Part shown: piece after piece, positions 1 through 34,819 of the stretch | Numbering within the stretch: position 1 is the first letter of the stretch | Layout: each line of letters starts with the position of its first letter | The notes under the pieces: generated by a model | What the model was told of the DNA's origin: nothing | Database searches by the model: none | What the model saw: only the letters and a program-made list of their open reading frames with translations | Position numbers and translations under genes: made by a program | IMG/VR virus record: IMGVR_UViG_2693429713_000015 | From: a virus | Taxonomy: Duplodnaviria > Heunggongvirae > Uroviricota > Caudoviricetes | Reading direction: 5' to 3' (one strand) | Length of the DNA: 34,819 bases

Positions 1-646
<646 letters not shown>

Positions 647-649
647 AGC

Positions 650-1286
<637 letters not shown>

Positions 1287-1287
1287 T

Positions 1288-1344
<57 letters not shown>

Positions 1345-1373
1345 CAGAACTCGCGCCAGCCTGATTGCAGATA

Positions 1374-1763
1374 TTACTCTTTTTTCTCCGTATCTGCATC
1401 GGGTTCATCAGCAAATAGCTTGCCCTGCATCCGATCCAGTTCTTCTTTTCTTACCCGCTTAACCACGCTGTAGACCCACTGAAGCGAAACACCAAATTTG
1501 CGGGCCAGTTCGTGGTGGTTGCGTCCGTTAAACTCCCTGAAGATTTCCCGGTCGCGCTGACTGACCTTCCATACCATGCCCATCGGGAAATAAACGTTTT
1601 GCCCGCCCCAGACCTGCATCATTCGGTTCGCGACGGCCTGACCAATCTGGTCGGCAACTTCGGGCTCAATATCAATAATCTCGCGAACGGTCTCAGAGGT
1701 ATGCTGTGCCAGTTCCACCAGGAGTTCCGGCCCCTTACTTCGAAACTGATTCAGGTCGCTCAT
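1374..1763 (-). CDS. Mor/C-family transcriptional activator (middle/late gene activator)
   Basis: 129 aa; GGQNVYFPMG...REIFREFNGRNHHELARKFGVSLQWVYSVVKRVRKEE matches the Mor/C activator pattern; last gene of the leftward operon, as mor is in Mu. Confidence 0.75.
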   Translation of the reverse strand: MSDLNQFRSKGPELLVELAQHTSETVREIIDIEPEVADQIGQAVANRMMQVWGGQNVYFPMGMVWKVSQRDREIFREFNGRNHHELARKFGVSLQWVYSVVKRVRKEELDRMQGKLFADEPDADTEKKE

Positions 1764-2184
1764 GTTTGACTCCCGCAGCTCTGCGCTGCCACTTCTTCAG
1801 TTTCTCAATAACACTGCTTGCCTGTTCAGTACTGAGCCAGCGCAGGGCGCTGATGCCCGTTTCCCGCTTGATCCACCTCGCTAATGCATTTTCTGAACGG
1901 TCACGAACAATGCCGGCAGCAGCCATTTCAAGCCATAGCGCACGAATTTTCCTGGACTGCGGATGGTTATCCAGCGGTAAACCGGAGCTGGCTTTTCTGG
2001 CTGGTTTAACGCGAAAGCCTTTCTTTTTCATGGATTCCAGCACGCAGTTTAGTTGTGTGGTATCCATTCCTTTGGTTGAGGCTTTACCGGTCAGCCCCTG
2101 TAACATCTGGCGGTAGGTGTCTTCATCCATACCCAGTTCATTACGGGCAATATGGATAAGCTGTATCAGGCGTTTTTTCTGCAT
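1735..2184 (-). CDS. GemA-like protein (Mu gp16 family)
   Basis: 149 aa; N-terminus MQKKRLIQLIHIARNELGMDEDTYRQML typical of the GemA family; AGGAG RBS 5 nt upstream of ATG at 2184; sits immediately upstream of mor as in Mu. Confidence 0.7.
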   Translation of the reverse strand: MQKKRLIQLIHIARNELGMDEDTYRQMLQGLTGKASTKGMDTTQLNCVLESMKKKGFRVKPARKASSGLPLDNHPQSRKIRALWLEMAAAGIVRDRSENALARWIKRETGISALRWLSTEQASSVIEKLKKWQRRAAGVKHERPESVSK

Positions 2185-2185
2185 A

Positions 2186-2392
2186 TCATCTCCTTTTTTT
2201 CAGTCTGTCGGCAACAATGTCGGTTGCAGCTGGCAGGGTGACTGGCCAGAACAACATGACGGCGGTCATGTACAGGATGTAATGCGCGGTGTCGTAGTGC
2301 CTGCCATAGCCCAGGGAACGATGAAGTCTTGCGCTGCATGATCCTGCGTACATATACCAGAAAAGAAAACAGACAATGGTTTCAGTAGTCAT
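2186..2392 (-). CDS. Small hydrophobic protein (68 aa), hypothetical
   Basis: Internal ATG at 2392 preceded by GGGGAGG 8 nt upstream; product MTTETIVCFLFWYMYAG...AVMLFWPVTLPAA is hydrophobic; stop abuts the GemA start. Confidence 0.4.
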   Translation of the reverse strand: MTTETIVCFLFWYMYAGSCSARLHRSLGYGRHYDTAHYILYMTAVMLFWPVTLPAATDIVADRLKKRR

Positions 2393-2612
2393 TCTGAATA
2401 CCTCCCCATTCGATATGAATATTACGGGCAGCAATGACAGGGTCGTTATTCCACCATGCACCTGACATGTATTTTTCAACCTGTTCGCGTCCGGCAATAA
2501 CACCAATTGTGATCCCCGGCCTGACGTTCTTAAAAAAGGCGCGGGCAAAAAGGTATCTGGCAGATATTCGGCAGGCTTTTAATTTCCGGCTTTTACCTGA
2601 TAGCGTAATCAT
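2382..2612 (-). CDS. Hypothetical protein (76 aa)
   Basis: ATG at 2612-2610 overlaps the upstream gene's stop (ATGA arrangement); fills the gap in a tightly coupled gene chain. Confidence 0.35.
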   Translation of the reverse strand: MITLSGKSRKLKACRISARYLFARAFFKNVRPGITIGVIAGREQVEKYMSGAWWNNDPVIAARNIHIEWGGIQNDY

Positions 2613-3292
2613 CTGGCCTCCAGTTTCTGTTGTTCCTGCCCACTGACCGGGCGGTGCAGTCTGACGTTCTGCCCTTCACGAAACCCCGCATAGCGCGAGG
2701 CGTCGCCATTGCGGCTTCTTCCCGGTTTACGCGCCCTGGTGGTTTGCGTCTGCGGGTATTTATGTTCCAGCCACTGCTGCATCAGTTCACGCTCATCATC
2801 GGTCAGGGCAAAGGACTGTATTTCACTGATAACGGCCAGCACCCAGCCTTCGGCAAACTGGTCTCCACGGCTGGTGCGGGTGGCGGTTTTTATTCTTTTG
2901 TTCTGTGCACTGATATACTGCTGACGCGCCTTTTTCAGCTGACGGGCCAGCACTTCCCAGGTGTATGCAGCCAGTGCCGCACGTTCCCGGTTGCCGTAGA
3001 ACCCCACAGACGGATGCGTGCCGGGGTGAATGATGGAGTTAACACCAAATACCTCGCGGATGATGTTCATCAGGCCCAGCATGTAGCGCGGTGGACGGAG
3101 ACTGCCTGTCGGCCAGTAGTGACTGATGGTTTCATCAATATCACTCATAGCAATGTCGGAATGTGTGATGCCGTGAACATCCATCAGTTTACGGGCTCGG
3201 CACAGTGCCAGAGCGGCCTCGTGCGGGTTGCCGGATGCGGCCAGCGCCAGCAACTTTTTCAGTTTCTCAATGTGTTTATTCTGGTCTGTCAT
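2609..3292 (-). CDS. DUF2786-like early protein
   Basis: Likely start is ATG at 3292 (MTDQNKHIEKLKKLLALAASGNPHEAALALCRARKLM...), overlapping the upstream stop by ATGA; N-terminal helix pair resembles the DUF2786 signature (from memory). Confidence 0.5.
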   Translation of the reverse strand: MTDQNKHIEKLKKLLALAASGNPHEAALALCRARKLMDVHGITHSDIAMSDIDETISHYWPTGSLRPPRYMLGLMNIIREVFGVNSIIHPGTHPSVGFYGNRERAALAAYTWEVLARQLKKARQQYISAQNKRIKTATRTSRGDQFAEGWVLAVISEIQSFALTDDERELMQQWLEHKYPQTQTTRARKPGRSRNGDASRYAGFREGQNVRLHRPVSGQEQQKLEAR

Positions 3293-3504
3293 TGTTCTGT
3301 ATCTCCGGTATTTTTCTGCCGTTTCCATGCCCGGACAGCGTCGGACAGCTCTTTCAGGCTGTATGCTGCTTTAAGCTTTTCCCATAACCACTGTGTTGTT
3401 ATGTGCATCAGCAGGGCAGCCAGGGCTGCCCCCGCACTGAGGCATGTCGCCAGGCCAGTAAGAATCAGTATCCATGCGGTGATTTCCCTGAGTATGTCAG
3501 CCAT
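3289..3504 (-). CDS. Small membrane protein (71 aa), hypothetical
   Basis: Single strong hydrophobic segment ITAWILILTGLATCLSAGAALAALLM. Confidence 0.45.
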   Translation of the reverse strand: MADILREITAWILILTGLATCLSAGAALAALLMHITTQWLWEKLKAAYSLKELSDAVRAWKRQKNTGDTEQ

Positions 3505-3518
3505 TGAATGCCTCCCGG

Positions 3519-3815
3519 TTACTCGTTCGTGTAAATCACGCCCAGTCGTGCAGCCAGACGTTCCAGTTTTTTCTGTTTGTGGAAGTCAATCAGCCGGTCC
3601 ATCCCCTGAAGGCGCAATTGCTCTGTCATGATTTCCACGTCTGCCAGCTCTGCCGCGAGGTCGCTTTCGCTGCCCTGTCCGTTCAGATTGCGGGCAGCAC
3701 TGGCCGCCAGTTCAGCGGCCTCTTCTGTCAGTTTCAGGGCCTGTGCGTCCGGCCCGAAACGCTGCAGGGCCAGACGGTAGAGGGCGGTGCGGGTGAGTAT
3801 GGTGTTCCGTGTCAT
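3519..3815 (-). CDS. MazG-like nucleotide pyrophosphohydrolase-fold protein (98 aa), tentative
   Basis: Contains KLTEEAAELAASA ... DLAAELADVEIMTEQL ... KQKKLERLAARLG, matching the EExxE / ExxD / KxxR arrangement of small MazG domains; eye-match only. Confidence 0.45.
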   Translation of the reverse strand: MTRNTILTRTALYRLALQRFGPDAQALKLTEEAAELAASAARNLNGQGSESDLAAELADVEIMTEQLRLQGMDRLIDFHKQKKLERLAARLGVIYTNE

Positions 3816-3824
3816 GCCGCGCCC

Positions 3825-4097
3825 TCAGTGCTTCCGGCTGACGGTGATGTGCAGGCCGCCTTCTGCAGTGGTTTCCATCCGGTACGGCACCTCATGCGCT
3901 GCCGTGTGGGTTAGTGTGTTCACCAGTACCTGCAGGGCAGCCGCCTTTCCGTTGGTCGCCACAATGGCCTGAGCGGTCATGCTGATTAGCGCCGTCAGGA
4001 CGTGCTTCACATCGGTGAGGTCGCGGCATTCACACTCGTTGACATAGTGTTCAACAAGGGTTCGGGTGCGCTGTCGTGCTTCCTGTGGGGTAATCAT
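3825..4097 (-). CDS. Hypothetical early protein (90 aa)
   Basis: ORF in the operon, overlapping the upstream gene by 4 nt; no recognisable motif. Confidence 0.45.
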   Translation of the reverse strand: MITPQEARQRTRTLVEHYVNECECRDLTDVKHVLTALISMTAQAIVATNGKAAALQVLVNTLTHTAAHEVPYRMETTAEGGLHITVSRKH

Positions 4098-4288
4098 TGC
4101 GAGTCCTCCCTGTCAGGGCGGGAGAATTCCATGACGGGCACGTCTGCCGAAAAATGCTGGCTGCAGTACGGGCAGACCAGGGTGACGCGTACCGCAGGGA
4201 TGTGGTATTTACCGGACATCACGGCGATGGCGCTGTGAAAACGCAGGGCTGTTATATCCCTCTCGCACTGAATACATTTAAATATCAT
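4094..4288 (-). CDS. Small Cys4 zinc-ribbon-like protein (64 aa)
   Basis: CxxC...CxxC (CIQCERD ... CPYCSQHF); GAGGAG RBS 9 nt upstream of ATG at 4288. Confidence 0.5.
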   Translation of the reverse strand: MIFKCIQCERDITALRFHSAIAVMSGKYHIPAVRVTLVCPYCSQHFSADVPVMEFSRPDREDSQ

Positions 4289-4385
4289 GATTTAATTCTC
4301 CTCTGTTTCCGGCGTGCAGAAGCCCGCGGCGCTGACGCCGGAATAAAAAAGAAAATGTTTTTATTAAATAATTAACGTGGTGTGT

Positions 4386-4916
4386 TTACTGCACATCCTG
4401 CTCAAAAGGAATTATTGAAAAATCCTCAATGTCGCTTTTAATGGAAATACCGGGAATATTTTTCACGGCCTCTTTTTCATTCAGGATAGCGTCTTTATTT
4501 ATTTCCTCTTTTACACGAATAAAGCGCTCAAGCCCCAGACGTCTCAGCAGTTCAATGACATTATCCGCCCCGCGAATGCTGACTGACGGCGGACGGTTTC
4601 GCCACTGCACCTCGCCGGTGGTGAGGTTAGCGAACTTCACCTTCCCGTTGCCGGTCAGTTCATCACGGTGCGCCTCACACCATGTCTGGATACCGGACTG
4701 CAGTTCGGCCATGCGTTTTTTCAGGCTCTCGGTGAGCGGGGCATAACGTGCAGTGATGTCGCCAATGGTGTCATTCATTTCTGTTTCAGCCCTGACCAGT
4801 TCACGTTGCGCGTCACCAAGCAGTCTGATTCCCTCAATGACCTCTTCGCGTGTCCCCGGCACCCAGAGTGCTGCTGCGGCTTTGATACGTTTTGCCCCTT
4901 TTGTACTTTTTGCCAT
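4386..4916 (-). CDS. gam: Gam-like host-nuclease inhibitor
   Basis: 176 aa; collinear with Mu Gam as recalled (AKRIKAAAALWVP...RLGLERFIRVKEEINKDAILNEK...IEDFSIIPFEQ). Confidence 0.9.
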   Translation of the reverse strand: MAKSTKGAKRIKAAAALWVPGTREEVIEGIRLLGDAQRELVRAETEMNDTIGDITARYAPLTESLKKRMAELQSGIQTWCEAHRDELTGNGKVKFANLTTGEVQWRNRPPSVSIRGADNVIELLRRLGLERFIRVKEEINKDAILNEKEAVKNIPGISIKSDIEDFSIIPFEQDVQ

Positions 4917-4943
4917 ATTTTATGACTCCTCCTGTTGTGCTGA

Positions 4944-5213
4944 TTACCACAAAGATTCCGGCCACACGACGCGACAGCCGTGCAGTTCGAAAACGCCCTG
5001 ACGGAAATGTCCCCTGTGGTCATGACCGGTATACAGATAACAGGCCTTTCCCTGCTCAAGCATGCGCATGCAATGCGCACTCCGGGAAACGCGGATGACA
5101 GGTTTGTTACCCCTGATGGTGATGCTTTGTACATCCGTGTTCGTCGCCTTAAGCGCCATAATGGCTGACTGCACTTTGCTGATTTGCTGGTTGATACCTG
5201 TGGTGGATTTCAT
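4944..5213 (-). CDS. Hypothetical Cys/His-rich protein (89 aa) in the kil position between B and gam
   Basis: AAGGGG RBS; motif HCMRMLEQGKACYLYTGHDHRGH...HGC; function unknown. Confidence 0.45.
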   Translation of the reverse strand: MKSTTGINQQISKVQSAIMALKATNTDVQSITIRGNKPVIRVSRSAHCMRMLEQGKACYLYTGHDHRGHFRQGVFELHGCRVVWPESLW

Positions 5214-5215
5214 TA

Positions 5216-6382
5216 TTAAACCCCTTTGACAACGTCAGCGTTGACCTGTGGAACCCCGATTTCAGCGGCCAGATTCATGGCGGCTATTACCAGGTTACTG
5301 ACGGCCAGCGGATACAGCAGGCTGACCATATTTTTACGATGACTTCCCGGATTGCTCAGGCGGGCACGTATGGCATCCACTGCGCTGGCGTCCATAATGT
5401 CCGTCAGTTGTTTACCGGCCCGTTGCAGTTTGAACGTCAGAAACTCTTCAAGGTTATTGTCCAGAGGCAGAAGTTCGACCACCTCACAGCGCTGAACGAC
5501 TTCACGGACTTCCATATTGCGTTCAGACAGTTTTGTCGCCAGTTCCGGCTGGCCAATCAGCACGATGGACAGCAGTTTTTTGAAACCGGACTCCAGCTCA
5601 AAAAAGCGTTTGAGGTGTTTCAGTGTCGGAATGGGCAGACTGTGGGCCTCCTCAATCACCAGAACGTGGCTGAACCCCGCCTGGCTGCTGTCTTTCAGGA
5701 CGCGATGCAACTGGCGAAAGCGGGCGTCCTGACTGCGTCTGATGCTTTCCAGTGGTGCGATGGTACTGATAATGGCTTCGGCAATCGCTGCTGCCTTCAG
5801 GGTTTTCCCTTTCACATCGTTGTCTTCCATAGCGATGATGTATGGCTCGATAACAATTACCGGCGCATTCTCGCGGTTGATACGTTCAGTCAGGTCGCGG
5901 CGCAGCGTGGATTTACCCGCACCGGACTCACCGATGACGGCCATAAACCCACCATGACGGGCTGTCTGGTACAACGCCTCACGCACGTAGCGAATATCCG
6001 GGGTGGTGAACACATCATCAGAACCCTGCATGGCTTCGTCGGCGAACGGGTCACGGAAAAGACCAAACGCTTTTTTGGTTGCTGGAAATAACACCTGTTT
6101 TTTGAGTAACATATTCTCTTCCTCACTGAGGCTCGTTTTATCTGTGGTACCCGCTGTACGGGGCGTGGCCGCGCCCTGTACAGCATCAAAACTCTTCGTT
6201 GTATCAATCCCCTGACTTTCCAGCCAGGACGCAAGACGCCGGCGCACTTCTCCGGGGCTGGTGCGGGGCCACGCGTTATGATTCACAATCTGGGCCAGCG
6301 TGGCCTCAGAAACATCGACAGCTCTCGCCACCACCGCCTGTGGAATACGGGCCTCTTTCAGTTGCTGCTTCAGTACCAGCAT
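5216..6382 (-). CDS. DNA transposition ATPase B (MuB-like, AAA+)
   Basis: Walker A GESGAGKST; N-terminal HTH-like segment; immediately downstream of the transposase; preferred start is ATG at 6382 with GAGGAGGG RBS (the ORF track's longer form starts at a GTG). Confidence 0.85.
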   Translation of the reverse strand: MLVLKQQLKEARIPQAVVARAVDVSEATLAQIVNHNAWPRTSPGEVRRRLASWLESQGIDTTKSFDAVQGAATPRTAGTTDKTSLSEEENMLLKKQVLFPATKKAFGLFRDPFADEAMQGSDDVFTTPDIRYVREALYQTARHGGFMAVIGESGAGKSTLRRDLTERINRENAPVIVIEPYIIAMEDNDVKGKTLKAAAIAEAIISTIAPLESIRRSQDARFRQLHRVLKDSSQAGFSHVLVIEEAHSLPIPTLKHLKRFFELESGFKKLLSIVLIGQPELATKLSERNMEVREVVQRCEVVELLPLDNNLEEFLTFKLQRAGKQLTDIMDASAVDAIRARLSNPGSHRKNMVSLLYPLAVSNLVIAAMNLAAEIGVPQVNADVVKGV

Positions 6383-6392
6383 GTTTCCCTCC

Positions 6393-8162
6393 TCAGTTGC
6401 CGTTAACAATGCTGATAACACTGCTGCGGGCCGGTGTGGTCAGCGTGGCCATGACTTCATCCAGTGCGGCTTCCGGTACGCCGTCCGGGTACTGTGCCGT
6501 TAACTGGCGGTAATGTTCCGGCGTCCAGGTAAGGCCGTCGGCGCTGAACTTATCGCGCAGGGCTTTCGCGGCCTCCACATGAGTCATGGGACGTTGTTCA
6601 GTGCGCGGCCCGCGTACGTCAGAGGCCTGACCACGCTTCGGCATATAGGCCGGAAGTGTGGTGTCGTCGATATGTTTATACGGGTCAAGCCGCCCGCCGA
6701 ACGGCAGCGCCTTCGCCTTGCGTGCGGCGGCTGCATCTGCGGCGTTGTCTGTACCGGTAACCAGCGCTTCGGTTTCTTTTGCCGCCATCTGTGCCGGGGT
6801 TTCCGGCAGGGCTTTGTAACTTTCGCCAAATACCGCCGCGCCTTCAGCAAAGCCAAACTCGTTCTTTCTGACCTCTTCGACCAGGAAGAACGTCTCGTGG
6901 CCGTCCTCACCGGTCAGAACCACCTGTGCCACATCGCTGCGCCATGGGTTACGGGTAATCATCAGTTTTTCACCAACCAGTACGCCCGGTACCGTTGATA
7001 CGTCAAATTCAGTGCCCCGGAACGAGACACGAAGTTTTGGCGTGACTTTGCGGAGTTCTGGTGCCGCCACAGCCAGTTCACGACATACCTCAACGGAAGG
7101 CGCTTTTTTCAGCTGCTCAGCAGTAATCTTCAGCCAGATATCCGTGCGGGTTTTACCGTGGCGGCTGTGAACAGCCGTGGCGTTAAAGTGGCTGCGCCAT
7201 TTCGCGGCCAGCGCGTTGAGTTCTTCCAGACTGTGAACCGGCCGGAACTTCAGACCCGGCTCCAGCTTGCGTTCGATAATGTCACGCGCCTTTTCCACCT
7301 GTCCGGTGGCGCGGGCGTTATGCGGCTTGTGCGCTATCAGGTCGATGCCCAGTGAGCGGCACATGTTTTTCGTCATACCCGCGGTGTTTGCCGAGCCGGG
7401 GTCGAGATAGAGTATTTTCGGCACGCCGTGCAGCACGTCTGCGCCGCCACGCTCCTGCATGGCGTTGATAAGCACAGAACACAGGTTCTCACCTGATTCC
7501 GCGCCCGTCACATACTCAACGTAAATCCAGCCGCTGGCATGGTCGGTAATCTCGTAACTCCACACGCGGTCACTGGCGATACGGGCAAGGTTAGCGGGCT
7601 TGTTCTTGTAGAACTTCGCGCTGTCCATCACCTGCAGCCCTTTATGTCCATTGCTCAGGTAGTAAAGCGTGCAGAGTGAGGCGTCAATCTGCCAGACATG
7701 ATTGGGATGCAGACTGGCCACTTCGGTATGTGGTGCAGGGGCATCCAGTTGTTCCGGGTGCAGGCCATAGTTACGCAGAGCACGGCTGATGGCATCTTCA
7801 GACAACGGGAAAAACTCACTGGTGGTTTCATCTGTTCTGCCTGCGGTGATAAAGCCGTTAGCCCGCAGGGTTTCCACTGCATCTGCGATGGAATAGAGAC
7901 GCTTACCGTTCTTGCGGGTGGCCTCACGCAGTGTGGCAGATATCAGCGCGGCTTCGTCGCGGGTCAGGGCGCTGCGCCCGGCATCGGCGCGTTTTTTGCG
8001 TTTATCAGTCACAGATACCTCCTTCAGCCTGCGCAGCAGAGTGGCGCGGGACATGCCAAGTTCAGCACAGGCAGCGTCGTATATTGCACCGCGTTTACCA
8101 TGCCCCGCGTCACGTGCCGCGCGGGCTGTTTCAACCAGTTTTTCAGTCAGTGCCGGGGTCAT
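6393..8162 (-). CDS. Mu-type DDE transposase A
   Basis: 589 aa; N-terminal HTH region followed by an integrase-core-like central domain; position between ner-like genes and B. Confidence 0.9.
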   Translation of the reverse strand: MTPALTEKLVETARAARDAGHGKRGAIYDAACAELGMSRATLLRRLKEVSVTDKRKKRADAGRSALTRDEAALISATLREATRKNGKRLYSIADAVETLRANGFITAGRTDETTSEFFPLSEDAISRALRNYGLHPEQLDAPAPHTEVASLHPNHVWQIDASLCTLYYLSNGHKGLQVMDSAKFYKNKPANLARIASDRVWSYEITDHASGWIYVEYVTGAESGENLCSVLINAMQERGGADVLHGVPKILYLDPGSANTAGMTKNMCRSLGIDLIAHKPHNARATGQVEKARDIIERKLEPGLKFRPVHSLEELNALAAKWRSHFNATAVHSRHGKTRTDIWLKITAEQLKKAPSVEVCRELAVAAPELRKVTPKLRVSFRGTEFDVSTVPGVLVGEKLMITRNPWRSDVAQVVLTGEDGHETFFLVEEVRKNEFGFAEGAAVFGESYKALPETPAQMAAKETEALVTGTDNAADAAAARKAKALPFGGRLDPYKHIDDTTLPAYMPKRGQASDVRGPRTEQRPMTHVEAAKALRDKFSADGLTWTPEHYRQLTAQYPDGVPEAALDEVMATLTTPARSSVISIVNGN

Positions 8163-8177
8163 AGCTTGTCTTCCCTG

Positions 8178-8495
8178 TTATCCGATTCTGGCGGCAATTT
8201 TTCTGGCGAGGTCGCACAGTGTTTCGCCATCGCAGGTTTTCACCACGGTATTTACCGGTTGCGGTGCAACTACCGGGCGTAATGCTGACTGATTCTGCAG
8301 ACGTCTTATCTGCTGCATCAGCATCACCTCCATCGTCAGTACAAACGGGTGCGTCTCCTGTGCGGGTACGCAGATTTCACCGGAAGGGGTCACCACGCGG
8401 AAACCCTGCACCATCTCCGGCAGCAGATTACACAGTGCGTGCCCCAGTGCCTCCGGGCTGTCCATCAGGGTATTTTGTGTGTTATTCGTATTCAT
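8178..8495 (-). CDS. Hypothetical early protein (105 aa)
   Basis: ORF within the early operon; no recognised motif. Confidence 0.45.
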   Translation of the reverse strand: MNTNNTQNTLMDSPEALGHALCNLLPEMVQGFRVVTPSGEICVPAQETHPFVLTMEVMLMQQIRRLQNQSALRPVVAPQPVNTVVKTCDGETLCDLARKIAARIG

Positions 8496-9415
8496 TACTG
8501 CATATCCTCCGGTCGGTTGATTTCAGGTTCCGGTTCGGTCAGCCAGGCGGGGGCATCGTTACCCGATGGAGCGGCCTCAAGGTCAAACGTCTCACGTAAT
8601 GCATGAACACTGCGTTCAATCTGGCAGACCAGACCGGCCATGAAATCTCTGGGGGTATCGATCATGTTTTTGGTGCAGTATTCACACAGGGTCTCAAAAA
8701 CACTGGACAGCCGGACGGCGATAGCCGATTCGGCCTCAACCGCTAATGCCGTCACTTCCGCCCGCAATTTTTTCAGTTCTTCGTCTGGCGGCGGAGGTTG
8801 CAGGCGCGATTTCTTCTCCAGTTTTGTGGCCAGTTCGTTGATTTTTTCGTCCTTTCCGGCAAGCACCTGTTGCTGAGCTGCGTTGGTTTCGCGCGCTTCA
8901 CGCAGGGCGGCCTTCAGTTCGCGGCTGGTCATGCGATCAATATCATCAAGCGTTGCACCGGCGACGGTTCCACCATCAGCTAATGCGTCGAGTTCTTCGT
9001 CATCCAGAACCATCAGTTCATATAACTTGGTTTTTCCCAAAACGCTCAGCGCTGAGCGTTTTGGCTGTTCATCTCCATTGCCGAGAAATTTCACGCTGGC
9101 CTGCATCATGCGACGAGCTACCTGTGGTGCTAATCCGAGGTCGTTTTCCAGAATATTTGTGAAATCACCATGCGGTTCATTTTCTTTTAAGATGATCAGC
9201 CGCTTACCCGCTTCCAACATAGATTCAGCACTCTGCGCCATATAAAAACGTGCTTCGTGAACGATGCGTTCACGTTCATAAGGCAGTCCATCACCAAACT
9301 GCTGCATGATCTCCATGCGATGCTGTGTCATGGCATTCAGGCTGACGTTGAGATCATCCGACAGCGGTACATCGGCGTTCAGTTCAGTGTTAATCGGTGA
9401 TTTGGTACGTCCCAT
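8495..9415 (-). CDS. Hypothetical coiled-coil early protein (306 aa)
   Basis: Long ORF with an acidic/coiled-coil central region (ELKAALREARETNAAQQQVLAGKDEKINELATKLEKK); function unknown. Confidence 0.5.
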   Translation of the reverse strand: MGRTKSPINTELNADVPLSDDLNVSLNAMTQHRMEIMQQFGDGLPYERERIVHEARFYMAQSAESMLEAGKRLIILKENEPHGDFTNILENDLGLAPQVARRMMQASVKFLGNGDEQPKRSALSVLGKTKLYELMVLDDEELDALADGGTVAGATLDDIDRMTSRELKAALREARETNAAQQQVLAGKDEKINELATKLEKKSRLQPPPPDEELKKLRAEVTALAVEAESAIAVRLSSVFETLCEYCTKNMIDTPRDFMAGLVCQIERSVHALRETFDLEAAPSGNDAPAWLTEPEPEINRPEDMQ

Positions 9416-9425
9416 TGATTACTCC

Positions 9426-9740
9426 TTACAAACGACTACCTGAAATGACACGTTGGTTAATTTCGTTAATACGATCCTGTGCACGTGCCATCTCGTTACT
9501 GTGGGCCATGGCGATCTGCAGTAACTGGATGCCCGGTGCAAAACGTCCGTTCTCCAGTTTCAGAGCCAGCCCTTCTTCAATGAGGGTGTTGAGTGCCCGG
9601 TTGATGTTTGCCGGTGACTCGTGCAGTGCTGTCGCCAGTTCACCGTTAGAAATACCGTTCAGGGCATGACCGCGCAGCGCTTTGAGTACCCGGAGGATGC
9701 GACTGCCGGAGCTTGAAACATTCGTCTTACTCATCTGCAT
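9426..9740 (-). CDS. Winged-helix DNA-binding protein (104 aa), hypothetical
   Basis: N-terminal ILRVLKAL...GISNGELATAL...INRALNTLIEEGL resembles a winged-helix HTH. Confidence 0.45.
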   Translation of the reverse strand: MQMSKTNVSSSGSRILRVLKALRGHALNGISNGELATALHESPANINRALNTLIEEGLALKLENGRFAPGIQLLQIAMAHSNEMARAQDRINEINQRVISGSRL

Positions 9741-9786
9741 ACCTCTTTTGCGATATGTGATAACCTTTTACAAAGACTCAAAATAT

Positions 9787-9975
9787 TTAGGCCGCCTGAG
9801 CTGTTGATTTCAGTCCCAACTTCACGGCGATTTCATGGGATTTACCGTAACGGGCTTTGGTCTGCCCGTTGAGAACGCGGTATACCTCATTGCGGTTGTA
9901 GCCGTTTTCTTCTGCCCAGCGGGTGAAAGTGATCCCGCGCTGGCGGAAGAGAGCTTTGACTTGTTCTGCAGTCAT
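9787..9975 (-). CDS. Ner-like small DNA-binding protein (first early gene)
   Basis: 62 aa; AAGGAG RBS 6 nt before ATG at 9975; layout parallels Mu Ner; divergent from the repressor. Confidence 0.6.
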   Translation of the reverse strand: MTAEQVKALFRQRGITFTRWAEENGYNRNEVYRVLNGQTKARYGKSHEIAVKLGLKSTAQAA

Positions 9976-10022
9976 CGTTGTCTCCTTTGTTGATGCAATG
10001 ATGTTTGCCTTATATGTGTTAG

Positions 10023-10051
10023 ATTATTGCTCATAATTATGAGCATATCAA
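10023..10051 (-). promoter_or_regulatory. Putative early promoter Pe (minus strand)
   Basis: On the minus strand: -35 TTGATA (plus 10046-10051), 17-bp spacer, -10 AATAAT (plus 10023-10028), about 45 bp upstream of the Ner-like start. Confidence 0.5.
10029..10044. promoter_or_regulatory. Perfect 16-bp palindromic operator GCTCATAATTATGAGC
   Basis: Self-complementary 16-mer fills the spacer of the putative Pe; an extra half-site TTATGAGC recurs at 10067-10074 across the repressor start codon. Confidence 0.6.
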
Positions 10052-10068
10052 GATAGAGATTCACTTTT

Positions 10069-10425
10069 ATGAGCAAAGATATAGGAGAGCGCGTTATTTC
10101 TGTGAGGAAGAAAGCAGGGTTGAACCAGAGAGAATTTGCAGCTCGTTTAGGTATTTCTAATGGTGGTATCAGTCAGATTGAAAATGGAAAGGCGATGCCT
10201 GGAGGGGAGTTTCTGTTAAAGATGCATCAAGAGTTTAATGTTGATGTAAATTGGTTGCTCACTGGAATGAGCACAGATGGTATGACTAGAAACCAGAATC
10301 AAATTTCCCCAGAAAAACAAAAACTAATAGATACTTTTGACGACATGACACCAGACCAACAACGCTCATTTCTTGAGATTGGGCGATTCTATACTCAGCC
10401 AAAACCAGGAAAAATCGCAGGCTGA
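10069..10425 (+). CDS. XRE-family HTH repressor (c-repressor analogue)
   Basis: 118 aa; N-terminal HTH (LNQREFAARLGISNGGISQIENGK); divergent from the early operon; no peptidase domain. Confidence 0.8.
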   Translation: MSKDIGERVISVRKKAGLNQREFAARLGISNGGISQIENGKAMPGGEFLLKMHQEFNVDVNWLLTGMSTDGMTRNQNQISPEKQKLIDTFDDMTPDQQRSFLEIGRFYTQPKPGKIAG

Positions 10426-10510
10426 TACTGACCCGGACACAAAGGACAGGTGGTTGATCTGGATGCTTTCAGAAAACATCGCCAGTGACATAGTGGAAGT
10501 TGTTTGGTTT

Positions 10511-10543
10511 ACCGGAAAGCATTGTGCTTTCCGGTTTTGTTTC
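10511..10543 (+). terminator. Intrinsic terminator downstream of the repressor gene
   Basis: 10-bp stem accggaaagc / gctttccggt, loop attgt, followed by TTTGTTTC. Confidence 0.6.
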
Positions 10544-11306
10544 AGAAGTTGCAGATTAGCAGTTCACGGCGCGGCGTGGGTTTACCCGCCAGACTGTAGT
10601 TGATATTCACTGTCTGTATGTTCAGTCCAGTGAACACCTCGCGCATCTGCGGGATGTCGTTCACCGAAATTATCATTTTTCCTCTGATGCACCGGGCCAG
10701 CTCTGCCAGCCGCGAGTAGTTCCCTTCAGGAAAATCCACACCATAGCCTTCCGTACCCAGGTACGGTGGGTCGCAGTAGAACAGCGTGTGCGGACGATCA
10801 TAACGCTCAATGCACTGTTGCCAGTCCATGTGTTCTATGACTGTTCTGGAAAGCCGCAGGTGTGCCGCTGACAGTTCTTCTTCAATACGTAGCAGGTTGA
10901 AGCGTGGCGGGGATGTGGTGGAGGTACCGAAGCTGTGCTCTGCCACCTTGCCGCCAAACGCCTGCTTCTGAAGGTAGTAGAACCGTGCCGCACGCTGGAT
11001 ATCCGTCAGTGTTTCTTCCGGGGTGATCTGCAGCCATTTGTAGATCTGACGGCTGACCAGCGCCCATTTGAACTGGCGGACAAATTCTTCCAGGTGATGC
11101 TTTACCACCCGGTACAGATTCACCAGTTCACCGTTGATATCATTGATGACTTCGATCTTGCCGGGTGTCTTAAGAAAATAGAGCGCTGCTGCCCCACAAA
11201 ACGGCTCCACATAACATTCATGCGCCGGAAACAGCGGCAGAATGTGTTTTGCAAGGCGGCGTTTGCCACCAATCCACGGCACGATGGGTAATGTCTGCAT
11301 TTTCAT
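10542..11306 (-). CDS. Dam-family (D12 class) N6-adenine DNA methyltransferase
   Basis: DPPY catalytic motif; N-terminal VPWIGGKRRL AdoMet-binding-like motif; likely start is ATG at 11306 (MKMQTLP...) rather than the ORF-track start at 11396. Confidence 0.8.
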   Translation of the reverse strand: MKMQTLPIVPWIGGKRRLAKHILPLFPAHECYVEPFCGAAALYFLKTPGKIEVINDINGELVNLYRVVKHHLEEFVRQFKWALVSRQIYKWLQITPEETLTDIQRAARFYYLQKQAFGGKVAEHSFGTSTTSPPRFNLLRIEEELSAAHLRLSRTVIEHMDWQQCIERYDRPHTLFYCDPPYLGTEGYGVDFPEGNYSRLAELARCIRGKMIISVNDIPQMREVFTGLNIQTVNINYSLAGKPTPRRELLICNF

Positions 11307-11410
11307 AATCTGCAAGCCTTTTACAATTATTAAAAAATATGGCAGTCTGGTCAGGTCTCGCGAGACTGACTGAACCTTGGTCGGCTCACAGCGCATTCCT
11401 GTGGGGCGAT

Positions 11411-11450
11411 GACCAGCCCGGCTTTCGGGTGCCGGGCTGGTCGTTCTTTC
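11411..11450 (+). terminator. Plus-strand terminator-like hairpin with no obvious plus-strand gene upstream
   Basis: Perfect 12-bp stem gaccagcccggc / gccgggctggtc, 8-nt loop, followed by GTTCTTTC; the minus-strand flank is not U-rich. Confidence 0.4.
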
Positions 11451-11496
11451 ATGATGCGGCAGGGATGGCGGGATTTCTGTTAATGTGGTTTAGGGA

Positions 11497-11712
11497 TTAT
11501 CCGGGGCGATTTTCTGACCTTATCCGGTCCAGGGCATAAGTAATACCTTCTGCAAAAACAGAAGTATCAAACTGCTTTTGTATTCCCTGAAAATGAAAAG
11601 CGGCACGACAGACACTCAGTTCTCCGCGGTATAACCGGATAATATCTTCCAGAACATTGTTCACTGCTTCAGCACGGCGCTGATGTTCTGTTAACGTTAA
11701 TCGGGGATTCAT
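11497..11712 (-). CDS. Hypothetical protein (71 aa)
   Basis: AAGGAG RBS 6 nt upstream of ATG at 11712; predicted helical, no recognised motif. Confidence 0.45.
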   Translation of the reverse strand: MNPRLTLTEHQRRAEAVNNVLEDIIRLYRGELSVCRAAFHFQGIQKQFDTSVFAEGITYALDRIRSENRPG

Positions 11713-11713
11713 G

Positions 11714-12115
11714 ATGCACTCCTTAAATGATGATTTTTATGTACTCACCGGCAAAATATTCTGCCGATTACTGAACACGCATCCGGCACCTCAGGTTTTG
11801 ATTTATTCTGGTTTTTTCGATATCCCGGACCAGGTTGATCACGACCAGAAAAAGTGCCGGTGTTTTATTGATACGCTGATATGGCTTCGGGATAACAGCT
11901 ATATTCGTTACTCTCAGTTGCTGGCTGTGGGAGCGGCTGATGTCGTCCTCACGGAAAAAACGCTCTGTCTGCTCAATGCCATGCCGACCTTTCTGCAGCC
12001 CCGGCCCGTACCATTTAAAGAGTCACTTCTGGATGCAGTAAAAACCGGTGAAAATGCAGTCATCGCTGAATGCGTATCCCGGATTATGCGTTACGTGTTT
12101 AATGAACGTAAGTGA
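11714..12115 (+). CDS. Hypothetical protein (about 133 aa), uncertain
   Basis: 405-nt ORF filling the gap between two minus-strand genes; weak GGGGA RBS; start is back-to-back with the 71-aa gene start and its 3' end overlaps the P-loop gene by 25 nt. Confidence 0.35.
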   Translation: MHSLNDDFYVLTGKIFCRLLNTHPAPQVLIYSGFFDIPDQVDHDQKKCRCFIDTLIWLRDNSYIRYSQLLAVGAADVVLTEKTLCLLNAMPTFLQPRPVPFKESLLDAVKTGENAVIAECVSRIMRYVFNERK

Positions 12116-12819
12116 GGTTTATCCGCTGTCTGCATAATCCCGATAGCCAGTGCGAGGGGAAGTAATTCCGGGGAAACTCTTTCAAACAGCGATGCCCATT
12201 CTCCTCTCGCCATCACTCTGTCCAGCCCGCCCTCCAGTTGCATTTCAGCAATCTTCCTGATTTCCCGGAACAACGCCGCTTTGATCTCTTCATGCTCAGC
12301 TTTATTTTCCGGTGTCAGAAGGTATTCGTCGAAGAACCGGGGAGGCTGGTTAATCGGGATGTGTTCCTGTTTGCCGTACTTCGGGGACGAACAACATTCT
12401 GTTGACTGACCAGTGAGTTTACGTAACTCCTTCATGAGCAGCTCCTGATCGTAAACTGTCATCAGTGCCGCAATGGTGGCATGCAGTGCATCGGGCAGTA
12501 TCCAGGGTTGCCGGCCCGTGGGGCATATAACATCCAGCAGCTCATTCGTCCGACAGATACGCTCCTCGCCGTATGACAACAGGCCCTGTCCCGTGTATTC
12601 CTCCAGCCTGATCACTGTGCCAGCCCGTGGTTTCTGCCATGTGCTCAGATCATCCCCACTCATACGGCGCTCACCGTCCACGTCTGCGGCGTCGACAATG
12701 ACGCTGTTTCCGAATTCCTGTTTCACCACTTCCTCTATTCGCGCCAGTACGTAACTTTTACCGCTGCCCACAGGACCGGACACGGTGACAGTGATGACCG
12801 GATTCAGTGTCTGCGTCAT
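12091..12819 (-). CDS. P-loop NTPase of unknown function (242 aa)
   Basis: Walker A GPVGSGKS at residues 15-22; possible Walker B VIVDAADVDG; GAGGAG RBS 8 nt upstream of ATG at 12819; C-terminal about 150 aa unrecognised. Confidence 0.6.
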   Translation of the reverse strand: MTQTLNPVITVTVSGPVGSGKSYVLARIEEVVKQEFGNSVIVDAADVDGERRMSGDDLSTWQKPRAGTVIRLEEYTGQGLLSYGEERICRTNELLDVICPTGRQPWILPDALHATIAALMTVYDQELLMKELRKLTGQSTECCSSPKYGKQEHIPINQPPRFFDEYLLTPENKAEHEEIKAALFREIRKIAEMQLEGGLDRVMARGEWASLFERVSPELLPLALAIGIMQTADKPHLRSLNT

Positions 12820-12949
12820 ATCGTATTCTCCTCTGTGAATAATTCATCGTTTATCCTGCACATCCCGTATCCCCGGCTCTCTTAACGCGCTTTAAAATCC
12901 TTCGCGCCCTGTATTTGTGATGCTGTCTCCACCAGATAAGGAGACACAC

Positions 12950-13300
12950 ATGAAAAAACTGAAAAAATTCATTCCCCCTGTTAAAAAACCTCGCCTCAGC
13001 GGCTGGCTGCTGACCTCAGTGCTGTTGCTGGGCACCATCGCTCTGGTCTCACCACAGCAGCTGCCTGTTGTGATCTACAAGCTGGCACTCATCACGCTGG
13101 CAGCAGTGCTGGGTTACTGGCTTGACCGTTCGCTCTTCCCCAAAGCCCGTCCCGGTCAGTACCTGAAACATGACGACAGGCTGATGGCTGAAGGGCGTTT
13201 CCCGGTACAGACCGGCCTTCACCTGGTGTTTTCTGCTGCGTTAATCCGCCGTGCACTGATTGTTGCAGCGGTCTGCCTGGCTGTTGCGATGGGGCTTTAA
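12950..13300 (+). CDS. Putative holin (three predicted TM segments)
   Basis: ATG at 12950 with AAGGAG RBS; three hydrophobic segments; immediately upstream of the endolysin. Confidence 0.55.
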   Translation: MKKLKKFIPPVKKPRLSGWLLTSVLLLGTIALVSPQQLPVVIYKLALITLAAVLGYWLDRSLFPKARPGQYLKHDDRLMAEGRFPVQTGLHLVFSAALIRRALIVAAVCLAVAMGL

Positions 13301-13302
13301 TC

Positions 13303-14043
13303 ATGAACTGGCCGCAGATCACCTGGATTGTATGCATGTCCCTGAAACTGGCTTTCGAAGCCTTTCGGGTCTTCATCAGAACCGAACGCCTGTCAGTCCG
13401 CGCCGGGACCTTTCTGGTTCATATGGCATGGGTATTCTTTGTCGCAATGTTGCTCTGGTGTGGCGGCTTTTTCAGCCAGGCATGCGCAGCACAACCTCCG
13501 CAGGCTGCGCTGCAGTATCGCGATGATGTGATCCGTAATGCCCGGCTTGAATGGGGACTGTCTGCGCCGGTGGCCGATTTCGCCGCGCAACTGCATCAGG
13601 AAAGCGGCTGGCGACCTGATGCGATCTCGCCGGCTGGCGCTCAGGGACTGGCGCAGTTCATGCCTGCCACTGCCGACTGGATAAGCCAGTTGATACCGAT
13701 GCTGAGCAGTCGTGAGCCGTTTAATCCGGCATGGGCTATCCGGGCGCTGGTCAGCTATGACCGCTGGCTGTGGCAGCGTGTCAGCGCCGCCAGTGACTGC
13801 GAGCGTATGGCCATGACACTGTCGGGCTATAACGGTGGTCTGGGCTGGGTACAACGGGACAGGCGGCTTGCATCACAGAAAGGTCTGGACAGCACCCGCT
13901 GGTTCGGACATGTCGCCACGGTGAATGCCGGACGCAATGCGGCCAGCTGGCGGGAGAACCGCCATTATCCGCAGCGCATCCTGCGCGAACTGGCACCGCG
14001 ATATCTCACATGGGGAGGCAGCAGTTGTGTGGCATCTGGTTAA
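13303..14043 (+). CDS. Endolysin, lytic transglycosylase (SLT domain) with N-terminal hydrophobic (possibly SAR) segment
   Basis: Motif ESGWRPDAISPAGAQGLAQFMP characteristic of SLT domains; hydrophobic stretch MAWVFFVAMLLWCGGFF precedes it; true start may be an internal Met. Confidence 0.8.
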   Translation: MNWPQITWIVCMSLKLAFEAFRVFIRTERLSVRAGTFLVHMAWVFFVAMLLWCGGFFSQACAAQPPQAALQYRDDVIRNARLEWGLSAPVADFAAQLHQESGWRPDAISPAGAQGLAQFMPATADWISQLIPMLSSREPFNPAWAIRALVSYDRWLWQRVSAASDCERMAMTLSGYNGGLGWVQRDRRLASQKGLDSTRWFGHVATVNAGRNAASWRENRHYPQRILRELAPRYLTWGGSSCVASG

Positions 14044-14677
14044 AAAGCTGCCGTGGCGCGGCATTCTGCTGGCCATTCTTATCAATGCCTTTCTGGTCGG
14101 CCTGTATGCCATGGGATACAGAAGTGGTCATGACTCTGCAAAGCGTGACGGTGATACCGCGCTAAGTCAGTTGCAGTCAGCATTTGACGCGTACAAAACG
14201 GAGCAGGCAACGCTTGAGAATGCTGCGCTGCGGGCCTGGGCCAGACGGTATCAGGAGCAGGTGGCCGCCGGGCAGCGGGCTGAAGCCGGTTATCTTGAGC
14301 AGATTGCTCAACTGGAGAGCCGGAACAAACAACTACAGGGGCAAATTAACGATGTCACACAGCGCTGGATTGATGAAAAAGGTAAGAGTCATCCCATTGA
14401 GTGCGTGTTTACTCGCGGTTTCGTGCGCCAGTACAACGCCGCACTCGGATATGACAACGCATCCGTCGACACCGGTCATTCAGACTCAGTTGCCGCCACT
14501 GGCACCCGCTCTGGCACAGCGACCGGGCAACCTGAAACCACTGACACCCGGTTACGCGATTCGGGTGTCTCCCAGCGTGACGTTCTCGCCAACATCATCG
14601 ACAACGCATGGCAATGTCGTCGCTGGCGGAACCAGATAAACGCGCTGCTGGATGAACGGGAAGGATTACAGAAATGA
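14027..14677 (+). CDS. Rz-like inner-membrane spanin
   Basis: Probable GTG start at 14027 with GGGAGG 9 nt upstream; N-terminal TM (ILLAILINAFLVGLYAM) then coiled coil; overlaps the endolysin stop. Confidence 0.6.
   Translation: MWHLVKKLPWRGILLAILINAFLVGLYAMGYRSGHDSAKRDGDTALSQLQSAFDAYKTEQATLENAALRAWARRYQEQVAAGQRAEAGYLEQIAQLESRNKQLQGQINDVTQRWIDEKGKSHPIECVFTRGFVRQYNAALGYDNASVDTGHSDSVAATGTRSGTATGQPETTDTRLRDSGVSQRDVLANIIDNAWQCRRWRNQINALLDEREGLQK
14373..14639 (+). CDS. Rz1-like outer-membrane lipoprotein spanin, embedded in Rz in another frame
   Basis: MKKVRVIPLSACLLAVSC lipoprotein-type signal with lipobox, then Pro-rich mature part; entirely inside the Rz gene. Confidence 0.65.
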   Translation: MKKVRVIPLSACLLAVSCASTTPHSDMTTHPSTPVIQTQLPPLAPALAQRPGNLKPLTPGYAIRVSPSVTFSPTSSTTHGNVVAGGTR

Positions 14678-15000
14678 CACTGCAGGTTGAATTCTGGACG
14701 GTGGTGAGTTTTCTGCTCACCTTCATGGGGTTTGTGGGAGGGCTCGCCAAATGGTTGTTCAGTAAAACAGAAGAACGCCAGGCGGCACGATTCGCCTCCC
14801 TTGAACAGGCCCTGCAACAATCCGCCTCCAACTGGGGCGAGCTGGAAAAAGAATTTATGCGATTTAAAGCGGATTTACCGCTGAATTATGTCCGTCGAGA
14901 GGATTATATCCGTGGCCAGACAGTCATTGAGGCCAAACTGGACGCGCTTTATAACAAACTGGAAGTGGTACAGCAGTACCGCAATACCGGAGGTCAATAA
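14674..15000 (+). CDS. Single-TM late protein (108 aa)
   Basis: N-terminal TM (FWTVVSFLLTFMGFVGGLA) followed by a coiled-coil tail. Confidence 0.5.
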   Translation: MTLQVEFWTVVSFLLTFMGFVGGLAKWLFSKTEERQAARFASLEQALQQSASNWGELEKEFMRFKADLPLNYVRREDYIRGQTVIEAKLDALYNKLEVVQQYRNTGGQ

Positions 15001-15311
15001 TGGTCGATATTACCCGGGTACGCCGCGAATCCCTGCGCTGGAGTCTGCTGGTTGCCCTGAACAAGACCCGCCCTTACACCGCCAGCGAGACGCTGCTGCT
15101 GGATGTGTCCCGTGCCATCTACCCGGACACCACACCGCTGGAACTGCGCCGCGAACTGGATTATCTGGCTGACCGTAAAATGGTTGAGCTGGAGAAAAAA
15201 CCTTCTGGCGACTGGTTTGCTGACCTGACCCGCCTCGGCGTAGACCTGGTGGAATACACCGTGGAATGTGGTCCGGGTATTGCCCGCCCGGAAAAGTACT
15301 GGAGTGAATAA
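15000..15311 (+). CDS. Hypothetical late protein (103 aa)
   Basis: ORF coupled to its neighbours (ATGA overlap); unknown. Confidence 0.45.
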   Translation: MVDITRVRRESLRWSLLVALNKTRPYTASETLLLDVSRAIYPDTTPLELRRELDYLADRKMVELEKKPSGDWFADLTRLGVDLVEYTVECGPGIARPEKYWSE

Positions 15312-15856
15312 TGGCCAGACGCAGCACAATAGAAAAGCTGCCGGAAGACGTGCGCCGCTGGCTTGAACGGGCGCTGACTGAATCCGGCTTCAGCGGGTAT
15401 AACGAGCTGGAGTCACTGTTGCGTGAGCGGGGGTACGTCATCAGCAAATCCGCTATCCATCGCTATGGACAGAAGATTGAGCGCCGCTATGGTGCTATCC
15501 GTGCGGCAACAGAAGCGGCCCGCATGCTGACCGAAGGCGCAGCAGACGATCAGGATGCGCGTTCGGAGGCTGTGATAGCCCTTATTCAGACCGAGCTGTT
15601 CGAGAGTATTGTCCAGTTGCAGGAGGCGGAAGAAGGCGAAGTCGATCCTAAAGAACGCGTGGCCCTGCTGTCGAAGGTGGCGAAGAATGTGGCTACGCTG
15701 TCCCGCGCGTCCGTCAACCTCAAAAAGTTCCAGTCTGAAGTACGGGCCAGAGCGCAGCAGGCAGCCAGCAACGCCGAGAAAATTGCCCGTAAGGGGGGAC
15801 TGTCAAGCGACGCAGTACAGGCGCTTCGTCGCGAGATTCTGGGGATTGCCACATGA
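15311..15856 (+). CDS. Terminase small subunit-like protein (DUF3486 type)
   Basis: 181 aa, immediately upstream of the large terminase; N-terminal RRSTIEKLPEDVRRWLERAL pattern as in Mu-like small terminases. Confidence 0.6.
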   Translation: MARRSTIEKLPEDVRRWLERALTESGFSGYNELESLLRERGYVISKSAIHRYGQKIERRYGAIRAATEAARMLTEGAADDQDARSEAVIALIQTELFESIVQLQEAEEGEVDPKERVALLSKVAKNVATLSRASVNLKKFQSEVRARAQQAASNAEKIARKGGLSSDAVQALRREILGIAT

Positions 15857-17448
15857 CAAAATCATCCGGAGTGATTTTAAACGCCGCTGGCGGCGGCCCC
15901 GAAGGGATGAGTCCCATGGACGGGAGGAATAACCTTGCTCCCGTTTTGCCTGATACCTCGGCGCTGGATGCCCCTCCCGTTCTGTTGCCTTACCAGCAGC
16001 GCTGGGTGGCAGACACCTCTCCGCTTAAGGTGATAGAAAAGAGCCGTCGTACCGGTATTACATGGGCTGAGGCATCCGATAACGTACTGACCGCCGCCTC
16101 TTCTGCGCCAGCAGGCGGGATGAATGTGTATTACATCGCTTATAACCAGGACATGACCGTCGAATACATTCAGGCGTGTGCGATGTGGGCACGGGCATTC
16201 AACTATGCGGCCAGTGAAATTGAAGAAGGATTCTGGGAAGAGGACGACGACGACAAACACATCAGGACTTACACCATCAAATTTCCTGACTCCGGCTTTC
16301 GTATTGTTGCGCTCTCCAGCCGCCCGTCTAACCTGCGTGGCCGTCAGGGTATTATTGTTATCGACGAAGCGGCGTTCCATGAGCAACTGGACGAACTGCT
16401 GAAAGCGGCGCTGGCGATGCTTATCTGGGGGGGAAAGGTACGCGTTATCTCCACCCATGACGGTGACGACAATCCGTTCAATACGCTTATCGGGGATATC
16501 CGTGCCGGACGTCAGGGAGGCAGCATACATCGCATCACTTTCCGGGAAGCCGTATCTGAGGGGCTGTTCCGGCGCGTCTGTCTGCGCACCGGGAAGGAAT
16601 GGTCGGAGGCATCCGAGCAGGCCTGGATGGCATCGGTGTACAAATTCTACGGTGCCGGCGCATCCGAAGAGCTTGACTGTATTCCGGCCAACGGTGGCGG
16701 TGCCTGGCTGTCCCGTGCCCTGATAGAGTCCCGCATGTCCGCTGATACGCCGGTATTGCGTCTGACCTGCAAGGAAGGTTATGAACTGCTGTCTGATGAG
16801 GTTCGCTTCCGCGAGACGCAGGACTGGCTTGATGAGTATCTGAAACCATTGCTGGAGGCACTCCCCACTGATGCCCGCTCTTTCCTGGGGCGCGACTTTG
16901 GCCGTAGCGGTGATTTGTCGGTGGACTATCCCCTGCTGCAGGAGAAGAACCTGGTACGACGCGTGCCATTCGTACTGGAGCTGCGTAACGTGCCGTTCAG
17001 ACAGCAGGAGCAAATCACCTGGTATCTGATGGATGGCCTGCCCGGTCTGCTGGGTGCAGCGTTTGATGCCCGTGGTAATGGTGCCTATCTGGCTGAATAC
17101 GCCATGCAGCGCTACGGCTCCGGCCGGGTTCAGCAGGTGATGCCAACCGAAGGCTGGTACCGGGAGCATATGCCTCCGGTCAAAGCTGCACTGGAAGACG
17201 GCAACCTGGTGGACTTACCAAAGGATGAAGACACACTGGATGACCTGCGGGCCGTTCAGGTGGTGAACGGTGTCCCCCGCGTACCGGAGCAACGCTCAAA
17301 AGCAAAGGCTGACGGTGGTAAACGCCACGGGGATTCAGCCATCGCACTGGCGCTGGCGTATTTCGCCAGCCGTGAAATTAACAAAGGGCCGGTGAAGGCA
17401 AGCTCACGCCGTCGTCGTCAGGCGGCCCGTATGCTGGAGGGATTCTGA
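15853..17448 (+). CDS. Terminase large subunit
   Basis: 531 aa; ATPase-like region (IVIDEAAFHEQ) and a C-terminal nuclease-like half; position and size. Confidence 0.85.
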   Translation: MTKSSGVILNAAGGGPEGMSPMDGRNNLAPVLPDTSALDAPPVLLPYQQRWVADTSPLKVIEKSRRTGITWAEASDNVLTAASSAPAGGMNVYYIAYNQDMTVEYIQACAMWARAFNYAASEIEEGFWEEDDDDKHIRTYTIKFPDSGFRIVALSSRPSNLRGRQGIIVIDEAAFHEQLDELLKAALAMLIWGGKVRVISTHDGDDNPFNTLIGDIRAGRQGGSIHRITFREAVSEGLFRRVCLRTGKEWSEASEQAWMASVYKFYGAGASEELDCIPANGGGAWLSRALIESRMSADTPVLRLTCKEGYELLSDEVRFRETQDWLDEYLKPLLEALPTDARSFLGRDFGRSGDLSVDYPLLQEKNLVRRVPFVLELRNVPFRQQEQITWYLMDGLPGLLGAAFDARGNGAYLAEYAMQRYGSGRVQQVMPTEGWYREHMPPVKAALEDGNLVDLPKDEDTLDDLRAVQVVNGVPRVPEQRSKAKADGGKRHGDSAIALALAYFASREINKGPVKASSRRRRQAARMLEGF

Positions 17449-18944
17449 TGGCGAGGGGTATCTGGGTTTCACCCGATGAATTTGTTGCTTTTTCTGAGCC
17501 TCAGAAATCACTGACCGCGCAGATTGCCTCCCGCAGCCGCGCGATCGACTTTTACGGACTGGGCATGTATCTGCCCAATCCTGATCCCATTCTCAAGGCT
17601 CAGGGACGGGATATCCGTATCTACCGCGAACTGCGCACCGACCCGCTGGTCGGGGGCTGTATCCGCAGACGTAAAGCAGCGCTTAAATCGCTGGAGCGTG
17701 GACTGGAGCGTGGTCACGCCTCTGCCCGGGTCTTCCGTTTCATCCGCGACATGCTCGACGATCTGGATCTGTCCCGCATCATCGGTGAAATGAGCGATGC
17801 CGTGCTCTACGGGTATCAGCCCTGTGAAATCATGTGGGGCCGTTCGGTCAGGTCGTGGGCGGTGACGGATATTGTCGGCAAACCGCCTGAGTGGTTTCAG
17901 TTTGATACGGACAACTGCCTGCGCTTCCGGGCGCGTGATGCGGGTGTGGAGGGTGAGCTGCTGTCACCGTCAAAATTCGTGGTGCCGGCACAGGATGCCT
18001 CGTATGACAATCCTTACGGTTTCCCGGACCTGTCCATGTGCTTCTGGCCGGTCGCCTTCAAGAAAGGCGGGATGAAATTCTGGCTCCGCTTTGCCGAAAA
18101 GTTTGGCTCCCCGTGGGTGATCGGTAAGCACCCGAGGGGTGCAAATGATGCAGAGATTGAAAAACTGCTGGACTCCATGGAGCAGATGGTGGAGGACGCG
18201 GTGGCCGCCATCCCCGATGACAGCAGCATCGAACTCAAAGCCGCGGATGGTAAGGCGGACAGCAGCGAGGTATTCCGCGAGCTGATCACACTGTCACGCA
18301 GTGAGATCTCCATTGCATTACTCGGTCAGAATCAGACCACGGAAGCGAACAGTAACAAGGCCTCTGCACAGGCCGGGCTGGAGGTAACGGCTGATATCCG
18401 CGATGCGGATGCGGACATCATTCAGGCGGCAGTGAATCAGGTCATCAGAACGGTGGTCACCCTGAACTTCGGCGATGTGCCGTGTCCGGTCTGGGCCATG
18501 TGGGAACAGGAGGCCATTGATGACACCCGTGCCACCCGCGACGAAAAACTCACCCGGGCGGGTCTGCGTCTGACCCCGCAGTACTTCAAGCGTGAGTACC
18601 AACTGCAGGACGGCGATATTGACGAGACACCACCGTCGGAACGACAGAATAACATGCTGCCGCTGTCATTTGCCGAGGCGATTGATGCTGATATTCAGGC
18701 TCAGCAGCAGCTTGACGACGCGCTGGACATTCTGATGAACGGAGGCGCGTTAAATGGCACGCTGGAACCCGTCCTGGCACCTCTGTTCAGGCGGGTCGAA
18801 AATGGGGTTAACCCGTCTGAGCTGCTGGGCGAACTGGCGGAGCTCTACCCTCAGATGAACACGGACGATCTGCAGGAGCGGCTGGCCCGCATTCTCTTTG
18901 TGACAAATATCCGGGGGCGTCTGCATGAGCGTGACAACGGCTGA
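17448..18944 (+). CDS. Portal protein (Mu gp29 / DUF935-like)
   Basis: 498 aa, directly after TerL; Mu-like portal pattern (from memory). Confidence 0.8.
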   Translation: MARGIWVSPDEFVAFSEPQKSLTAQIASRSRAIDFYGLGMYLPNPDPILKAQGRDIRIYRELRTDPLVGGCIRRRKAALKSLERGLERGHASARVFRFIRDMLDDLDLSRIIGEMSDAVLYGYQPCEIMWGRSVRSWAVTDIVGKPPEWFQFDTDNCLRFRARDAGVEGELLSPSKFVVPAQDASYDNPYGFPDLSMCFWPVAFKKGGMKFWLRFAEKFGSPWVIGKHPRGANDAEIEKLLDSMEQMVEDAVAAIPDDSSIELKAADGKADSSEVFRELITLSRSEISIALLGQNQTTEANSNKASAQAGLEVTADIRDADADIIQAAVNQVIRTVVTLNFGDVPCPVWAMWEQEAIDDTRATRDEKLTRAGLRLTPQYFKREYQLQDGDIDETPPSERQNNMLPLSFAEAIDADIQAQQQLDDALDILMNGGALNGTLEPVLAPLFRRVENGVNPSELLGELAELYPQMNTDDLQERLARILFVTNIRGRLHERDNG

Positions 18945-19746
18945 ACTGGCGTACTGCATGACGCTTCCCCCGAAGCGGGCAATCAACTACCTGAAGTCCA
19001 AAGGGTATCAGATTACCTGGGACTGGGAAGAAATGTGGCAGGAGGCCCATGCCCGCGCCTTTACCGTTGCTAAAGTGACCCGCCTGGATATCCTGGAAGA
19101 TATTCGCGGGGCACTGCAGCAGGCTGTCGATGAAGGAAAAACCGATCGCTGGTTCCGGCAGGAGCTGGAGCCGGTGCTGAAGCGTAAGGGATGGTGGGGA
19201 CCACGTGACACGACTGACCCGGTAACGGGTGAGCCAGTCACCATTCAGCAGGGCAGTCCGTGGCGGCTCGATACCATCTTTCGCACCAATATGTCCGTAC
19301 TCTACAGCGCCGGTCGTTGGGCGGAACAGATGGAAAACGTCGACGACAGGCCGTACTGGATGTATACCGGCATCAACGACAGCCATACCCGCAGGAGCCA
19401 TCTGGCGCTGCATGGTCTGGTGCTGCGCTGGGATGACCCGTTCTGGCAGGCATTTTACCCGCCGAACGGCTGGCGCTGCCGCTGTAGTGTGATTGCCCTG
19501 AGTGCGGCGGATGTACGTGCCCGTGGCCTGAAGGTTATCAGCTCCGGCTCTGCCATGGGCCAGGAACTGAAACTGGTCTCAGAGAAAACCGGCGAAATGC
19601 GGAACGTGGCCACCTTTAATACCGGCACCACGAAGGTGATCACCGACGTCGGCTGGTCTTATGCACCGGGGGCAGCATACCGTCCCGACCTGGCCCGCTA
19701 TCAGGGTACGCTTCAGCCACTGGCACAACAGGAACTGAGAGGATAA
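18925..19746 (+). CDS. Mu F-like head morphogenesis protein
   Basis: 273 aa; HTRRSHLALHGLVLRWDDPFWQAFYPPNGWRCRCSV motif typical of the Mu F family. Confidence 0.8.
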   Translation: MSVTTAELAYCMTLPPKRAINYLKSKGYQITWDWEEMWQEAHARAFTVAKVTRLDILEDIRGALQQAVDEGKTDRWFRQELEPVLKRKGWWGPRDTTDPVTGEPVTIQQGSPWRLDTIFRTNMSVLYSAGRWAEQMENVDDRPYWMYTGINDSHTRRSHLALHGLVLRWDDPFWQAFYPPNGWRCRCSVIALSAADVRARGLKVISSGSAMGQELKLVSEKTGEMRNVATFNTGTTKVITDVGWSYAPGAAYRPDLARYQGTLQPLAQQELRG

Positions 19747-19748
19747 CA

Positions 19749-20207
19749 ATGGCTTCCGATAACCTGGTCAGTATCACCATTAACGATAAATCCCTGCGCC
19801 GGAGCCTCCGTGCGCTGGATCTTGCTGCCACAGACCTGGAGCCCGCGATGCGCAAAATTGCCGGAACCCTGCTGGCGGAAACACAGTTTAACTTTCTTGA
19901 TGAGGGGCGTCCGGGGTGGATGCCCTCGCTGGCAGCGGAAGAGCGTGACGGGCAGACACTGCAGGATACCGGGCGTCTGATGGGGTCAGTATCAACCGAC
20001 CATGACGACCGGCAGGCTGTTGTGGGGACCAACGTTGTTTACGGTGCCATTCACCAGTTCGGGGGTAAAACGGGGCGTAATGAGTCTGTTGAACTTCCGG
20101 CCCGCCCGTTCCTGCCGGTGACGGGGGATGGAGAACTACAGCCTGAAGTGGTAATCCCCATCCTCGATACCATTGTCCGCCATCTTGAATCAGCGGCCCG
20201 TCGCTGA
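19749..20207 (+). CDS. Virion morphogenesis protein (Mu G-like)
   Basis: 152 aa following the F-like gene; GAIHQFGG...ELPARPFLPV pattern. Confidence 0.6.
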   Translation: MASDNLVSITINDKSLRRSLRALDLAATDLEPAMRKIAGTLLAETQFNFLDEGRPGWMPSLAAEERDGQTLQDTGRLMGSVSTDHDDRQAVVGTNVVYGAIHQFGGKTGRNESVELPARPFLPVTGDGELQPEVVIPILDTIVRHLESAARR

Positions 20208-20253
20208 GTTTTCTCTCTTCAGGCGGGTGATTTATCATTGCCAGCGAATGAGG

Positions 20254-20297
20254 GGCTGTATTACCTTTATAAAGGCTTTACAGCCTCTGTTTTATAA
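20254..20297 (+). terminator. Terminator-like hairpin in the G-I intergenic region
   Basis: ggctgta (20254-20260) / tacagcc (20279-20285), with an internal 12-bp palindrome cctttataaagg, followed by TCTGTTTTAT. Confidence 0.35.
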
Positions 20298-20421
20298 CCG
20301 CCTCCGGTTCACCGTATTGCTTTCCCTGTCCTTCTCCCCTGATGTTTTCTAAAGCAGATTAAAATCGCCGGGCCTGCATTTCTCACAAACTGTCTCCGAC
20401 AACATAACGCGGGACAGCAAA

Positions 20422-21537
20422 ATGTCAGCCATTCACATTTTTAAAGCCGGTACTCATACCGATATGCACGGCAAAAAACTGCCGTTCACGCCAGACGATC
20501 TTGCCGCCTGCGTGAAAGCCTATGACCCGTCCGTCCATGAAGCACCACTCGTGATTGGTCATCCCAGAACGGAAGACCCGGCGTGGGGCTGGGTGAAAGC
20601 CCTGTCGCTCAGCGGCGTCGATCTGATGGCAGAGCCTGCCCAGCTGGACCCGCAGTTTGCTGAGATGGTCACCGACGGACGATTCAAAAAAGTGTCCGCC
20701 TCTTTCTACCTCCCGGATTCACCGTCCAATCCGAAGCCCGGCGTGCTCTACCTGCGCCATGTGGGCTTTCTCGGGGCACAGCCACCTTCCGTCAAGGGGC
20801 TGAAACAGGTGTCCTTCAGTGAGCAGGAAGAAGGTGTGGTGGAGTTCGCCGACTGGCAGGCCATCACGAATGCCTCCCTGTGGGGAAAGCTGCGCGATTT
20901 TCTGATCGCCCGCTTCAGTCTGGACGAAGCAGAAAAAGTCCTGCCGGAATGGCAGCTCAACAATCTGCGCGAAGAGGCGTACCGCGACACACCGTCGCAG
21001 GATGCAGCAGGTGCGCAATTCAGTGAGACAGGCCAGGTGCCGTCTTCCGCAAGTAACGAGGAATCATCGATGACAAAAGAAGAGATTGAAGCCCTTCAGG
21101 AGGAGAACCGCCGCCTGAAGCAGCAGGCTGCTGATCGCGATGCGCGTGATGCACAGGTCAGACAGGAGCAACTGCATAAGGACAATGTGGCCTTTGCAGA
21201 AAAACTGGTCGCAGAGGGCCGTCTGGCTCCCCGCGCCTCCTCCGTGGTGGTTGCCCTGCTGGATGCCGTCGCCGGTGGCGACAAGCCGGTGGAGTTTGCT
21301 GAGGGGGAAAGCCGCACACCGCTGGCCACCGCCTTTCGTTCATTGCTCTCCGACGGGGAGCCGGTGATGAATTTCGCCGAACAGGCCACAAAAGAGCGTG
21401 TCGGCGACACGGTGAAGGTGGATGTGGCAGAGTTTGCGGAAGCCGATCCTGAGCGTCTGGCCCTGCATCAGAAAGCAGTGGCCCTGTCCAAAAAAGAAGG
21501 CATCAGCTATGAGGCTGCTGTCGCACGCTGCCTGTAA
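20422..21537 (+). CDS. Head protease/scaffold (Mu I-like)
   Basis: 371 aa; N-terminal domain plus Glu/Ala-rich coiled-coil C-terminal half; immediately upstream of the major capsid gene. Confidence 0.75.
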   Translation: MSAIHIFKAGTHTDMHGKKLPFTPDDLAACVKAYDPSVHEAPLVIGHPRTEDPAWGWVKALSLSGVDLMAEPAQLDPQFAEMVTDGRFKKVSASFYLPDSPSNPKPGVLYLRHVGFLGAQPPSVKGLKQVSFSEQEEGVVEFADWQAITNASLWGKLRDFLIARFSLDEAEKVLPEWQLNNLREEAYRDTPSQDAAGAQFSETGQVPSSASNEESSMTKEEIEALQEENRRLKQQAADRDARDAQVRQEQLHKDNVAFAEKLVAEGRLAPRASSVVVALLDAVAGGDKPVEFAEGESRTPLATAFRSLLSDGEPVMNFAEQATKERVGDTVKVDVAEFAEADPERLALHQKAVALSKKEGISYEAAVARCL

Positions 21538-21551
21538 TTTAAGGAGAGAGC

Positions 21552-22505
21552 ATGTCTGATTACTTAAAAGGTAAACGTGTCGTTGATCCGGTACTGACCA
21601 GTATCGCCCGTGGCTATAAAAATGCCGCATTCATCGGCGAACGTATTTTCCCCGTCGTGCTGACGGACAAGGAAGGCGTGCGTGTACCGACCTTCGGGAA
21701 AACCGCCTTTGTGGAATATGACACCGAGCGTGCCGTCGGGGCGGACAGCAATGTTCTGGTTCGTGAAAAAACAGGCACGCTGGACCTGGTGCTGGGTGAA
21801 CACGATCTGGCTGCGCCGGTGGACTATCGCGAGCAGGCGGAGTCCATGTTTAACGAAGAGAGCAAGGCCATCCGTCGCGCCACGAATGGCGTGAACCTGC
21901 GCCGTGAACTTATCGCTGCCCGTCTGGCTCAGGATGAAAAGGTCTACCGTACCGGGCACGTCAAAAAACTGACAGCCAGTGATCGCTGGGTCGGTGGTAA
22001 GGGGGACCCCATCGGGGTGATTGAAGCCGGTATGGAAGCGGTCCGTACGGCCACGGGGCTGCGTCCTAACCTGATGACCATGGGGGCCGGCGTGATGGCG
22101 CTGCTGAAGTTCCACCCGGCGATTCAGGCCGCCATCGGAGCCAACGAACGCAAGCGCATCACCACAGAAATCCTGCAGGACCTCTTTCAGATCGAAGAGA
22201 TCGTCATCGGTGCCCCAGTCTCCCTGCCGTCCATGAAAGCGGCAATGGATAAGAACAGCGTGCCGGCGGATATCTGGGGAGACAATCTGATGCTGCACTA
22301 TGTCGGCAAACCGCAGCCGGGGGCGGACAGCGCGGACGAGAACGAGCCGTCCTTCGGCTACACCCTGCGTCGTAAGGGGATGCCTGTTGCCGACAAATAC
22401 GACGGAGCCGGTGGCAAGGTGAAGTACTGCCGTTATACCGATATCTACAAAGTCGCCGTGGTTGGTGGCGATGCCGGGTATCTCATTACCGGTATCAGTA
22501 AATAA
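21552..22505 (+). CDS. Major capsid protein (Mu T-like)
   Basis: 317 aa; AAGGAGAG RBS; position after protease/scaffold. Confidence 0.75.
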   Translation: MSDYLKGKRVVDPVLTSIARGYKNAAFIGERIFPVVLTDKEGVRVPTFGKTAFVEYDTERAVGADSNVLVREKTGTLDLVLGEHDLAAPVDYREQAESMFNEESKAIRRATNGVNLRRELIAARLAQDEKVYRTGHVKKLTASDRWVGGKGDPIGVIEAGMEAVRTATGLRPNLMTMGAGVMALLKFHPAIQAAIGANERKRITTEILQDLFQIEEIVIGAPVSLPSMKAAMDKNSVPADIWGDNLMLHYVGKPQPGADSADENEPSFGYTLRRKGMPVADKYDGAGGKVKYCRYTDIYKVAVVGGDAGYLITGISK

Positions 22506-22514
22506 GGAGGCGTT

Positions 22515-22853
22515 ATGGGAACCACTCAGCAGGTCATTCTGATCACAACCGTAACGGCAGGGGCAGCACTGGCACAGCAGCGTTTTGTCGGGGCAGATAA
22601 TACCCCCTGTAAAGCCGGTGCCGCAGCGCTCGGGGTTGCCGAAGTGGATGCTGTTACCGGCGACAGCACGCCGGTGAGCGTTCTGGGCATTATTGCTGTC
22701 GAGGCCGGGGCCGCTGTCAGCCGTGGTGTGGCTGTTCAGTCAGATGCTCAGGCCAGAGCCGTGCCGCAGTCCGGCGACGGTAAATCCTGTGGTATTGCAC
22801 TTGATGAAGCCGGGGGTGAAGGCGACGTCATTCGTATCCTGCGCGGGGTGTGA
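22515..22853 (+). CDS. Small Gly/Ala/Val-rich head-associated protein (DUF2190-like)
   Basis: 112 aa; composition and position after the capsid gene. Confidence 0.5.
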   Translation: MGTTQQVILITTVTAGAALAQQRFVGADNTPCKAGAAALGVAEVDAVTGDSTPVSVLGIIAVEAGAAVSRGVAVQSDAQARAVPQSGDGKSCGIALDEAGGEGDVIRILRGV

Positions 22854-22854
22854 C

Positions 22855-23301
22855 ATGTACTGCACCCTGGAGGATTTGCTTGCGCAGGTGCCGGAGCGGA
22901 CGCTTATCGAGCTCACCAGTGAAGAGATGGACTTCGACTCGCCTGCAACAGTGAATACCCGTGTGGTGGACAGCTGTATCCGCTATGCCGACGAGCTGAT
23001 TGATGCCCATCTGCGCGGACGCTATATCCTGCCACTGGCAGAGATACCGACTGTTCTGCGGGACATTGCCATCACGCTGGTCCGTTACCGGCTCTACGCC
23101 CGCCGCCCGGAAGGTGACCTCCCGGATACGGTGAAGGATGACCACAAAGAAGCGCTGCGGCAACTCAGGGAGTTACGTGATAACAGGCTCACGCTGGGGC
23201 TGCCGTCCACTCAGAAAGATGTGCCTGAGCCTGGCGAGTTTCGTGTACGCAGTCGCCCGGCCACTTTCGGCGGTCGTGACGGTTTACTGGAGAAATACTG
23301 A
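22855..23301 (+). CDS. Head-tail connector-region protein (Mu gp36 / DUF1320-like)
   Basis: ATG at 22855 just after the upstream stop; the longer ORF-track form overlaps the previous gene. Confidence 0.5.
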   Translation: MYCTLEDLLAQVPERTLIELTSEEMDFDSPATVNTRVVDSCIRYADELIDAHLRGRYILPLAEIPTVLRDIAITLVRYRLYARRPEGDLPDTVKDDHKEALRQLRELRDNRLTLGLPSTQKDVPEPGEFRVRSRPATFGGRDGLLEKY

Positions 23302-23765
23302 TGAACGTTCTGCCCGTCCTTGATGCGGTACTGGCCCGGTTACGCGAGAAGCTGCCGCAACTGCAGGTGGAGTACTTCCCGGAGAAACCGGCTGAATATC
23401 GCCTGAACCATCCGGTTGGCGCGTTGCTGCTGAGCTATGCCGGTTCGCGCTTTGACAGGCCGGATGATACCGGTGCGGTGATCCAGTCTCAGACTATCCA
23501 GCTCTGCGTCACGGTGGTCTTCCGCCAGCTCAACGGTAAAAAAGGGGCGATTAATGTCCTGGATGCTGTCCGCCGCATTCTCGGTGGCCACACCCCGCCC
23601 GGCTGCCGCCGCCGTATCTGGCTGACCCGCGAGGTGTTTATCGGTGAAGTCAGGGGGCTGTGGCAATACGCCCTCGACTTCGCGACTGAAAGCATCTTTA
23701 TCGAAGACAGCGATTTACCGTCCGGCCCGCTGTTAACCGAAGTGAACTATGAGGAAAGCGAGTGA
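23301..23765 (+). CDS. Head-tail joining protein (Mu gp37-like)
   Basis: 154 aa; ATGA overlap with the preceding gene; position. Confidence 0.5.
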   Translation: MNVLPVLDAVLARLREKLPQLQVEYFPEKPAEYRLNHPVGALLLSYAGSRFDRPDDTGAVIQSQTIQLCVTVVFRQLNGKKGAINVLDAVRRILGGHTPPGCRRRIWLTREVFIGEVRGLWQYALDFATESIFIEDSDLPSGPLLTEVNYEESE

Positions 23766-24016
23766 TGAAAGCATACCGCTATTCCGGCCCGGCCAGCGGC
23801 GTCACGCTGTCGGACGGAACCGAAATCCTGCTCTGGCCGGGGAAGGCGGTTTCCCTGCCGGAGGAGCATGACTACGTGAAGGTACTGGTGGCGCTGAAGC
23901 ATCTGACGCCGGTACCAGAAGATACTAAACCCGCCGTCACACCGGCTGTGCAGTCACCAAAGCGCAGAAGCAGCAGTGACAGCGAAGTGAAAACGGAGGA
24001 CGCCCATGGCAGCTAA
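23762..24016 (+). CDS. Small hypothetical protein preceding the sheath gene
   Basis: 84 aa; coupled by overlap on both sides. Confidence 0.4.
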   Translation: MMKAYRYSGPASGVTLSDGTEILLWPGKAVSLPEEHDYVKVLVALKHLTPVPEDTKPAVTPAVQSPKRRSSSDSEVKTEDAHGS

Positions 24017-25433
24017 CTATCTGCATGGTCCCGAAACCATTGAGGTGGAAAACGGAGCCCGCCCGGTTAAAACGGTGAAATCTGCCGTTATTGGCCTGAT
24101 TGGTACCGCCCCGATGGGGGATGTCAATACGCTGGTACAGTGCCTGTCTGAGAAAGACGCAGCGGCATTTGGCAGCCAGTTCACCGGCTTTACCATTCCG
24201 CAGGCGCTGGATGCGATTTATGACCATGGTGCAGGCACCGTTCTGGTCATTAACGTCCTCGACCCGGCGAAACATAAAACGGCGATCGAGGATGAGGTGG
24301 TTACCTTTGACAAATCGACAGGGCAGGCCAGACTGGCGCATCCGGTTGTCGCTAATGTGGTGGTGAAAAACAGTGAAGGCAGCACCACCCACACGGCGAA
24401 CACGGACTACCGTGTTGATGCGCAGGCGGGTGTGCTCACGAACCTGGGCAAGGCTATTGAGGCCGGTGGCAGCGTGAAGGTGAGCTATGAGTACGCGGAC
24501 CCGTCGAAGGTGACTGCGGCGGACATCATCGGCGGGGTGAACAGCGCCGGAAACCGAACCGGCATGAAGCTGCTTAACGACAGCTTCAACCTGTACGGCT
24601 ATTTCGCCAAAATTCTGATTGCGCCGGTGTTCTGCACCCAGAAGAGTGTCGCAGTTGAGCTTATCGCCATGGCAGAGAAGCTGGGCGCGGTAACCTACAT
24701 TGATGCGCCTGTCGGTACCACCTTTGCACAGGCTCTGGCAGGTCGTGGCCCGGAAGGCACCATCAACTTCAATACCAGCTCCGACCGCGTCCGTCTGTGC
24801 TATCCGCATGTGAAGGTATATGACCCGGTGACAAACACAGAGCGTCTGGAGCCGCTCAGCCAGCGTGCAGCAGGTCTGCGTGCCAGAGTCGATCTGGACA
24901 AGGGCTACTGGTGGTCATCCTCCAATCAGGAGATTCTGGGGATCACCGGCGTGGAGCGCCAGCTGTCCGCGATGATTGATGACCCGCAGAGTGAGGTAAA
25001 CCTGCTTAACGAACAGGGGATCACCACGGTATTCAGCAGTTACGGCAGCGGCCTTCGTCTGTGGGGTAACCGGACGGCAGCATGGCCAACGGTCACCCAT
25101 ATGCGTAACTTTGAGAACGTTCGCCGCACCGGTGATGTGATCAACGAGTCCATTCGTTATTTCAGCCAGCAGTACATCGACATGCCGATTACTCAGGCGC
25201 TGATTGATGCACTGACGGAGTCGGTCAACGCCTACGGTCGCAAAATGACTGGTGATGGTGCGGTACTGGGCTTCCGTTGCTGGTTTGATCCGGCCCGCAA
25301 TCCGGAGACGGAGCTGGCCGCCGGGCACCTGTTGCTGAGCTACAAATATACGCCACCACCGCCGCTGGAGCGACTGACGTTTGAGACTGAGATCACCTCG
25401 GAATACCTGTTAACCCTGAAAGGGGGCAACTGA
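24006..25433 (+). CDS. Contractile tail sheath protein
   Basis: 475 aa; N-terminus MAANYLHGPETIEV...; followed directly by the tube gene. Confidence 0.85.
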   Translation: MAANYLHGPETIEVENGARPVKTVKSAVIGLIGTAPMGDVNTLVQCLSEKDAAAFGSQFTGFTIPQALDAIYDHGAGTVLVINVLDPAKHKTAIEDEVVTFDKSTGQARLAHPVVANVVVKNSEGSTTHTANTDYRVDAQAGVLTNLGKAIEAGGSVKVSYEYADPSKVTAADIIGGVNSAGNRTGMKLLNDSFNLYGYFAKILIAPVFCTQKSVAVELIAMAEKLGAVTYIDAPVGTTFAQALAGRGPEGTINFNTSSDRVRLCYPHVKVYDPVTNTERLEPLSQRAAGLRARVDLDKGYWWSSSNQEILGITGVERQLSAMIDDPQSEVNLLNEQGITTVFSSYGSGLRLWGNRTAAWPTVTHMRNFENVRRTGDVINESIRYFSQQYIDMPITQALIDALTESVNAYGRKMTGDGAVLGFRCWFDPARNPETELAAGHLLLSYKYTPPPPLERLTFETEITSEYLLTLKGGN

Positions 25434-25954
25434 TGTCAAAGATTGAGATAAACCGCATCACGAATGCCAACATCTATCTGGATGGTACTAACCTGCTGGG
25501 ACGGGCTGAGGAAGTTAAACTCCCCGATGTCTCCATGATTATGCAGGAACACAAGGCGCTGGGGATGGTGGGTAAGGTGGAACTCCCGGCTGGTTTTGAC
25601 AAACTGGAAGGCGAAATCAAATGGAACAGCTTTTACCGCGATGCGATGCTGTCTGCCGCTAACCCGTACAGGTCGCTGGCACTGCAGTGTCGTTCCAGCG
25701 TCCAGCGCTACAGCTCGCAGGGGCTGATTGACGAAATCCCGCTGGTCACCTTCCTGACGATTATGTTCAAGAAGAACCCTCTGGGGACGTTCAAACAGCA
25801 CGAGAACGCCGAGTTCTCCAGTAGCTTCACCTGCACGTATATCAGACAGGTACTGGATGGTGAAGAGCTGCTGCAACTGGACTATCTGGCCAACATCTTC
25901 CGGGTCGGCGGTGTTGATCAACTGACTGACTACCGTATCAATATCGGGGGCTGA
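25433..25954 (+). CDS. Tail tube protein
   Basis: 173 aa immediately after the sheath (ATGA overlap). Confidence 0.8.
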   Translation: MSKIEINRITNANIYLDGTNLLGRAEEVKLPDVSMIMQEHKALGMVGKVELPAGFDKLEGEIKWNSFYRDAMLSAANPYRSLALQCRSSVQRYSSQGLIDEIPLVTFLTIMFKKNPLGTFKQHENAEFSSSFTCTYIRQVLDGEELLQLDYLANIFRVGGVDQLTDYRINIGG

Positions 25955-25990
25955 CGATGAGTGTTGAACTGACGGATAAAGGAAGACGAT

Positions 25991-26239
25991 GTGCGGCACT
26001 GGGCATGTCAAATGGTACGTGGTTTACCCTCCTTGATATTCCGGGGGGTGGAAACCCTTTTTAATACCCGTAAAACCAATGACCCGATTGACTGCACACG
26101 TTCAAAGGCCCGCAAACTGGCGGATTTGATTGAAGCATGGGAGCCTCCCGACCACTGGTTCTCCGGCACCGGCAAATCTGAGGGAAAGACGCTTCTCATC
26201 GCTTTCCTGCGTAACTGCAAGGGGTTTCGCACTTGCTGA
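25991..26239 (+). CDS. Small GTG-initiated ORF (82 aa), doubtful
   Basis: GTG at 25991 with AGGAAG 5 nt upstream; lies in a 380-bp gap between the tube and chaperone genes. Confidence 0.3.
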   Translation: MRHWACQMVRGLPSLIFRGVETLFNTRKTNDPIDCTRSKARKLADLIEAWEPPDHWFSGTGKSEGKTLLIAFLRNCKGFRTC

Positions 26240-26336
26240 CATCACAGGGGCTCCGGCCCCTTCTTCTTAATCTCCTTTAATATCCGTCACGCGCTTCTCC
26301 CGACATACTGCCCTGAACTTACACAGGAGCACAATC

Positions 26337-26609
26337 ATGTCACAGACCCCATCCGATACTTTTAAATTGTCTTATCCCTTCACCACTGCTGCAGGCACCA
26401 GAATTGAGCAGGTTGAACTGAAACGCCTGACGGTAAAAGACCTGAAGCAGGTGCGCAAAATCAGCAAAAACCCGGCAGACTGGGACGAACCGCTGATTGC
26501 CCGCAGTACTGGTCTTCTCCCGGAAGATCTCGACAATATGGATCTGGCTGATTACCTGCAGTTACAGAAACGATTTCAGCTCATCACGGGGATGGGTGAG
26601 AGCAACTAG
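26337..26609 (+). CDS. Tail assembly chaperone (P2 gpE-like)
   Basis: 90 aa; ACAGGAG RBS; sits just upstream of the tape measure gene with an overlapping extension frame. Confidence 0.65.
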   Translation: MSQTPSDTFKLSYPFTTAAGTRIEQVELKRLTVKDLKQVRKISKNPADWDEPLIARSTGLLPEDLDNMDLADYLQLQKRFQLITGMGESN

Positions 26610-26754
26610 GGCGCTGACGCAGGCGCAGGGGCTGCTGGCGAGATGGTTCCGGTTTCAGCCGGGGGAGATTGATGCCCTCGATACTGACGATCTGGAGATG
26701 TGGCTGGAGCAGGCTGAAGAGCAAATAAAAAGCGAGTACGGCGACAAATCATAG
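26497..26754 (+). CDS. Frameshift extension of the tail chaperone (E'-like), +1 frame
   Basis: Frame open across the end of the chaperone gene and continuing 145 nt past its stop, with no credible start of its own in the meaningful part; encodes an acidic tail (...EIDALDTDDLEMWLEQAEEQIKSEYGDKS). Confidence 0.45.
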   Translation: MPAVLVFSRKISTIWIWLITCSYRNDFSSSRGWVRATRALTQAQGLLARWFRFQPGEIDALDTDDLEMWLEQAEEQIKSEYGDKS

Positions 26755-26829
26755 TACAGACAGCCGCCAGTAGCGGCTGTTCTGCGTTATCCCCTCACGT
26801 CTTTTCACCTTCCCCGGAGGTTAACCACT

Positions 26830-29520
26830 ATGTCGGGACAGTTTTCAGTCGGCGTTGTTATCGGCGGGATGATTGGTAGCACATTCCGTTCTGCAATGAG
26901 CGGTACCCGCCGTGCGCTTGATTCCCTGAGCGATACCTCACGCCGCCTGCAGGAACGTCAGAACGCTTTAACCCGTGCAACAGAACGTTATGGTCAACTG
27001 GGTTCTTCCCGGATGCAGCATCTCAACAGCGAGCTGCTGCGGGTAAGCCGCACCATGGAGCAAATTGAGCGCCAGCAGCGCCGTCTGTCAGCGGCATCCG
27101 CTACCAGTGATGCGCTGAAAGCTAACCGCATGGCGCTGTATGGTCAGGGGATTGAAGCGTATGGCATGGCACAGACTGTTTATCATACGGTTTCCCCTGC
27201 CGTTCAGCAGTCCATGTCTTTTCAGGACAAAATGATTGATATGTCGATCACCGCAAAATATGACAATAAAACGCGGGATGGACTTGCCGGACAGATAAAA
27301 GGCTGGGCGCTTAAATACAATCAGTATCAGGATGAGCTGCAGGAGGCGGTGGGTTCACTCATCAGCGACAATATTGATAATGTGTCAGATATCGGTTTTC
27401 TGATGCCGGATATTGCCCGCGCGGCAACGGCAACACGCACGTCTGCTCAGGACTGGGCAAAAGTGGCCGCAGTCTGGCAAAACTCCCTGAAAGGTGCGGC
27501 CAGAGATTTTGGTGCCGTTCAGAATATTATGGCTTATGCCGGTGACCAGGGGTCATTTGAAATCCCGGATCAGGTCAAGTGGATGCAGTCCCTGGCCCCA
27601 ATGATGGCGGGTATTGCCAGTGGAAAAGAGGCTGTTGCTGAAATCGGGGCCAGTCTCCAGATAGCAAAAATCGGTGCAGGTTCCACCGACGAAGCAGCCA
27701 ATAATTTTAAAAACTTTCTTACCAAAATTTTTGCCCGCGATACTCAGAAACAGTTTGCTGATCTGGGTATTGATTTGCAGGGATCTATTGCGAGTTATAA
27801 AGCTGCGGGGATCTCTCCGATTGAAGGGATGTTGAGTGTTATAGAACGTTACCTCAATGCCAAAAGCCCCGAAGCGCTGGCCGGCTTCAAATCAGCCATG
27901 AAAATAAAGAATGATACGGCAAGAGATGAGGCACTTCAGGCTCTGGCGAAAAACTTTGGTCTGGGCGATATGTTCGCGGATATGCAGGTCATGGCATTTA
28001 TCCGCCCGATGCTGGCCAACATGGACAGATATCGAGAGATCCGTGCCGGTGCTCTCAGGGCTGCGGATAACGATTTGCTTGCCAGTGCTTATGATCAGCG
28101 GCTGAAATCTCCCCTTGAAGCCACTAAAACACTTATGGTCAGCAGTCGCGATCTGGCAATTACGCTGGGCGATCAATTAGCTCCATCTTTTATTTCTTTG
28201 ACTCAGGAACTGCTTCCACTCATTCAGGGGGCAAAACACTGGGTAGCGACTCACCCGCAATTTGTCAGTGGGGCTTTTAAGCTCATCAGTGCGCTCCTTG
28301 CGATTAAGATAGCGACTGTTGGTCTCAAACTGGGGCTGAATCTCCTTATTTCCCCCTTTGTAAGTGTCTGGAAAAATGCTGTTTTACTTCGGGCCAACTG
28401 GCTTCGTCTGTCGCTCGCACTGGGGCAAGGCGGTAAGCTCCGCTGGCTGGTGACCGGATTTAGCGCCGTCGCCAGAGGAGCCAGAACACTGAGTGGCGTG
28501 CTCTCCGGGGGGCTGGTTCGCGGAATTATGCTCGCCGGACGTGCTGTTCTCTGGATTGGACGTGCGCTGATGATGAATCCCATCGGTCTCGTTATCACCG
28601 CTGTCGCGGCAGCAGCTTACCTTATCTACCGCAACTGGGGGGCAGTCAGTGGCTGGTTTAAACAGCGCTGGGCAGACATTCAGGAAGCCTTTAACGGCGG
28701 CATTGTGGGAATTGGTAAGTTACTGATTAACTGGTCGCCGGCAGGCCTGCTCTATAAAGCCTTTGCAGCTGCGCTGAAATATCTTGGTGTTGATCTGCCG
28801 GCAAAGTTTACCGACTTCGGTGGCCATCTTGTCGATGGTCTGATTAACGGTATCAAAAACAAATGGGAGTCGCTCAAATCCAGTGTAACCGGAATGGGTG
28901 ACAGCATCAGTGGCTGGTTCAGCGAAAAGCTGGGCATTCATTCGCCGAGCCGCGTGTTTATGGGCTTTGGTGACAATATCGCGCAGGGGGCCGCCATTGG
29001 CCTGCAGCGGACCACTCCGCTTGCAGCTCTGGCCGGGCAGCGAATGGCCAGTGAACTGCTCCCCAGAATGCCCGTGAGCATCCAGGGGCCAGAAATACGG
29101 GATAACACTTCAGGTGTTCGCTTCAGTATGCCGTTGCCCGATATCAATGGGTTTATGTCGTCTGCTAAAAATGCGATCGGAGCCGTAATCAATAGTTTGT
29201 CTTCCATGCCCGCTATTCCGCTCTCCACCCGGGCATCGATTTTACCAGGGCAACGTCTGGCAAATGAGATGACACCGGATGTTCCCCGTATCCCCTCGCC
29301 TGAAATCCTGGCTGCCGGATATTCAGGCCGTGGTGCAGCTGCAACCGGCGGTGGAACGTCTGGTGGTATCCAGGTCAGCTTTAATCCTCAGTTTTTCCTC
29401 AATGGCAGGGAAACCACAGCGCCTGCAGGACTGACTGGTGCCCTGAATATGAGTCTGCATGAGCTGGAAAAAATGCTGGAGCGTCTGCTGGCTCAGAAAC
29501 AACGTAAGGAGTACCGCTGA
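26830..29520 (+). CDS. Tail tape measure protein
   Basis: 896 aa, helical N-terminal half, hydrophobic central segments and Gly-rich C-terminus; CCGGAGG RBS. Confidence 0.85.
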   Translation: MSGQFSVGVVIGGMIGSTFRSAMSGTRRALDSLSDTSRRLQERQNALTRATERYGQLGSSRMQHLNSELLRVSRTMEQIERQQRRLSAASATSDALKANRMALYGQGIEAYGMAQTVYHTVSPAVQQSMSFQDKMIDMSITAKYDNKTRDGLAGQIKGWALKYNQYQDELQEAVGSLISDNIDNVSDIGFLMPDIARAATATRTSAQDWAKVAAVWQNSLKGAARDFGAVQNIMAYAGDQGSFEIPDQVKWMQSLAPMMAGIASGKEAVAEIGASLQIAKIGAGSTDEAANNFKNFLTKIFARDTQKQFADLGIDLQGSIASYKAAGISPIEGMLSVIERYLNAKSPEALAGFKSAMKIKNDTARDEALQALAKNFGLGDMFADMQVMAFIRPMLANMDRYREIRAGALRAADNDLLASAYDQRLKSPLEATKTLMVSSRDLAITLGDQLAPSFISLTQELLPLIQGAKHWVATHPQFVSGAFKLISALLAIKIATVGLKLGLNLLISPFVSVWKNAVLLRANWLRLSLALGQGGKLRWLVTGFSAVARGARTLSGVLSGGLVRGIMLAGRAVLWIGRALMMNPIGLVITAVAAAAYLIYRNWGAVSGWFKQRWADIQEAFNGGIVGIGKLLINWSPAGLLYKAFAAALKYLGVDLPAKFTDFGGHLVDGLINGIKNKWESLKSSVTGMGDSISGWFSEKLGIHSPSRVFMGFGDNIAQGAAIGLQRTTPLAALAGQRMASELLPRMPVSIQGPEIRDNTSGVRFSMPLPDINGFMSSAKNAIGAVINSLSSMPAIPLSTRASILPGQRLANEMTPDVPRIPSPEILAAGYSGRGAAATGGGTSGGIQVSFNPQFFLNGRETTAPAGLTGALNMSLHELEKMLERLLAQKQRKEYR

Positions 29521-30404
29521 TGTTTGCCGTACTGGGTGATATTGAGTTTGAGCTGATTACCTACTGGGACGGCTTCGAGGCCACGTTCGGCGTCGATTAT
29601 GCGGAGCATGCCCGCATCGGGGGTAAGCCTGGCCTGCAGTTCGTCGGCGACAGGCTGGACGAAATCCAGATAACTCTGGTTTTCCATCAGCATTATTGTG
29701 TACCCGATGTGGAGCTGGCGAGACTGCGAACAGCCATGAAAGCCCATCAGGCACTGGCGCTGGTCTTCGGCAACGGTGACTATCGCGGCTGGTTCGTGAT
29801 TACCGATGTGACTGCAACCAGCGAGCAGACTGACAGTACCGGCAACGTGCTGGCTGTCAGTGCCACCGTGTCTCTCCGGGAATACACCGGTGACCCGAAA
29901 AATCCTCTGCAACCACCGGCAATACGCACGAAGCTCCCGGGTGTCGGGGCGGTCTCCGGTGCCATACCTTCACCTTCAGGGGTGGCGCAGTTCATCCGCA
30001 ACGGCGTCAACTATGCGAAACAGGCGCAGTCTGTACTCCAGACCACTATCAGCGCCGTTCGGGTGACACAGAAAATGAAGGATAACCCCGTTGTCGCACT
30101 GACCCGTGTGCCGGGGCTGATGAGCGGACTGGGTAATATCTCCGGGGCTCTGGGGAAAAGTGTTCCGGCGTTTAACGCACTCTCTGAATCCATGCCCGAT
30201 GCCATCAGTCTGGCCAGAACAGCCAGCGAAGCAGCCACGTATGTACAGCAGGCACAGTCTGCGCTGAGTGGTGTGGACAAAAGAAATATTGCAGGTGCTC
30301 TGGATACCGTTTCCGGGCAGCTTAACGCCGCCGGCACAGCATTCAACCGCATGTCTCCGGAATTAAGTGCAATGGCCGCCAGAATACTGACGAGGAGTGT
30401 GTGA
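29520..30404 (+). CDS. P2 gpU-like tail protein with a long Ala/Ser/Gly-rich C-terminal extension
   Basis: N-terminal about 130 aa (MFAVLGDIEFELITYWDGF...GWFVITDV) resembles the GpU family; about 160 aa of low-complexity extension follows. Confidence 0.6.
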   Translation: MFAVLGDIEFELITYWDGFEATFGVDYAEHARIGGKPGLQFVGDRLDEIQITLVFHQHYCVPDVELARLRTAMKAHQALALVFGNGDYRGWFVITDVTATSEQTDSTGNVLAVSATVSLREYTGDPKNPLQPPAIRTKLPGVGAVSGAIPSPSGVAQFIRNGVNYAKQAQSVLQTTISAVRVTQKMKDNPVVALTRVPGLMSGLGNISGALGKSVPAFNALSESMPDAISLARTASEAATYVQQAQSALSGVDKRNIAGALDTVSGQLNAAGTAFNRMSPELSAMAARILTRSV

Positions 30405-30616
30405 TGTTTCTTGAACATGTTACCCGTGACGGAGAGCGCTGGGATTCGCTGGCATGGCAGTACTACGGTGACCCGCTGGGCTATCCCCGGATTATTGCCG
30501 CCAATCCGCACGTGGCCATCACGCCGGTGCTGCCCTCCGGGCTGTTGTTACTGATCCCGGTGATTGAGGCTGAAGAAGCCCGTACAGAAGAGGATATTGC
30601 CCCATGGCTGAGATAA
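30401..30616 (+). CDS. Tail protein X-like (P2 gpX family)
   Basis: 71 aa; GERWDSLAWQYYGDP motif. Confidence 0.6.
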   Translation: MMFLEHVTRDGERWDSLAWQYYGDPLGYPRIIAANPHVAITPVLPSGLLLLIPVIEAEEARTEEDIAPWLR

Positions 30617-31758
30617 ACAGCACTGCGCAAGTCACATCAGCGTTAACCGGCGTCAGCGATGTGCTGACACCGGTGTTCACTTTGTGGTATCTGCAGAAAA
30701 ACATCACCTCTGATATCGCGCCTTATGTCACCCGTGTGACCTGGAGCGATAACATCAAAAATGAGTCCGATACCATTGAGGTGGAGCTGGACGACACCGA
30801 TGGCCGCTGGCTGGATAAATGGTATCCGGGCAAGGGTGACACGCTGACGCTGAAAATGGGCTATCAGGGCGAGAAGCTGCTGTCCTGCGGTACGTTCTCT
30901 ATAGACGAGATCGAAGTGAGTTCGCCCGCTTCCGTTGTTTCTATCCGTGGGGTGGCCACCTCGGTTAACAGTGCCCTGCGGACTAAAACCAGTCGTGGTT
31001 TTGAGAACACCACGCTGGCAGCTGTTGCGGGGCGGATTGCCAGAAAGCACCGACTGAAACTGGTGGGCAGCATTGAGTCCATCAGAATCGACCGGGTGAC
31101 CCAGTATGCTGAAACCGACGTGGGTTTTCTGCGCCGGCTGGCCAGCGAGTATGGTTATGCAGTGAAAGTGGTCAGTGACCAGCTGATTTTTTCTCATCTG
31201 GCCACACTGCGCAGTCAGGAGCCGGTCAGGCAGTTAAAACCGCAGGATGTGGCCCGCTTTTCCCTGCGTGACACCATCAACCGGGTCTATAAATCTGCAA
31301 AGGTAAAACACCAGAAAAGCAGCAGTAAAAAACTGATCGTCTACGAAGCTGATGGTGGTACCCGTGAAAGCGACAAAAAGCTCAAAGGTGGTAAGGTTAC
31401 CAGCGCTGACTCACTTAAAGTTAACAGCCGCGTCAGCGACCCGGACAGTGCCCGGATTAAAGCGGATTCAGCACTGGCCAGACATAACGAATACCAGCAG
31501 AACGGCTCCCTGACGCTGACGGGAACACCTCAACTGACAGCAGGCAACAAAATTGAACTGGTGGGTTTTGGGCAGTTATCCGGGCCATGGCTCATAACCA
31601 CTGCCCGCCATGCGTTTGACCGTAACAGCGGCTACACCACAGAGCTGGAAGTGGCACGGGGGCCAGTCACAAGAGGGAAAAAACAAAAAACTCAGAAACT
31701 CACGGTTTATCACCCGGATGGCAGTACATCGACGGTGATTAAGGAGAAGAAAAAATGA
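30604..31758 (+). CDS. Tail/baseplate hub protein (P2 gpD-like)
   Basis: 384 aa; position after U and X and before V. Confidence 0.7.
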   Translation: MAEINSTAQVTSALTGVSDVLTPVFTLWYLQKNITSDIAPYVTRVTWSDNIKNESDTIEVELDDTDGRWLDKWYPGKGDTLTLKMGYQGEKLLSCGTFSIDEIEVSSPASVVSIRGVATSVNSALRTKTSRGFENTTLAAVAGRIARKHRLKLVGSIESIRIDRVTQYAETDVGFLRRLASEYGYAVKVVSDQLIFSHLATLRSQEPVRQLKPQDVARFSLRDTINRVYKSAKVKHQKSSSKKLIVYEADGGTRESDKKLKGGKVTSADSLKVNSRVSDPDSARIKADSALARHNEYQQNGSLTLTGTPQLTAGNKIELVGFGQLSGPWLITTARHAFDRNSGYTTELEVARGPVTRGKKQKTQKLTVYHPDGSTSTVIKEKKK

Positions 31759-32351
31759 CTGGTGTCACTCGTCAGGTCGGTACGGTCAGTGCCGTTGATG
31801 CCGACAGGGTTCAGGCCCGCGTTCGTCTGCCTGAATGCGATAACCTGCGCACAAACTGGCTTAACGTGCTGCAGCGCAATACCCAGGATAACAAAGATTA
31901 CTGGCTCCCTGACGTGGGGGAGCAGGTTGAGGTGCTGCTCGATGCCAACGGCGAGGATGGTGTTATTCTGGGCGCGGTGTATTCAGACGTCGATAAACCA
32001 CCGTTCAGTGACAAAAATATCCGGGGAACCCGGTTTGCTGATGGTGCAGAGTACAGCTACAACCGGAAGACGCACACTCTGACCATCCGGGGCGGCATTG
32101 AGCATATTGTCATTGAGTGTGGTGCTGATGTGGTATTGAAAACACAGAAAGCCACGATTGACGCACCGGAAACCGAACTTACCGGAGATCTGCGTGTCAG
32201 GGGTAAGCTGATTTACGAAGGAGGCATGGCGGGTTCTGGTGGTGAAGGTGTTACCGCGACCATCCATGGCAATATCGAGATTAAAGGGAATGCCCATGCC
32301 ACGGGCAGTATGTTGTCTGATGGCGAAAACTCCAGCCACCACTCCCACTGA
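31755..32351 (+). CDS. Baseplate spike protein (gpV-like)
   Basis: 198 aa; N-terminal OB-like segment (GTVSAVDADRVQARVRL) and His-rich C-terminus SSHHSH. Confidence 0.7.
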   Translation: MTGVTRQVGTVSAVDADRVQARVRLPECDNLRTNWLNVLQRNTQDNKDYWLPDVGEQVEVLLDANGEDGVILGAVYSDVDKPPFSDKNIRGTRFADGAEYSYNRKTHTLTIRGGIEHIVIECGADVVLKTQKATIDAPETELTGDLRVRGKLIYEGGMAGSGGEGVTATIHGNIEIKGNAHATGSMLSDGENSSHHSH

Positions 32352-32405
32352 GCTTTTTAAACGCCTTTAATATCAGCGTTCCCGCACGGGGGCAATACTG
32401 CCCCC

Positions 32406-32753
32406 ATGAAAACAACCTCAGTATTCTGGCAACCGACCCTGCAGGCTCCCGGCGAAATTGTCCGGGGGCTGGATGATATCCGGCAGGCGATTCAAATTAT
32501 CCTGCGGACTCCCCGCGGCAGCGACCCGCATCGCCCGGAGTTCGGCAGCAATCTGCATCTTTATATCGACTGGCCTGTAGACCGGGCCATTCCGCATGTG
32601 GTGCGCGAATCCGTCGATGCCATCCGGCGCTGGGAGCCCCGCTGCCAGCTTATGTCAGTTAAACCCGCCGTCGACGGCGAACATCTTACGCTCCGGGTGA
32701 GCTGGAAAGGCTCAGACGGACAGACCCGGACTCAGGAGCTGCTATGGCGCTGA
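32406..32753 (+). CDS. Baseplate wedge protein (gpW / gp25-like)
   Basis: 115 aa; PEFGSNLHLYIDWPVD signature. Confidence 0.75.
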   Translation: MKTTSVFWQPTLQAPGEIVRGLDDIRQAIQIILRTPRGSDPHRPEFGSNLHLYIDWPVDRAIPHVVRESVDAIRRWEPRCQLMSVKPAVDGEHLTLRVSWKGSDGQTRTQELLWR

Positions 32754-33847
32754 CAGAACCCGATTTTATTGAACGCGATGCCGACAAAATCACGGCAGAA
32801 ATGATTGCGAAGTATGAAGCGGATACCGGCAAAACGCTGTACCCGGCACAGGCAGAACGTCTGCTGATTGATCTGTGGGCCTATCGCGAAATGCTGGTCA
32901 GGGTTGCGGTACAGGAGGCAGCAAAGCAGAATCTGGTCGCCTTTGCCCGTGAGCCGATGATTGATTACCTCGGTGAACTGGTCGGTGTATACCGTCTTGC
33001 CGCGCAGCCTGCCACTACCACGCTCCAGTTCTCCGTAGATGAGGCACTGGCCATTGATGTGCTGATCCCGGCAGGCACCCGCGTCAGCGCTTCCGACAGC
33101 GTTATTTTTGCCACCGATACAGATGTGGTACTGAAGGCCGGATTGCTGCTGGTCAATGTCACGTCCACCTGTACCGAACCCGGTACCGCTGGTAACGGCT
33201 GGCAACCTGCGCAGGTCAGTCAGTTACTCGATGAGATTGATAACGTCGACCTGCTGGTGAGCAATCTGACGGCCAGTTCCGGCGGTTCAGAACAGGAAGA
33301 CGATGACAGGCTCCGGGAGCGTATCAGGCTGGCCCCGGAGTCATTCACCAATGCCGGAAGCCGTGGCGCATACCGCTTTCATGCCATGCAGGCCCATCCC
33401 AACATTGTCGATGTTGCTGTGCTTTCCCCGGTTCCCGGGACCGTAGATCTGTATCCGCTGCTCAGTACCGGTCTGCCGGACGGCGGTGTTCTCACGCTGG
33501 TAGAGAGTTTCTGCTCTGATGAGAAAGTCAGGCCACTCACTGATACAGTGCGGGCTAAAACACCAGTGAAGGTGGATTACACCATTGAAGCCAAGATTAC
33601 GATCTATCGTGATCAGGATGCCAGGTCTGTAAAAGATGCCGCTAACAGCGCCATACAGAACTGGGTGGCATCACGTGCCGCCACGCTGGGGCGCGATATT
33701 GTCCCCAGCCAGATTATCAGTGCATTGTCCGTTTCCGGGGTGTACCAGGTTGAACTGGTGACACCGGCACTGCGGGTGGTGGCAGAAAACGAATGGGCAA
33801 ACTGTACGGCAATCACTCTTAACATGACTGGAGTGTCTGATGACTGA
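32744..33847 (+). CDS. Baseplate J-like protein
   Basis: 367 aa; position between W and I. Confidence 0.8.
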   Translation: MALTEPDFIERDADKITAEMIAKYEADTGKTLYPAQAERLLIDLWAYREMLVRVAVQEAAKQNLVAFAREPMIDYLGELVGVYRLAAQPATTTLQFSVDEALAIDVLIPAGTRVSASDSVIFATDTDVVLKAGLLLVNVTSTCTEPGTAGNGWQPAQVSQLLDEIDNVDLLVSNLTASSGGSEQEDDDRLRERIRLAPESFTNAGSRGAYRFHAMQAHPNIVDVAVLSPVPGTVDLYPLLSTGLPDGGVLTLVESFCSDEKVRPLTDTVRAKTPVKVDYTIEAKITIYRDQDARSVKDAANSAIQNWVASRAATLGRDIVPSQIISALSVSGVYQVELVTPALRVVAENEWANCTAITLNMTGVSDD

Positions 33848-34418
33848 GCCATTACAACTCCCGCCACCGCTTGAGGGTGATATCAGTCTCAGGACGCTGG
33901 GAAGACTGGCAGGACGGCTGGATAACATCGACCTGAGCGTACTGATGGTCTTTCTCGTCGATATCGTCGACAGTTCCGCGCTGCCATGGCTGGGCGAGCA
34001 GTTCTCACTGTCTGGCGATGGCTGGGAGCTGGCGGAATCGGACGATGTTCGCCGCATGCTTATAAAAGCAGCCATCGAACTGCACCGGTATAAAGGGACG
34101 CCGTGGTCAATCCGGGAAGTTATCCGCCGTTTTGGCTTTGGTGAAGTGGATCTGATTGAAGGCACAGGTCGTCTCAGTTACGACGGCAATCGCAGCTATA
34201 ACGGACTGTTTGTTCATGGAGATGCAGCCGCCTGGGCAGTTTATCGCGTTATTCTGAAACAGCCCATTACTAACGATCAGGCCGCGATGCTGCGTCAGAC
34301 GCTCGCTGCATTTGCACCGGCCCGCTGCCATCTGGCCAGCCTGGAGTATCAGTCTGTGGCCATTCGCTATAACAATACCGCCATCCATGATGGCAGTTAT
34401 AACCACGGGAGCAGTTGA
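33840..34418 (+). CDS. Tail protein I-like (P2 gpI family)
   Basis: 192 aa; position between J and the tail fibre. Confidence 0.7.
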   Translation: MTEPLQLPPPLEGDISLRTLGRLAGRLDNIDLSVLMVFLVDIVDSSALPWLGEQFSLSGDGWELAESDDVRRMLIKAAIELHRYKGTPWSIREVIRRFGFGEVDLIEGTGRLSYDGNRSYNGLFVHGDAAAWAVYRVILKQPITNDQAAMLRQTLAAFAPARCHLASLEYQSVAIRYNNTAIHDGSYNHGSS

Positions 34419-34420
34419 TT

Positions 34421-34819
34421 ATGGGAAACCTGAATGAAACAGAAAAGTGGGAAGAAAATATCTATCAACTGGAGACATCAGATCCGGTTCTGGGTGGTGC
34501 AGACGGGATATCAAATCGAGCCCCCCGGCAACTGGCAAACAGGACGAAATGGCTGAAGAAAAAAACGGAGGAAGCCGCACAGTCACTGGCTGAACACGTA
34601 CGTTCCCGTAACCACCCGGACGCGACACTGACAGCTAAGGGGTTCACCCAACTGAGCAGTGCCACCAACAGCACCTCTGAAACGCTGGCCGCCACACCAA
34701 AGGCCGTCAAGGCTGCATATGACCTGGCTGCCGGCAAGGCCCCCGTCAGCCATACTCACCCGTGGAGTCAGATAACGGGAGTGCCTGCTGCCTCGCTGAC
34801 GGCAAAAGGCACCGTACAA
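34421..34819 (+). CDS. Tail fibre protein, N-terminal 133 codons (truncated by window end)
   Basis: ATG at 34421 with GGGAGC RBS; open to the window edge; N-terminus MGNLNETEKWEENIYQLETSDPVLGG...TPKAVKAAYD typical of tail-fibre N-termini. Confidence 0.7.
   Translation, partial: MGNLNETEKWEENIYQLETSDPVLGGADGISNRAPRQLANRTKWLKKKTEEAAQSLAEHVRSRNHPDATLTAKGFTQLSSATNSTSETLAATPKAVKAAYDLAAGKAPVSHTHPWSQITGVPAASLTAKGTVQ

What the first reader, a model, noticed from the sequence alone, without database searches (positions are those of the whole stretch)
11497..12115. Back-to-back, start-overlapping small genes, one lying antisense inside a minus-strand transcription unit
The 71-aa minus-strand gene starts at 11712 with AAGGAG, and the plus-strand ORF starts at 11714 with GGGGA. 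Their start regions therefore occupy the same DNA, and the plus ORF's 3' end overlaps the P-loop gene's 3' end by 25 nt. Either the plus ORF is not a gene, or the locus carries genuinely antisense-overlapping genes, an arrangement typical of toxin-antitoxin or RNA-regulated pairs.
Basis: seen in the sequence. Interest (0 to 1): 0.45.

Follow-up and report, generated by a model that had tools for sequence, protein, structure and literature searches.

The report
Head-to-head overlapping phage gene pair
Two small genes of a Mu-like E. coli prophage really do start back-to-back on the same few bases, and because the same odd layout recurs in unrelated phages (often beside anti-phage defence genes) it is probably a selected either/or expression module, though what the two proteins do is still unknown.

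Summary
A 71-aa minus-strand gene (11497-11712) and a 133/134-aa plus-strand gene (11714 or 11711 to 12115) meet at CATGATG. Each gene's ribosome-binding site lies in the other's first codons. The plus gene's 3' end overlaps the convergent P-loop gene by 25 nt.

Both ORFs are real genes. The plus ORF belongs to a large uncharacterised family (PHROG 2266; 195 cluster representatives) with a confident winged-helix model. Both frames are under purifying selection.

The start-to-start overlap recurs in three further settings: Serratia BcepMu-like prophages, about 45 P2-like phage loci (always CATG, in the gpA-gpQ defence hotspot beside retron, Fic and GmrSD-like cargo), and one unrelated viral contig. 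The small partners there show no detectable relationship to one another.

Natural deletion and nonsense variants lose the plus gene but keep the 71-aa gene. No toxin or antitoxin family matches, and the genes are divergent. A toxin-antitoxin reading is therefore not supported.

The most likely reading is an excludon-like arrangement. The winged-helix gene lies antisense inside a longer minus-strand unit, so the two genes are expressed reciprocally. This is inferred, not shown, and the proteins' function is unknown. Moderate interest; new variant of a known kind.

The parts
11497..11712 (-). 71-aa gene (PHROG 4490), predicted three-helix protein. RefSeq WP_001069611.
   Evidence: ORF. PHROG 4490 at E 7e-53. 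RefSeq and GenBank CDS. dN/dS 0.32-0.41 against L072/L073. Homologue of about 25-29% identity in Serratia at the same position. AF2 model of three helices, pLDDT 72.
11711..12115 (+). 133/134-aa winged-helix protein gene (PHROG 2266). RefSeq WP_000972294. Probable start at 11714; an in-frame ATG at 11711 forms the CATG.
11710..11716 (.). CATGATG junction. CAT is the minus-gene start codon; the two ATGs are candidate plus-gene starts.
   Evidence: Sequence. Identical heptamer in Serratia. CATG in all 45 P2-like loci and in L077.
11719..11724 (-). Shine-Dalgarno AAGGAG of the 71-aa gene, inside codons 3-5 of the plus gene.
   Evidence: Sequence. Equivalent GGAGG (Serratia), GAGG (P2-like) and GGAGA (L077) at the same place.
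11703..11707 (+). Shine-Dalgarno-like GGGGA of the plus gene, inside codons 2-4 of the 71-aa gene.
   Evidence: Sequence. GGGA conserved in Serratia and P2-like loci, GGAG in L077.
11749..11766 (.). 18-bp near-palindrome CGGCAAAATATTCTGCCG in codons 13-18 of the plus gene. Candidate operator or upstream element for the 71-aa gene (speculative).
   Evidence: Inverted repeat. Core GGCAAAATATTCTG is identical in Serratia although synonymous sites are otherwise saturated. The natural deletion ends exactly at its edge. There is no equivalent in P2-like loci.
12091..12115 (.). 25-nt tail-to-tail overlap of the plus gene with the P-loop gene.
   Evidence: A 37-nt equivalent overlap occurs in Serratia with an 89-aa gene homologous to the P-loop protein's C-terminal domain.
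12091..12819 (-). 242-aa P-loop protein gene (PHROG 3787), presumed first gene of the minus-strand unit. Its C-terminal domain (residues about 177-228) recurs next to the winged-helix gene in other lineages.
10542..11306 (-). Orphan Dam-type DNA adenine methylase gene, presumed last gene of the minus-strand unit.
   Evidence: Pfam MethyltransfD12 at E 9e-29. RefSeq start equivalent to 11306. Same synteny in Serratia and in L072/L073.
11409..11444 (+). 12-bp GC-rich hairpin followed by a T-rich tract on the plus strand, between the 71-aa gene and dam. It would stop plus-strand transcription arriving from the left, so the plus gene needs its own promoter within 11451-11700.
   Evidence: Sequence. 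An equivalent plus-strand terminator-like hairpin at the same position in Serratia (L003 5737-5770).

Best explanation
Both ORFs are genuine protein-coding genes of a BcepMu-like transposable prophage. They lie in the variable cargo slot between the immunity repressor and the lysis genes.

The plus gene encodes a winged-helix protein of about 133 aa from a widespread but uncharacterised phage and mobile-element family. The minus gene encodes a 71-aa helical protein.

The two genes are arranged head-to-head on a CATG(ATG) motif, and each gene's ribosome-binding site lies within the other's first five codons. Any canonical (Shine-Dalgarno-led) mRNA for one gene must therefore contain the complement of the other's translation-initiation region. 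The promoters must also face each other from inside, or beyond, the partner gene.

In addition, the winged-helix gene sits antisense inside a longer minus-strand unit (P-loop gene, then 71-aa gene, then dam).

The most likely consequence, which is inferred, is reciprocal excludon-like expression. When the long minus-strand unit is transcribed, it serves as mRNA for the 71-aa protein and as antisense RNA and transcriptional roadblock for the winged-helix gene. When it is silent, the winged-helix gene is expressed from its own promoter, and its transcript in turn covers the start of the small gene.

The winged-helix protein may add feedback by binding DNA at the junction; this is speculative. 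The biochemical role of the proteins is unknown. Their placement among accessory and defence-related genes suggests an accessory function (defence, counter-defence or regulation) rather than a core phage function.

My rough confidence in each step is 0.95 that both are real genes, 0.85 that the architecture is selected, and about 0.45 for reciprocal antisense control.
For: **Real genes**
-.

**Architecture conserved across deep divergence and different backbones**
- Serratia BcepMu-like prophages: 53% identity, the same CATGATG, and a 37-nt 3' overlap.
- 45 P2-like loci, with 35 unique large and 33 unique small genes, all with CATG.
- L077: 146-aa homologue and an 83-aa partner on CATG.

**Partners show no detectable relationship**
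- PHROG 4490, PHROG 2454, and a homologue of the C-terminal domain of PHROG 3787. hhalign probabilities are 0.1-1.3%.

**Mutual embedding of Shine-Dalgarno motifs in all lineages**
-.

**Antisense embedding in a longer unit**
- No minus-strand terminator is predicted between 12091 and 11713.
- The natural deletion variant joins the P-loop gene and the 71-aa gene with a 53-nt spacer.
- In P2-like phages the first minus-strand intrinsic terminators lie just after the small gene.
- A conserved plus-strand terminator-like hairpin upstream insulates the plus gene.

**Accessory context**
- The slot holds different genes in BcepMu itself.
- In P2-like phages the pair lies in the gpA-gpQ hotspot (PMC9122126) directly beside retron type VI, Fic, HEC-06/GmrSD-like and MBL-fold cargo.

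**Concept**
- The excludon concept, in which overlapping transcription of neighbouring genes gives mutually exclusive expression, is described in PMC12288877 and PMC3377988.
Against: - No transcript, transcription start site or protein data were available.
- Consensus sigma-70 scans find no convincing promoter for either gene near the junction.
- RNA folds of the 5' regions are no more stable than shuffled controls.
- A stem that could sequester the Shine-Dalgarno motif in P2-like loci keeps its pairing but shows no compensatory changes.
- Synonymous-site constraint at the 5' ends is only suggestive (p about 0.06-0.07).
- More distant family members sit in ordinary co-directional gene arrays without any head-to-head partner. 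The architecture is therefore not a property of the whole family.
- The winged-helix proteins are neutral to acidic by my count from the sequences. This is not what one expects of a classical DNA-binding repressor.
Confidence: 0.45

Rival explanations
1. A compressed 'divergent regulator and target' pair. The winged-helix protein is a MarR/PadR-like transcription factor that binds an operator at the junction and represses the small gene and/or itself. The overlap merely reflects loss of the intergenic spacer, and control is by protein rather than by antisense RNA.
For: - Winged-helix fold with MarR and PadR as top structural matches.
- Regulators of these families are typically divergent from their targets (general knowledge).
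- An 18-bp near-palindrome is conserved between E. coli and Serratia 38-55 nt into the plus gene.
- In several P2-like loci defence cargo follows the winged-helix gene on the same strand at 41-163 nt, as if it led an operon.
Against: - No Pfam or NCBIfam regulator family matches any of 68 members.
- The palindrome is absent from P2-like and L077 junctions.
- The proteins are neutral to acidic, and the putative recognition helix is dominated by conserved hydrophobic residues (alignment).
- Winged helices also mediate protein-protein contacts; kleisin, cullin and Nse1 are among the matches.
Confidence: 0.25
2. A toxin-antitoxin or abortive-infection pair, type II-like or RNA-controlled. One product is toxic and the other neutralises it.
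For: - Two small adjacent genes in accessory or defence-rich regions of temperate phages.
- One product has a possible DNA-binding fold like many antitoxins.
- Antisense overlap occurs in type I and type III systems (general knowledge).
Against: - The genes are divergent, not bicistronic.
- There is no match to any toxin, antitoxin or PADLOC model and no Rfam family.
- The 71-aa protein has no hydrophobic segment (sequence).
- Prophages with the winged-helix gene deleted (L064, L065; about 7 of 499 E. coli genomes fall below 80% coverage) or carrying a nonsense codon (L019) keep an intact small gene. The large protein is therefore not an indispensable antitoxin.
- Many family members have no partner at all, so the large protein is unlikely to be a toxin needing a cognate antidote.
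Confidence: 0.08
3. The overlap has no regulatory meaning. It is a by-product of genome compaction, inherited by descent. Each gene is expressed from distant promoters, and the small partners are one fast-evolving family.
For: - Phage genomes are compact.
- No promoters or RNA structures could be demonstrated.
- The small proteins are all helical and of similar size, and hhalign aligns the same segment of two types, although at 1.3% probability.
Against: - Divergent overlaps are strongly under-represented in prokaryotes (PMC2174442).
- Other divergent junctions in this prophage keep 93-130 nt spacers.
- The CATG and both embedded Shine-Dalgarno motifs persist while the large protein falls to about 25-30% identity and the flanking genome changes completely.
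- In one lineage the head-to-head partner is homologous to what is the tail-to-tail neighbour in another. That requires rearrangement, not simple descent.
Confidence: 0.17
4. The plus-strand ORF is not a gene; it is a chance open frame antisense to an untranslated spacer.
For: - GenBank record PQ738613 does not annotate it.
- Long antisense ORFs are common in this window.
Against: PHROG family, 195 distant homologues of matching length, a confident fold, frame-specific purifying selection and RefSeq annotation.
Confidence: 0.02

Closest known systems
Excludons (Listeria and other bacteria): neighbouring divergent genes whose transcripts overlap, giving mutually exclusive expression (PMC3377988, PMC12288877)
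   Same: The genes are divergent, and a long transcript can be antisense to one gene while serving as mRNA for the next. Overlap of the translation-initiation regions is built into the sequence.
   Different: In described excludons the overlap lies in untranslated regions of genes that keep an intergenic spacer. Here the coding sequences themselves meet at the start codons, and each ribosome-binding site is inside the partner's ORF. No transcript data exist for this locus.
Face-to-face promoter switches of P2/186-type phages (C/Cox, CI/Apl) and IS10 RNA-IN/RNA-OUT (recalled from general knowledge)
   Same: Promoters that fire towards each other give 5'-overlapping transcripts. The result is transcriptional interference and/or antisense pairing over a ribosome-binding site, producing either/or expression of two divergent functions.
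   Different: Those systems keep a non-coding control region with mapped operators. One product is a well-defined repressor, or one RNA is non-coding. Here both RNAs code, there is no spacer, and no operators or promoters are mapped.
MarR/PadR-type winged-helix regulators divergent from their target genes
   Same: The winged-helix fold gives the best structural matches. Orientation is divergent relative to a small neighbouring gene.
   Different: There is no sequence-family membership, and the two C-terminal helices are unmatched. The proteins are neutral to acidic, there is no intergenic operator region, and the candidate palindrome is present in only one lineage.
Type II toxin-antitoxin modules
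   Same: Two small adjacent genes on mobile elements, one with a possible DNA-binding fold.
   Different: Opposite strands, no recognisable toxin, natural loss of either candidate 'antitoxin' is tolerated, and many orphan family members exist.
Accessory cargo of the P2 gpA-gpQ defence hotspot (old, tin and others; PMC9122126)
   Same: The P2-like orthologues of the pair lie in exactly this locus, beside validated or candidate defence systems.
   Different: The pair stays at the cos/gpQ-proximal edge while the neighbouring cargo changes. It matches no known or candidate defence model, and no anti-phage phenotype is known for it.

Membership tests
PHROG 2266 (phage protein family, unknown function) | Full-length match to the family profile | tested here: met
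   E 2.6e-44, residues 2-133 on profile positions 1-142 of 144. The Serratia and Midge orthologues also match.
PHROG 4490 (phage protein family, unknown function) | Full-length match to the family profile | tested here: met
   E 7.2e-53, residues 1-71 of 71. The Serratia 73-aa protein matches at E 1.6e-7.
Type II toxin-antitoxin | Two genes co-transcribed as a bicistronic operon on one strand | tested here: not met
   The genes are on opposite strands and diverge from a shared CATG.
Type II toxin-antitoxin | Recognisable toxin or antitoxin domain | tested here: not met
   No hit in Pfam, NCBIfam or PADLOC for either protein. The only similarity is a generic winged-helix fold.
Type II toxin-antitoxin | Loss of the antitoxin is not tolerated while the toxin is intact | tested here: not met
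   Tested only for the large protein as antitoxin. Deletion (L064, L065) and nonsense (L019) variants of the large gene retain an intact small gene. The converse cannot be excluded from sequence alone.
Type I toxin-antitoxin | Small hydrophobic membrane toxin controlled by a non-coding antisense RNA | tested here: not met
   The 71-aa protein is charged, has no hydrophobic segment, and is modelled as three amphipathic helices. The antisense partner is a protein-coding gene. No Rfam match.
Excludon | Neighbouring divergent genes whose transcripts must overlap | tested here: met
   Both Shine-Dalgarno motifs lie inside the partner's coding sequence, so Shine-Dalgarno-led mRNAs overlap by at least about 25 nt. 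Leaderless starts were considered and no suitably placed -10 element was seen in the sequence.
Excludon | A long transcript that is antisense to one gene and is mRNA for the gene beyond it | not testable with these tools
   Indirect support only: no predicted terminator between the P-loop gene and the 71-aa gene, the deletion variant, and the terminator after the small gene in P2-like loci.
Excludon | Mutually exclusive expression of the two genes | not testable with these tools
   Needs strand-specific RNA-seq or reporters.
MarR/PadR-type winged-helix transcription regulators | Winged helix-turn-helix fold | tested here: met
MarR/PadR-type winged-helix transcription regulators | Match to the sequence family models | tested here: not met
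   0 of 68 family members match any MarR, PadR or other HTH Pfam model at E<=0.01. No NCBIfam hit. PDB sequence search gives only marginal hits at E>0.2 (AspA, YjcQ).
MarR/PadR-type winged-helix transcription regulators | Palindromic operator in the control region of the divergent target | tested here: inconclusive
   The 18-bp near-palindrome at 11749-11766 is conserved in Serratia, but nothing comparable is seen in the P2-like or L077 junctions.
Known or candidate anti-phage defence systems (PADLOC-DB v2) | Match to a system component model | tested here: not met
   No hit for the 71-aa or 134-aa proteins. Only weak P-loop-level hits (E>0.002) for the 242-aa protein.
T7 gp5.5/gp5.7 (lead taken from the phage Midge annotation note) | Profile similarity to gp5.5 or gp5.7 | tested here: not met
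   hhalign probability 0.06% and 0.9%.

The most novel reading that the evidence does not exclude
The winged-helix gene, its start-overlapping small partner and possibly the linked 'QLTG..DWV.AR..W' domain protein form a previously unrecognised phage accessory module. It would be a self-contained antisense toggle that makes one protein in the lysogen and its antagonist during lytic growth. For example, a prophage-encoded exclusion or defence factor would be switched off by its own phage's early or late transcription. The module would have been assembled independently with different partners in Mu-like, P2-like and lambda-like backbones.
Probability: 0.15. Interest if true: 0.7.

Novelty: new variant of a known kind. 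Interest (0 to 1): 0.5.

Why it matters
Start-to-start overlapping divergent genes are the rarest kind of gene overlap in prokaryotes, because both genes' control signals must be written inside the partner's coding sequence. Here that layout is retained over deep divergence, with small partners that show no detectable relationship, in at least three phage backbones. It occurs in about 9% of complete E. coli genomes (499 of 5,426, apparently including ST131-type strains).

If the reciprocal-expression model holds, this would be a compact natural either/or switch built from two coding genes. It would also be a marker for an uncharacterised component at the edge of the P2 defence hotspot, a locus now mined intensively for new immune systems.

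The analysis also gives a fold and a family-wide alignment to a winged-helix family that has no Pfam model.

Tried and rejected
- **Pfam, NCBIfam and PADLOC.** Scans of the 71-aa and 134-aa proteins gave nothing usable. 0 of 68 family members hit a relevant Pfam model. The UniRef label 'DUF2513' on the Serratia homologue was not reproduced.\n- **T7 gp5.5/5.7.** The similarity suggested by the Midge annotation was rejected by hhalign.\n- **Structure searches.** The BFVD search found nothing significant. The afdb50 library was unavailable. PDB sequence searches found no relatives.\n- **Rfam.** No family in the window or the locus.\n- **RNA structure.** Single-sequence folds of both 5' regions were no better than shuffles. 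The consensus fold of 26 P2-like sequences keeps a Shine-Dalgarno-sequestering stem, but with no compensatory changes and only -4.4 kcal/mol.\n- **Promoter scans.** No consensus sigma-70 site near the junction in the window, Serratia or Midge.\n- **Synonymous-site constraint.** Lower at the 5' ends of both P2-like genes, but not significantly.\n- **Homology between small-partner types.** Not detected.\n- **Conserved partner next to distant family members.** None found.\n- **Wider locus searches.** The family alignments were too divergent for the search for related loci. The genome-contig scan returned only 3 loci.
Full report
**Where the window comes from.** The 1.6 kb around the finding is 100% identical to chromosomal prophages in many E. 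coli genomes and to Escherichia phage PhiKM, which is classified in Bcepmuvirus. The surroundings fit a BcepMu-like transposable phage:
- a DDE transposase and an ExeA-like transposition protein;
- an HTH repressor (10069-10425, plus strand);
- then holin, SLT endolysin, terminase and a Mu-type portal.

The finding lies between the repressor and the holin. In BcepMu itself that slot holds three unrelated plus-strand genes (gp18-20), so it is a variable cargo slot. Here it holds dam (minus), the 71-aa gene (minus), the 134-aa ORF (plus) and a 242-aa P-loop gene (minus). The 901-nt query around the locus matches 499 of 5,426 complete E. coli genomes, 492 of them over at least 80% of the query.

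**The observation.** The coordinates are right.
- CAT at 11710-11712 is the start of the 71-aa gene. Its AAGGAG is the complement of 11719-11724, so it lies inside codons 3-5 of the plus ORF.
- The plus ORF has ATGs at 11711 and 11714. Its GGGGA (11703-11707) lies inside codons 2-4 of the 71-aa gene.
- The plus ORF ends at 12115, 25 nt inside the 3' end of the P-loop gene.
- RefSeq annotates all three genes. The GenBank phage record omits the plus ORF.

**Are they genes?** Yes, both.

The plus ORF:
- It matches PHROG 2266 end to end.
- An exhaustive profile search finds 195 cluster representatives at E<=1e-3. Nearly all are 125-150 aa and aligned over their full length.
- None of 68 members matches a relevant Pfam model.

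The 71-aa gene:
- It matches PHROG 4490.
- It is modelled as three helices with moderate confidence (pLDDT 72).

Selection:
- Window versus an 82%-identical relative (L072): dN/dS is 0.55 for the large gene and 0.32 for the small gene. Against Serratia the large gene gives about 0.2, with saturated dS.
- Orthologous P2-like pairs (35 and 33 unique sequences): pN/pS is 0.16 for the large gene and 0.32 for the small gene in the annotated frames.
- Four of the other five frames give ratios above 1 and contain stop codons. The antisense frame that shares third positions scores low but is full of stops.

**The architecture recurs.**
- *Serratia BcepMu-like prophages.* Synteny is the same: dam, a 73-aa gene (minus), a 139-aa gene (plus), an 89-aa gene (minus), then holin. 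The large protein is 53% identical. The CATGATG junction is identical, and there is a 37-nt tail-to-tail overlap.
- *P2-like phages.* tblastn against phage genomes finds about 31%-identical homologues in Midge, ST147-VIM1phi7.1 and FSL SP-004. In each, a 63-64-aa minus gene and a 143-aa plus gene are annotated with a 2-nt start overlap. A viral-contig scan adds about 45 such loci, every one with CATG.
- *L077.* A still more distant 146-aa member sits on a viral contig next to a portal gene. It is again head-to-head on CATG, with an 83-aa minus ORF.
- In all four groups a GGAG-like motif for the small gene lies in codons 3-5 of the large gene. A GGGA or GGAG motif for the large gene lies in codons 2-4 (window, Serratia, P2-like) or 4-5 (L077) of the small gene.
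- The small partners fall into three types with no detectable relationship to one another. They are PHROG 4490, PHROG 2454, and for L077 a homologue of the Serratia 89-aa protein (36% identity, E 1e-8). That Serratia protein is itself homologous to residues 177-228 of the window's P-loop protein (46% identity, E 2e-11).
- The winged-helix gene is thus linked to that C-terminal domain in three lineages, once head-to-head and twice tail-to-tail.
- More distant family members sit in co-directional arrays or defence-island-like contexts with no overlapping partner. The layout is therefore lineage-specific, not family-wide.
- For scale, divergent overlaps are the rarest class: 331 against 12,737 co-directional and 1,890 convergent overlaps in 58 genomes (PMC2174442). 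The other divergent junctions in this prophage are 93 and 130 nt wide.

**Context in P2-like phages.**
- The pair lies between gpA/DinI and cos/gpQ. That is the defence hotspot defined by Rousset et al. (PMC9122126).
- The small gene is always on the cos/gpQ side. The sequence after the large gene varies widely.
- By PADLOC that sequence encodes a type VI retron (RT plus HTH), a Fic protein (PDC-S04/SoFic), a GmrSD-like HEC-06/Orf5 protein or an MBL-fold candidate. In Midge-type phages there is nothing before DinI.
- The pair itself matches no defence model.

**Transcription-unit evidence (indirect).**
- No minus-strand terminator is predicted between the P-loop gene and the 71-aa gene.
- Two IMG/VR prophages (L064, L065) carry a deletion of about 320 nt, from about 11766 to about 12087, at a TGC microhomology. 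One of the few E. coli genomes with reduced coverage, H95 (61% of the query, in two pieces), has a pattern consistent with it.
- The deletion removes the interior of the plus gene. It keeps the 54 nt upstream of the 71-aa gene and leaves the P-loop gene intact 53 nt away. That is what one expects if P-loop, 71-aa and dam form one minus-strand unit in which the plus gene is an antisense insert.
- L019 carries a nonsense codon in the plus gene with the small gene intact.
- In P2-like loci the early-operon genes (gpA, DinI) point through the large gene towards the small gene. The first minus-strand intrinsic terminators lie just after the small gene.
- A GC-rich hairpin with a plus-strand T-tract lies between dam and the small gene in both E. 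coli (11409-11444) and Serratia. It would block plus-strand read-in, so the plus gene should have its own promoter within, or just 3' of, the small gene.

**Mechanism.**
- *Shown:* two real genes; mutual embedding of start codons and ribosome-binding sites; conservation of that arrangement; dispensability of the large gene; accessory context.
- *Inferred:* each Shine-Dalgarno-led mRNA contains the complement of the other's initiation region, and the plus gene lies antisense in a longer unit. The two should therefore interfere with each other through promoter or transcriptional interference, duplex formation and RNase III cleavage, and ribosome-binding-site occlusion. The result would be either/or expression, as described for excludons (PMC12288877, PMC3377988).
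- *Speculative:* the winged-helix protein binds the near-palindrome at 11749-11766. Its core is identical in Serratia despite saturated synonymous divergence, and the natural deletion stops at its edge.
- *Tests that did not add support:* promoter consensus scans, RNA folding z-scores, covariation of a Shine-Dalgarno-sequestering stem and synonymous-site constraint (p about 0.06).

**Rivals.**
- A protein-level 'divergent regulator and target' model is compatible with the fold. It lacks family membership, a general operator and a basic protein surface.
- A toxin-antitoxin model fails on orientation, domain content, the tolerated loss of the large gene and the many partner-less family members.
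- A 'no meaning, just compaction' model is hard to square with three undetectably related partners on the same CATG, or with one domain found as head-to-head partner in one lineage and tail-to-tail neighbour in another.
- The 'not a gene' branch is refuted.

**Verdict.**
- Its interpretation is half right: the genes are genuine and overlap antisense, but this is not a toxin-antitoxin pair.
- The thing itself is a conserved head-to-head gene pair, a winged-helix protein plus a small helical protein. It is found in accessory and defence-rich regions of temperate phages and is probably wired for reciprocal expression.
- Both genes are already annotated as hypothetical proteins and grouped in PHROGs. 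I did not find the conserved architecture, its recurrence with different partners or its position at the P2 hotspot edge described anywhere.
- I rate it a new variant of a known kind (excludon-like overlapping divergent genes), with interest 0.5.

Noticed in passing
window 11300-11450: A sigma-70-like site (TTTTCA-16-TACAAT, 11300-11327, plus strand) is followed about 80 nt later by a perfect 12-bp GC-rich hairpin (11409-11444) and a T-rich tract. Together they could specify a plus-strand RNA of about 100 nt, antisense to the 5' untranslated region of dam. A similar hairpin lies at the same place in Serratia (L003 5737-5770). No Rfam match.
   Followed up: partly
window 12091-12819; L003 6384-6653; L077 2754-3002: The C-terminal ~50 residues of the 242-aa P-loop protein (motif QL.G..D.V.AR..W) form a separable domain. 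It occurs as a stand-alone 89-aa protein in Serratia, convergent with the winged-helix gene. It also occurs as the 83-aa head-to-head partner of the winged-helix gene in L077. This suggests a functional link between that domain and the winged-helix family.
   Followed up: partly
L064 and L065 3940-4110 (equivalent to window ~11766-12087): A natural deletion of about 320 nt at a TGC microhomology removes the interior of the winged-helix gene in some related prophages. The P-loop and small genes remain intact and 53 nt apart. L019 carries a nonsense codon (Q41*) in the same gene.
   Followed up: yes
window 11497-12115 versus L073 652-1270: Between the window and L073 the large gene has no synonymous differences, while the adjacent small gene has 12 nucleotide differences (dS 0.11). 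This indicates a recombination boundary at or near the start-codon junction.
   Followed up: no
window 10542-11396: The longest dam ORF (284 aa, start 11396) is 30 codons longer than the RefSeq call (254 aa, start equivalent to 11306, MKMQTLP...). The GenBank phage record uses the long form. The short form begins close to the conserved methyltransferase N-terminus.
   Followed up: no
window 10511-10535: An 11-bp perfect stem-loop with a T-tract lies between the convergent repressor gene (ends 10425) and dam (ends 10542). It is a likely terminator separating the two units.
   Followed up: no
L008 531-574 and the equivalent in 26 P2-like loci (alignment A14): In the minus-strand RNA a stem of about 8-10 bp (CAAAGAUUUC with GAGGUUUUUG) could sequester the small gene's Shine-Dalgarno motif. 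Pairing is kept in nearly all sequences through G-U and A-U changes. There are no compensatory double changes and the predicted energy is weak.
   Followed up: partly
L009 4556-5792; L010 1068-2108; L057, L066, L048 downstream of the pair: The cargo directly beside the P2-like pair includes a type VI retron (RT plus HTH), a Fic-domain protein, a 572-aa GmrSD-like HEC-06/Orf5 protein and a 363-aa MBL-fold PDC-M48B candidate. Several of these follow the winged-helix gene on the same strand, 41-163 nt after its stop, as if they were co-transcribed with it.
   Followed up: partly

What the first reader, a model, noticed from the sequence alone, without database searches (positions are those of the whole stretch)
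12950..14677. Lysis cassette with a lytic-transglycosylase endolysin carrying an N-terminal hydrophobic segment and an embedded Rz1
The endolysin has an SLT-type motif rather than a lysozyme fold and is preceded by a hydrophobic stretch that could act as a signal-anchor-release domain. The Rz1 lipoprotein gene (signal peptide, lipobox, Pro-rich mature part) lies wholly inside the Rz gene in another frame. The putative holin has three predicted TM segments. The Rz-like product (about 216 aa) is longer than typical Rz proteins.
Basis: partly seen in the sequence, partly recalled or inferred. Interest (0 to 1): 0.4.

Follow-up and report, generated by a model that had tools for sequence, protein, structure and literature searches.

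The report
BcepMu-type phage lysis cassette
This is the ordinary host-lysis gene set (holin, cell-wall-cutting enzyme, two-part spanin with one gene nested in the other) of a common Mu-like E. coli prophage; the one unusual point is that the enzyme's membrane-targeting head is a small phage membrane protein fused onto it, and it looks like a cleavable export signal rather than a SAR domain.

Summary
The window is about 99.9% identical to Escherichia phage PhiKM (Bcepmuvirus). The same cassette sits in 637 of 5,426 complete E. coli genomes.

- **Genes.** Holin 12950-13300 (Pfam Holin_2-3, 1e-41). SLT endolysin 13303-14043 (PF01464; Glu100 aligns with Slt70 Glu478). Rz 14027-14677 (PHROG Rz-like spanin, 4e-92). 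Rz1 14373-14639 in the +1 frame, 88 aa, lipobox Cys18.
- **Precedent.** BcepMu has carried this exact gene order, embedded Rz1 included, in its annotation since 2004.
- **Rz1 is conserved.** The frame is intact in 66 of 69 related enterobacterial loci with Rz only 70-100% identical, and also in BcepMu. Third-position diversity of Rz falls threefold inside the overlap.
- **Rz length.** 216 aa is normal for this Rz family.
- **SAR reading only partly holds.** An export segment is always present. In the window it is as hydrophobic as the cassette's stable TMDs, it follows 35 charged residues, and a near-invariant A-x-A site follows it. Cleavage or assisted release is more likely than spontaneous SAR release.
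- **New detail.** Residues 1-~58 are homologous to a free-standing ~53-aa phage membrane protein (phrog_5479). That protein is a separate gene in Pseudomonas phages Ps60 and Fc02.

Verdict: new member of a known kind, low to moderate interest.

The parts
12938..12943 (+). Shine-Dalgarno AAGGAG of the holin gene
   Evidence: Read directly from the sequence; 6 nt before ATG 12950.
12950..13300 (+). Holin, 116 aa. Basic N-terminus (7 K/R in the first 15 residues), TMDs about 16-34 and 40-58, and a C-terminal hydrophobic segment 90-116 split by a conserved RR.
   Evidence: Pfam PF13272 Holin_2-3 E=1.1e-41. phrog_1528 holin E=7.7e-55. Homologue of BcepMu gp21, annotated as holin. Hydropathy.
13303..14043 (+). 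Endolysin, 246 aa: an N-terminal membrane module fused to an SLT lytic transglycosylase domain.
   Evidence: PF01464 SLT E=1.8e-14. phrog_669 endolysin E=8.8e-69. 1,951 homologues at E<=1e-20, most about 240-246 aa in Enterobacterales. About 61% identical to BcepMu gp22 over the catalytic domain.
13303..13488 (+). N-terminal module, residues 1-62: MNWPQ head, amphipathic or charged segment 6-33, hydrophobic TMD about 35-57, then SQ-A60-C61-A62.
   Evidence: Matches phrog_5479, a free-standing 53-aa protein family. Window E=4.4e-4 over 1-58; the KP12 homologue E=3.7e-15. Aligns end to end with the separate 52-aa gene Ps60_24. Hydropathy and hydrophobic moment.
13405..13473 (+). Hydrophobic transmembrane or export segment of the endolysin (residues 35-57, GTFLVHMAWVFFVAMLLWCGGFF).
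   Evidence: Kyte-Doolittle 1.92 with 21% Gly/Ala/Ser/Thr. Hessa-type sum +0.27, similar to the other TMDs of the cassette. The LLWCGGFF motif is nearly invariant in homologues.
13480..13488 (+). A60-C61-A62: candidate signal peptidase I site, with cleavage predicted between A62 and A63.
   Evidence: Across 114 homologues, -3 is A/S/V in 108, -2 is highly variable, -1 is A/S in 114, and +1 is Ala in 110. SignalP predicted cleavage after the aligned AHA44 of KS10 gp09 (PMC2628397). Cleavage itself is not shown.
13600..13602 (+). Codon of Glu100, the predicted catalytic acid (HQ-E-S motif).
   Evidence: Aligns with Glu478 of Slt70 (1sly/1qsa) in the phmmer alignment. Invariant in 27 and in 36 homologues. 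The catalytic role of Slt70 Glu478 comes from established knowledge.
14027..14677 (+). Rz (i-spanin), 216 aa, GTG start overlapping the endolysin end by 17 nt. N-terminal TMD about residues 12-31; Cys126 and Cys197.
   Evidence: phrog_1403 Rz-like spanin E=4e-92, covering 3-216 of the protein and 4-212 of 212 profile positions. GGAGG 8 nt upstream of the GTG. Same start annotated in PhiKM and RefSeq. Homologue of BcepMu gp23 'Rz'.
14373..14639 (+). Rz1 (o-spanin), 88 aa, +1 frame, entirely inside Rz. Lipoprotein signal with lipobox LAVS|C, Cys18 codon at 14424-14426, Ala at +2. Mature 71 aa rich in Pro, Ser and Thr. An alternative upstream ATG at 14352 would give the same mature product.
   Evidence: Coordinates and sequence. 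An intact, embedded 88-aa Rz1 is present in 66 of 69 related enterobacterial loci, and a homologous embedded Rz1 is annotated in BcepMu as gp24. Rz third-position diversity is 0.294 outside the overlap and 0.096 inside it, falling to 0.041 over the signal and lipobox.
14674..15000 (+). 108-aa membrane protein, start overlapping the Rz stop (ATGA). Six-residue N-tail, TMD 7-25, then a basic junction and a helical cytoplasmic domain with the invariant motif LPxxYVRREDYxRGQxVIEAKLD. Probable extra member of the cassette; function unknown.
   Evidence: phrog_462 E=1.6e-36. Homologue of BcepMu gp25 'putative inner membrane protein' and of B3 ORF28. Same position, size and predicted N-out/C-in topology as the Mu gp25 releasin. 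No DUF2730 Pfam hit, and hhalign probability is below 1%.

Best explanation
This is the late-operon lysis cassette of a BcepMu-like, Mu-type transposable prophage of E. coli. It works like the known holin / exported endolysin / two-component spanin systems.

1. Shown from sequence: holin, endolysin, Rz/Rz1 and the next genes (108-aa membrane protein, gp26-like, TerS, TerL) are packed with 2-nt gaps or overlaps, so they are co-transcribed and probably translationally coupled.
2. Inferred from family membership: the holin accumulates in the inner membrane and sets the time of lysis.
3. Inferred, with several lines of support: the endolysin is inserted co-translationally by its hydrophobic segment (residues 35-57). 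The SLT domain therefore sits in the periplasm before lysis. It does not wait in the cytoplasm for a large holin hole.
4. Inferred: in this E. coli variant the first 35 residues form a charged amphipathic cytoplasmic helix. In most relatives the same stretch is a first TMD, giving an N-out hairpin.
5. Inferred: release of the enzyme is most likely by signal peptidase I at A60-x-A62|A63. That would give a 20.5-kDa periplasmic SLT domain and leave a 7.2-kDa membrane peptide. My estimates are about 0.45 for cleavage, about 0.25 for an uncleaved anchor freed or activated on holin-driven depolarisation (SAR-like, perhaps helped by the downstream 108-aa protein), and about 0.15 for a permanent anchor.
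6. Inferred from homology: the SLT domain cuts MurNAc-GlcNAc bonds non-hydrolytically, using Glu100.
7. Inferred from family and sequence signals: Rz (inner membrane) and Rz1 (outer-membrane lipoprotein, acylated on Cys18, sorted outward because +2 is Ala) span the periplasm. Once the murein is gone they disrupt the outer membrane.
For: Identity of the element:
- 99.9% identity to phage PhiKM, classified in Bcepmuvirus.
- Same gene order as BcepMu gp21-gp28, annotated as holin, SLT, Rz, embedded Rz1, inner-membrane protein, gp26, TerS and TerL.

Family assignments.

Export of the endolysin:
- Every homologue, however different its N-terminus, has a hydrophobic export signal directly before the conserved catalytic domain. 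The types seen are a two-segment module, a different two-TMD module, a plain signal peptide, a lipobox type, and the BcepMu and KS10 types.
- No conserved internal start lies after that signal.
- Two Cys of the catalytic domain (C166, C242) are invariant. That fits a periplasmic disulfide.

Cleavage:
- The A-x-A statistics.
- The published SignalP prediction for KS10.

Against spontaneous SAR release:
- Composition and hydrophobicity of the segment.
- The charged 35-residue N-tail, read against the Mu K6/K7 result.

Spanins:
- Conservation of the Rz1 frame, start, lipobox and stop.
- The codon-position test.
- Rz1 spans 0.53-0.94 L of Rz, the typical range for embedded spanins (PMC6139136).
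Against: - No signal-peptide or topology predictor was available, and nothing here is experimental.
- The h-region (about 22-24 residues from R33 to F57) is long for a cleaved signal peptide. It would also suit an uncleaved anchor.
- The Young laboratory classed the related Pseudomonas SLT endolysins (Fc02/Ps60 type) as SAR endolysins (PMC9239132).
- The second segment of the KP12-type variant is less hydrophobic (+3.45), so some relatives could be SAR-like.
- If the enzyme is secreted and cleaved, what keeps it harmless until the holin fires remains unexplained.
- The AlphaFold model was poor (pLDDT 57.8).
Confidence: 0.6

Rival explanations
1. SAR endolysin. The N-terminal TMD exports the SLT domain uncleaved and holds it inactive in the inner membrane. 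When a (pin)holin depolarises the membrane, the TMD slides out into the periplasm and the enzyme refolds into its active form.
For: - There is an N-terminal TMD on an endolysin that sits next to a small holin.
- Chamblee et al. class the SLT endolysins of the related Pseudomonas Mu-like siphophages as SAR endolysins (supplement). Their catalytic domains are about 60% identical to this one.
- The KP12-type second segment is only moderately hydrophobic.
- CPT annotators use the label 'SAR endolysin transglycosylase' for phage Sonora.
Against: - In the window the segment has 21% Gly/Ala/Ser/Thr and an insertion score of +0.27, like stable TMDs. Mu gp22 scores +7.5.
- Release would have to drag 35 residues carrying 5 basic side chains, or a whole first TMD in relatives, across the membrane. 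Two lysines suffice to block release in Mu.
- The near-invariant A-x-A has no role in an uncleaved SAR domain.
Confidence: 0.25
2. Stably anchored endolysin that needs a dedicated helper. The 108-aa N-out/C-in membrane protein encoded right after Rz (14674-15000) would act like the Mu gp25 releasin and free the endolysin from the membrane. The holin would then play only a secondary role.
For: - The 108-aa protein has the same position (within five genes downstream of the endolysin), size, single N-terminal TMD and helical cytoplasmic domain as Mu gp25.
- It is conserved with the cassette in BcepMu, B3, Ps60 and many Enterobacterales.
- Fc02 has a DUF2730 protein in exactly that slot, next to the same type of SLT endolysin.
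- The basic cytoplasmic N-tail of the endolysin resembles the feature that makes Mu gp22 depend on its releasin.
- UniRef names two family members DUF2730.
Against: - No Pfam DUF2730 hit for any of 25 members at E<=1.
- hhalign probability below 1%.
- Unfiltered HMM scores of 10.6 bits or less.
- A holin is present here, unlike in Mu.
- DUF2730 proteins also occur alongside cytoplasmic endolysins, so position alone is weak evidence.
Confidence: 0.15
3. Canonical cytoplasmic endolysin. Translation would start downstream of the hydrophobic region, and the enzyme would reach the wall only through holin holes. The upstream hydrophobic ORF part would then be a separate small protein or untranslated.
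For: - In Ps60 and Fc02 the N-module is a separate 52-aa gene.
- A few E. coli records carry frameshifted versions that split the module from the enzyme (P0267, P0279).
Against: - In the window and in 62 of 68 related loci the frame runs unbroken from MxWPQ into the catalytic domain.
- There is no Met between residue 41 and residue 120, and no Shine-Dalgarno before the only in-frame GTG (V76).
- Even in Ps60, the separate endolysin gene has its own signal or lipobox (MKRLLTLGLLGLLTAC).
- All homologues keep an export signal.
Confidence: 0.03

Closest known systems
Burkholderia phage BcepMu lysis cassette gp21-gp24 plus gp25 (AY539836; Summer et al. 2004, J Mol Biol 340:49; paper not held, annotation read)
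   Same: - Homologous genes in the same order: Holin_2-3 holin, SLT endolysin with an N-terminal export signal, Rz, Rz1 embedded out of frame and Pro-rich, inner-membrane protein, gp26-like, TerS, TerL.
- The Rz1 proteins share the PL(T/I)PGYA motif.
- The catalytic domains are about 61% identical.
   Different: - BcepMu gp22 has a plain 20-residue signal peptide (MRVLIAFVVALLGAAAPVAA|Q). The window enzyme has a 62-residue module.
- Rz is only about 32% identical.
- The host is Burkholderia.
Pseudomonas phages B3 (ORF24-28) and Ps60/Fc02 (Beetrevirus and relatives)
   Same: - Same holin family and same SLT catalytic domain (52-60% identity).
- Same Rz family, and the phrog_462 protein is present in B3 and Ps60.
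- B3 also carries the N-module fused to the enzyme.
   Different: - In Ps60 and Fc02 the module is a separate 52-aa gene, and the endolysin has its own short signal with a lipobox-like LLTAC.
- The B3 Rz1 runs 7 nt past the Rz stop, so it is overlapped rather than embedded.
- An extra small ORF lies between the endolysin and Rz.
- Fc02 has a DUF2730 protein in the slot after Rz.
Lambda Rz/Rz1 embedded two-component spanin (Summer 2007; Kongari et al. 2018, PMC6139136)
   Same: - The o-spanin gene lies wholly inside the i-spanin gene in the +1 frame.
- It starts near 0.5 L and ends near 0.9 L.
- The o-spanin has a lipoprotein signal and a Pro-rich mature part. The i-spanin has an N-terminal TMD.
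- BcepMu and phiE255 are listed there as an embedded family.
   Different: - No detectable sequence similarity to lambda Rz or Rz1.
- Rz is 216 aa against 153 (recalled). Mature Rz1 is 71 aa against 40 (the 40 is).
- Mature Rz1 has no Cys other than the lipidated one, so an Rz1-Rz1 disulfide as in lambda is not possible.
SAR endolysins (P1 Lyz, phage 21 R, Mu gp22)
   Same: An N-terminal membrane segment exports the catalytic domain through Sec before lysis. The gene sits beside a small holin or releasin.
   Different: - Those enzymes are muramidases of the T4-lysozyme type. This one is an SLT transglycosylase.
- Their SAR domains are Gly/Ala-rich, weakly hydrophobic, uncleaved, and follow a short tail.
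- Here the segment is strongly hydrophobic, follows 35 residues, and is followed by A-x-A.
Signal-peptide (secreted) endolysins: Oenococcus phage fOg44 Lys44; predicted for Burkholderia phage KS10 gp09 (PMC2628397)
   Same: - Sec signal with a predicted signal peptidase I site.
- KS10 gp09 is a true homologue, and its predicted cleavage site aligns with A60-x-A62.
   Different: - Here the signal is internal, preceded by 35 residues or by a first TMD.
- fOg44 infects a Gram-positive host and its enzyme is unrelated.
Mu gp25 releasin (DUF2730; Chamblee et al. 2022, PMC9239132)
   Same: The 108-aa product of 14674-15000 shares its position in the operon, its size of about 100 aa, its N-out/C-in single TMD and its helical cytoplasmic domain.
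   Different: No demonstrable homology. The cassette here also has a holin, which Mu lacks.

Membership tests
Two-component spanin, embedded architecture (Rz/Rz1 type) | [quoted passage not shown] | tested here: met
   phrog_1403 Rz-like spanin E=4e-92. The TMD ILLAILINAFLVGLYAMGY scores -0.06. Coiled-coil content was not tested separately.
Two-component spanin, embedded architecture (Rz/Rz1 type) | o-spanin with a lipoprotein signal and lipobox Cys, and no Asp at +2 (outer-membrane sorting) | tested here: met
   MKKVRVIPLSACLLAVS|C18-A19. It fits the PROSITE PS51257 rule as recalled. The Cys is conserved in 67 of the 68 enterobacterial loci that yielded a candidate Rz1, the exception being the degraded L073. 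No lipoprotein predictor was available.
Two-component spanin, embedded architecture (Rz/Rz1 type) | o-spanin gene wholly inside the i-spanin gene in another frame | tested here: met
   14373-14639 lies inside 14027-14677, in the +1 frame, from 0.53 L to 0.94 L.
Two-component spanin, embedded architecture (Rz/Rz1 type) | The embedded frame is conserved and under selection | tested here: met
   An intact 88-aa embedded ORF in 66 of 69 related enterobacterial loci with Rz 70-100% identical, and an embedded 74-aa homologue in BcepMu. Rz third-position diversity is 0.294 outside the overlap and 0.096 inside it.
Two-component spanin, embedded architecture (Rz/Rz1 type) | Required for outer-membrane disruption | not testable with these tools
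   Needs genetics: Rz1 C18S or nonsense mutants scored in Mg2+-stabilised cultures.
SLT-domain lytic transglycosylase (Pfam PF01464) | Profile match above the curated threshold | tested here: met
   53.8 bits against a cut-off of 21.3.
SLT-domain lytic transglycosylase (Pfam PF01464) | Catalytic Glu in the E-S motif | tested here: met
   Glu100-Ser101 aligns with Slt70 Glu478-Ser479. Invariant in homologues.
SLT-domain lytic transglycosylase (Pfam PF01464) | Forms 1,6-anhydroMurNAc products | not testable with these tools
   Needs a biochemical assay.
BcepMu-type holin (Pfam PF13272 Holin_2-3) | Profile match, 2-3 TMDs, gene directly upstream of the endolysin | tested here: met
   141.8 bits against a cut-off of 27. 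Two strong TMDs and one weaker. The stop is 2 nt before the endolysin ATG. Hole formation is not testable here.
SAR endolysin | Export TMD weakly hydrophobic and rich in Gly/Ala/Ser/Thr | tested here: not met
   21% Gly/Ala/Ser/Thr, against 53-63% for recalled P1 and phage 21 sequences. Insertion score +0.27 against +7.5 for Mu gp22.
SAR endolysin | Short cytoplasmic N-tail with few basic residues | tested here: not met
   35 residues with K15, R22, R26, R29, R33, E19 and E28. In relatives the same stretch is a whole extra TMD.
SAR endolysin | Uncleaved; released on membrane depolarisation | not testable with these tools
   The conserved A-x-A argues for cleavage, but only Western blots and fractionation can decide.
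Sec signal-peptide (secreted) endolysin | c-region obeying the -3/-1 rule, directly before the mature domain | tested here: met
   -3 is A/S/V in 108 of 114 homologues, -1 is A/S in 114 of 114, and -2 is variable.
Sec signal-peptide (secreted) endolysin | Typical n- and h-regions at the extreme N-terminus | tested here: inconclusive
   In the window the signal is internal and its h-region is about 22-24 residues long. Other family members (BcepMu, P0111-P0119) do have classical signal peptides. SignalP was not available; a published SignalP prediction exists for KS10.
Releasin / DUF2730 (for the 108-aa product of 14674-15000) | Match to Pfam PF10805 | tested here: not met
   No hit at E<=10 for the window protein, nor at E<=1 for any of 25 family members. 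Mu gp25, as a control, hits at 2.5e-13. hhalign probability is below 1%.
Releasin / DUF2730 (for the 108-aa product of 14674-15000) | About 100 aa, N-out/C-in single TMD, within five genes downstream of the endolysin in a Mu-like phage | tested here: met
   TMD at residues 7-25 with a basic junction, KWLFSK. It is the second gene after the endolysin. The criteria are taken from PMC9239132.

The most novel reading that the evidence does not exclude
The 62-residue head of the endolysin may be more than an export signal. It would be a domesticated copy of a widespread small two-TMD phage membrane protein (phrog_5479) with a job of its own. Signal peptidase would split the fusion into a periplasmic SLT enzyme and a 7-kDa membrane peptide. 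That peptide would then take part in lysis control, for example as an antiholin, a holin partner or a tether. This would explain two things: why Ps60 and Fc02 keep it as a separate gene between holin and endolysin, and why near-identical E. coli cassettes swap variants of it. The cassette would then be a case of gene fusion and fission coupling the amounts of two lysis factors, and a secreted rather than SAR endolysin system in Gram-negative Mu-like phages.
Probability: 0.2. Interest if true: 0.5.

Novelty: new member of a known kind. Interest (0 to 1): 0.25.

Why it matters
The practical value is mostly in annotation.
- This cassette is in about 12% of complete E. coli genomes, yet Rz1 is annotated neither in the PhiKM record nor in RefSeq. 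PhiKM calls the holin 'hypothetical' and labels Rz 'putative lipoprotein'.
- The biological point of interest is narrow. The family's SLT endolysin always carries an export signal, and that signal is swapped freely between plain signal peptide, lipobox, and one- or two-TMD modules.
- If the enzyme is secreted and cleaved rather than SAR-tethered, these very common prophages become a Gram-negative test case for how a periplasmic endolysin is kept silent until the holin fires.
- The fused small membrane protein and the conserved 108-aa protein would be the obvious candidates for that control.

Tried and rejected
- AlphaFold2 of the endolysin with a 36-sequence alignment gave mean pLDDT 57.8 and a poor catalytic domain. 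I ran no fold search and drew no structural conclusion from it.
- Homology of the 108-aa protein to the Mu gp25 releasin failed every test: BLASTP none, a chance-level match to Fc02_26, no Pfam hit, hhalign probability below 1%, and unfiltered HMMs at 10.6 bits or less. I rejected membership and kept it only as a positional and topological analogue.
- Pfam and NCBIfam give nothing for Rz, Rz1 or the holin beyond the hits reported. PHROG hits for Rz1 are non-significant.
- The sigma-70 promoter scan of 12700-15400 found no sites, and terminator-like sites were at chance level. This fits a late, activator-dependent operon but proves nothing.
- I checked whether the odd N-module of the window arose from a compensated frameshift of the KP12 type. 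The DNA is simply divergent between two conserved ends.
- I checked whether free-standing phrog_5479 genes always sit in lysis cassettes. In 6 of 6 sampled metagenome or genome contigs they lie among small early-region genes or before HNH/terminase, with no recognisable endolysin beside them. A general lysis role for the free protein is therefore not supported.
- The PADLOC scan of the neighbouring minus-strand genes found nothing significant.
- The BcepMu paper itself (Summer 2004) is not in the library. Only its GenBank annotation was used.

Full report
**What the window is.**
- Bases 12800-15000 are 99.9% identical to Escherichia phage PhiKM. That phage comes from a uropathogenic E. coli and is classified in Bcepmuvirus.
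- The same stretch is 84-88% identical to Klebsiella phage KP12 and to phage Phi06_2974 B.
- The 2-kb cassette occurs in 637 of 5,426 complete E. coli genomes, in 476 of them at 99% identity or more.
- The genes downstream are Mu-type gp27 (TerS) and gp28 (TerL) homologues. The element is therefore a BcepMu-like, Mu-type transposable prophage.

**Checking the observation.** ORFs and sequence give four genes.
- Holin, 12950-13300. It has an AAGGAG ribosome-binding site. Pfam Holin_2-3 E=1.1e-41; phrog_1528 E=7.7e-55.
- Endolysin, 13303-14043. Pfam SLT at 53.8 bits against a cut-off of 21.3; phrog_669 E=8.8e-69.
- Rz, 14027-14677. GTG start with GGAGG 8 nt upstream; phrog_1403 'Rz-like spanin' E=4e-92.
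- Rz1, 14373-14639, in the +1 frame.

A sequence search of the PDB aligns the endolysin with the catalytic domain of E. coli Slt70. Glu100-Ser101 falls on Slt70 Glu478-Ser479, and Glu100 is invariant in homologues.

The PhiKM and RefSeq annotations use the same starts for the holin, endolysin and Rz. Neither annotates Rz1.

**Rz1.**
- The product is MKKVRVIPLSACLLAVS|C18 ASTTP..., with Ala at +2. The mature part is 71 residues with 11 Pro and 20 Ser/Thr.
- I fetched 68 related loci from IMG/VR with the Rz protein and added PhiKM, KP12, Phi06, BcepMu and B3.
- In the 69 related enterobacterial loci (PhiKM, KP12, Phi06 and 66 IMG/VR loci), the +1 frame is open for at least 96 codons in every one. 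The +2 frame is open for only 29-64 codons.
- An intact, fully embedded 88-aa Rz1 with its start, lipobox Cys and stop in place is present in 66 of them, while Rz identity ranges from 70 to 100%.
- The three exceptions: L072 keeps Rz1 but has a truncated Rz. L073 has lost the lipobox Cys (Cys to Tyr) and the stop. L049 gave no lipoprotein candidate.
- BcepMu Rz is only about 32% identical, yet it has an embedded Rz1 with a lipobox and the shared PL(T/I)PGYA motif.
- In 49 unique Rz genes, third-codon-position diversity is 0.294 upstream of the overlap. It is 0.096 inside the overlap, and 0.041 across the Rz1 signal and lipobox. That is the pattern expected if the second frame is under selection.
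- Rz1 spans 0.53-0.94 of the Rz length. Kongari et al. describe this as the typical range for embedded spanins (PMC6139136).

**Rz length.** 216 aa is not unusual for this family. The PHROG profile has 212 positions. BcepMu, B3 and KP12 Rz are 199, 203 and 217 aa.

**Already known.** The BcepMu GenBank record annotates the following:
- gp21: holin
- gp22: soluble lytic murein transglycosylase
- gp23: Rz
- gp24: 'Rz1, out of frame, embedded proline-rich protein'
- gp25: putative inner membrane protein
- gp26
- gp27: TerS
- gp28: TerL

That is the same order as here. BcepMu and phiE255 are listed as an embedded spanin family in Kongari et al.. The cassette as such is a new member of a known kind.

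An alignment of 27 homologues and the N-termini of 120 homologues show a highly conserved catalytic domain that starts at A63-QPP. Interchangeable export modules precede it:
- The commonest in Enterobacterales is MxWPQI(T)-[hydrophobic 1]-charged loop-[hydrophobic 2 ending in LLWCGGFF]-SQ-A-x-A-A.
- The window, P0001 and P0003 carry a variant whose first segment is not a TMD. It scores +5.7. It is an amphipathic helix with K15, E19, R22, R26, E28, R29 and R33, and a hydrophobic moment of 0.49-0.55.
- Other homologues have a different two-TMD module, a plain signal peptide (BcepMu, P0111-P0119), or a lipobox type (P0099 LLSGC; Ps60_25 LLTAC).

Near-identical cassettes, with Rz at 97% identity or more, carry either the window-type or the KP12-type module. 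The module is therefore exchanged as a unit.

**Origin of the module.**
- The first 59 residues of the KP12 enzyme match phrog_5479 over its full length (E=3.7e-15). That family consists of free-standing 53-aa proteins of unknown function. The window's first 63 residues match it at E=4.4e-4.
- In Pseudomonas phages Ps60 and Fc02 this protein is a separate 52-aa gene between the holin and an SLT endolysin that has its own short signal. In B3 it is fused, as it is here.
- The free and fused forms align end to end. P4, Q5 and GGFF are invariant.
- A profile search found more than 100 clusters of free-standing 52-62-aa homologues.
- In six sampled contigs these lie among small early-region genes or before HNH/terminase, not beside a recognisable endolysin. 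The free protein is therefore not a dedicated lysis factor everywhere.
- Diversity by codon position in the module is 0.28, 0.21 and 0.40. The frame is unbroken into the catalytic domain in 62 of 68 loci. The module is translated as part of the enzyme.

**SAR, or something else?**

For export:
- Every homologue keeps some signal directly before the domain.
- No conserved internal start exists.
- Two Cys of the domain (C166, C242) are invariant.

Against a classical SAR domain:
- The segment GTFLVHMAWVFFVAMLLWCGGFF has only 21% Gly/Ala/Ser/Thr.
- Its summed insertion score is +0.27. That sits with the holin TMDs (+0.4, +1.1), the Rz TMD (-0.06) and the TMD of the 108-aa protein (+0.55).
- It follows 35 residues bearing five basic side chains. 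In Mu, lysines 6 and 7 of the tail are enough to prevent spontaneous release (PMC9239132).

For cleavage:
- In 114 homologues the residues before the domain read F-S-Q-A-x-A-A.
- Taking cleavage after A-x-A, position -3 is A/S/V in 108, -2 is highly variable (N, H, R, D, A, C, S, Q), and -1 is A/S in all 114.
- The motif persists in BcepMu (VAA|Q), B3 (AKA|D) and KS10 (AHA|Q), even though their signals are unrelated.
- Goudie et al. reported a SignalP cleavage prediction between residues 44 and 45 of the KS10 enzyme, which is this site. They compared it with the secreted endolysin of fOg44 (PMC2628397).

Against cleavage:
- The h-region here is long.
- Chamblee et al. treat the Pseudomonas relatives as SAR endolysins.

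I could not run a signal-peptide predictor. My estimate is export about 0.9. Within that, cleavage is about 0.45, SAR-like or assisted release about 0.25, and a permanent anchor about 0.15.

**The gene after Rz.**
- The ORF at 14674-15000 overlaps the Rz stop (ATGA). It encodes a 108-aa protein with a six-residue N-tail, one TMD and a helical domain with an invariant YVRREDYxRGQ-VIEAKLD motif.
- It belongs to phrog_462, along with BcepMu gp25 and B3 ORF28.
- It has the position, size and predicted topology of the Mu gp25 releasin. Fc02 has a DUF2730 protein in the same slot.
- Homology could not be shown, although UniRef names two members DUF2730.
- I record it as a probable fifth member of the cassette with unknown function.

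**Mechanism.**
1. The holin times lysis.
2. The SLT enzyme is already across the inner membrane.
3. The enzyme is freed or activated by signal peptidase, by depolarisation, or by both, and cuts the glycan strands using Glu100.
4. Rz and Rz1 then breach the outer membrane.

Family membership, gene order, overlaps and conservation are shown. Topology, cleavage, timing and spanin function are inferred.

**Verdict.** This is a new member of a known kind. The fused phrog_5479 module and the A-x-A site are modest additions that I did not find described in the papers I could read.

Noticed in passing
window 14674-15000: A 108-aa N-out/C-in membrane protein (phrog_462; homologue of BcepMu gp25 and B3 ORF28), translationally coupled to Rz. 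It occupies the slot of the Mu gp25 releasin, and Fc02 has a DUF2730 protein there. No homology to DUF2730 could be shown.
   Followed up: yes
window 13303-13488; L076 2253-2411 (Ps60_24); L077 1615-1773 (Fc02_22): The endolysin's 62-residue head is homologous to a free-standing ~53-aa two-TMD phage protein family (phrog_5479). It is fused in the window, KP12 and B3, and is a separate gene in Ps60 and Fc02.
   Followed up: yes
homologues P0001-P0120 of window 13303-14043: One conserved SLT catalytic domain carries at least six different N-terminal export modules: two kinds of two-TMD module, an amphipathic-helix-plus-TMD variant, plain signal peptides, lipobox signals, and collapsed single TMDs. 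All end in A-x-A or a lipobox.
   Followed up: partly
L082, L084, L086, L089, L090, L091 (metagenome and genome contigs): Free-standing phrog_5479 homologues (motif WPQI..HGxPRxGKxxF..LLWCGGFFG) sit among small early-region genes (near SSB, NinB, RusA, helicase, methylase) or just before HNH/terminase. They are not next to a recognisable endolysin. Their own function is unknown.
   Followed up: partly
L013, L015, L016, L025 versus L017, L021, L046, L074: Cassettes whose Rz genes are 97% identical or more carry either the KP12-type or the window-type N-module on the endolysin. This is a local mosaic swap between two conserved DNA ends (ATGAACTGGCC... and ...CTCTGGTGTGGCGGCTT).
   Followed up: partly
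window 14373-14639; L001 (PhiKM); L088 (RefSeq E. coli TUM1857): Rz1 is not annotated in the PhiKM GenBank record or in the RefSeq E. coli record inspected. PhiKM labels Rz 'putative lipoprotein' and the holin 'hypothetical protein'. The cassette is in 637 of 5,426 complete E. coli genomes.
   Followed up: yes
proteins P0267, P0279 (E. coli chromosomes): Frameshifted copies end the window-type N-module shortly after LLWCGGFF, giving 73-74-aa ORFs. These are pseudogenes, sequencing errors, or natural fission of the fusion.
   Followed up: no
window 12091-12819 (minus strand) and 11711-12115 (plus strand): A 242-aa protein with a Walker A motif (GPVGSGKS; phrog_3787, unknown function) and a 134-aa protein (phrog_2266) fill the slot between the early region and the holin. 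KP12 and BcepMu carry different genes there, so this is a variable 'moron' position. PADLOC gave only non-significant hits.
   Followed up: partly
window 13303-14043, residues C166 and C242: Two cysteines of the catalytic domain are invariant across all aligned homologues, BcepMu, B3 and KS10 included. This suggests a periplasmic disulfide. Mature Rz1 has no Cys other than the lipidated one, unlike lambda Rz1.
   Followed up: no
L005 (phage B3) 3738-4046: In B3 the Rz1-like ORF runs 7 nt past the Rz stop (overlapped rather than embedded), whereas Kongari et al. list B3 among embedded families. This depends on start and stop calls that I did not check further.
   Followed up: no

What the first reader, a model, noticed from the sequence alone, without database searches (positions are those of the whole stretch)
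26337..26754. Tail assembly chaperone with a candidate programmed frameshift into the +1 frame
The 90-aa chaperone ORF ends at 26609, while the +1 frame is open across its last about 110 nt and continues 145 nt further, encoding an acidic tail. The -1 frame is closed by a TGA at 26597-26599, so the usual -1 mechanism cannot operate near the end of the gene. I found no canonical slippery heptamer, so the shift site is unidentified.
Basis: partly seen in the sequence, partly recalled or inferred. Interest (0 to 1): 0.45.

Follow-up and report, generated by a model that had tools for sequence, protein, structure and literature searches.

The report
Phage tail chaperone +1 frameshift site

Summary
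A 90-aa PF10109 chaperone ORF (26337-26609) overlaps a +1-frame ORF that runs to 26754, and the -1 frame is closed at 26597.

Two things change the picture.

1. The TAG at 26607 is a derived CAG>TAG mutation. At most 6 of 589 complete E. coli genomes carry it. The common allele is 111 aa and ends at 26672. The change is synonymous in the +1 frame.

2. Comparison of 121 related loci (Enterobacterales, Ralstonia-, Burkholderia- and Pseudomonas-like) shows the extension, a P2 GpE'-like domain, always in the +1 frame. The only invariant string in the permitted interval is TTT_C at a conserved Phe (window 26574-26577, mostly CGA_TTT_C).
- Synonymous variation collapses over 26565-26579, and the selected frame switches to +1 just downstream.
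- The experimentally verified Mu -2 junction aligns to the same spot.
- No start codon for the extension is conserved, and no conserved RNA structure was found.

Best reading: a +1 programmed frameshift of tRNA-Phe (UUU to UUC) gives a 138-aa E+E' fusion, join(26337..26576, 26578..26754). UUU_Y is an established +1-prone site.

This is a new member of a known kind, with moderate interest. Public annotation misses it. No experiment supports it yet.

The parts
26337..26609 (+). Frame-0 chaperone ORF (gpE / Mu gp41 type), 90-aa truncated allele
   Evidence: ORF list. PF10109 Phage_TAC_7 covers aa 8-82, E = 1.9e-22. The identical DNA in E. coli EcPF7 is flagged 'internal stop' by PGAP.
26607..26609 (+). 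Derived amber codon (CAG>TAG, C>T at 26607); synonymous ACC>ACT in the +1 frame
   Evidence: Alignment with PhiKM and AR_0015 (CAG) and more distant relatives (AAA/GAA). The exact 61-mer occurs in 6 of 589 complete E. coli genomes. The 90-aa protein P0012 is on 914 contigs.
26610..26672 (+). Ancestral continuation of frame 0 to TGA 26670-26672 (111-aa allele); shows no selection of its own
   Evidence: Here variation sits at +1-frame third positions: 0.199 against 0.064 and 0.068. The frame-0 stop position differs among relatives.
26565..26579 (+). Invariant block CAG AAA CGA TTT CAG around the shift site
   Evidence: Third-position diversity is 0.048 here against 0.395 in the upstream part of the gene, in 55 unique enteric sequences. 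The 5-codon sum is 0.24, against a minimum of 1.16 anywhere upstream.
26571..26577 (+). Proposed +1 shift site CGA_UUU_C: tRNA-Phe slips from UUU 26574-76 to UUC 26575-77, and the next codon read is AGC 26578-80
   Evidence: TTT_C is found at the homologous Phe in 121/121 loci. CGATTTC is the only invariant block in a 14-lineage alignment. In 21 loci the +1 frame opens only 8 nt upstream of TTT. UUU_Ynn is a known +1-prone site (PMC5009743).
26578..26754 (+). E' extension in the +1 frame (58 aa plus stop): SSSRGWVRATRALTQAQGLLARWFRFQPGEIDALDTDDLEMWLEQAEEQIKSEYGDKS
   Evidence: Translation. phrog_8286, E = 2e-34. tblastn shows the same frame relation in Klebsiella, Salmonella and Ralstonia phages.
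26635..26733 (+). Core of E' that resembles P2 GpE' (PF06528)
   Evidence: PF06528 matches aa 100-132 of the fusion and profile positions 4-36 of 37, at 18.3 bits, below the 23-bit cut-off. 8 of 16 relatives match, best E = 9.1e-6. PGAP names the ORF 'GpE family phage tail protein'.
26761..26779 (+). Conserved hairpin CAGCCGC-CAGTA-GCGGCTG between E' and the tape measure gene
   Evidence: Read. The stem is conserved and the loop varies among relatives. The terminator scan did not call it.
26830..29520 (+). Tape measure protein gene, the client of the chaperone
   Evidence: PF10145, E = 1.7e-20.
25433..25954 (+). Tail tube gene, upstream neighbour that defines the tube-chaperone-tape measure order
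   Evidence: PF04985, E = 2.9e-53.

Best explanation
The locus is the E/E+E' (lambda G/GT-type) tail assembly chaperone pair of a BcepMu-like (Bcepmuvirus) prophage of E. coli.

Most ribosomes translate frame 0 and make the short chaperone. It is 111 aa in the common allele and 90 aa here because of a CAG>TAG mutation.

A minority shift +1 at codon 80. Peptidyl-tRNA-Phe, paired to UUU (26574-26576), re-pairs with the overlapping, better-matched UUC (26575-26577). Alternatively, with CGA in the P site, Phe-tRNA binds UUC out of frame; the product is the same. Translation continues from AGC 26578 to the stop at 26752-26754.

The product is a 138-aa fusion, join(26337..26576, 26578..26754). Its N-terminal PF10109 domain would bind the tape measure protein. 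Its GpE'-like C-terminal domain would recruit the tube or tail-initiation partner, as described for lambda gpGT.

What is shown:
- gene identity and gene order;
- the +1 geometry and its conservation;
- nucleotide-level invariance of UUU_C;
- the switch of the selected frame;
- the absence of a conserved start codon for E'.

What is inferred: the slip itself, its direction (+1 rather than -2), its efficiency, and the roles of the two domains.

The amber codon lies downstream of the site and is silent in the +1 frame. It should leave the fusion intact and only shorten an unconstrained tail of the short product.
For: 1. Identity and order. PF10109 with E = 1.9e-22, between tube and tape measure. 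Phage PhiKM (Bcepmuvirus) is 99.2% identical.

2. Frame geometry. E' is in the +1 frame in 121/121 loci from at least seven lineages. A Pasteurella relative and P2 use the -1 frame, so the frame relation is a clade property and not an artefact.

3. The site. TTT_C is invariant at the homologous Phe. The contexts are CGA TTT CAG/CAA/CTG/CTC, TCC/GCC/TCT TTT CGC/CGT and GTG/ACG TTT CGG/CAA. This holds although the GC-rich clades use TTT for only 5-16% of Phe codons and CGA for about 5% of Arg codons in BcepMu CDSs and the Ralstonia-like loci.

4. Permitted interval. In 21 loci the +1 frame opens 8 nt before TTT. In BcepMu-type loci a conserved Trp in the +1 frame lies 3 codons after it. UUU_C is the only codon in that interval that allows cognate re-pairing.

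5. Selection. Synonymous variation collapses over 26565-26579 (0.048 against 0.395). Downstream, variation moves to +1-frame third positions.

6. The Mu junction. The experimentally verified Mu -2 junction (QERGR|EWLR) aligns with the W-[LV]-R motif that follows our site.

7. Literature. [quoted passage not shown] The influenza PA-X site is UCC_UUU_CGU; BcepMu has UCC_UUU_CGC. Tail chaperone recoding uses -1, -2 or +1 in different phages (PMC5009743).

8. No independent start. No start codon for E' is conserved, and four lineages have none.
Against: - There are no experimental data for this clade.
- No recognisable stimulator was found. The frame-0 A-site codon CAG is common in E. coli, there is no Shine-Dalgarno-like element upstream, and no conserved downstream structure (consensus -2.9 kcal/mol, no covariation). 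Efficiency could therefore be very low.
- The Phe is conserved as an amino acid, so part of the TTT conservation is protein-level. Only the choice of TTT over TTC and the following C are nucleotide-level signals.
- The lineages are phylogenetically related, so the 121 loci are not 121 independent trials.
- The BcepMu authors annotated the +1 ORF as a separate gene (gp42) with slippage into a further ORF (gp43).
- This prophage copy also carries a frameshifted neighbouring gene, so the module may not be expressed productively in this strain.
Confidence: 0.74

Rival explanations
1. E' is translated on its own from an internal start. PGAP annotates it this way, as a 46-aa 'GpE family phage tail protein' starting at CTG 26614. 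GTG 26596 or, in relatives, ATG at the equivalent of 26617 are other candidates. On this reading no frameshift is needed.
For: PGAP calls a separate CDS. BcepMu gp42 is annotated as a separate gene. Many enteric relatives have an ATG 12 codons before the FQPGEI motif in the E' core, and the window has a GTG at 26596 preceded by GGGGA.
Against: The candidate starts sit at different positions in different lineages, mostly without a Shine-Dalgarno-like sequence. L044, L077, L111 and L112 have no ATG/GTG/TTG at all between UUU_C and the E' core. The window has ACG where relatives have ATG. The W-[LV]-R motif upstream of all these candidates is conserved in the +1 frame and matches the Mu trans-frame peptide. 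In the homologous P2 and Mu systems E' is made only as a fusion.
Confidence: 0.08
2. The +1 frame is reached by a -2 slip, as in phage Mu, rather than by a +1 slip.
For: Mu belongs to the same PF10109 family, has its extension in the same relative frame, and uses a verified -2 shift on GG_GGG_CGA. CGA is also conserved next to our site.
Against: There is no GGGGGCGA or other repeat that would allow re-pairing 2 nt back. The codon 5' of CGA varies (AAA, ACC, GAC, GCC, GAG, GAA, CAA), and CGA is absent from the Burkholderia and Pseudomonas clades. tRNA-Phe moved 2 nt back would face GAU, and with CGA in the A site tRNA-Arg would face AAC.
Confidence: 0.05
3. The shift happens at a different, lineage-specific site in this window: GGG_A at 26589-26592, or the G5 run in GCC_GGG_GGA_G at 26661-26665 of the intact allele.
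For: GGG_A allows tRNA-Gly(UCC) to re-pair on GGA. The G5 run is conserved, and sporadic database 'fusion' proteins have their junction there (P0003-P0005, L081).
Against: GGG_A is GGG_C or absent in relatives. In most relatives frame 0 stops at GGTTTAG, before the G5 run. The G5 run lies inside the conserved E' core (…RFQPGEID…), so a shift there would lose half the domain. In this window it is also downstream of the TAG. The database fusions have junctions at several different homopolymers, which is what sequencing errors or sporadic indels would give.
Confidence: 0.06
4. In this particular copy the module is simply decaying, and the overlap has no current function.
For: There are two lesions within 600 bp: a G5>G6 insertion that frameshifts the upstream 93-aa gene, and the amber codon in E. 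PGAP marks both as pseudogenes in the identical EcPF7 genome.
Against: This does not explain the conserved architecture. The amber codon is silent in the +1 frame and leaves the whole PF10109 domain. Natural relatives end frame 0 as soon as 8-14 residues after the Phe (P0105, P0098), against 10 here. The 90-aa allele is found on 914 contigs.
Confidence: 0.07

Closest known systems
Phage P2 gpE / gpE+E' (FETUD operon), a lambda gpG/gpGT-type chaperone pair
   Same: The position between tube and tape measure genes; a short PF10109-type chaperone; a C-terminal extension related to PF06528 GpE'; a fusion of about 140 aa (142 in P2, 138 here); a shift at a Phe codon at the end of the chaperone domain (P2: GGU_UUU_UUG).
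   Different: P2 shifts -1 on the heptamer T_TTT_TTG. Here the extension is in the +1 frame, there is no heptamer, and the -1 frame is closed. The window's own E' scores below the Pfam cut-off (18.3 against 23 bits).
Phage Mu gp41 / gp41-frameshift product (verified -2 shift on GG_GGG_CGA; Xu, Hendrix and Duda 2004)
   Same: The same Pfam family, the same relative frame for the extension, a trans-frame peptide that starts with the homologous W-L/V-R motif, and a CGA codon at the site.
   Different: The proposed step is +1 on UUU_C, and the product would lack the extra residue that a -2 shift adds.
UUU_Ynn +1 shift-prone sites (E. coli studies; Yersinia YopN-TyeA; influenza A PA-X UCC_UUU_CGU)
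   Same: A frame-0 UUU followed by a pyrimidine, so that tRNA-Phe(GAA) gains a G:C wobble pair after a +1 slip. The BcepMu clade has UCC_UUU_CGC, nearly the PA-X cassette.
   Different: Those cases are in unrelated genes. Here the A-site codon is not rare (CAG), and no stimulator was identified.
Forward (+1) frameshifts annotated in tail assembly chaperones of actinobacteriophages (SEA-PHAGES) and of the archaeal virus HSTV-2
   Same: The same gene role and the same direction. About 350 forward cases are in the PRFect training set (PMC10885494). HSTV-2 is mentioned in PMC5009743.
   Different: The protein families and hosts differ. Those sites are mostly inferred from annotation and were not compared here.

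Membership tests
lambda G/GT - P2 E/E+E' tail assembly chaperone pair | Gene lies between the major tail (tube) gene and the tape measure gene | tested here: met
   Tube 25433-25954 (PF04985), chaperone 26337-, tape measure 26830-29520 (PF10145).
lambda G/GT - P2 E/E+E' tail assembly chaperone pair | N-terminal chaperone domain of the E/gp41 type | tested here: met
   PF10109, 79.5 bits against a cut-off of 25.
lambda G/GT - P2 E/E+E' tail assembly chaperone pair | Overlapping second frame that encodes a conserved extension without its own conserved start | tested here: met
   +1 ORF 26497-26754. It is conserved in 121/121 loci, and no start codon is conserved.
lambda G/GT - P2 E/E+E' tail assembly chaperone pair | Extension homologous to P2 GpE' (PF06528) | tested here: inconclusive
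   The window's E' scores 18.3 bits, below the 23-bit cut-off. 8 of 16 clade members match, best E = 9.1e-6. NCBIfam gave no hit.
lambda G/GT - P2 E/E+E' tail assembly chaperone pair | -1 slippery heptamer X_XXY_YYZ near the end of the first ORF | tested here: not met
   There is no heptamer in the overlap, and the -1 frame has stops at 26549, 26597 and 26615.
lambda G/GT - P2 E/E+E' tail assembly chaperone pair | Fusion protein made at a low, fixed ratio and required for tail assembly | not testable with these tools
   This needs protein analysis and genetics.
Mu-type -2 frameshift | Extension in the +1 (= -2) frame | tested here: met
Mu-type -2 frameshift | GG_GGG_CGA (or another motif that allows tandem re-pairing 2 nt upstream) | tested here: not met
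   The motif is absent from 26337-26672, and the codons 5' of CGA vary.
UUU_Y +1 programmed/shift-prone site | Frame-0 UUU followed by a pyrimidine, within the interval where both frames are open | tested here: met
   UUU_C at 26574-26577. The +1 frame is open from 26497 and frame 0 is open to 26607.
UUU_Y +1 programmed/shift-prone site | Conservation of the tetranucleotide beyond what the protein requires | tested here: met
   121/121 loci have TTT_C although GC-rich clades use TTT for only 5-16% of Phe codons. Diversity is zero at the CGA and TTT third positions.
UUU_Y +1 programmed/shift-prone site | Stimulatory element (slow or stop A-site codon, upstream Shine-Dalgarno-like sequence, or RNA structure) | tested here: not met
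   The A-site codon is CAG/CUG/CGC, no Shine-Dalgarno-like sequence is present, and no conserved structure was found. A role for the E/P-site CGA is speculation.
UUU_Y +1 programmed/shift-prone site | Measured frameshifting at the site | not testable with these tools
   This needs a reporter assay or mass spectrometry.

The most novel reading that the evidence does not exclude
CGA_UUU_C (UCC/GCC_UUU_CGC in Burkholderia phages) would be a genuine, previously undescribed +1 programmed frameshift signal of the P2/Mu E-type chaperone family. It would be a third recoding solution beside -1 (P2) and -2 (Mu) for one homologous gene pair. It would work without any classical stimulator and would be nearly identical to the influenza PA-X cassette. 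It is present in prophages of about 15% of complete E. coli genomes and is systematically mis-annotated. The strict CGA in two clades would point to an effect of an I:A-wobble tRNA-Arg in the E or P site on frame maintenance in bacteria.
Probability: 0.45. Interest if true: 0.55.

Novelty: new member of a known kind. Interest (0 to 1): 0.4.

Why it matters
- It would give a natural series in which one homologous gene pair reaches its extension by -1 (P2), -2 (Mu) or +1 (this clade). That is useful for asking how recoding signals are exchanged during evolution.
- It offers a simple test system in E. coli for +1 slippage at UUU_C without a stimulator, and for a possible effect of a neighbouring CGA codon.
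- Practically, the fusion is missing from public annotation. PGAP lists either nothing or a CTG-initiated 46-aa 'GpE family' protein, and it calls the amber allele a pseudogene although the predicted fusion is untouched. BcepMu's own record interprets the ORFs differently.
- Related sequence matched in 825 of 5426 complete E. coli genomes.

Tried and rejected
1. G5 run (26661-65) as a Mu-like site. Rejected: most relatives stop frame 0 before it, and it lies inside the E' core.

2. Downstream stimulatory RNA structure. MFE z-scores scatter from -2.7 to +1.4 across 18 lineages. RNAalifold gives -2.9 kcal/mol and no covariation.

3. Natural in-frame E-E' fusions as 'Rosetta stone' evidence for the junction. 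Proteins of 138 aa exist, but their junctions fall at different homopolymers (G5, A5 and others) and are mostly single contigs, so they are errors or sporadic indels and say nothing about the site. L081 is one of these.

4. No hits in NCBIfam or in PDB sequences.

6. Xu et al. 2004 and Schwartz and Curran 1997 are not in the held library. Their content is cited only through PMC3458567 and PMC5009743.

7. No held paper links Bcepmuvirus chaperones to a frameshift. The KS10 paper reports finding no frameshift site in a related Burkholderia phage.

8. AAA_C (26568) as the site. Rejected because that codon varies among relatives (AAA, ACC, GAC, GCC, GAG, GAA, CAA).

Full report
**What is there.** The window carries the tail module of a BcepMu-like prophage.
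- Gene order is sheath (24006-25433), tube (25433-25954), a small gene, the chaperone ORF (26337-26609), the tape measure gene (26830-29520), then gpU, gpX and gpD homologues.
- The region is 99.2% identical to Escherichia phage PhiKM (genus Bcepmuvirus) and 100% identical to the E. coli EcPF7 chromosome.
- The chaperone ORF is PF10109 'Phage tail assembly chaperone proteins, E, or 41 or 14' (E = 1.9e-22). This is the family of P2 gpE and Mu gp41.

**Check of the observation.**
- Frame 0 stops at TAG 26607-26609.
- The +1 frame is open from 26497 to 26754.
- The -1 frame has stops at 26549, 26597 and 26615.
- No X_XXY_YYZ heptamer lies in the overlap.

**The stop codon is a mutation.**
- In the identical EcPF7 sequence, PGAP marks the gene as a pseudogene with an 'internal stop' spanning 336 bp.
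- PhiKM and E. coli AR_0015 have CAG where the window has TAG, and they encode a 111-aa protein that ends at the TGA equivalent to 26670-26672.
- Only 6 of 589 complete E. coli genomes with this segment carry the exact 61-mer with TAG. The 90-aa protein is nevertheless on 914 contigs in the large protein collection, so the allele circulates in a sequenced lineage.
- The C>T change at 26607 is ACC>ACT (Thr) in the +1 frame.
- Relatives end frame 0 at different places: 92, 100, 101, 104, 106 and 111 aa, which is 8 to 31 residues after the conserved Phe.
- Beyond 26613, variation falls only at +1-frame third positions (0.199 against 0.064 and 0.068). The frame-0 tail is therefore not under selection of its own, and the truncation to 90 aa (10 residues after the Phe, PF10109 domain intact) is probably harmless.

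**The extension.**
- The +1 peptide (…LLARWFRFQPGEIDALDTDDLEMWLEQAEEQIK…) matches phrog_8286 (E = 2e-34).
- It matches PF06528 'Phage P2 GpE' weakly: 18.3 bits against a cut-off of 23, covering profile positions 4-36 of 37.
- Eight of 16 homologous extensions from the clade match PF06528, best E = 9.1e-6.
- PGAP calls it 'GpE family phage tail protein', starting at a CTG.
- It aligns with the P2 E' and Mu extensions.

**Comparative survey.**
- I collected relatives by tblastn against phage records, by four IMG/VR scans and by look-ups of contigs that encode distant homologues.
- In all 121 loci where both parts are recognisable, E' lies in the +1 frame relative to E. These loci come from E. 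coli, Klebsiella, Salmonella, Citrobacter and Xenorhabdus, and from Ralstonia-like, Burkholderia (BcepMu)-like and Pseudomonas-like phages.
- A Pasteurella phage and P2 have E' in the -1 frame. The +1 arrangement is therefore a conserved property of this clade.

**Locating the shift.**
1. In most enteric relatives frame 0 ends at GGTTTAG (equivalent to 26648-50), so the conserved G5 run at 26661-65 cannot be a shared site.
2. In 21 loci (Ralstonia- and Pseudomonas-like) a +1-frame stop lies just 8 nt upstream of a conserved TTT.
3. In BcepMu-type loci a Trp conserved in the +1 frame lies three codons after that TTT. The same W-[LV]-R motif starts the trans-frame part of the experimentally verified Mu product (…QERGR|EWLR…).
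4. Within the interval left, the only invariant string is TTT_C at a conserved Phe (codon 80; window 26574-26577). The contexts are CGA TTT CAG/CAA/CTG/CTC, TCC/GCC/TCT TTT CGC/CGT and GTG/ACG TTT CGG/CAA.
5. The GC-rich clades keep TTT although they use it for only 5-16% of Phe codons. The Ralstonia-like clade keeps CGA although it is about 5% of Arg codons.
6. In 55 unique enteric sequences, third-position diversity is 0.395 over the upstream part of the gene and 0.048 over CAG AAA CGA TTT CAG (26565-26579). The 5-codon sum is 0.24, against a minimum of 1.16 for any upstream 5-codon stretch.
7. Just downstream, the position of highest variation moves from frame-0 third positions to +1-frame third positions.

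**Mechanism.**
- UUU_C lets tRNA-Phe (anticodon GAA) exchange a G:U wobble pair for a G:C pair by moving one base forward.
[quoted passage not shown] It also gives the influenza PA-X site as UCC_UUU_CGU (PMC5009743). BcepMu has UCC_UUU_CGC.
- The same review notes that tail chaperone recoding uses -1, -2 or +1 in different phages.
- About 350 forward cases are annotated in actinobacteriophage chaperones (PMC10885494).
There is no such run, and the codon 5' of CGA varies.
- The predicted product is join(26337..26576, 26578..26754), 138 aa, close to the 142 aa of P2 E+E'.
- I found no stimulator: the next codon, CAG, is common, there is no Shine-Dalgarno-like element, and there is no conserved structure. 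The strict CGA in two clades may matter. CGA is decoded through an I:A wobble pair and is also the A-site codon of the Mu site. This remains conjecture.

**Rivals.**
- Independent initiation of E'. This is the main alternative because annotation pipelines draw it that way. However, candidate starts are not positionally conserved, four lineages have none, and conserved +1-frame sequence extends upstream of all of them.
- Database proteins that look like in-frame fusions have junctions at several different homopolymers and are best explained as errors or sporadic indels.
- Decay of this copy. It also has a G5>G6 insertion that breaks the upstream 93-aa gene, so the prophage may be defective in this strain whatever the ancestral mechanism.

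**Verdict.** The site can now be proposed with good comparative support, but nothing has been tested at the protein level. It is a new member of a known kind: programmed frameshifting in tail assembly chaperones, at a known type of +1-prone site. I found no description of it for this clade in the held literature, and public annotation misses it. Interest is moderate.

Noticed in passing
window 26043-26048 (in the small gene 25957-26239): A run of six G where PhiKM, AR_0015 and GABEEC10 have five. This frameshifts the 93-aa gene between tube and chaperone (phrog_1239, unknown function). PGAP flags it 'frameshifted' in the identical EcPF7 genome. It is a second lesion in this prophage copy, or a homopolymer sequencing error.
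   Followed up: partly
window 26246-26261: Terminator-like hairpin AGGGGC-TCCG-GCCCCT followed by TCTTCTTAAT, between the small gene and the chaperone gene. It may attenuate transcription or stabilise the mRNA within the tail operon.
   Followed up: no
window 26761-26779: Perfect 7-bp hairpin CAGCCGC/GCGGCTG just after the E' stop and 50 nt before the tape measure start. The stem is invariant and the loop varies among relatives at 82-89% identity. It was not called as a terminator because the T tract is poor.
   Followed up: partly
L091 (BcepMu AY539836) 4603-5364: The BcepMu record annotates the E homologue as gp41 ('conserved protein'), the +1-frame E' ORF as a separate gp42 ('probable lambda G'), and a further ORF gp43 as its slippage product. 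The data here suggest instead that gp41 and gp42 are the E/E' pair, joined at UCC_UUU_CGC.
   Followed up: partly
L081 (IMGVR_UViG_2734481909_000003) and proteins P0001-P0011: Sporadic in-frame E-E' 'fusions' of 138-144 aa whose junctions fall at different homopolymer runs (G5, A5 and others). Most are single contigs from read-archive assemblies and are probably indel errors. They show how easily this overlap is mis-assembled.
   Followed up: yes
L107-L115, L008, L117-L127: In the Ralstonia-like loci the Lys codon preceded by xTG (GTG AAG / CTG AAG) creates a +1-frame TGA three codons before the UUU_C site; the Pseudomonas-like loci (all but one) have a +1-frame stop at the same distance, created by a different codon pair (GTG ACC in L009). 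Ribosomes that slip +1 earlier would terminate at this stop. It might be a conserved guard, or simply a by-product of the amino-acid sequence.
   Followed up: no
window 26337-26754 as annotated in RefSeq E. coli genomes: PGAP handles the locus inconsistently. Genomes with the intact 111-aa gene get no E' CDS at all. Genomes with shorter frame-0 ORFs get a separate 45-46-aa 'GpE family phage tail protein' that starts at ATG or CTG. None carries a ribosomal-slippage join.
   Followed up: yes

What the first reader, a model, noticed from the sequence alone, without database searches (positions are those of the whole stretch)
29520..30404. GpU-like tail protein fused to a 160-residue Ala/Ser/Gly-rich extension
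The first about 130 residues look like a P2 gpU-type tail protein; the remaining half is low-complexity (runs such as GAVSGAIPSPSGVAQ and SALSGVDKRNIAGALDTVSGQLNAAG). The extension may correspond to the C-terminal part of Mu N-type proteins or be a lineage-specific addition.
Basis: inference. Interest (0 to 1): 0.35.

Follow-up and report, generated by a model that had tools for sequence, protein, structure and literature searches.

The report
Tail-tube initiator with helical leg
This is an ordinary, intact tail gene of a BcepMu-type transposable prophage of E. coli: a P2 gpU-type tube-initiator protein whose conserved C-terminal half is predicted to be a four-helix bundle, not a low-complexity tail or an accidental gene fusion.

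Summary
The ORF at 29520-30404 (+, 294 aa) is real. It lies between the tape-measure gene and gpX/gpD in a BcepMu-like transposable prophage, in the order T-U-X-D-V-W-J-I. Residues 6-123 match Pfam Phage_P2_GpU (E 7e-39). The whole length matches PHROG 788, and homologues down to about 29% identity (BcepMu gp45, phiE255, Pseudomonas, Pasteurella and Ralstonia phages) match end to end. So the extension is a conserved domain, not a frameshift fusion.

It is not low-complexity (3.84 bits against 4.04 for the N-domain; no SEG-type window). AlphaFold2 predicts a Pro-rich linker and then four long helices (pLDDT 80-92). These are two homologous alpha-hairpin units, and longer relatives carry more units.

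No sequence or fold-level homology to the Mu N (gp43) helix-rich region was found. The resemblance is only in layout. Mu gp43 and Milano gp25 are tube domain + helical domain + LysM in one chain. Here LysM is the separate, translationally coupled gpX.

Most likely role: a baseplate-docking leg of the tube-initiator hexamer. This is an inference. Interest is low.

The parts
29520..30404 (+). Whole gene: long gpU-type tail-tube initiator (294 aa plus stop). Orthologue of BcepMu gp45 and of 'tail protein U' of Escherichia phage PhiKM.
   Evidence: ORF. Pfam GpU. Full-length phrog_788 match. 99.3% identity to the PhiKM protein and 46.5% full-length identity to BcepMu gp45.
29520..29891 (+). Residues 1-124: tube-like beta domain (GpU, PF06995). 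It is acidic, with net charge -9.
   Evidence: Pfam E 7.3e-39. The AF2 model shows beta strands plus one helix. Foldseek hits baseplate chains of pyocin R2, phiCD508, PVC, AFP, A-1(L), E217, P1 and diffocin structures. Mean pairwise identity is 66%. Charge.
29892..29975 (+). Residues 125-152: Pro-rich linker. The motif PKNPLxPPA is conserved; the rest varies in length.
   Evidence: P129, L130, P133 and A134 are nearly invariant and P140 is invariant in 23 homologues. Insertions occur only here. pLDDT is below 50.
29976..30185 (+). Residues 153-222: alpha-hairpin unit A (helices 155-184 and 190-219), with the conserved turn motif K-x-N-P-x-x-A-L.
   Evidence: AF2 helices with pLDDT 70-92. P190 and A193 are invariant. 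hhalign of unit A against unit B gives probability 91%, E 1e-6.
30186..30401 (+). Residues 223-294: alpha-hairpin unit B (helices 226-249 and 257-290). With unit A it forms the predicted four-helix bundle, which is basic (net charge about +6).
   Evidence: Helices. Internal duplication. Units are repeated as A-B-A-B in the 462-aa relative P0225. Charge is +3 to +9 in 22 of 23 homologues.
30393..30406 (+). U/X junction AGGAGTGTGTGATG. It holds the Shine-Dalgarno site for gpX, a (GT)3 tract, and the gpU stop TGA overlapping the gpX ATG. This gives translational coupling and is also the site of rare in-frame U-X fusion alleles.
   Evidence: Sequence. The TGATG overlap is conserved in BcepMu and Komp_PAO1_1. 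A 2-nt deletion in S. Agona CP051402 produces the 364-aa fusion.
30404..30616 (+). gpX: 70-aa LysM-type 'glue' protein (Phage_tail_X). It is the module that is fused to the C-terminus in Mu gp43 and Milano gp25.
   Evidence: Pfam PF05489, E 3.7e-18. All but two of the 63 homologue clusters carry a precomputed PF05489 hit and none carries another domain; full-length members are 67-84 aa and the shorter ones are fragments. Roles taken from PMC10811340 and bioRxiv 10.64898/2026.09.14.750843.
26830..29520 (+). Tape-measure protein (896 aa), immediately upstream. Its stop overlaps the gpU start (TGATG).
   Evidence: Pfam PhageMin_Tail, E 1.7e-20. Sequence.
30604..31758 (+). gpD-type baseplate hub (384 aa), on which the tube-initiator ring is expected to sit.
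   Evidence: Pfam Phage_GPD. phrog_52 E 5.7e-132. The P2 arrangement is described in bioRxiv 10.64898/2026.09.14.750843.

Best explanation
The gene encodes the tail-tube initiator of a BcepMu-type contractile tail. By analogy with P2 gpU, six copies of the N-terminal tube-like domain form the ring that joins the gpD hub trimer to the first tube ring.

The C-terminal 170 residues are a conserved second module: a flexible Pro-rich linker followed by a four-helix bundle built from two duplicated alpha-hairpins. The bundle most likely hangs down and outward from the ring and packs into the space between the hub and the gpJ/gpI wedges, next to the LysM glue protein gpX. There it would lock the wedges to the central hub until contraction. 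This is the job done by the middle helical domain of the single-chain initiators Mu gp43 and Milano gp25, and by the single C-terminal helix of P2 gpU.

Shown: the domain identities, the conservation, the predicted helical fold and the gene context. Inferred: the location and contacts of the bundle in the baseplate.
For: Domain identity and conservation:
- GpU domain and full-length PHROG 788 match.
- Homologues of the same length from 88% down to about 29% identity in Enterobacterales, Burkholderia, Ralstonia, Pseudomonas and Pasteurella.
- The extension profile finds the domain only C-terminal to GpU domains. 54 of 100 hits are 275-322 aa proteins matched from about residue 126-170 to their end. 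Five longer hits also start with PF06995. The remainder are fragments or coiled-coil noise.

Predicted fold:
- AF2 gives four helices with pLDDT 80-92 and pTM 0.68 for the domain alone.
- The two hairpins are homologous (hhalign 91%), and unit number varies between relatives.

Context:
- Gene order is T-U-X-D-V-W-J-I, with TGATG coupling at both the T/U and U/X junctions.
- The best whole-length Foldseek hits are the single-chain initiators of Milano (8fqc_U1) and 7-7-1 (9rku_A1, which I take to be gp114, the 398-aa DNA_circ_N protein), and 'DNA circulation' and LysM proteins in BFVD.
- Published structures place those helical domains in the wedge groove (PMC10811340; PMC11915804). They also show that the C-terminal helix of P2 gpU contacts the gpJ/gpI triplex electrostatically.
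- The bundle is basic (+3 to +9 in 22 of 23 homologues), while gpX (-6) and gpJ (-21) are acidic.
- A head-less, transposase-less Salmonella tail cluster (STM4196-4219) keeps the long form. This fits a structural role better than a DNA-handling role.
Against: - No structure or experiment exists for any member of this family.
- The helical domain shows no detectable sequence similarity to Mu gp43 (hhalign below 1%).
- It shows no fold similarity specific to baseplate proteins: the extension-only Foldseek search returns only generic or designed four-helix bundles, none with E <= 1e-3.
- Whole-length Foldseek TM-scores are low (0.2-0.3), so those hits are largely driven by the tube domain.
- The related transposable Pseudomonas phage Bise has the same gene order and a 52%-identical tube domain. 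Its gpU is only 204 aa and its tail is non-helical by its sequence composition, which is Pro-, Thr- and Lys-rich; it was not modelled. So the bundle is dispensable in at least one relative.
- Charge complementarity is weak evidence.
Confidence: 0.6

Rival explanations
1. The helical bundle is a deployable or ejected module, not a static strut. It would ride on the tip of the tube through the outer membrane. It would then act in the periplasm or cytoplasm, either by inserting into the inner membrane or, like Mu N (gp43), by binding and protecting the ends of the infecting linear DNA of a transposable phage.
For: - Mu's DNA-circularization protein N is itself the tube initiator (PMC11915804).
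- Every full-length match in the phage collection whose whole record I examined is a transposable phage with transposase, a MuB-like ATPase and Gam: the window, PhiKM, Komp_PAO1_1 and AFS-2018a. BcepMu and phiE255 are the type Mu-like phages, which I state from my own knowledge.
- The bundle is consistently basic.
- The closest natural structural analogues include lipid-binding four-helix bundles such as TIP47. This is a weak point because the fold is generic.
Against: - Transposable phage Bise lacks the bundle.
- A Salmonella tail-only cluster without head or transposition genes retains it.
- There is no homology to the Mu gp43 helix-rich region, which is acidic (-11) rather than basic.
- No DNA-binding or transmembrane motif was found (Pfam and NCBIfam give no hit).
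- Non-transposable Milano and 7-7-1 also have helical initiator domains, so such domains do not imply DNA circularization.
Confidence: 0.12
2. The ORF is an artefact: a sequencing frameshift or a recent deletion has fused a short gpU to a separate downstream gene.
For: - P2 gpU is only 159 aa and Bise gpU is 204 aa.
- Genuine deletion-generated fusions do occur at the next junction, between U and X.
Against: - The 8.8-kb region around the gene is present in 682 of 5426 complete E. coli genomes. 465 of them cover at least 80% of it, and the best hit is 100% identical.
- Homologues of 292-310 aa are found from many genera.
- A PHROG profile covers the full length.
- The extension never occurs as an independent full-length gene: only fragments and GpU-linked copies were found.
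Confidence: 0.01
3. The extension is an intrinsically disordered, compositionally biased spacer with no defined fold.
For: - It is Ala/Ser/Gly-enriched.
- The linker 125-152 has pLDDT below 50 and varies in length.
- Some databases mislabel homologues as 'methyl-accepting chemotaxis protein', which is typical of composition-driven hits.
Against: - The entropy is near normal and there is no SEG window.
- Four helices have pLDDT 80-92 and the domain alone has pTM 0.68.
- Hydrophobic and turn positions are invariant: P190, A193, L211, L249 and R292.
- The length is constant across 45-88% identity.
Confidence: 0.04

Closest known systems
BcepMu gp45 / Escherichia phage PhiKM 'tail protein U' (PHROG 788, genus Bcepmuvirus)
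   Same: Orthologues. They have the same length and the same two-part architecture, with 46.5% and 99.3% identity over the full length. The neighbours are the same: tape measure upstream, then gpX and gpD downstream.
   Different: Nothing material. These records annotate the protein only as 'tail protein' or 'P2 gpU protein' and do not describe the helical domain.
P2 gpU (tube initiator, 159 aa)
   Same: The tube-like domain is homologous: Pfam GpU, and hhalign aligns residues 28-121 to P2 29-122. Both genes follow the tape-measure gene; in P2 gpD comes next, while gpX lies elsewhere in the genome. In P2, six copies sit on the gpD trimer, and a C-terminal helix contacts the wedge triplex (bioRxiv 10.64898/2026.09.14.750843).
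   Different: P2 has only about 30 C-terminal residues (one helix, ordered in 3 of 6 copies). Here there are 170 residues forming a four-helix bundle. No alignment was found beyond residue 122.
Mu gp43 (protein N, 'DNA circularization protein', PF07157)
   Same: It has the same position in the gene order (after the tape measure, before the hub) and the same layout of a tube-like domain followed by an Ala/Ser/Thr-rich helical region. It is the tube initiator, with its helix-rich domain packed between wedges (PMC11915804). Both phages are transposable.
   Different: It belongs to a different Pfam family, and there is no profile-profile similarity even in the tube domain. Mu gp43 is 495 aa. Its helix-rich domain has 8 helices, includes the LysM module and is acidic. 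Here LysM is a separate protein and the bundle is basic.
Milano gp25 baseplate centrepiece (8fqc) and 7-7-1 gp114 (9rku)
   Same: These are the best whole-length structural matches (E 3e-4 and 5e-4, 343-355 aligned columns). Their layout is an N-terminal tube domain, a middle helical domain embedded in the wedge groove, and a C-terminal LysM (PMC10811340).
   Different: TM-scores are only 0.20-0.26 with rmsd above 23 A. The helical domain alone does not retrieve them. They are single-chain, and 7-7-1 gp114 is of the DNA_circ_N family.

Membership tests
Phage_P2_GpU (PF06995) / contractile-tail tube initiator | Sequence match to the family profile above the curated threshold | tested here: met
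   132.6 bits against a cut-off of 27.5, E 7.3e-39, residues 6-123 over profile positions 1-119 of 120.
Phage_P2_GpU (PF06995) / contractile-tail tube initiator | Tube-protein-like beta fold | tested here: met
   The AF2 model has strands 2-12, 48-56 and 78-121 plus helix 62-74. Foldseek hits baseplate chains of pyocin R2, phiCD508, PVC, AFP, A-1(L), E217, P1 and diffocin structures with probability 0.95-1.0. I assign these chains as tube initiators from the listed lengths and from my own knowledge of those structures. Residues 14-46 have low confidence.
Phage_P2_GpU (PF06995) / contractile-tail tube initiator | Gene located between the tape measure and the gpX/gpD hub genes of a contractile-tail module | tested here: met
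   The order is T (26830-29520), U, X (30404-30616), D (30604-31758), V, W, J, I, with sheath and tube genes upstream.
Phage_P2_GpU (PF06995) / contractile-tail tube initiator | Hexameric ring between the hub trimer and the first tube ring in the virion | not testable with these tools
   This needs cryo-EM or multimer modelling. It is known for P2 gpU.
PHROG 788 (long gpU of BcepMu-like phages) | Full-length match including the C-terminal 170 residues | tested here: met
   E 3.3e-134, residues 1-293 over profile positions 1-296 of 297. The extension alone gives E 8.8e-45 over profile positions 148-296.
Mu N / DNA_circ_N (PF07157) tube initiators | Match to the DNA_circ_N profile, or profile-profile similarity to the Mu gp43 family | tested here: not met
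   No PF07157 hit, whereas Mu gp43 itself gives E 5.8e-26. hhalign probability is 0.4% for the whole protein and 0.7% for the extension.
Mu N / DNA_circ_N (PF07157) tube initiators | LysM module at the C-terminus of the same polypeptide | tested here: not met
   LysM/Phage_tail_X is the separate gene gpX. Fusion occurs only in rare 2-nt deletion alleles: P0001, P0003 and P0004, each with 1-3 member sequences.
Mu N / DNA_circ_N (PF07157) tube initiators | Helix-rich middle domain of the same fold | tested here: inconclusive
   The whole-length model hits Milano gp25, 7-7-1 gp114 and BFVD 'DNA circulation' proteins over 286-374 columns, but at TM 0.2-0.3. The extension-only model retrieves no baseplate protein in the top 50.
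Mu N / DNA_circ_N (PF07157) tube initiators | Binds and circularizes the ends of infecting phage DNA | not testable with these tools
   This is a biochemical property. No computational proxy was found.
Low-complexity / intrinsically disordered region | Low sequence entropy and lack of predicted structure | tested here: not met
   3.84 bits, with no 12-residue window below 2.2 bits. Four helices have pLDDT 80-92. Only the linker 125-152 behaves as disordered.

The most novel reading that the evidence does not exclude
In BcepMu-type transposable phages the basic, expandable alpha-hairpin bundle on the tube initiator is the functional counterpart of Mu protein N. It would be carried on the tube tip across the envelope and released with the DNA, where it protects or joins the host-derived ends of the infecting genome (or opens the inner membrane). 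It would have evolved independently of the Mu gp43 helix-rich domain.
Probability: 0.1. Interest if true: 0.55.

Novelty: new member of a known kind. Interest (0 to 1): 0.2.

Why it matters
The practical value is mainly for annotation:

- The gene can be named a tail-tube initiator (long gpU type).
- Its second half should be described as a conserved four-helix, duplicated-hairpin domain. It should not be labelled 'low complexity' or 'methyl-accepting chemotaxis protein', as some records do.

The gene also fills in an intermediate in a series of initiator architectures:

- P2: short gpU plus a separate LysM protein gpX.
- BcepMu type: gpU with a helical domain plus a separate gpX.
- Mu and Milano: tube domain, helical domain and LysM all in one chain.

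This series suggests that simple baseplates fill the hub-wedge gap with interchangeable, non-homologous helical modules. If the bundle turned out to have a Mu N-like DNA-end function, it would bear on how transposable phages other than Mu protect their infecting DNA. Nothing here points strongly that way.

Tried and rejected
1. Sequence searches of the PDB. With the single protein and with the family profile, the hits were only HtpG fragments and designed antiparallel coiled coils in the helical region, with no phage protein. These are compositional or heptad matches, not homology.

2. Other family libraries. NCBIfam gave no family. Pfam gave nothing for the extension. The precomputed tag PF27724.1 on the Ralstonia homologue P0096 is not in the local Pfam copy and could not be resolved.

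3. hhalign of the family (A1) and of the extension (A2) against a 24-sequence Mu gp43 family alignment (A3), and against Mu gp43 alone. Probability was below 1% in each case.

4. hhalign against P2 gpU. It aligns only the tube domain, so equivalence of the first helix here to the P2 C-terminal helix is not shown.

5. Extension-only AF2 model followed by Foldseek against the PDB, meant to test specific similarity to the Milano or Mu helical domains. It returned only generic bundles.

6. A planned AF2 model of the natural U-X fusion (P0001) with a block alignment of U and X homologues. MAFFT misaligned the U rows, with only 160 of 294 residues in register. The alignment was therefore not used, and the last structure job went to the extension alone.

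7. The hypothesis that the long form tracks the transposable lifestyle. It holds for the phage records examined, but is broken by Bise (transposable, short gpU) and by the head-less Salmonella cluster (long gpU, no transposase).

8. Buttner et al. 2016 (Mu baseplate assembly) could not be retrieved from the library.

9. Programmed frameshifting at the U/X junction was considered and set aside. There is no canonical slippery heptamer, and a conserved Shine-Dalgarno site plus TGATG overlap explains the junction as translational coupling.
Full report
**What is there**

The window holds an ATG-started ORF at 29520..30404 on the + strand, 294 codons. Its start codon shares one base with the TGA of the preceding 896-aa ORF (26830..29520), which is a tape-measure protein (Pfam PhageMin_Tail). 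Its own TGA (30402-30404) shares one base with the ATG at 30404 of a 70-aa Phage_tail_X (LysM) protein. Downstream come the gpD hub, gpV spike, gpW, gpJ and gpI. Upstream are sheath and tube genes. Further upstream are an rve-family transposase, a MuB-like AAA+ protein and Gam.

The window is therefore a BcepMu-type (genus Bcepmuvirus) transposable prophage with a P2-like tail module. The protein is 99.3% identical to 'tail protein U' of Escherichia phage PhiKM. It is 46.5% identical, end to end, to BcepMu gp45. The surrounding 8.8 kb is found in 682 of 5426 complete E. coli genomes.

**Check of the observation**

The N-terminal claim holds. Residues 6-123 match PF06995 Phage_P2_GpU at E 7.3e-39.

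The description of the remainder needs correction. Its composition is Ala 15%, Ser 11%, Gly 8%. Its entropy is 3.84 bits, against 4.04 for the N-domain. No 12-residue window falls below the SEG trigger. It is not low-complexity in the usual sense.

It is also not a fusion artefact:
- PHROG 788 covers residues 1-293 over 296 of 297 profile positions (E 3e-134). The extension alone scores E 9e-45 against the second half of that profile.
- Twenty-two homologues of 45-88% identity, from Enterobacterales, Burkholderia, Ralstonia, Chromobacterium and others, are 292-310 aa long and align throughout. P190, A193, L211, L249 and R292 are invariant in the extension.
- Phage proteins at 29-31% identity (Pasteurella AFS-2018a, Pseudomonas Komp_PAO1_1) still match over the full length.
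- Mean pairwise identity falls from 66% in the tube domain to 46% in the linker and 40% in the helical part. The extension evolves faster but is clearly constrained.

**Anatomy of the extension**

AlphaFold2 on the family alignment gives three parts:
- a beta-rich N-domain, residues 1-121;
- a low-confidence Pro-rich linker, residues 125-152;
- four long helices: 155-184, 190-219, 226-249 and 257-290.

Modelled alone, the extension reaches mean pLDDT 78, with 80-92 in the helices, and pTM 0.68.

The two helix-turn-helix halves (153-222 and 223-294) are homologous to each other (hhalign probability 91%, E 1e-6). The same program gives below 1% for the compositionally similar Mu region, which serves as a control.

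I searched a profile of the extension alone against 1.84 billion representative proteins. It found only 100 hits at E <= 1e-3:
- 54 are proteins of 275-322 aa, matched from about residue 126-170 to their C-terminus.
- Five are longer (349-462 aa). All five begin with a GpU domain and carry extra hairpin units. P0225, for example, is A-B-A-B.
- The rest are fragments or large coiled-coil and TPR proteins that are plainly compositional noise.

So the domain exists essentially only behind GpU tube domains, and its unit number is expandable. The bundle is basic (+3 to +9 in 22 of 23 homologues) while the tube domain is acidic.

**Relation to Mu N**

Recent structures give the frame for comparison.
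- P2 gpU is the tube initiator: six copies sit on the gpD trimer, and a short C-terminal helix touches the gpJ/gpI triplex. gpX is the LysM 'glue' (bioRxiv 10.64898/2026.09.14.750843).
- Mu gp43 (protein N) is also the tube initiator. It consists of a tube-like domain plus a helix-rich domain of eight helices that includes a LysM module and is wedged between the baseplate wedges (PMC11915804).
- Milano gp25 has an N-terminal tube domain, a middle helical domain embedded in the wedge groove, and a C-terminal LysM domain (PMC10811340).

The best whole-length Foldseek hits of the model are these single-chain initiators. In the PDB they are Milano 8fqc_U1 and 7-7-1 9rku_A1. I take the latter to be gp114, the 398-aa protein annotated DNA_circ_N. 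In BFVD they are 'DNA circulation' and LysM proteins of about 405-425 aa.

The similarity is weak, however. TM-scores are 0.2-0.3. Profile-profile comparison with a Mu gp43 family alignment finds nothing, not even in the tube domain. The extension model alone retrieves only generic or designed up-down four-helix bundles, with no baseplate protein in the top 50 and no hit at E <= 1e-3.

The honest statement is therefore that the extension occupies the same place in the architecture as the middle helical domain of Mu- and Milano-type initiators, but common origin is not shown. The real C-terminal part of Mu N, the LysM module, corresponds to the separate gene gpX.

A few database entries do join U and X into one 364-aa protein. 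In Salmonella Agona CP051402 this is caused by a 2-nt deletion in the (GT)3 tract of the junction AGGAGTGTGTGATG. These alleles are rare, with 1-3 sequences each, and may be non-functional or errors. They do show how easily the Mu-like single-chain layout can arise.

**Most likely function**

I conclude that the protein is the tube initiator, and that its bundle is a baseplate-docking leg. It would fill the hub-wedge gap and hold the wedges, next to gpX.

Supporting this:
- the published location of analogous domains in Mu and Milano;
- the translational coupling of T, U and X;
- the basic bundle facing acidic gpX (-6) and gpJ (-21);
- retention of the long form (STM4210) in a head-less, transposase-less tail cluster of Salmonella.

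Weakening it:
- there is no structure for any family member;
- the transposable Pseudomonas phage Bise has the same gene order and a 52%-identical tube domain, but only a short tail on its gpU. That tail looks non-helical from its sequence composition and was not modelled.

**Rivals**

- A Mu N-like ejected or DNA-end-binding role cannot be excluded. Every long-form phage record whose whole genome I examined is transposable, and the domain is basic. Bise and the Salmonella cluster argue against a necessary link. I give this rival about 0.12.
- A frameshift artefact is refuted by the evidence above.
- Simple disorder is very unlikely given the helix predictions and the conserved positions.

**Novelty and verdict**

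The gene belongs to an existing, annotated family (BcepMu gp45, PHROG 788). Its class, the contractile-tail tube initiator, is structurally well understood. What is not yet described in the sources I could search is the duplicated-hairpin four-helix domain of this subfamily, and its place as an intermediate between the P2 and Mu/Milano layouts. That is a modest annotation-level insight. Interest is about 0.2.

Noticed in passing
window 30393-30406; L010 around 3870-3885: Rare 364-aa gpU-gpX fusion proteins exist in the databases (P0001, P0003, P0004). In Salmonella Agona CP051402 the cause is a 2-nt deletion in the (GT)3 tract of the stop/start overlap AGGAGTGTGTGATG. This recreates a Mu N-like chain of tube domain, helical domain and LysM. 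Whether these alleles are functional or are sequencing errors is unknown.
   Followed up: partly
L009 12188-30958 (Salmonella Infantis SARB27; LT2 loci STM4196-STM4219): This is a head-less and transposase-less BcepMu-type tail cluster. It has a Mor activator, a lytic transglycosylase, sheath, tube, tape measure, long gpU, X, D and V, then a gtrA/gtrB-like O-antigen glucosylation cassette (plus one adjacent unnamed gene) inserted before W, J, I and the fibre genes. It looks like a domesticated tail or tailocin-like remnant.
   Followed up: no
P0225 (462 aa), P0232 (451 aa), P0246 (354 aa), P0268 (378 aa), P0234 (349 aa): These are longer members of the family with extra copies of the ~70-residue alpha-hairpin unit. 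P0225, for example, is A-B-A-B. The 'leg' is therefore a modular, length-variable repeat array.
   Followed up: yes
L008 26801-27415 and 35606-36637 (Pseudomonas phage Bise): This transposable phage has the same T-U-X-D-V-W-J order, but its gpU is only 204 aa with a Pro/Thr/Lys-rich tail that looks non-helical from its sequence (not modelled). The record also carries a reverse-transcriptase gene downstream of the tail-fibre region, possibly a diversity-generating retroelement.
   Followed up: no
window 29506-29522 and 30393-30406: Both the T/U and the U/X junctions are TGATG one-base overlaps preceded by AGGAG-type Shine-Dalgarno sites. X and D overlap by 13 nt. The tape measure, initiator, glue and hub genes appear to be translationally coupled.
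   Followed up: partly
database annotations seen: There are propagated misannotations. Long gpU homologues are labelled 'methyl-accepting chemotaxis protein' (Klebsiella phage KP12; Salmonella Typhi P0084). Many Mu N homologues are labelled 'multidrug DMT transporter permease'.
   Followed up: no
P0096 (Ralstonia solanacearum homologue, 303 aa): It carries a precomputed Pfam tag PF27724.1 that is absent from the local Pfam copy. This may be a newly built family covering the helical extension, but it could not be checked.
   Followed up: no
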